Shown: one piece after another, positions 1 through 64,000 of the stretch | How the letters are laid out: every line of letters starts with the position of its first letter | Position numbering within the stretch: position 1 is the stretch's first letter | NCBI RefSeq assembly: GCF_003334405.1 | Contig: NZ_QOWM01000004.1 | Strand: one strand, 5' to 3' | Length of the DNA: 64,000 nt | Source of the DNA: Escherichia coli | GTDB lineage: Bacteria > Pseudomonadota > Gammaproteobacteria > Enterobacterales > Enterobacteriaceae | Notes under the pieces: model-generated | What the model saw: only the letters and a program-made list of their open reading frames with translations | The model's database searches: none | Told to the model about the DNA's origin: nothing | Position numbers and translations under genes: made by a program

Positions 1-50700: not shown

Positions 50701-51183
50701 TTACTTCTCTATAGCCAATTGTTCGCGCAACTCCATTAAAAGGTAGCCCAGTCGATTCTTGCCCTTACCATGACCACCGTCTCCCCAGTAAGCATCGTTT
50801 TCCGTATGCTCAACCAGTTTTGCGGGCGCGGTTGCCAGCAAGAGCGCACGCAGTTCTGCATGCTGTTCGAATTTAGCGCGAAGTGCTTTTCGCATCACCT
50901 GTTCTTTGACCGACTCCCAGTTTTTACGCAGAGGCTTAGAACGATCGCGCCCCATGCGTGCGGCGACCATAGGGGAAGAAACCCGACGGATCTCTTCGCG
51001 GTATTTTTCATCAAGGAATTTTTGTGCCTGAAAATAGTGTTCTGAGGTGGGCCAGGTTTTCCCGTCAACCTTGATGGGCCAGGCGGCAAAGTTAGAAAAA
51101 TCACCGTAGTCATCGCTGGTGCTGTAGAAATTTATGATGGTGTCTTGCATGACGTGTTGGATCCTTTGTGCTCGAACGGGCAT
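50701..51183 (-). CDS. ybiA: N-glycosidase of the YbiA/DUF1768 family
   Basis: 160-aa ORF; DUF1768/NADAR-like sequence; divergent from dinG. Confidence 0.9.
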   Translation of the reverse strand: MPVRAQRIQHVMQDTIINFYSTSDDYGDFSNFAAWPIKVDGKTWPTSEHYFQAQKFLDEKYREEIRRVSSPMVAARMGRDRSKPLRKNWESVKEQVMRKALRAKFEQHAELRALLLATAPAKLVEHTENDAYWGDGGHGKGKNRLGYLLMELREQLAIEK

Positions 51184-51272
51184 TAAACCGCATTATGTTG
51201 GTGGTTATTGCGAGCCGCTTTCCAGAAACAGAAAAACCATTACCCCTGAAAACCGAAAAATGCCACAATATT

Positions 51273-51288
51273 GGCTGTTTATACAGTA
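51273..51288 (+). promoter_or_regulatory. LexA (SOS) box at the dinG promoter
   Basis: GGCTGTTTATACAGTA containing CTGT-N4-ACAG within a CTGT…ACAG dyad, about 15 bp upstream of the dinG start. Confidence 0.7.
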
Positions 51289-51302
51289 TTTCAGGTTTTC
51301 TC

Positions 51303-53453
51303 ATGGCATTAACCGCCGCGCTTAAAGCGCAAATTGCCGCCTGGTATAAGGCGCTTCAGGAACAGATCCCCGACTTTATTCCCCGTGCGCCGCAGCGGCA
51401 GATGATTGCGGACGTCGCCAAAACGCTGGCCGGAGAAGAAGGGCGACATCTGGCGATTGAAGCCCCCACCGGCGTTGGGAAAACGCTCTCTTATTTGATT
51501 CCCGGCATCGCCATTGCCCGCGAAGAGCAAAAAACGCTGGTGGTGAGTACCGCCAACGTGGCATTGCAGGATCAGATTTACAGCAAAGATTTACCGCTGC
51601 TGAAAAAGATCATTCCCGATCTTAAATTCACTGCCGCTTTTGGGCGTGGGCGCTACGTTTGTCCGCGTAATCTGACGGCGCTCGCCAGTACTGAACCCAC
51701 GCAACAGGATCTGCTGGCGTTTCTTGACGACGAACTGACGCCGAACAATCAGGAAGAGCAAAAACGTTGTGCGAAGCTGAAGGGCGATCTCGATACTTAT
51801 AAATGGGATGGTCTGCGCGATCATACTGATATCGCTATAGATGACGATCTCTGGCGTCGTTTAAGTACCGACAAAGCCAGCTGCCTCAACCGCAATTGTT
51901 ACTACTATCGTGAATGCCCGTTTTTTGTCGCTCGTCGGGAGATTCAGGAAGCGGAAGTGGTGGTGGCAAACCATGCGCTGGTGATGGCGGCGATGGAAAG
52001 CGAAGCGGTATTGCCTGACCCGAAAAATTTACTGCTGGTGCTGGACGAAGGCCATCACCTGCCGGATGTGGCGCGGGATGCGCTTGAGATGAGCGCCGAA
52101 ATCACCGCGCCGTGGTATCGGCTACAGCTGGACTTGTTCACGAAACTGGTCGCTACCTGCATGGAGCAGTTTCGCCCGAAGACCATCCCACCGCTGGCGA
52201 TCCCTGAACGTTTGAATGCGCATTGTGAAGAGTTGTATGAGCTTATCGCCTCGTTAAACAACATTCTCAATCTCTACATGCCTGCCGGGCAGGAGGCAGA
52301 GCACCGTTTTGCGATGGGCGAACTGCCAGATGAAGTGCTGGAGATCTGCCAGCGGCTGGCAAAACTCACCGAGATGCTGCGTGGCCTGGCGGAGTTATTT
52401 CTTAACGATTTAAGTGAGAAAACCGGCAGCCATGACATTGTACGTCTGCATCGGTTGATTTTGCAGATGAACCGCGCGTTGGGGATGTTCGAGGCGCAAA
52501 GCAAACTCTGGCGGCTGGCTTCGCTGGCGCAATCTTCCGGTGCACCGGTGACCAAATGGGCGACGCGGGAAGAGCGCGAAGGGCAGCTACACCTCTGGTT
52601 TCACTGCGTGGGAATACGTGTCAGCGATCAGCTGGAAAGGCTGCTGTGGCGCAGTATTCCGCACATTATTGTCACCTCCGCAACCTTGCGTTCGCTGAAC
52701 AGTTTTTCGCGTTTGCAGGAGATGAGTGGTCTGAAAGAGAAAGCGGGCGACCGTTTTGTGGCGCTGGATTCCCCCTTTAACCACTGCGAACAGGGCAAAA
52801 TTGTTATTCCCCGGATGCGCGTTGAGCCTTCCATCGACAACGAAGAGCAGCATATTGCCGAAATGGCGGCCTTTTTCCGTAAGCAGGTGGAGAGCAAAAA
52901 ACATCTCGGTATGTTGGTACTGTTTGCCAGCGGACGGGCGATGCAGCGCTTTCTCGACTATGTGACGGATTTACGTCTGATGTTGCTGGTTCAGGGCGAT
53001 CAGCCGCGTTACCGTTTAGTTGAACTGCACCGCAAACGCGTCGCCAACGGTGAGCGCAGCGTGCTGGTGGGCTTACAGTCATTTGCCGAAGGGCTTGATT
53101 TGAAAGGTGATCTGCTCAGCCAGGTGCATATCCACAAAATCGCTTTTCCGCCCATCGACAGCCCGGTGGTGATCACCGAAGGGGAATGGCTGAAAAGCCT
53201 CAACCGCTATCCGTTTGAGGTGCAAAGCCTGCCGAGCGCCTCGTTTAACCTGATTCAGCAGGTTGGGCGACTGATTCGAAGCCACGGTTGCTGGGGCGAA
53301 GTGGTTATCTACGACAAACGCTTGCTGACCAAAAATTATGGCAAGCGACTACTGGATGCATTACCGGTATTTCCGATAGAGCAACCGGAAGTCCCTGAAG
53401 GTATAGTTAAAAAGAAAGAAAAAACGAAATCCCCACGCCGTCGGCGGCGTTAA
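51303..53453 (+). CDS. dinG: ATP-dependent 5'-3' DNA helicase with Fe-S cluster (XPD/Rad3-like)
   Basis: 716 aa from the internal ATG (MALTAALKAQIAAWYKALQ); Walker A APTGVGKT, DEGH box (LVLDEGHHL), four-Cys Fe-S insertion (C…CPRN…CLNRNC…C), basic C-terminal tail. Confidence 0.92.
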   Translation: MALTAALKAQIAAWYKALQEQIPDFIPRAPQRQMIADVAKTLAGEEGRHLAIEAPTGVGKTLSYLIPGIAIAREEQKTLVVSTANVALQDQIYSKDLPLLKKIIPDLKFTAAFGRGRYVCPRNLTALASTEPTQQDLLAFLDDELTPNNQEEQKRCAKLKGDLDTYKWDGLRDHTDIAIDDDLWRRLSTDKASCLNRNCYYYRECPFFVARREIQEAEVVVANHALVMAAMESEAVLPDPKNLLLVLDEGHHLPDVARDALEMSAEITAPWYRLQLDLFTKLVATCMEQFRPKTIPPLAIPERLNAHCEELYELIASLNNILNLYMPAGQEAEHRFAMGELPDEVLEICQRLAKLTEMLRGLAELFLNDLSEKTGSHDIVRLHRLILQMNRALGMFEAQSKLWRLASLAQSSGAPVTKWATREEREGQLHLWFHCVGIRVSDQLERLLWRSIPHIIVTSATLRSLNSFSRLQEMSGLKEKAGDRFVALDSPFNHCEQGKIVIPRMRVEPSIDNEEQHIAEMAAFFRKQVESKKHLGMLVLFASGRAMQRFLDYVTDLRLMLLVQGDQPRYRLVELHRKRVANGERSVLVGLQSFAEGLDLKGDLLSQVHIHKIAFPPIDSPVVITEGEWLKSLNRYPFEVQSLPSASFNLIQQVGRLIRSHGCWGEVVIYDKRLLTKNYGKRLLDALPVFPIEQPEVPEGIVKKKEKTKSPRRRRR

Positions 53454-53480
53454 TGATGTGAGTCAGGTAAGGAGTCGTAA

Positions 53481-54443
<963 letters not shown>

Positions 54444-54449
54444 TTCTTT

Positions 54450-54526
<77 letters not shown>

Positions 54527-54571
54527 ACGCCCGGCGTGCAGCATAAAAATACAACAAACACATAACATAAA

Positions 54572-55669
<1,098 letters not shown>

Positions 55670-55675
55670 AAAAAA

Positions 55676-55697
55676 GCCCGTCCAGTGGCGGACGGGC
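55676..55697 (-). terminator. Intrinsic terminator for the minus-strand ybiJ transcript
   Basis: Hairpin GCCCGTCC-agtggcg-GACGGGC with an 8-nt A-run on the plus strand (T-run on the minus strand) immediately beyond it. Confidence 0.6.
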
Positions 55698-55774
55698 AAA
55701 CAAGGGTAACATAGGATCAATGAGGGTTAGAGCATATGCGTCTGTCGGCAAACAGACAGGGAAATACTTGTGCT

Positions 55775-55895
55775 GGACGTAGCGTAAACGCCTGATCCGT
55801 CCAACGGTTCGGATTTTGTAGGCCTGATAAGACGCGGTAGCGTCGCATCAGGCATCTGTTGCCGGATGCGGCGTAAACGCCTTATCCGTCCTACG
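55775..55895. repeat. REP/BIME cluster between hcxB and ybiJ
   Basis: GTAGGCCTGATAAGACGCGGTAGCGTCGCATCAGGCA and TGCCGGATGCGGCGTAAACGCCTTATCCGTCCTAC inverted REP units. Confidence 0.75.
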
Positions 55896-55897
55896 AA

Positions 55898-56158
55898 TTA
55901 CTTATAAATTACCGCAGTACCGCTTAATTTATTGTTGTTGGTGGCGGAAGTGATGCTGTATCCACTGGCACCGGCTGCCGCGGCTTTCTCAGCCAGTTTC
56001 GCTTCCAGGGCATCGAGGGTGGATGCGCCATCGGCAGAAACCACGCCGATTTTATTCATGTTCTGTGCCTGGGATGCCGTTACCGGTTCCGCCGCGAACA
56101 CGCCAAATGACAGAGTTGAAAGAGCCATAGCAGCAACAACAGTATTGATAGTTTTCAT
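55898..56158 (-). CDS. ybiJ: Small periplasmic DUF1471 (YhcN-family) protein
   Basis: 86-aa ORF; signal peptide (MKTINTVVAAMALSTLSFGVFA); C-terminal GTAVIYK motif shared with mcbA. Confidence 0.88.
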   Translation of the reverse strand: MKTINTVVAAMALSTLSFGVFAAEPVTASQAQNMNKIGVVSADGASTLDALEAKLAEKAAAAGASGYSITSATNNNKLSGTAVIYK

Positions 56159-56422
56159 AATTAATCTCTCGCAGGTGATTTTTGTATAAGTGACGTTGTT
56201 TCGTCGATGTGATGAGTATCACGTTTTTTTACGAGAGATAAAATCGAAGAGAATTGACCGCCTTGTTCAAATAAATTGATTGATATCTAACCTACTGATA
56301 AACCATTTATTTGTTGTACTTATGAACTTGTTTTATACCGCGTGGCAGTCACAGCAGCGTTAAAGGCACGGAATGACACGCAAAATACAAATTATACTCG
56401 CTATGCATCTCGCCAGTTGTAG

Positions 56423-56689
56423 TTAACGTAACTGGCTGTCTTTCGAACCTCTGCGATTATATCCTGTATAAGCTGGTTTTTGTAAATCTTTCTCCTGCTG
56501 ACAATGAATACATAAGCGCACGCCAGGAATGGCTTCCCGACGGGCCTGCGGGATGGGGGCACCGCACTCTTCACATTCATCCAGGCTTTCGCCGCGCGGA
56601 ATTTCACCCCGAGCGCGGGCAATCGCATCTTCAATTGTACTGTTGATCTGTTCGTTGACGGCGTCATCGTTAGCCCAACCGGATGCCAT
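56423..56689 (-). CDS. ybiI: DksA/TraR-type C4 zinc-finger protein
   Basis: 88-aa ORF; CxxC-N17-CxxC zinc finger (CEECGAPIP…CIHCQ) preceded by an acidic helical region. Confidence 0.88.
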   Translation of the reverse strand: MASGWANDDAVNEQINSTIEDAIARARGEIPRGESLDECEECGAPIPQARREAIPGVRLCIHCQQEKDLQKPAYTGYNRRGSKDSQLR

Positions 56690-56762
56690 ATCGACCTCCC
56701 CATATCAATACTTGTACAGTTAAGTGTAGCTAATCCAGGGACGAACTCGGGCAGTTCAAGCA

Positions 56763-57440
56763 TCAGATCTCCGACCATTCCCGCAGCAGATTATGATAAA
56801 GATTAAGCAGCGACAGGATCTCTTCACTTTCGCCGTAGCGGCTTTTCAGCGACTGAATATTGTTGTCCAGTTCAAACAGCATGGCGCGCTTTTTATCATC
56901 GCGGATCATCGACTGGATCCACATAAATGATGCCACTCGTACGCCGCGGGTTACGGGTGTCACGCAATGCAGGCTGCTGGAGGGATACAACACGAGATCG
57001 CCTGCCGGGAGTTTTACCCGATGTTGTCCGAAGGTGTCATTAACGACCAGTTCGCCGCCGTCGTAGCTTTGTGGATCGCTTAAAAACAGCGTGGCAGAAA
57101 GGTCAGTACGCATCCAGCCGTTTTGTGGATGGCTGCGTACTGCGCCATCCACATGGAAACCATAGGTTTCATTGTTCTGATAGCGATTAAACAGCGGCGT
57201 GGAAAGGGTACGCGGCAAGGCCGCGGCAAAGAATAAAGCATGTTGGTTAACCGCGTTCAGCACCTCATTTTGCAGGGCGGCGTATAACGTGCTGCGGGTG
57301 TCGACCTGTTGATTGTTCTTAACTTGCGCACCTTGTGCGCCGGTGGTGACGCGTCCATCCACCCATTCGGCTTGTTCCAGTTGTTCGCGAAAACGAGCGA
57401 CGTCCTGTGGCGATAACACGCCGGGAATGTGGTACATCAT
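56763..57440 (-). CDS. ybiX: PKHD-type Fe(II)/2-oxoglutarate-dependent hydroxylase
   Basis: 225 aa from the internal ATG pair (MMYHIPG); HxD…H iron-binding pattern (HVDG…H); 41 bp downstream of fiu on the same strand. Confidence 0.85.
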
Positions 57441-57481
57441 ACAATTTCTCCAAAAAGTGGGGCCTGCGCCCCACATCTGAA

Positions 57482-59764
57482 TCAGAAATGCATATTGGCT
57501 GTGAGCAAGAAGGTTCTTGGCTCGCCCGGGTGATAACGGTAGCCGCTCTTGTTGATTGAGGCGACGTAATCGGTATCAAACAGGTTGTAAACGTTTAGCT
57601 GGAAGTCGAGATTGCGATTAACTCGATACCCCAGTTTGGCATCGGCGACCCAGTAACCTTCGGTAAACGCTGGCGTTCCCACCGCGCCGTCTGAACCTTT
57701 ATGCATACTGCCGATATAGCGTGCGCCCGCGCCAACAGAGATATCGTCGGTTGCCTGATATTGGCTCCATAAGGTGAAGGCGTGCTCCGGGGTATACGGC
57801 AGCGATGAGGAACCATCCTGGGCAACATCTTTGCCGTTTTTGATGGTTGCTTTTTGCTGGGTATAGCCGCCAATCACCTGCCACGCGGGAGTGATATTCC
57901 CGGCCACGGATATCTCATAGCCTTCGACGCGTTTCTTACCGTATTGCGAGTAAGTTCCGTCATCATTTTGCTCAACTTCATTTTCGATATCAGTGCGGAA
58001 CAGCGCGGCGGTGAGCAACAGACGTTTATCCAGAACCTGCCATTTGGTGCCAATCTCGCTGGTGTTGGCTTTTTGCGGTTTAAAATCGGTGCGGTTGGCA
58101 CTGTTACCGCTGCCAGACTGCGCAAGGGCGAAGTTGTTGCCGCCCGGAGGCTGCTGGGAAACGGCATAGTTAATATAGACATTGCCGTTTTCCGTCAGGT
58201 GATACAGCGCCCCGGCTTTCCAGTTCATCAGATTGCCCGACTTGGCGGTGTCGACGGTGGTGACCGGAGAACCTTTTGCCACACCAGTTGGGCAGGTGAT
58301 GGCACCGCGTCCGCTGCCGCCGCAGGCGGTGGCACTGTCATATTCAGTATGATAATTATCCAGACGGATCCCGCCGTTCAGCTCAAAATCACGGGTGATT
58401 TGCAGCGTATCAAAGGCGTAAATTGCGAAGGTATCCGTCTGACCATTGGCGTTTGCGCCGTTGCGCGTCAGGCCGCCGGGATGAATGCTGCTGTCAGGAT
58501 GATAAATATTTACCGCGGGTAACGTCACCGGATTAACGCCGTAGTTAGTCTGCGTTTCACGGGTAAATTCCACGCCGGTACTGACATCATGACCGATAGA
58601 ACCGGTATAGAACGTCGAGGTCAGGTTGGTCTGGTTGGTGAGAATTTTATTACTCACATCTTTGGTATTCGCCGTGCGTGACCAGGTCCAGCTATTCACA
58701 TCGCTGGTGGGCTGAGTAATATTCGACGCCCCGCCCATAATCGCCGTCATCAGGTAATCCTGCTTTACGCGCGACCAACGGGTAGTATTGCGAATGGTGG
58801 TGTTATCGTTGATGTCGTGCTCAAAACGCATGGTGGCGGTGTCGGTGGTCGAATCGTCGTAATCGGAATCCGTGCCGTAAAAGTTATGAGTATCAACTTT
58901 TCCGGAATGATTCAGGGCCGCCGTTCCCGCAGATGGGGCAGAATAGCCCGGCAAACCGATGGTCGGAATGCCGCCGTCTGGCGTGTTGTGCTGGGTGACA
59001 TGCAGATAATTAAGATACAAACGATTCGCTGTACCAAGGCCAAAAGCGACAGAAGGGGCGACGCCGTAACGCTCATTTTTGACTTTGTCGCGTCCGGCAT
59101 CGTGCGTTTTTTCGCCCATTACATTCAGGCGCACCGCGGTGGTATCACCAATGACCTGATTGACGTCCAGCGTGCCGCGGCGGAACCAGGCGCTGCCAAT
59201 ACTGGCGGAGGCGTCAATGCCGGAATCATTGCGCGGCTGCTTGCTGATCATATTGATCGAGCCTGTCGGTGCGCTGCGCCCGTAGTCGGTGCCGGACGGC
59301 CCTTTAATCACTTCGACCTGCTCGGTATTGAAGGTGTCGCGCGAGACGCTGCCGATATCGCGAATGCCATCAATATAAATACTGTTAGAGGTATCGGCAC
59401 CACGCATATAAATGGCGTCGCCAGTGGTGGAGTTACCGTTCTCACCCGCAAAAAACGCACCCACGCCGGGGACGTTTTTGAGCGCGTCGGTAAGGTTGGT
59501 TGCGCCCTGATCTTTAATCACTTGTTCAGAAATTACCGTCATCGTGCGGGTAGTATCCGCTACCGGACGCGAGAATTTCGGATCGGCAGATTGTTGTGGC
59601 GCATAAAGCGAAGGCGTTGATGCTTCGACAACCAGCGTGTCATCCGCGTTAGTTTGCCCTTCGGCGGCGAGTGCCTGAGCCACAGGCGTGATGCCAATAC
59701 AAAGACCGGCAAAGAACGTGAGCGAATGAAATTGTCTGGCAGGGAAATTGCGATTGTTTTCCAT
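57482..59764 (-). CDS. fiu: TonB-dependent outer-membrane receptor for catecholate siderophores
   Basis: 760-aa ORF; signal peptide, plug domain, 22-strand beta-barrel ending in aromatic residue (…LLTANMHF). Confidence 0.95.
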
Positions 59765-59874
59765 TTTGCAGGTGACTTTTTCTTATATGTTGAAATTTTC
59801 ACTGCCACGAGAAAGCCTCTCTGCGGATGCGATGCCACTGTTAATCCCGTGATAGTGCTCGTGAAAGTGATAAT

Positions 59875-59893
59875 AATTTTGATAAGCATTATC
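59875..59893 (-). promoter_or_regulatory. Fur box in the fiu promoter
   Basis: AATTTTGATAAGCATTATC; the last 13 nt match the Fur consensus GATAATCATTATC with one mismatch; about 110-130 bp upstream of the fiu start. Confidence 0.6.
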
Positions 59894-60028
59894 ACTTGGA
59901 GCGATTTTCTATCACCCATTGCGCGAAAAAGAAATACATTTATTTACATTGAGTTCATATTTGATGTTTTTTGATTACAAAACAGACGAAAACTGCATCC
60001 AGAGGCGAATGCAGTTACGTTGGTGGGG

Positions 60029-60289
60029 TTATTTGTAGATGGTTGCAGTACCGAACATCTGGTCATTTCCGCCTGCGGAATTAATGACATAACCTTTCGC
60101 GCCTTGTTCGCGCGCTTTTTCTGCCAGTTTATCCTCCAGATCGCTTAGGTTTGATGCGCCAGTTGCCGAAACGGTACCGGCGGGCCGTAGCTGACCGCTG
60201 TCCAGGTTACTCATCGGTTGCGCGGCATAAGCCGTGAGAGAGATTCCGCTCAGGACGGTGGCAATCAGTAGTGTGAGGCACTTTTTCAT
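60029..60289 (-). CDS. mcbA: Small periplasmic DUF1471 (YhcN-family) protein McbA
   Basis: 86 aa from the internal ATG (MKKCLTLLIATVLSGISLTAYA signal peptide) with a GAGGATG RBS; C-terminal GTATIYK; paralogue of ybiJ. Confidence 0.85.
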   Translation of the reverse strand: MKKCLTLLIATVLSGISLTAYAAQPMSNLDSGQLRPAGTVSATGASNLSDLEDKLAEKAREQGAKGYVINSAGGNDQMFGTATIYK

Positions 60290-60564
60290 AATGACATCCT
60301 CATAAATACAACGGGTAGTGCCTGATAAGTGTAGGTCGCCTGCGCGATGCAAATGACGCAAAAAATTGACAGAGATGTGCTTATTTTTTGAACGATATAT
60401 TTTTACAAAATAAGACAAATCAATGACATGCATAATGCTGATTTTTATGATGAATTGCCATAAACCATAGCCATGTTAAGGTTTTGGGGAATGATAAACG
60501 CAGCCAGATATTTACCCTGTCGCGTTATGCGGGTATCTTACGCCGCTGCTTAAAGGAGAATGCT

Positions 60565-61491
60565 ATGTCCGCCCAGAAACCGGGGTTGCATCCGCGCAAC
60601 CGTCATCACAGCCGCTACGATCTCGCCACGCTTTGTCAGGTCAATCCTGAACTCAGGCAATTCCTCACGCTTACACCCGCCGGGGAGCAAAGCGTAGACT
60701 TTGCCAATCCGCTGGCGGTGAAGGCGCTCAATAAGGCGTTGCTGGCCCATTTTTACGCCGTAGCGAACTGGGATATCCCCGACGGTTTTCTCTGCCCACC
60801 AGTACCGGGCCGGGCGGATTATATTCATCACCTTGCCGATTTACTGGCAGAAGCAAGCGGAACAATTCCAGCGAATGCCAGCATTCTGGATATCGGCGTT
60901 GGTGCGAACTGTATTTATCCGCTGATTGGCGTACATGAATATGGCTGGCGTTTTACCGGTAGTGAAACCAGCAGCCAGGCGTTAAGCAGTGCGCAGGCGA
61001 TTATCAGTTCTAATCCGGGGCTTAACCGCGCCATTCGTCTGCGTCGGCAAAAAGAGAGTGGGGCGATTTTTAACGGCATCATCCATAAAAACGAGCAATA
61101 CGACGCGACCTTGTGTAACCCGCCATTCCACGATTCCGCCGCTGCGGCACGGGCAGGTAGTGAGCGTAAACGCCGTAACCTGGGGCTGAACAAAGACGAT
61201 GCACTGAACTTTGGCGGCCAGCAACAGGAGTTGTGGTGTGAAGGCGGTGAAGTCACCTTTATCAAAAAGATGATTGAAGAGAGCAAAGGCTTCGCGAAGC
61301 AGGTGATGTGGTTTACATCACTGGTATCTCGTGGTGAAAACTTACCGCCGTTGTATCGTGCCCTGACGGACGTGGGCGCGGTGAAGGTGGTTAAAAAAGA
61401 GATGGCCCAGGGGCAAAAGCAGAGTCGCTTTATTGCCTGGACCTTTATGAACGACGAGCAGCGCCGCCGTTTTGTCAATCGCCAGCGTTAA
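60565..61491 (+). CDS. rlmF: 23S rRNA (adenine-N6)-methyltransferase RlmF
   Basis: 308 aa from the internal ATG with AAAGGAG RBS; SAM motif I ([15 protein letters not shown]) and N6-adenine methyltransferase motif IV NPPF. Confidence 0.9.
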
Positions 61492-63713
61492 AGCGTTGGT
61501 TCCCCCGGCGGTAACGGTTCAGCCGGGGTCGCGCCCGGAGCAGGCAGCACCTGATAAGTCTGCACTGGCGCGCGAACGCCCGCCAGGTCGAAATGTTTTT
61601 TCACCTGGCTGTCGAGGGCAAAGCGTACCGTCCACTGTTTGAGTGGCAGCGTGGTGAACGAAACACGCAGTGTAAACGCGGTATTGCTTAAGCCGACAAT
61701 CCCGGCAAAATTCGGTTCACCAATAATCAGCCCGCGAATTTCTTCGTTTTCCATTAATTCCGCTACCGCATCTTTCAGTGCCTGATTGGCTTTATCAGCA
61801 TCTTCATGGCGATCAACATCATAATTTGCCACCACCGAACCAATGCCGCGGACAAAGTTAGCAAAGGTGGTTATCGAAGACCACGGAATGATGTGATACG
61901 CCCCGGTATCCTGTCGTACGCCCACGGAGCGAATCGACATCCGTTCCACTGTGCCGGTCAACGGCCCGATAGTCACCAAATCTCCAGTGTTCATGCCGTT
62001 TTCAAACTGAATAAATACCCCGGTGATAATATCTTTCACCAGCGTTTGCGAACCAAACGAGATAGCCAGACCTAATGCCCCGGCACCTGCCAGCAATGGC
62101 GCGATATTGACGCCGATTTCCGACAACACAATCATGATGGTGATGGTACTGATAATCACCGCCAGCGCGTTACGAAACAGCGTAAGCAGGGTACGCGTGC
62201 GGGCGCTGGGTAGCGGGCGGCCATGAATATCCGAAGCCAGCCGGTTTTCGATCAAACTGGCGAGCACCGTCCAGCCAACCGCCGAGAAGAAAAGAATGAG
62301 TGCGATACGGATCAGGATATCTACGGTTTTCTGCCCCGCGCCGTTTTGCAGCCAGTTCCAGAAATCGAACAATCCCCATGCGCTCAACAGCAACATTACC
62401 GCCACGCAGACTGTCAGAATACGCGCCGTTTTCAGCGCCGCCGACAGCCAGCCATTCAACCGTTTTTGCAGCTCCGGATAGTTACGCTGAGTATGTGGCG
62501 AGAGAGTGATGGTTTTCGCCAGCCAGCGGGAAAACATACCGGAAACAAACGCTGCGATACCAATAATCGCCAGGCTGCGCACCGTTGCACCCATCATAAA
62601 TTTCAGGCTGTTGCCCGGATCGAACAACGAAAAGAAAAACAGCACGATAAAATAGGCGCTTGCCAGCCAGTGCCACACCAGCGCAAAGGCGCGGATAAAC
62701 AGGCTGAAAAAGGCCAGCGAATGCTCCGCGAAGTTGAGCAAATGCTGGGTAATCTCTTTTTTATTACGAAAGATCAGGTACAACGCCCAGACGGTCATGC
62801 ACAGCATAATGATGACGTTCGCCAGCGCACCTATCTGTACATTCACCTGATTAGAGATAATCGGCACGGCCACAATCAGGCCATAACCTATCAAACTGCT
62901 TAACCAGCTCAGGCGACGACTCCAGTAACGGGCGCTCTCGTCCTGAATCGTGAACGGGCGCAGCTCCGCCACGTTTGGGCAAAAAATCAGGCGTAGTACG
63001 GCTTTGAAAAATTCAATGAGGGCAAAGGCGTTGAGAAACAAACTTTGTTGGAAAGCGATGGTGCGACTGCCTGCATTCAGGTTGTCGCTTAATACCTGGC
63101 CGACAAATAATGTCAGGGCCAGTAACAGCAGGTCGATAATAAACGCCCCGATAATCATCGCCGGAAGCTGCAACCAGTTGCTGCGCTCACGATTTTTTTG
63201 CCGCGCCCACTGACCCATTTTGCGATACAGCGGCAGTGCGCACAGGCGAATCAGCCAGTAAAAACCAAACACTAATACCGCTAACATTGAAAAATGGGTC
63301 AGCGCATTGCTGAAGGTTTGTGGATTAAACGGCTTATGCGGGGAGCCGGTGATATTGCGATAAAGTTGCCCGAAGCGGGCGGAAAGGGCTTCACCATAAT
63401 GGCGGCTGACTTCGGTGACCTTTTGCAGCACGGTTTGCTCTTCGACCAGCGTCGGCGGCACTATTTTTGGTACCGGTTCAGCAGGGGGCGTAGCGGCAAC
63501 GGTGCGCAACTGGTCGATCAACTCTTTACGCGAGGTGTCATTATCCAGCACATCCGCCAGTGCGCCATAGGCCGCTTTTTTTTGTTCGATATCCGGTTCC
63601 GGGGCCGGTTCAGTCGTTGAGTCCGTTGTCGTTGTGGTTGTAACGCCGGGTATGGATACCGCGTGGGCAGGTGCGCCCAGCAGGCAGAAGAGGATGAACA
63701 GGATCCACCGCAT
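61488..63713 (-). CDS. ybiO: MscS-family mechanosensitive channel with extended N-terminal periplasmic and multi-TM region
   Basis: 741 aa from the internal ATG ([18 protein letters not shown] signal peptide) with a GGAGGAG RBS; Thr-rich low-complexity stretch after the signal peptide; C-terminal MscS channel domain. Confidence 0.88.
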
Positions 63714-63862
63714 GACTCCTCCAGTGAGAAAATAGAGCAAAAAGATAAGTATAGATGCTGGAGGAGGGGCGATTTTAAATGAGAGGAATCTGGTGTGCCT
63801 CCCTTTCGGGTGAAAGGGAGGAAGGGATATTAAGCAGGTTGCTGACAACGTGCGGGCTTTTT

Positions 63863-63963
63863 TGCCGGATGCGGCGTGAACGCCTTATCCGTCCTACAAG
63901 TTCATGCAATTTTAATAAGTTGCCAGATATCCTGTAGGCCTGATAAGCGTAGCGCATCAGGCA
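63863..63963. repeat. REP/BIME element upstream of ybiO
   Basis: TGCCGGATGCGGCGTGAACGCCTTATCCGTCCTAC ... A/T-rich spacer ... GTAGGCCTGATAAGCGTAGCGCATCAGGCA. Confidence 0.75.

Positions 63964-64000: not shown

Follow-up and report, generated by a model that had tools for sequence, protein, structure and literature searches.

Two genes for small periplasmic proteins of the DUF1471 family, ybiJ and mcbA, bracket the iron locus fiu-ybiX in Escherichia coli, and the initial annotation considered this flanking of an iron unit by paralogues to be unexplained. The question raised by the locus is whether the arrangement needs a special cause. The window analysed here is a stretch of 64,000 nucleotides of E. 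coli DNA, in which positions 54000-62000 are an exact match to positions 835767-843767 of E. coli K-12 MG1655. The genes ybiJ, ybiI, ybiX, fiu and mcbA are all annotated on the same strand in MG1655, and the region contains the following features:

55668..55764, minus strand: ZbiJ small RNA, 3' of ybiJ (MG1655 annotation).
55821..55891, minus strand: REP325/naRNA4-type repeat directly 3' of ybiJ (Rfam RF02564, 78.4 bits vs 59.5).
55898..56158, minus strand: ybiJ (b0802), 86-aa DUF1471 periplasmic protein; signal peptide MKTINTVVAAMALSTLSFGVFA, followed by AEP.
56267..56279, minus strand: YhaJ box TCA-N7-TGA in the ybiJ promoter (sequence and PMC5031710).
56423..56689, minus strand: ybiI, 88-aa DksA/TraR-family C4 zinc-finger protein.
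56763..57440, minus strand: ybiX, Fe(II)/2-oxoglutarate (PKHD-type) hydroxylase (NF003972, 519.8 bits, cut-off 399).
57482..59764, minus strand: fiu, TonB-dependent catecholate siderophore receptor (NF007349, 1507.6 bits, cut-off 686).
59863..59893, minus strand: Fur-box-like array 5' of fiu, three overlapping sites, GATAATGCTTATCAAAATTATTATCACTTTC.
59989..60014, minus strand: terminator-like hairpin between mcbA and fiu, CUGCAUUC...GGAUGCAG followed by UUUU.
60029..60289, minus strand: mcbA/ybiM (b0806), 86-aa DUF1471 periplasmic protein; signal peptide MKKCLTLLIATVLSGISLTAYA, followed by AQP.

The open reading frames bear out two genes of 86 codons about 4 kb apart (4131 bp), both on the minus strand. 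The longest frame of mcbA reaches position 60433 (134 aa); the annotated start, that of the 86-aa protein, is preceded at 8 nt by a GAGGA ribosome-binding site and begins a typical signal peptide. The 3' end of ZbiJ is a strong terminator (55676-55697, predicted folding energy of -17.6 kcal/mol); in the literature searched, the name ZbiJ gave unrelated hits only. A repeat search also revealed a REP-like direct repeat (D1) at the REP element 3' of ybiJ.

YbiJ and McbA were aligned by BLASTP without gaps, with 40 identities in 86 residues (47%, E = 1e-22). The mature domain is the most similar part (32/64, 50%), and the resemblance is not limited to the 22-residue signal peptide (8/22). PF07338 (DUF1471) matched residues 34-86 of both proteins (E = 1.2e-17 for YbiJ and 3e-19 for McbA), with positions 1-55 of the 55 in the model covered in each case. 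The paralogy and family membership read from the translations were thus upheld. Each protein was recovered by its own NCBIfam model, YbiJ by the equivalog model NF007611 (173.1 bits) and McbA by the exception-type model NF040473 (174.5 bits), and the cross-model scores (80.6 and 74.3) fell below the cut-off of 110 applying to each model, so YbiJ and McbA constitute distinct orthologue groups. By inspection, both have the signal peptide ascribed to them, with a lysine-containing N-region, a hydrophobic core and a small-residue cleavage motif, VFA/A in YbiJ and AYA/A in McbA. This is in agreement with the Sec signal peptides reported in the literature (PMC4092069; bioRxiv 10.1101/2025.02.11.637708). 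A GFP fusion of YbiJ, which carries a Sec signal, was faintly enriched at the envelope, and the AlphaFold model of the protein has an RcsF-like fold (bioRxiv 10.1101/2025.02.11.637708), whereas McbA is described, in papers citing Zhang 2008, as a periplasmic protein repressed by McbR. As regards the mixed alpha+beta fold exemplified by SrfN, YahO and YdgH, two solved chains designated "putative periplasmic protein" were matched by sequence: 2NOC (E = 9e-5 and 3e-5) and 2MA4 (E = 4e-4 and 3e-4).

ybiJ and mcbA are named members of the DUF1471 (YhcN-BhsA-McbA) family, from which they do not differ: its proteins of ~86-91 aa have a Sec signal peptide and a C-terminal domain of 55 residues with a conserved GTAxIYK end, and the family, tied to stress and biofilm phenotypes, is found only in Enterobacterales, with about ten paralogues per genome and several adjacent pairs (PMC4092069). 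Salmonella has no McbA, and the nearest relative in that genus is YcfR/BhsA (PMC4092069). Our searches gave a similar distribution, with only 436 representatives reaching E <= 1e-3 among 1.84 billion proteins; the named homologues were essentially all from Enterobacterales, and two metagenome-assembled genomes were labelled only "Proteobacteria bacterium". An apparent Bacillales homologue was discarded, as it lies on a 251-bp contig, is 100% identical to residues 1-51 of E. coli YbiJ and looks like contamination. The YbiJ-McbA paralogy and the frequent adjacency of DUF1471 genes have already been published (PMC4092069; bioRxiv 10.1101/2025.02.11.637708).

The genes between the paralogues are, as annotated, ybiI and the Fur-controlled fiu-ybiX. 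The description of ybiI as "DksA-like" holds at the level of the DksA/TraR family (NF008243, 160.5 bits, cut-off 96), but not for DksA itself: the DksA equivalog TIGR02420 gave 20.1 bits against a cut-off of 115.5, through the zinc-finger part only. YbiI lies at the TraR subfamily cut-off (59.5 against 59.7) and is nearer to TraR than it is to DksA. The fiu-ybiX pair is the E. coli version of a self-contained, Fur-regulated two-gene module, consisting of a TonB-dependent transporter and a 2OG/Fe(II) dioxygenase, that is known as piuA-piuC or cciT-cciO and is co-conserved in Proteobacteria (bioRxiv 10.1101/2024.10.16.618771). That module comes without DUF1471 genes, and we found the DUF1471 flanking only in Enterobacteriaceae loci, in which it is not constant. 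In some E. coli strains, fiu is disrupted by IS4.

Motif inspection and the literature together identify mcbA, fiu-ybiX and ybiJ as three units with separate promoters, terminators and regulators. The mcbA hairpin has a predicted folding energy of -12.8 kcal/mol and is kept 3' of mcbA in E. coli, E. albertii and most of the Citrobacter loci examined, with a variant sequence in Enterobacter and Lelliottia. A strict scan of the window with the Fur consensus (<=3 mismatches) yielded nothing near fiu; the Fur-box-like sites, found in a relaxed scan, have 4-5 mismatches to the 19-mer consensus and overlap a sigma-70-like promoter. For ybiI, ybiJ and mcbA, the upstream sequence had no comparable site, with at least 11, 8 and 6 mismatches, respectively. 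The gene fiu belongs to the core Fur regulon (PMC10164565), and the Fur-1 iModulon of the literature includes fiu, ybiX and ybiI; mcbA and ybiJ are absent from its listed members. In the ybiJ promoter, mutations of C120, T112 and T111 in the YhaJ box abolish induction (PMC5031710), and the corresponding positions of the box match here. The literature also places ybiJ, together with the Fur-regulated fhuF, among the top acid-induced genes. The mcbA unit would thus have its own promoter and terminator under repression by McbR, the fiu-ybiX unit would be controlled by Fur, with probable read-through into ybiI, and the ybiJ unit, which has the REP element and ZbiJ at its 3' side, would be YhaJ-activated and acid-induced.

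The comparison covered 29 loci of Enterobacteriaceae that were informative, besides duplicates and fragments. The order and strand of mcbA and ybiJ were constant in the informative loci, with or without fiu-ybiX between them, and mcbA, ybiI and ybiJ followed each other in this order on one strand in Escherichia, Citrobacter, Enterobacter, Lelliottia, Leclercia, Trabulsiella, Pseudescherichia and Pluralibacter. Both mcbA and fiu were present in E. coli and five Citrobacter loci, and mcbA without fiu in 20 loci (E. albertii, Enterobacter, C. amalonaticus and C. werkmanii, for example). Klebsiella michiganensis and Pseudocitrobacter had fiu without mcbA, and Salmonella, Superficieibacter and UBA5654 had neither. 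As all four combinations of mcbA and fiu-ybiX occur, the presence of one is independent of that of the other. Loci lacking fiu-ybiX are among the 26 of the 29 informative loci in which ybiI adjoins ybiJ.

Several of the loci without an intact cassette bear traces of it. In E. albertii, the spacer still contains the mcbA terminator, a 47-nt stretch of fiu 5' coding sequence (79%) and, together with the intergenic region, the final 17 nt of ybiX (89%); in C. werkmanii the 3' end of ybiX directly follows the mcbA terminator. Citrobacter sp. Awk 4, with 6% of fiu and 77% of ybiX left, represents cassette decay in progress. These deletion scars and the decaying locus imply that fiu-ybiX is old at this site and has been lost repeatedly. 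However, no fiu or ybiX coding remnants were detected in the Enterobacter and Lelliottia spacers, so loss and primary absence are indistinguishable in these genera. The base composition of fiu-ybiX (52-55% G+C) is like that of the neighbouring coding regions, and a scan gave no sign of its horizontal transfer. Other cargo was found in the mcbA-ybiI spacer: Pseudescherichia has a cluster of Liv-like ABC transporter, amidohydrolase and LysR genes there, and a metagenome-assembled genome of Leclercia has a recombinase-like gene. One contig with a divergent McbA (56% identity; L050) has the order flavin reductase-mcbA-fiu, and another (L048) has ybiX-ybiI-ybiJ; the other divergent representatives were mostly on short contigs or in non-syntenic contexts (Sodalis). 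No syntenic locus was found outside Enterobacteriaceae sensu stricto among the about 30 loci sampled. The age of fiu-ybiX between the paralogues, and its survival in several genera, leave room for a weak selective benefit of linkage.

We consider it probable that the bracketing is a historical by-product of gene order, which would constitute neither a functional frame nor a mobile-element structure. The older order would have been rlmF-(flavin reductase)-mcbA-fiu-ybiX-ybiI-ybiJ-ybiB. In this scenario, ybiJ and mcbA, two old members of a family restricted to Enterobacterales and encoding small Sec-exported stress and biofilm proteins, would derive from a local duplication in an early ancestor of the Enterobacteriaceae; their relative order and strand have been kept since. 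The pair of outer-membrane transporter and dioxygenase, self-contained and under Fur control, occupies the mcbA-ybiI slot as a dispensable insert, and the loci compared above show its independent deletion in several lineages and the independent loss of mcbA in others. The independent presence and absence of the genes, the scars and the separate regulation reduce what had seemed to need a special cause to an ordinary layout.

Local duplication is the likeliest origin of the pair, although it was not resolved by phylogeny. The proximity of ybiJ and mcbA is unlikely to be due to chance: for ten DUF1471 genes in a genome of 4.64 Mb, only 0.04 same-strand pairs within 4.1 kb are expected. An alternative origin, in which mcbA, derived from a bhsA-like gene or acquired horizontally, came to lie near ybiJ by chance or because the site is prone to insertions, is unlikely, but several observations are in its favour. 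In hhalign comparisons with the YbiJ profile, BhsA (133.9) and McbA (131.9) were about equally close and, in the NCBI models, the BhsA model outscored the other's model for both YbiJ and McbA. Neighbour-joining bootstrap analyses of 61 McbA, YbiJ, BhsA and outgroup sequences recovered each of the three groups as monophyletic and McbA and YbiJ as sisters, with bootstrap values (28% for the full alignment and 43% for the mature part) too low to order the three. The search of 1.84 billion representative proteins for intermediates that could break up the long branches did not settle the branching order either, since the sequences that it yielded form a cloud with 40-55% identity to BhsA and YbiJ alike. 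The McbA group also evolves faster than the YbiJ group (identities among orthologues of 58-98% and 70-98%, respectively), and the mcbA-ybiI slot takes foreign cargo in other genera. Nevertheless, with the McbA profile, YbiJ (131.9) is the nearest paralogue, ahead of BhsA (114.0), the gapless alignment of the E. coli pair extends over 86/86 residues, BhsA being one residue shorter, and the pair is present in at least eight genera. Other adjacent DUF1471 pairs fit expansion by local duplication as well: yjfN-bsmA in E. coli (148 bp apart) and yhcN with a ycfR-like gene in Salmonella are same-strand paralogue pairs from family expansion. Unlike these pairs, mcbA and ybiJ are parted by ybiI, with or without the 3-kb fiu-ybiX or other cargo.

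It is very unlikely that linkage or co-expression was selected because the two periplasmic DUF1471 proteins, with their RcsF-like fold, work with Fiu or in iron or catecholate stress. The mcbA-fiu-ybiX-ybiI-ybiJ order is indeed old (E. coli and several Citrobacter, partly Klebsiella and the L050 lineage), ybiI, between the paralogues, co-varies with the Fur regulon, and ybiJ shares strong acid induction with fhuF. However, mcbA and fiu-ybiX occur independently of each other, and 20 sampled loci keep mcbA and ybiJ without fiu-ybiX. Moreover, the paralogues lie outside the listed Fur-1 iModulon and have no Fur-box-like site, they answer to different regulators (McbR for mcbA and YhaJ for ybiJ), and mcbA ends in its own conserved terminator. 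We regard as highly improbable a further reading, according to which mcbA-ybiI-ybiJ would be an envelope-stress module of two RcsF-fold proteins and a TraR-like RNA-polymerase-binding factor, and the mcbA-ybiI spacer a site at which outer-membrane or transport cargo docks recurrently, fiu-ybiX being the cargo of Escherichia, Citrobacter and Klebsiella, alongside that of Pseudescherichia and Leclercia given above; if this were true, the DUF1471 proteins on either side would sense or buffer what the cargo does to the envelope. The idea that the paralogues, directly oriented around a variably present cassette, are the arms of a composite element and drive its insertion or excision as direct repeats is effectively refuted, because their nucleotide identity (49.8%, 30% at third codon positions, longest common in-register run 9 nt) means that they are not recombination substrates, there is no transposase, integrase or long repeat in 55600-60600 (a search for long direct repeats around fiu-ybiX gave only short chance matches and the REP units), and the base composition is native. 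In addition, the deletions end beyond the mcbA terminator and within fiu and ybiX; none of these endpoints is in the paralogues, both of which survive every deletion.

Earlier work has already described these genes, along with their family, paralogy and regulators, and the modest addition made here is comparative: fiu-ybiX is an ancient, dispensable insert between old DUF1471 paralogues that has been lost repeatedly, leaving recognisable scars. The result cautions against inferring a function from the flanking, and the natural set of strains with and without mcbA and fiu can be used in tests of DUF1471 function. The repeated loss of fiu and its disruption by IS4 fit the view of Fiu, an entry route for cefiderocol, as a possible liability.

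The RefSeq annotation places ybiJ, ybiI, ybiX, fiu and mcbA on a single strand throughout, with hcxB and rlmF, which lie outside the ybiJ-mcbA interval, on the opposite strand. The two outer genes and the small features on the 3' side of ybiJ are as follows.

60029-60289, minus strand: mcbA (b0806), ORF of 86 aa (ORF list)
55898-56158, minus strand: ybiJ (b0802), ORF of 86 aa (ORF list)
55821-55891, minus strand: REP325/naRNA4-type repeat, directly 3' of ybiJ (Rfam RF02564, 78.4 bits)
55771-55806 and 55860-55895: direct repeat, 3' of ybiJ
55736-55795, plus strand: ybiE, 19-codon ORF overlapping ZbiJ
55668-55764, minus strand: ZbiJ, small RNA downstream of ybiJ (MG1655 annotation), ending in a strong terminator (55676-55697)

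Positions 54000-62000 of the window are contained as an exact substring in MG1655 (835767-843767), and the 6-kb region was found at at least 80% in one place in 5417 of 5426 complete E. coli genomes; in strain K-12 this arrangement is already known and annotated. The median number of megablast places per genome for this region was 11, part of which may be explained by the REP325/naRNA4-type repeat. The longest ORF of mcbA has 134 aa (60029-60433, minus strand) and public databases hold McbA versions of 104, 114 and 133/134 aa; the ribosome-binding site and signal peptide agree with the 86-aa start. The 3' region of bhsA, encoding a further member of the family, also carries a small RNA (BhsB), a feature common to two close paralogues, ybiJ and bhsA. 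The siderophore receptor gene fhuE (TonB-dependent) lies about 7.5 kb from bhsA (MG1655 1160000-1176000), a nearness that is probably coincidence.

The description of YbiJ and McbA as DUF1471 paralogues in the initial annotation was borne out. The proteins align with 40/86 identities and no gaps (BLASTP, E = 1e-22), and the similarity is not a signal-peptide artefact, since the mature parts share 32/64 residues (50%) and the signal peptides 8/22. Both match all 55 model positions of Pfam PF07338 (YdgH/BhsA/McbA-like, formerly DUF1471). Each scores above the curated cut-off of its own NCBIfam model and below that of the other's, indicating distinct orthologue groups within one family. MG1655 has ten PF07338 members (rclB, yahO, ybiJ, mcbA, bhsA, ydgH, yhcN, yjfN, bsmA and yjfY), in agreement with Eletsky et al. 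2014 (PMC4092069), and the proteins YbiJ, McbA and BhsA are almost equally distant from one another (44-50% identity). There is no solved structure of YbiJ or McbA, the nearest PDB chains by sequence being 2NOC and 2MA4. The paralogy is already in the literature (PMC4092069; bioRxiv 10.1101/2025.02.11.637708).

In neighbour-joining trees of 61 sequences, McbA, YbiJ and BhsA each formed a clade, and McbA grouped with YbiJ with a bootstrap value of just 28% (full alignment) or 43% (mature part). Profile-profile scores (McbA-YbiJ, 131.9; McbA-BhsA, 114.0; YbiJ-BhsA, 133.9) identify YbiJ as the nearest paralogue of McbA, with YbiJ equally close to BhsA. McbA is the faster-evolving (within-group identity 58-98% versus 70-98% for YbiJ). 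Ten genes in 4.64 Mb would be expected to give 0.04 same-strand pairs within 4.1 kb by chance, and other adjacent family pairs exist: yjfN-bsmA, 148 bp apart, and, in Salmonella, yhcN and a ycfR-like gene (PMC4092069). Hence, on the most economical reading, the pair probably arose in place by local duplication. Such a duplication must be ancient, given 49.8% nucleotide identity, 30% at third codon positions, and a longest common run of 9 nt. The same divergence leaves the copies unable to act as recombination substrates and, as a repeat search found no other long repeats flanking the fiu-ybiX cassette, a mobile-element role for mcbA and ybiJ is unsupported.

Relatives were compared by gene maps and by scanning every ORF with a DUF1471 profile, at 37 loci from a YbiJ scan with one genome per species; Salmonella and Klebsiella were added by context look-up. 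Eight genera (Escherichia, Citrobacter, Enterobacter, Lelliottia, Leclercia, Trabulsiella, Pseudescherichia and Pluralibacter) share a same-strand order in which mcbA lies upstream of ybiJ, with variable content between the two:

fiu-ybiX-ybiI: E. coli and five Citrobacter loci
ybiI only: E. albertii, Enterobacter, Lelliottia, C. amalonaticus, C. werkmanii, C. youngae ATCC 29220 and others
nothing (435-bp spacer): Pluralibacter
Liv-like ABC transporter, allantoate-amidohydrolase-family gene and LysR-type regulator (~7 kb): Pseudescherichia
weak serine-recombinase-like ORF: a Leclercia MAG

Klebsiella michiganensis and Pseudocitrobacter lack mcbA but carry fiu-ybiX-ybiI-ybiJ, and both mcbA and fiu-ybiX are absent from Salmonella, Superficieibacter and UBA5654. 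All four presence combinations thus occur, which speaks against obligatory coupling and leaves a functional link between mcbA/ybiJ and fiu-ybiX unsupported.

From the E. albertii assembly (L008, 5221-5348), ybiO is missing as well; this gene, placed between glnQ and rlmF, encodes a mechanosensitive channel. The rlmF-dinG interval is plastic as a whole: an Enterobacter MAG (L009) has a chaperone-usher fimbrial operon of ~5.6 kb between ybiB and dinG, with a gap of the same size at L012, L028, L032 and L034-L036 (Enterobacter, Lelliottia and one C. amalonaticus); and the presence of hcxB, between ybiJ and ybiB, also varies. A 251-bp contig of an Alkalicoccobacillus porphyridii assembly (L030), 100% identical to E. 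coli ybiJ over residues 1-51, almost certainly reflects contamination.

A hairpin followed by a U-run (-12.8 kcal/mol by folding prediction) closes mcbA, and most of the genera examined conserve it. The E. albertii mcbA-ybiI spacer retains this terminator (95% identity to E. coli), 47 nt of fiu 5' coding sequence (79%), and the last 17 nt of ybiX with the ybiX-ybiI spacer (89%). In C. werkmanii the ybiX 3' end (CTGCACGAATGGTCTGAAATCTGA) stands immediately behind the mcbA terminator, and Citrobacter sp. Awk 4 keeps 6% of fiu and 77% of ybiX. These remnants are deletion scars, indicating that fiu-ybiX is old at this site and was lost repeatedly. One further contig carries flavin reductase-mcbA-fiu (only 56% identity to E. 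coli McbA and 82% to Fiu), and the Klebsiella order is flavin reductase-fiu-ybiX-ybiI-ybiJ; taken together with the scars, this suggests the ancestral order rlmF-(flavin reductase)-mcbA-fiu-ybiX-ybiI-ybiJ-ybiB. The G+C content of fiu-ybiX (52-55%) is the same as that of adjoining coding regions. Insertion of IS4 or IS421 is another route to Fiu loss: it splits fiu in several E. coli strains that do not otherwise differ, e.g. UMNF18 (L047, locus 2983-6703).

Three overlapping Fur-box-like sites lie in the fiu promoter region (59863-59893), and no comparable sites were found upstream of mcbA, ybiI or ybiJ. The Fur-1 iModulon includes fiu, ybiX and ybiI, and the core Fur regulon includes fiu (PMC10164565). 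The ybiI-ybiJ spacer contains TCA-N7-TGA (56267-56279), coinciding exactly with C120, T112 and T111 upstream of the ATG, the mutation of which lowers YhaJ-dependent ybiJ induction (PMC5031710); ybiJ also ranks with the top acid-induced genes. Repression of mcbA by McbR (YncC) was described by Zhang et al. 2008, as cited in PMC4092069. The fiu-ybiX pair corresponds to piuA-piuC/cciT-cciO, a functionally self-contained pair co-conserved across Proteobacteria (bioRxiv 10.1101/2024.10.16.618771). A G+C-rich hairpin and U-run in the 41-bp fiu-ybiX spacer (57457-57474, minus strand; predicted folding energy -19.3 kcal/mol) might attenuate transcription, or partly terminate it, between these co-conserved genes.

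The layout reported in the initial annotation thus stands, and its description as unexplained does not, given the variable spacer content and separate regulation. The locus consists of two ancient neighbouring paralogues on either side of an iron-uptake cassette that is likewise ancient and is dispensable, each unit probably under its own regulation. The bracketing of fiu-ybiX reduces to history.

Follow-up and report, generated by a model that had tools for sequence, protein, structure and literature searches.

[quoted passage not shown] A preliminary description of the locus, made from the sequence alone, had proposed a stand-alone regulator of this kind, either metal-responsive or metal-sparing. 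Here we have followed up this proposal in the window, a 64,000-nucleotide stretch of E. coli DNA (contig NZ_QOWM01000004.1), and in the corresponding loci of other bacteria.

Identity and predicted fold of the gene product

The gene is ybiI, as the preliminary description had named it. Its product is 100% identical to PDB 2KGO, the solved NMR structure of YbiI, it scores 160.5 bits against the YbiI equivalog model NCBIfam NF008243 (PRK11019, cutoff 96) with coverage of residues 1-88 of 88, and residues 39-67 match Pfam PF01258 (zf-dskA_traR) with an E-value of 5.1e-12. A search of 5,426 complete E. coli genomes found ybiI annotated in all of them, and full-length orthologues (64-99% identity) are found in 80 species. 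Taken together, these matches show that the ORF is real and did not arise by chance; ybiI is an already known, annotated and structure-solved gene, and its identification here adds nothing new. Two ORFs overlapping it, at 56401-56778 (minus strand, 125 aa) and 56529-56723 (plus strand, 64 aa), were treated as shadow ORFs since the database matches come only from the 88-aa frame, which was the frame searched. A weak hairpin over the ybiI stop codon was rejected as an intrinsic terminator, having no T-run and a fold z-score of 0.18, no better than shuffled sequence. The features of the locus are collected in Table 1.

Table 1. Features of the ybiI locus, in window coordinates.
Feature	Position	Strand	Basis and remarks
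ybiJ, DUF1471 stress protein	55898..56158	minus	NF007611, 173 bits; follows ybiI, same strand, in 53/53 Enterobacteriaceae-type loci
ybiI CDS, 88 aa plus stop	56423..56689	minus	ORF list; ATG start; b0803 in MG1655
C-terminal tail, N78-RRGSKDSQL-R88	56426..56458	minus	Nearly invariant; predicted disordered
Short C-terminal helix, residues 61-70	56480..56509	minus	AlphaFold2; corresponds to start of TraR C-helix
C4 zinc ribbon C39-C63 (CEEC-N17-CIHC), including I46-P47-x-A-R50-R51	56501..56575	minus	Sequence
Predicted N-terminal helix, residues 9-28	56606..56665	minus	AlphaFold2; corresponds to TraR helix entering RNAP secondary channel
Tip motif G4-W5-A-N-D8-D-A10, family consensus GWxxDxA	56660..56680	minus	At position of TraR DxxDxA
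Shine-Dalgarno GGGGAGG	56695..56701	minus	From sequence; 5 nt ahead of ybiI ATG
σS-type extended -10, GCTACACTTAA	56720..56730	minus	ybiX-ybiI spacer; ybiI's own promoter
Degenerate σ32-like element, CTTGAAC-N13-CCCTGGAT	56733..56760	minus	Upstream alignments, motif statistics
ybiX, Fe2+/2-oxoglutarate PKHD-type hydroxylase	56763..57440	minus	NF003972, 519.8 bits; annotation
Terminator-like hairpin, GTGGGGCGCAGGCCCCAC then TTTTTGG	57450..57474	minus	Terminator scan; between fiu stop and ybiX start
fiu, TonB-dependent catecholate siderophore receptor	57482..59764	minus	ORF; annotation
Overlapping Fur boxes, GATAATGCTTATCAAAATTATTATC	59863..59899		Upstream of fiu; 13-15/19 to Fur consensus

The C4 finger read earlier in the 88-aa ORF is seen as C39-E-E-C42, 17 residues and C60-I-H-C63, and the acidic helical segment described ahead of it is borne out by a net acidic stretch (D8, D9, E13, E20, D21) that largely falls in the first helix of the AlphaFold2 model. 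This model (pLDDT 72) consists of helix 9-28, the ribbon and helix 61-70, with residues 1-8 non-helical and of low confidence. By sequence and predicted fold YbiI is TraR-like, a single helix at the N-terminus being followed by a C4 zinc ribbon and a short C-helix. Indeed, hhalign places residues 11-72 onto TraR 11-70 with 98.9% probability, the TraR chains of RNAP complexes are the next sequence matches after 2KGO (E 5e-10), and when the comparison of predicted structure with TraR suggested in the preliminary description was run, TraR chains were the best Foldseek matches besides YbiI itself: 6N57_M (TM 0.68, 3.3 Å over 70 columns) followed by 5W1S_M (2.3 Å over 62 columns), with TM scores of 0.67-0.68 for the two when normalised to TraR. 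The secondary-channel-factor architecture claimed for the protein thus holds in its TraR form, but not as a DksA paralogue. Membership of the DksA type was rejected for a protein of 88 residues with a single helix and no coiled coil, which scores 16-20 bits against DksA models with cutoffs of 105-289 (TIGR02420, 20.1 versus 115.5; NF008045, 16.4 versus 289). YbiI also falls below the TraR-family cutoffs, marginally for TIGR02419 (59.5 versus 59.7) and clearly for the equivalog NF010268 (45.4 versus 108).

Stress promoters and the iron-gene cassette

The CTAYRCT motif of the ybiI promoter recurs at -36 to -40 upstream of ybiI in Escherichia, Salmonella and Citrobacter loci, and a σS -10 of the KCTAYRCTTAA type is conserved there in 16/53 enterobacterial loci, where 0.004 per locus would be expected by chance. 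An RpoS SELEX peak of 19.6 lies in the same spacer, and expression of ybiI is rpoS-dependent, with support from EσS ChIP-seq, gel shift and KMnO4 footprinting (PMC4447067); an extended -10 together with rpoS-dependent expression makes ybiI a member of the σS regulon. The gene is induced on entry into stationary phase in O157 and by NaCl in Salmonella. The neighbouring σ32-like element of the window departs from the consensus CTTGAAA-N13/14-CCCCATNT by three mismatches in the -10, and the RpoH SELEX signal at K-12 ybiI is weak (3.1). Elsewhere the element reads CCCTATAT in other Escherichia and the consensus CCCCATAT in Enterobacter-like genera; 32 of the 53 enterobacterial loci, and Pseudomonas too, have a σ32 motif ahead of ybiI, and the 1.88 Mb of locus DNA contain 17 strict σ32 matches, every one of them upstream of a ybiI orthologue. 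The conserved regulation of ybiI is control by stress sigma factors, σS in Escherichia, Salmonella and Citrobacter or σ32 in Enterobacter-like genera and Pseudomonas.

As the preliminary description had noted, ybiI lies just downstream of fiu-ybiX on the same strand, 73 bp past the ybiX stop codon, and our terminator scan found no terminator between ybiX and ybiI. The Fur boxes upstream of fiu are among the best Fur matches in the 64-kb window and would be the source of Fur-dependent read-through transcription into ybiI. Expression data agree with such a link: fiu is a core Fur-regulon gene, ybiI shares the Fur-1 iModulon with fiu and ybiX, and ybiI is induced in iron-poor serum. A further Fur-box-like site (14/19) is present at 56789-56807 in the 3' end of ybiX, ~60 nt ahead of the ybiI -10. 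In E. coli, ybiI is transcribed from its own σS promoter, which lies in the ybiX-ybiI spacer, and would in addition be reached by read-through from fiu-ybiX when Fur repression is lifted. Many relatives, among them Enterobacter-like genera and Pseudomonas with PA4870, have a promoter of the σ32 heat-shock type.

The proximity to ybiX with no intervening terminator, the shared iModulon, the serum induction, the 14/19 site and a role in iron metabolism suggested by Blankschien et al. could all be taken to mean that YbiI is a metal-responsive or metal-sparing substitute for DksA tied to the Fur-regulated fiu-ybiX genes, by analogy with DksA2. We nevertheless give this explanation very little credence. 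The four zinc-binding cysteines (C39, C42, C60 and C63) are invariant in the 35 sequences of our YbiI-family alignment (A1, to whose columns all residue counts out of 35 refer), and YbiI therefore cannot spare zinc. A scan of 55800-60100 for Zur boxes gave a best match of 15/23, inside ybiX, and control by Zur was rejected. Replaced zinc ligands and Zur-box control, the marks of metal sparing of the DksA2 type, are both absent from YbiI, and the metal-sparing proposal fails on these grounds. Conservation of the locus also argues against a dedicated iron function, as fiu-ybiX is a 3.2-kb cassette that stands upstream of ybiI in 19/53 Enterobacteriaceae-type loci and in 0/28 others (Pseudomonas, Halomonadaceae, Morganella, Pantoea and others), so that the family as a whole does not conserve a link of ybiI to iron genes. 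E. albertii shows a clean loss of the cassette with ybiI and its promoter kept, the same is seen in C. werkmanii and C. youngae, loci without the cassette have σ32- or σS-type promoters, and pairs of a TonB receptor and an oxygenase are found elsewhere without ybiI. A place beside iron-uptake genes is a trait of a few lineages and gives no sign of a metal-sparing role, and what agrees with the metal-responsive proposal is the iron-responsive expression of E. coli ybiI.

The chromosomal order rlmF-(mcbA-fiu-ybiX)-ybiI-ybiJ-ybiB is found in 53 enterobacterial species. Clustering of neighbouring ORFs within 3.5 kb of ybiI in 26 loci outside the Enterobacteriaceae gave no functional partner. Besides numerous high-GC shadow ORFs, it returned only lineage-local neighbours, namely a permease of the DMT type and a transporter of the BCCT type in Halomonadaceae. 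An Rfam scan of 54500-60200 found nothing associated with ybiI, its only match being a naRNA4/REP element downstream of ybiJ.

Conserved residues and a proposed role at RNA polymerase

Within the ribbon, I46 and R50 are as invariant as the cysteines (35/35), followed by P47 (34/35) and R51 (32/35). These residues correspond to those with which TraR contacts RNAP (I44 to I46, P45 to P47, R48 to R50 and R49 to R51), R48 of TraR touching the rim helices and R49 touching β' Si3. At the tip, the family columns are G (32/35), W (31/35), D/E (34/35) and A (27/35), and any DxxDxA occurs in just 6 of 150 representatives, so the TraR motif proper is missing. Neither HMMER nor hhalign aligns residues 1-10 with TraR, their alignments beginning only at residue 11 or 12. 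The 34-residue spacing from W5 to C39 is, however, equal to that from D3 to C37 in TraR, and WxxDxA is the putative counterpart of DxxDxA, an assignment drawn from this spacing and from conservation rather than from structural superposition of the tip. Residues 61-70 vary across the family except for Q64 and D68. The best-conserved segment of YbiI is the tail, residues 78-88, for which TraR and DksA have no counterpart: it reads YNRRGSKDSQLR almost invariantly, with N78, S85 and Q86 invariant and R79, R80, S82, K83, D84 and L87 each in at least 33/35 sequences, and is modelled with a pLDDT of 53-62 and no secondary structure.

The genetic check proposed in the preliminary description, complementation of a dksA mutant by ybiI overexpression, had in fact already given a positive result in a 2009 report ('data not shown'; PMC2613031): YbiI at high level relieves the amino-acid auxotrophy of a dksA null, whereas that of a relA spoT (ppGpp0) strain is not relieved. 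We favour, with a probability of roughly 60%, a model in which YbiI is a chromosomal, stress-induced factor of the TraR type that alters initiation as DksA does, weakly and with a requirement for ppGpp. The model builds on points established here or in the literature, namely the identity of the gene, its fold class, conserved residues and promoter elements, expression dependent on σS, Fur and RpoH, and the multicopy rescue of a dksA null; from these we infer direct binding of YbiI to RNAP, its binding mode and an effect at native levels. YbiI would shift transcription initiation in the DksA-like direction, and we propose that its effect is weak and ppGpp-requiring because the tip is GWxxDxA instead of DxxDxA. 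DxxDxA is required for TraR function, a D3N or D6N substitution crippling lambda Orf73, and the conserved Trp in place of the first Asp therefore counts against the model, as do a rescue seen only at high expression, the non-helical and low-confidence residues 1-8 of the predicted structure, the short and variable counterpart of the TraR C-helix that binds β-Si1, a conserved tail that lies outside the TraR mechanism, and DksA/TraR homologues of intermediate length, some of which do not function like DksA.

The same changed tip would suit an inert competitor similar to Rnk or Gfh1, which fills the secondary channel under stress and excludes DksA, GreA or GreB with no reprogramming of initiation. 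Contacts to the rim helices are kept in YbiI and the catalytic-site tip is altered (W5 for the first Asp), TraR homologues with an imperfect DxxDxA show good RNAP binding and weak activity, and Rnk is a precedent for competition at the channel. The reported rescue of a dksA null would not be expected from a pure competitor, and the strong constraint on the D-x-A half and on G-W suggests an active tip; we consider such a competitor improbable.

The tail leads to another explanation, that the main partner of YbiI is not RNAP: the ribbon would be a scaffold, the invariant basic tail would be the functional element and bind some other conserved macromolecule (chaperone, protease, ribosome or nucleic acid, for example), and rescue of dksA would be a side effect of overexpression. 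It would account for a segment that is the most conserved in the protein and has no TraR or DksA equivalent, for the missing canonical DxxDxA and for the need for high expression in the rescue, and it is in keeping with the co-induction of PA4870 with RpoH-regulon chaperones and proteases and with the lack of DksA-like function in some other DksA/TraR homologues of intermediate length. We think it unlikely, since I-P-x-A-R-R is conserved as well as the cysteines, which is hard to explain without contact to the RNAP rim helices, the fold matches that of RNAP-bound TraR, and no conserved gene neighbour points to another partner.

Returning to the model of a TraR-type factor at RNAP, it would place in the host genome a stress-timed modulator of the stringent-response machinery, provided that YbiI acts on RNAP at native levels, and the tip and tail would then show how a minimal secondary-channel factor becomes ppGpp-dependent. 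What lends the protein its interest is that a TraR-like protein conserved from E. coli to Pseudomonas is wired to σS or σ32 promoters. A bolder and quite doubtful extension is that YbiI and PA4870 form a distinct, widely conserved gamma-proteobacterial class of minimal secondary-channel factors, switched on by heat-shock and general-stress sigma factors and, unlike TraR, requiring ppGpp. The Trp tip would contact the active-site region in a different way, and the basic tail NRRGSKDSQLR would supply ppGpp site-2-like or β-lobe contacts that in DksA are made by the coiled coil and C-helix; were this so, cells would gain a stress-specific tuning of the stringent response at RNAP.

Comparison with TraR, DksA, DksA2 and PA4870

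YbiI resembles TraR (F plasmid; lambda Orf73 and P2 Orf82; 5W1S, 6N57) in its small size and its succession of N-helix (residues 2-27 in TraR, PMC6970531), CxxC-N17-CxxC ribbon and C-helix, in the retention of I-P-x-A-R-R with the arginines that contact the rim helices and Si3, and in multicopy rescue of a dksA null. Unlike TraR, it is encoded at a conserved chromosomal locus and not on a plasmid or phage, has GWxxDxA for DxxDxA and an N-terminus two residues longer, and carries a 15-residue extension, ending in NRRGSKDSQLR, where TraR ends at residue 73. TraR is also independent of ppGpp, in contrast to the failure of YbiI to rescue the ppGpp0 strain.

With DksA (E. coli; 1TJL, 5VSW), itself a secondary-channel binder, YbiI shares the Pfam zinc-finger domain and, when overexpressed, a genetic substitution that apparently requires ppGpp. 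DksA differs in having 151 residues and a two-helix coiled coil that bears DxxDxA, as against 88 residues and a single helix; hhalign aligns the finger of YbiI alone (residues 33-69), and the Foldseek E-values are 0.03-0.1. DksA2 of P. aeruginosa (4IJJ) is comparable as a second DksA-family protein in its genome with expression linked to metal limitation. It is, however, Zur-regulated and zinc-free, with the coiled coil kept and no C4 finger, whereas YbiI has the invariant C4 finger and neither coiled coil nor Zur box, and the fold match between the two is weak (E 0.018, TM 0.25-0.36).

P. aeruginosa PA4870, an RpoH-regulon protein ('DnaK suppressor / C4 zinc finger') that is uncharacterised, is a true orthologue of 88 residues; it shares the GWxxDxA tip and the tail, which there reads NHRGSKDSQLR. 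Its surroundings differ from those of E. coli ybiI, PA4870 lying beside PA4871-4873 and the urease genes and both fiu and ybiX being absent from its vicinity, as does its promoter, which is of the σ32 type (CTTGCAA-N14-GCCCATAT) where K-12 has the σS -10. PA4870 is induced 13.9-fold by RpoH and ~8-fold by heat, and induction by stress sigma factors is common to both genes.

Identity and fold class of YbiI

The ORF is present as the preliminary description had it, with a C4 finger (C39-x-x-C42, N17, C60-x-x-C63) preceded by an acidic N-terminal segment, and lies 3′ of fiu-ybiX on the same strand. Its translation, MASGWANDDAVNEQINSTIEDAIARARGEIPRGESLDECEECGAPIPQARREAIPGVRLCIHCQQEKDLQKPAYTGYNRRGSKDSQLR, is 100% identical to PDB 2KGO, an NMR structure entitled 'uncharacterized protein ybiI', and every one of the 5,426 complete E. 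coli genomes in the search matched the surrounding interval (55800–59950) and has the gene annotated as ybiI (b0803 in MG1655). YbiI matches Pfam zf-dskA_traR (E 5e-12) and the dedicated NCBIfam equivalog NF008243 (160.5 bits, cutoff 96), falls marginally below the cutoff of the TraR subfamily model TIGR02419 (59.5 vs 59.7), and scores 45 against the TraR equivalog model (cutoff 108) and 16–20 bits against three DksA models (cutoffs 105–289).

After 2KGO, the best sequence hits among solved structures are TraR chains in RNAP complexes (5W1S_M, E 5.5e-10; 6N57_M, E 1.6e-9), whereas alignment with DksA is confined to the zinc finger (E 0.05). The profile of A1, an alignment of 35 YbiI family members, matches TraR with 98.9% probability over residues 11–72, and DksA over residues 33–69 only. 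An AlphaFold2 model built on A1 (mean pLDDT 72) contains helix 9–28, a zinc ribbon, helix 61–70 and an unstructured tail (71–88). Foldseek comparison of this model with the PDB returned 2KGO first, followed by 6N57_M (TM 0.68 normalised to TraR, 3.3 Å, 70 columns) and 5W1S_M (2.3 Å, 62 columns), with far weaker matches to DksA2 and DksA (E 0.02–0.1); an unrelated fold was not seen. Because TraR is matched by sequence, profile and Foldseek, and DksA weakly or in the finger alone, the predicted architecture of YbiI is of the TraR type and not that of DksA, so the DksA/TraR likeness first proposed holds for the TraR fold class but not for DksA.

Transcription and activity of ybiI in E. coli

The σS-type element in the ybiX-ybiI spacer (table) agrees at every position with the extended σS −10 consensus, KCTAYRCTTAA, and where the K-12-type window has CCCTGGAT in the decayed σ32-type element, other Escherichia carry CCCTATAT. 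Since a terminator-like hairpin lies between fiu and ybiX, the sequence suggests that co-transcription of fiu with ybiX-ybiI is attenuated rather than free, while a terminator scan of the ybiX-ybiI interval found no such site, making read-through from ybiX into ybiI plausible. No convincing terminator was found 3′ of ybiI.

A Fur-box-like site, GATTATGATAAAGATTAAG (14/19), lies at 56789–56807, some 60 nt 5′ of the ybiI −10 element and still inside ybiX, at its 3′ end. Across the 64-kb window just 8 start positions score at least this high, three of them in the overlapping boxes 5′ of fiu; the site may have arisen by chance in a coding region, or it could be a further Fur site acting on the ybiI promoter. 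Immediately 3′ of ybiJ, an Rfam naRNA4 match (CssrE, a REP-derived nucleoid-associated RNA; 78.4 bits) occupies 55821–55891 on the minus strand, an interval in which the MG1655 annotation has an sRNA, ZbiJ, and a small protein, YbiE.

Features of the ybiI region and of orthologue loci (L numbers are fetched orthologue loci in their own numbering)
Feature	Position	Strand	Remarks
ybiI CDS	56689 down to 56423	minus	ORF list; ATG start, 88 codons
Ribosome-binding site GGGGAGG	5 nt 5′ of ybiI ATG	minus	sequence
σS-type extended −10 element GCTACACTTAA	56720–56730		in the 73-bp ybiX-ybiI spacer
Decayed σ32-type element CTTGAAC-N13-CCCTGGAT	56733–56760		just 5′ of σS −10 element
ybiX	56763–57440	minus	ybiI 73 bp 3′
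Intrinsic-terminator-like hairpin GTGGGGCGCAGGCCCCAC, then TTTTTGG	57450–57474	minus	strong; 41-nt gap between fiu stop and ybiX start
fiu	57482–59764	as ybiI	
Overlapping Fur boxes GATAATGCTTATCAAAATTATTATC	59863–59899		5′ of fiu; 13–15/19 consensus matches
σ32 promoter of ybiI	about 5930–5960		about 60–72 nt 5′ of start; L007, L009–L013, L019, L023, L036, L038, L045, L047, L048, L052 and others
σ32 promoter of ybiI orthologue	4936–4964		L082

A BLAST search with TraR led Blankschien et al. (2009) to YbiI; they reported as 'data not shown' that, at high expression, it relieves the amino-acid auxotrophy of a dksA deletion mutant, though not that of a relA spoT strain, and speculated on a role in iron metabolism (PMC2613031). 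Three of the four checks proposed in the preliminary description have answers from the literature or the present analysis. The ybiI promoter was recovered by EσS ChIP-seq (Peano et al. 2015, PMC4447067), a study that also reports rpoS-dependent expression, a gel shift and a KMnO4 footprint. Genomic SELEX gave a signal of 19.6 for RpoS holoenzyme within the ybiX-ybiI spacer, where those for RpoH (3.1), RpoF and RpoE were weak. Published work further reports that ybiI is induced as O157:H7 enters stationary phase, by NaCl in Salmonella (along with dps and proX) and in serum, that fiu, ybiX and ybiI share the Fur-1 iModulon, and that a ybiI clone was recovered in a genome-wide ASKA overexpression screen for resistance to oxidising agents. 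In CFT073, the label 'hypothetical protein YbiI' is attached to c0940, whose neighbours have phage annotations (DNA adenine methylase, baseplate assembly); c0940 probably encodes a TraR homologue of a prophage and not the chromosomal YbiI, and expression data under that name should therefore not be pooled with those for ybiI.

Synteny and promoters of orthologues

Scanning one genome per species yielded 80 loci with full-length orthologues (64–99% identity) in Enterobacteriaceae, Morganella, Pantoea, Pseudomonas, Halomonadaceae and others. The order ybiI, ybiJ, ybiB is common to all 53 Enterobacteriaceae-type loci, sometimes with hcxB between the last two, while fiu and ybiX lie 5′ of ybiI in only 19; neither gene was near ybiI in any of 28 loci outside this group, where no other conserved neighbour emerged. 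The upstream flank in Enterobacter and Salmonella consists of rlmF and a mechanosensitive-channel gene (ybiO in E. coli), the same genes that stand beyond fiu and mcbA in the window. In E. albertii (L003, 5823–5911) homology breaks off at window position 59986 and is picked up again at 56779: fiu-ybiX is cleanly missing over 3.2 kb, and the terminal 17 nt of ybiX, the spacer promoter and ybiI remain. C. werkmanii and C. youngae ATCC 29220 (L020, L033) likewise lack fiu-ybiX between mcbA and ybiI, although no homology to the spacer was recovered there at about 73–80% identity. Together with its Fur-box promoter, fiu-ybiX (56780–59985) behaves as a 3.2-kb presence/absence cassette between mcbA and ybiI, and adjacency of ybiI to iron genes is, on these comparisons, lineage-specific and dispensable. 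The metal-responsive or metal-sparing role first proposed for YbiI divides: iron-responsive expression in E. coli is real, but a metal-sparing protein is contradicted by the invariant C4, by the non-conserved synteny and by the missing Zur box (none found in a consensus scan around the locus), and we regard it as highly improbable.

A near-consensus σ32 promoter precedes ybiI in 32 of 53 enterobacterial loci (e.g. CTTGACTGTACGTTTTTTGACCCCATAT at about −62), including 28 of the 34 without fiu-ybiX, and a σS-type −10 element, CTAYRCT, lies at −36 to −40 in 16 of 53. A strict search for CTTGA-N14-17-CCCCATNT on both strands of 1.88 Mb of locus DNA gave 17 matches, every one directly 5′ of a ybiI orthologue. 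Near-consensus promoters of the type CTTGAC-N14-CCCCATAT precede the orthologues of Enterobacter, Lelliottia, Leclercia, Silvania, some Citrobacter and Pseudomonas; Pseudomonas orthologues carry CTTGCAA-N14-GCCCATAT. The P. aeruginosa orthologue (88 aa, MASGWANDGAVQEQ...NHRGSKDSQLR) sits between a ureC-adjacent gene and a PEP-mutase and Hsp70 pair, a neighbourhood we take to be PA4868–PA4873 on the PAO1 map, making the orthologue PA4870. PA4870 is reported to rise 13.9-fold on RpoH induction and about 8-fold on heat shock. Given this induction and the recurrence of σ32 and σS elements 5′ of orthologues, stress-sigma control is a trait of the YbiI family, and Fur coupling an Escherichia and Citrobacter overlay.

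Just 5′ of the σ32 promoter in Enterobacter loci (L009, about 5890–5925, and equivalents), a conserved hairpin, CTGCATCTGCCC...GGATGCAG, precedes a T-rich run, consistent with a terminator that insulates ybiI, as its own transcription unit, in loci lacking fiu-ybiX. Six Halomonadaceae loci (L059, L061, L064, L071, L076, L077) have CTAGACT, CCAGACT or CTATACT about 40–55 nt 5′ of ybiI, reminiscent of σS or σ70 −10 elements with C at −13; no σ32 motif was found 5′ of ybiI there.

Contact residues, tip and tail

What is established for YbiI comprises its identity and fold class, the conservation of contact residues, its promoters, and the published work on its expression and multicopy genetics. 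Gene, structure, family, σS- and Fur-linked expression and DksA-like activity in multicopy had all been described before. Comparison adds fiu-ybiX as an optional cassette, a σ32 or σS promoter that accompanies ybiI across genera, and a distinctive GWxxDxA tip with an invariant tail; these points sharpen the question of native YbiI/PA4870 function without making the finding surprising. In the best-supported model, to which we assign a probability of roughly 0.6, YbiI would act in the RNAP secondary channel as a TraR-type factor encoded by the host and induced by stress, with attenuated or modified, ppGpp-dependent activity. That it acts purely as a competitor seems to us decidedly unlikely.

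For such a secondary-channel factor we infer RNAP binding and its mode. C39, C42, I46, R50, C60, C63, N78, S85 and Q86 are invariant in A1, and three RNAP-contact residues of TraR have conserved equivalents in the alignment: P45 (YbiI P47), needed for RNAP binding, R48 (R50), which contacts the β′ rim helices, and R49 (R51), which contacts β′ Si3 (PMC6970531). The final 11 residues, NRRGSKDSQLR, are almost invariant and predicted to be disordered; recruitment of a non-RNAP partner by this tail is conceivable, if rather unlikely.

YbiI differs from TraR itself at both ends. In place of the DxxDxA tip motif required for TraR/DksA function, the YbiI family has G4-W5-x-x-D8-x-A10 (W in 31/35, D/E in 34/35, A in 27/35). 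W5 precedes the first Cys by 34 residues, the distance that separates TraR D3 from its own first Cys; on this spacing YbiI retains the second Asp and the Ala of the motif and has Trp for the first Asp. YbiI has two extra N-terminal residues relative to TraR, in which S2 is already 4.3 Å from the catalytic Mg (PMC6970531), and TraR, whose chain stops at residue 73, lacks any equivalent of the YbiI tail.

Follow-up and report, generated by a model that had tools for sequence, protein, structure and literature searches.

The window analysed here, a stretch of 64,000 nucleotides of Escherichia coli DNA, contains a gene for an MscS-type channel with a long, Thr-rich N-terminal extension. The size of this extension raises the question of what opens the channel. 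The first-pass annotation had suggested that a signal from the periplasm or the envelope gates it and had drawn attention to the Thr-rich stretch; membrane tension acting on an enlarged membrane domain is the other answer. The identity of the gene, the layout of its product and the conservation of each N-terminal segment were therefore considered together with the published physiology of the channel.

Gene identity and the MscS-like core

A 2.7-kb stretch of the locus was found to be 100% identical to DNA of E. coli K-12 MG1655, where it is annotated as ybiO with rlmF and glnQ as neighbours. The encoded protein matched the NCBIfam equivalog NF008542, which represents the YbiO orthologue group, from end to end (residues 1–741 of 741), scoring 1566 bits where the cut-off is 596. 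Both results confirmed the gene name given in the first-pass annotation. The ybiO locus was found in 5421 of the 5426 complete E. coli genomes, and the gene order glnQ-ybiO-rlmF is common to E. coli, Salmonella bongori and Citrobacter. A phmmer search against solved chains and a Foldseek search retrieved the PDB entries 7A46 and 9GO3, the sequence of which is identical to that of the 741-residue protein in the window.

The Pfam modules of the MscS family were located at residues 376–454 (MS_channel_TM1), 516–556, 557–621 and 628–714, with E values of 1e-10 for PF21088, 8e-18 for PF00924 and 1.5e-13 for PF21082. Matches of phmmer to solved MscS chains extended from residue 462 or 476 to residues 717–719 (best E = 1e-29). 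MscS homology thus makes up the last ~35% of the protein, and the earlier placement of the channel domain in the C-terminal third therefore holds. The AlphaFold2 model aligned by Foldseek with 9GO3 and 7A46 at 100% identity and a probability of 1.00, and with MscS structures at target-normalised TM-scores of 0.6–0.75. Helices TM9–TM11 of the core are the equivalents of TM1–TM3 of MscS; with its pore-lining TM3-type helix, β domain and cytoplasmic cage, the C-terminal region of ~260 residues forms a canonical MscS core. Seven chains are present in each of 7A46 and 9GO3, in line with a heptameric assembly, and a heptameric mass of YbiO has been reported (PMC3508906).

The MscS of E. coli (286 residues, three TM helices) has the pore helix, the β domain and the C-terminal cage in common with YbiO. 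The two proteins share PF21088, PF00924 and PF21082, and their target-normalised TM-score in Foldseek is ~0.6–0.65 over ~265 columns. YbiO is indeed much larger than this minimal channel, as had been remarked, with 741 residues and 11 TM helices; beyond MscS it adds a signal peptide, a periplasmic region of ~122 residues and eight TM helices.

The deposited structures cover the MscS-like core. Entry 7A46 (2020, 'small conductance mechanosensitive channel YbiO') has 223 modelled residues per chain and 9GO3 (2025, 'Sub-open structure of the mechanosensitive channel YbiO') has 253. Because only so many residues are modelled, the N-terminal ~470 residues are experimentally unseen, a coverage judged here from the number of modelled residues alone. 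The primary structure paper on YbiO is reportedly that of Flegler et al. in PNAS in 2020.

All these data indicate that the region is almost certainly ybiO of E. coli K-12, encoding a heptameric, tension-opened inner-membrane channel of the MscS family with the N-terminal layout described below, and no observation speaks against this identification. Already known are the gene itself, what the channel does and how it is regulated, as well as the architecture of 11 TM helices plus periplasmic region and the structure of the core. What is new here is minor: a conserved helix-kink-helix at residues 42–74, and the absence of the N-terminal ~470 residues from the deposited structures.

Topology and the periplasmic region

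The coordinates of all features are collected in Table 1.

Table 1. Features of the ybiO locus in the window.
Feature	Residues	Position	Strand	Description or basis
Candidate sigma-S-type -10, TCTATACT		63748–63755	minus	TATACT at 63753–63748; upstream of ybiO
Shine-Dalgarno GGAGG		63718–63722	minus	4 nt upstream of ATG 63713; invariant in five species
ybiO CDS	1–741	61488–63713	minus	741 codons and TAA stop at 61488–61490; list of open reading frames
Signal peptide	1–18	63660–63713	minus	A-x-A site; predicted SPase I cut after AHA
Thr/Pro-rich low-complexity tail	19–40	63594–63659	minus	Sequence; mature N-terminus
T6 run		63624–63641	minus	Codons ACA ACC ACA ACG ACA ACG
Conserved helix-kink-helix	42–74	63492–63590	minus	AlphaFold2 helices 42–57 and 59–74
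Second low-complexity, Pro-rich linker	75–94	63432–63491	minus	pLDDT <50 at 76–89
Amphipathic pre-TM1 helix	95–123	63345–63431	minus	AlphaFold2 helix; hydrophobic moment up to 0.5
Extra helices TM1–TM8	~141–450	62364–63293	minus	Hydropathy peaks; AlphaFold2 helices, pLDDT mostly >90
MscS-like core	~462–719	61557–62330	minus	TM9–TM11, β domain, α/β C-terminal domain
C-terminal tail	720–741	61491–61556	minus	Pro-rich, predicted disordered; mean pLDDT of 10-residue blocks 43–55

An exhaustive homologue search gave 1737 representatives at E ≤ 1e-30, from which 112 full-length homologues of 680–900 residues and 25–40% identity were aligned; Halomonas, Pusillimonas/Alcaligenaceae and Cardiobacteriaceae are among their sources. 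The AlphaFold2 monomer model was built from 119 homologues and reached a mean pLDDT of 85.7, with low confidence confined to residues 13–39, residues 76–89 and the C-terminal tail.

The signal peptide was recognised as a hydropathy peak at residues 3–21 followed by a conserved A-x-A site. A18 is kept in 95% of the distant homologues, the residue at +1 is Gln in 79%, and 89 of the 112 sequences carry a small-x-small site. Cleavage presumably takes place after Ala18 and would put the N-terminus in the periplasm. The signal peptide proposed earlier is also stated in the literature, where YbiO is described with 11 putative TM spans, extensive periplasmic domains and a short N-terminal signal sequence (Edwards et al., 2012; PMC3508906), an architecture repeated in later papers (PMC13041993; PMC12344017).

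Hydropathy and the AlphaFold2 model both gave 11 TM helices after the signal peptide, eight of them beyond the MscS-like core. The topology prediction that had been recommended as a check hence bore out the many additional TM helices. The short cytoplasmic loops contain 23 Lys and Arg residues versus three in the short periplasmic loops; the positive-inside rule is obeyed and this bias fits an N-out/C-in topology with 11 TM helices. Eight extra helices would enlarge the lipid-facing sensor domain. The N-terminal part runs in the order of signal peptide, disordered tail, helix-kink-helix, second Pro-rich linker, amphipathic pre-TM1 helix and eight TM helices.

The region between signal peptide and TM1 (residues 19–140, ~122 residues) is non-globular in the model. 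The soluble periplasmic region announced by the first-pass annotation does exist in the periplasm; it is, however, small and consists of two or three short helices and two predicted-disordered low-complexity segments, residues 13–39 and 76–89. The helix-kink-helix at residues 42–74 was the only periplasmic element conserved across the ~110 distant homologues. Its nearly invariant pattern reads L52-x3-L56-[DE]-D-x3-R62-x2-L65-I-x2-L69, and L52, L56, R62, L65 and L69 each recur in 90% or more of the 119 aligned sequences. The mean pLDDT of 10-residue blocks at residues 41–70 is 73–84, and the Pfam scan returned no family over residues 42–74. The second linker, which follows, is Ala/Pro/Glu-rich in the homologues and varies there from 9 to 71 residues in length.

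Gating and comparison with MscK and MscM

The physiology of YbiO was described by Edwards et al. (2012; PMC3508906). Expressed in the channel-less Δ7 strain, from which all seven mechanosensitive channels are deleted, it gave stable pressure-activated openings of ~17 pA, corresponding to ~1 nS, with a PL:PX of 1.21 and a threshold between those of MscS and MscL. Over-expression of YbiO guards cells against down-shock (PMC3508906). For these recordings, patches were excised from giant protoplasts, which are free of the wall and the outer membrane (PMC3508906). As the channel opens there by pressure alone, membrane tension is sufficient and an envelope signal is not required, which speaks against the proposed gating by such a signal. 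YbiO would thus open directly under membrane tension and release solutes during hypo-osmotic stress. Its opening tension is higher than that of MscS (PL:PX of 1.21 versus ~1.5–1.6). We infer that it is the additional TM helices, together with the small periplasmic part, that set this high threshold, and that they do not serve to receive a distinct signal from the periplasm.

The closest parallels in architecture are MscK and MscM (~1100 residues), which share with YbiO the general plan of a signal peptide, a periplasmic N-region, 11 TM helices and an MscS core. The combination of an N-out signal peptide and 11 TM helices that characterises this class was found in YbiO by hydropathy, by the distribution of 23 versus 3 Lys and Arg residues and by AlphaFold2, and chains of MscK were aligned by Foldseek with the YbiO model over 626–665 columns. 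In contrast, MscK and MscM own periplasmic helical bundles, PB1 and PB2, of ~450 residues, and the periplasmic part of YbiO is about four times smaller. A ring domain of the PB1/PB2 type is absent from YbiO, which has helices 42–74 and 95–123 and two disordered linkers; it has accordingly been credited with 'a much smaller periplasmic domain' (PMC13041993). Sequence similarity of MscK and MscM to YbiO is limited to ~75–100 residues of the pore and β region, and BLASTP with the N-region gave only chance-level matches to the two proteins (E at least 0.06). Compared with MscK and MscM, YbiO shows a higher conductance and a lower mechanosensitivity, and no ion dependence is reported for it.

The alternative that survives best is that the periplasmic N-region, chiefly the helix-kink-helix at 42–74, modulates gating, either by tuning threshold or hysteresis or by conveying an extracellular cue; the region could assemble in the periplasm into a ring of seven-fold symmetry, as PB2 does in MscK and MscM, or touch a component of the envelope. 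This is the defensible version of what the first-pass annotation had proposed, and we regard it as possible but on the doubtful side. The conservation of five residues at 90% or more over 112 homologues of 25–40% identity, between flanking segments that are free to vary, speaks for such a modulator. In MscM, deletion of the membrane-proximal periplasmic bundle leads to a higher opening pressure and less hysteresis, and the same authors linked the lower mechanosensitivity of YbiO to its smaller periplasmic domain (PMC13041993). MscK, moreover, needs external K+ besides tension for opening (PMC13041993; PMC12344017). By analogy with these channels it is plausible that the periplasmic part of YbiO may tune the gating threshold. 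Against a modulator stand the gating of YbiO by pressure alone in wall-less excised patches (PMC3508906) and the failure to detect similarity between its N-region and either MscK or MscM beyond the core; a ring, furthermore, is beyond what a monomer AlphaFold2 model can show. The literature search found no truncation study of, or other experiment on, the N-region of YbiO.

Direct opening by tension is the preferred reading. A further reading, which appears rather unlikely at present and is offered as a speculation, is that what counts functionally in the periplasmic extension is an unannotated module, modelled in neither cryo-EM entry, and not the Thr run. From the alignments, this candidate module would combine a short [ILV]PG motif at the start of the mature protein with a disordered spacer whose sequence is free and with the nearly invariant helix-kink-helix, and it recurs throughout a broad proteobacterial group of YbiO-like channels of ~750–850 residues. 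It might form a seven-fold periplasmic cap or a tethered element which sets the unusually high gating threshold or couples the channel to the envelope.

Thr/Pro-rich tail, start codon and upstream region

Residues 19–40 correspond exactly to the Thr/Pro-rich stretch quoted in the first-pass annotation. It had been called a linker, a term which does not apply, since after cleavage of the signal peptide the stretch lies at the mature N-terminus and is therefore a free tail rather than an inter-domain linker. The T6 run within it is statistically unusual, being expected 9e-5 times in a protein of the composition of YbiO, and it is the only run of six or more identical residues in those open frames of the window that have at least 100 codons. 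Residues 13–39 were predicted to be disordered (AlphaFold2 pLDDT <50).

In orthologues from Citrobacter and Salmonella with 85–90% identity, the segment keeps its length of 22 residues and is preserved on both sides: it opens with V[STA]IPGVT and closes with [AT]P..EP (PAPEP). The middle is hypervariable, with TTGTDAGAQTT, TSTASTSPQTE and ASPAADAKTT as examples, and the T6 run is therefore specific to E. coli. In the distant homologues the columns of the run are mostly gaps (occupancy 0.06–0.3), and the tails are 0–68 residues long and contain above all Ala and Pro; their median Ser+Thr fraction is 0.16 (n = 112). Close to the mature N-terminus, 18 of these 112 sequences have an [ILVFM]PG motif, versus 1.0 ± 1.0 in shuffled tails. 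A length polymorphism of the Thr tract within E. coli was also considered and rejected: 5420 of 5422 genomes match the 261-bp 5' region with an identity of 95% or more. Two E. coli genomes fall in the band of 90–95% identity, and in one of them, EM18-18-42, the lowest-ranked among the matches listed, the difference is a deletion of 19 bp that shifts the frame within the signal peptide and does not lie in the Thr tract.

A role of the Thr-rich stretch as a specific functional site, such as an O-glycosylated, mucin-like linker, is highly improbable. The rarity of the T6 run would speak for a site, as would the Ser/Thr runs that a few distant homologues have there (SSSSS in P0140, TTTT in P0137 and P0235). 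However, a G/A/S/D/P-rich sequence of the same length replaces T6 in the orthologues with 85–90% identity, only nine of the 112 homologues reach a Ser+Thr fraction of at least 0.35 in the tail (median 0.16), and the segment is predicted to be disordered. The Ser/Thr-rich character which a mucin-like linker would preserve was not conserved among the orthologues; no conserved Ser/Thr site is present, and nothing speaks for the O-glycosylation-like modification that had been suggested as a check. No general periplasmic O-glycosylation system or general O-oligosaccharyltransferase is known from E. coli K-12. The weight that had been put on the Thr-rich stretch is not justified by a run which is E. 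coli-specific, gapped in the alignment (occupancy 0.06–0.3) and of low predicted confidence (pLDDT <50). Selection on such a disordered tail would act only on its low-complexity character and not on its sequence.

Translation from ATG 63713 gives the 741-residue protein, ending at the stop codon 61488–61490. The open frame reaches further upstream to TTG 63848, which mechanically makes an ORF of 786 residues, and the view that this longer protein is the real product, with the signal peptide turned into an internal TM segment, can be practically discarded: although the early annotation of the ybiO start was uncertain and 135 bp upstream were retained in one clone (Edwards et al., 2012; PMC3508906), the TTG start is unsupported because MRWILF is where the orthologues and the NCBIfam model begin (every one of them at MRW or MR..LF), the invariant GGAGG lies 4 nt before ATG 63713, the upstream 135 nt diverge between species and are not preserved as coding sequence, holding a conserved hairpin and a promoter-like -10 element instead, and both deposited PDB constructs carry the 741-residue sequence, with query residues 1–741 in full.

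The alignment of the upstream DNA revealed TCTATACTTAT as invariant in E. coli, S. bongori and three Citrobacter species. It contains TATACT, which we take to resemble the sigma-S -10 consensus. This sigma-S-like element came to light through the alignment only; the consensus promoter scan did not predict any sigma-70 promoter on the ybiO strand. Native YbiO is induced specifically by NaCl in an RpoS-dependent manner (Edwards et al., 2012; PMC3508906), and the candidate -10 fits this published dependence. RNA folding of the glnQ-ybiO spacer paired CUCCUCCAG with the Shine-Dalgarno region CUGGAGGAG. Such an anti-Shine-Dalgarno hairpin, a possible cause of poor protein yield, was rejected, as its upstream arm is not kept in Salmonella or Citrobacter and sits further upstream than the conserved -10-like element.

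Within the N-terminal two-thirds of the protein, the comparative analysis presented here directs mutagenesis to helix 42–74 and to the extra TM helices, and away from the Thr tract. Such work could help to explain how accessory domains control the differing tension thresholds among the MscS paralogues.

Conserved elements of the periplasmic region of YbiO

Across 112 full-length distant homologues of YbiO (25–40% identity), only one element of the periplasmic part was found to be conserved, a helix-kink-helix formed by residues 42–74. In the alignment, the residues L52, L56, R62, L65 and L69 reached a conservation of at least 90%. No Pfam family covers residues 42–74, and they are also missing from the modelled part of both PDB entries of YbiO (7A46 and 9GO3).

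A second, shorter feature is a PG motif located close to the predicted mature N-terminus. All enterobacterial YbiO orthologues carry one. Among the 112 distant homologues, 18 (including P0140, P0164, P0165 and P0177) have an [ILVFM]PG no more than 14 residues away from their predicted mature N-terminus, against 1.0 ± 1.0 in composition-preserving shuffles. At the opposite end of the protein, the cytoplasmic C-terminus displays a second Pro-rich tail which is predicted to be disordered.

Features of the ybiO region and other RNA elements, with window positions
Feature	Position	Strand	Basis or location
Helix-kink-helix, YbiO residues 42–74	63492–63590	-	conservation in homologues
SIPGVT, YbiO residues 20–25	63639–63656	-	motif recurrence in homologues
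Pro-rich C-terminal tail, YbiO residues 720–741	61491–61556	-	
Candidate -10 element TCTATACTTAT	63745–63755	-	invariance across species
CUCCUCCAG/CUGGAGGAG pairing	63714–63768	-	
GC-rich hairpin CCTCCCTTTC/GAAAGGGAGG, 10 bp	63798–63821	-	between glnQ and ybiO
REP-type palindromic repeats	~63860–63960		inserted 3' of glnQ in E. coli
Shared stop palindrome TTAA	61488–61491	rlmF +, ybiO -	sequence
Moco riboswitch, 103.6 bits	35145–35289	+	Rfam gathering threshold
naRNA4, two matches	24092–24162; 55821–55891	+; -	Rfam gathering threshold
ES036, two matches	33839–33880; 50543–50585	-; -	Rfam gathering threshold

Upstream region and RNA elements

Alignment of the region upstream of ybiO showed that TCTATACTTAT is unchanged in E. 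coli, Salmonella bongori and three Citrobacter species. This candidate, which resembles a sigma-S-type extended -10 element, was missed by a scan with the sigma-70 consensus, and it fits the published RpoS dependence of ybiO. The Shine-Dalgarno region CUGGAGGAG can pair perfectly over 9 bp with CUCCUCCAG; this pairing is probably not functional, since conservation of its upstream arm does not extend to other genera, and this arm is located 5' of the -10-like element.

The GC-rich hairpin is conserved in Citrobacter, and in S. bongori compensatory changes preserve it. It probably serves as the terminator of glnHPQ, although it is not followed by a T-run. The glnQ–ybiO spacer reaches about 260 nt in E. 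coli versus about 118 nt in Salmonella and Citrobacter, due to the insertion of the REP-type repeats, which also explain the dozens of megablast match places per genome obtained for the ybiO region. Elsewhere in the window, the Moco riboswitch match is consistent with the moaA leader on the K-12 map.

Convergent end and natural disruptions of ybiO

The stop codons of rlmF and ybiO overlap within the TTAA palindrome, leaving no terminator between the two genes. The same 4-nt overlap is present in the S. bongori and Citrobacter loci (L004–L007).

In several E. coli strains, ybiO is broken by IS elements (ISVsa5, IS1, IS621), and strain EM18-18-42 harbours a frameshifting 19-bp deletion in the signal-peptide codons (genomes behind these cases: NZ_CP114792.1, NZ_AP027759.1, NZ_CM176584.1, NZ_CP103570.1 and NZ_CP063473.1). 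Some E. coli lineages can therefore do without ybiO.
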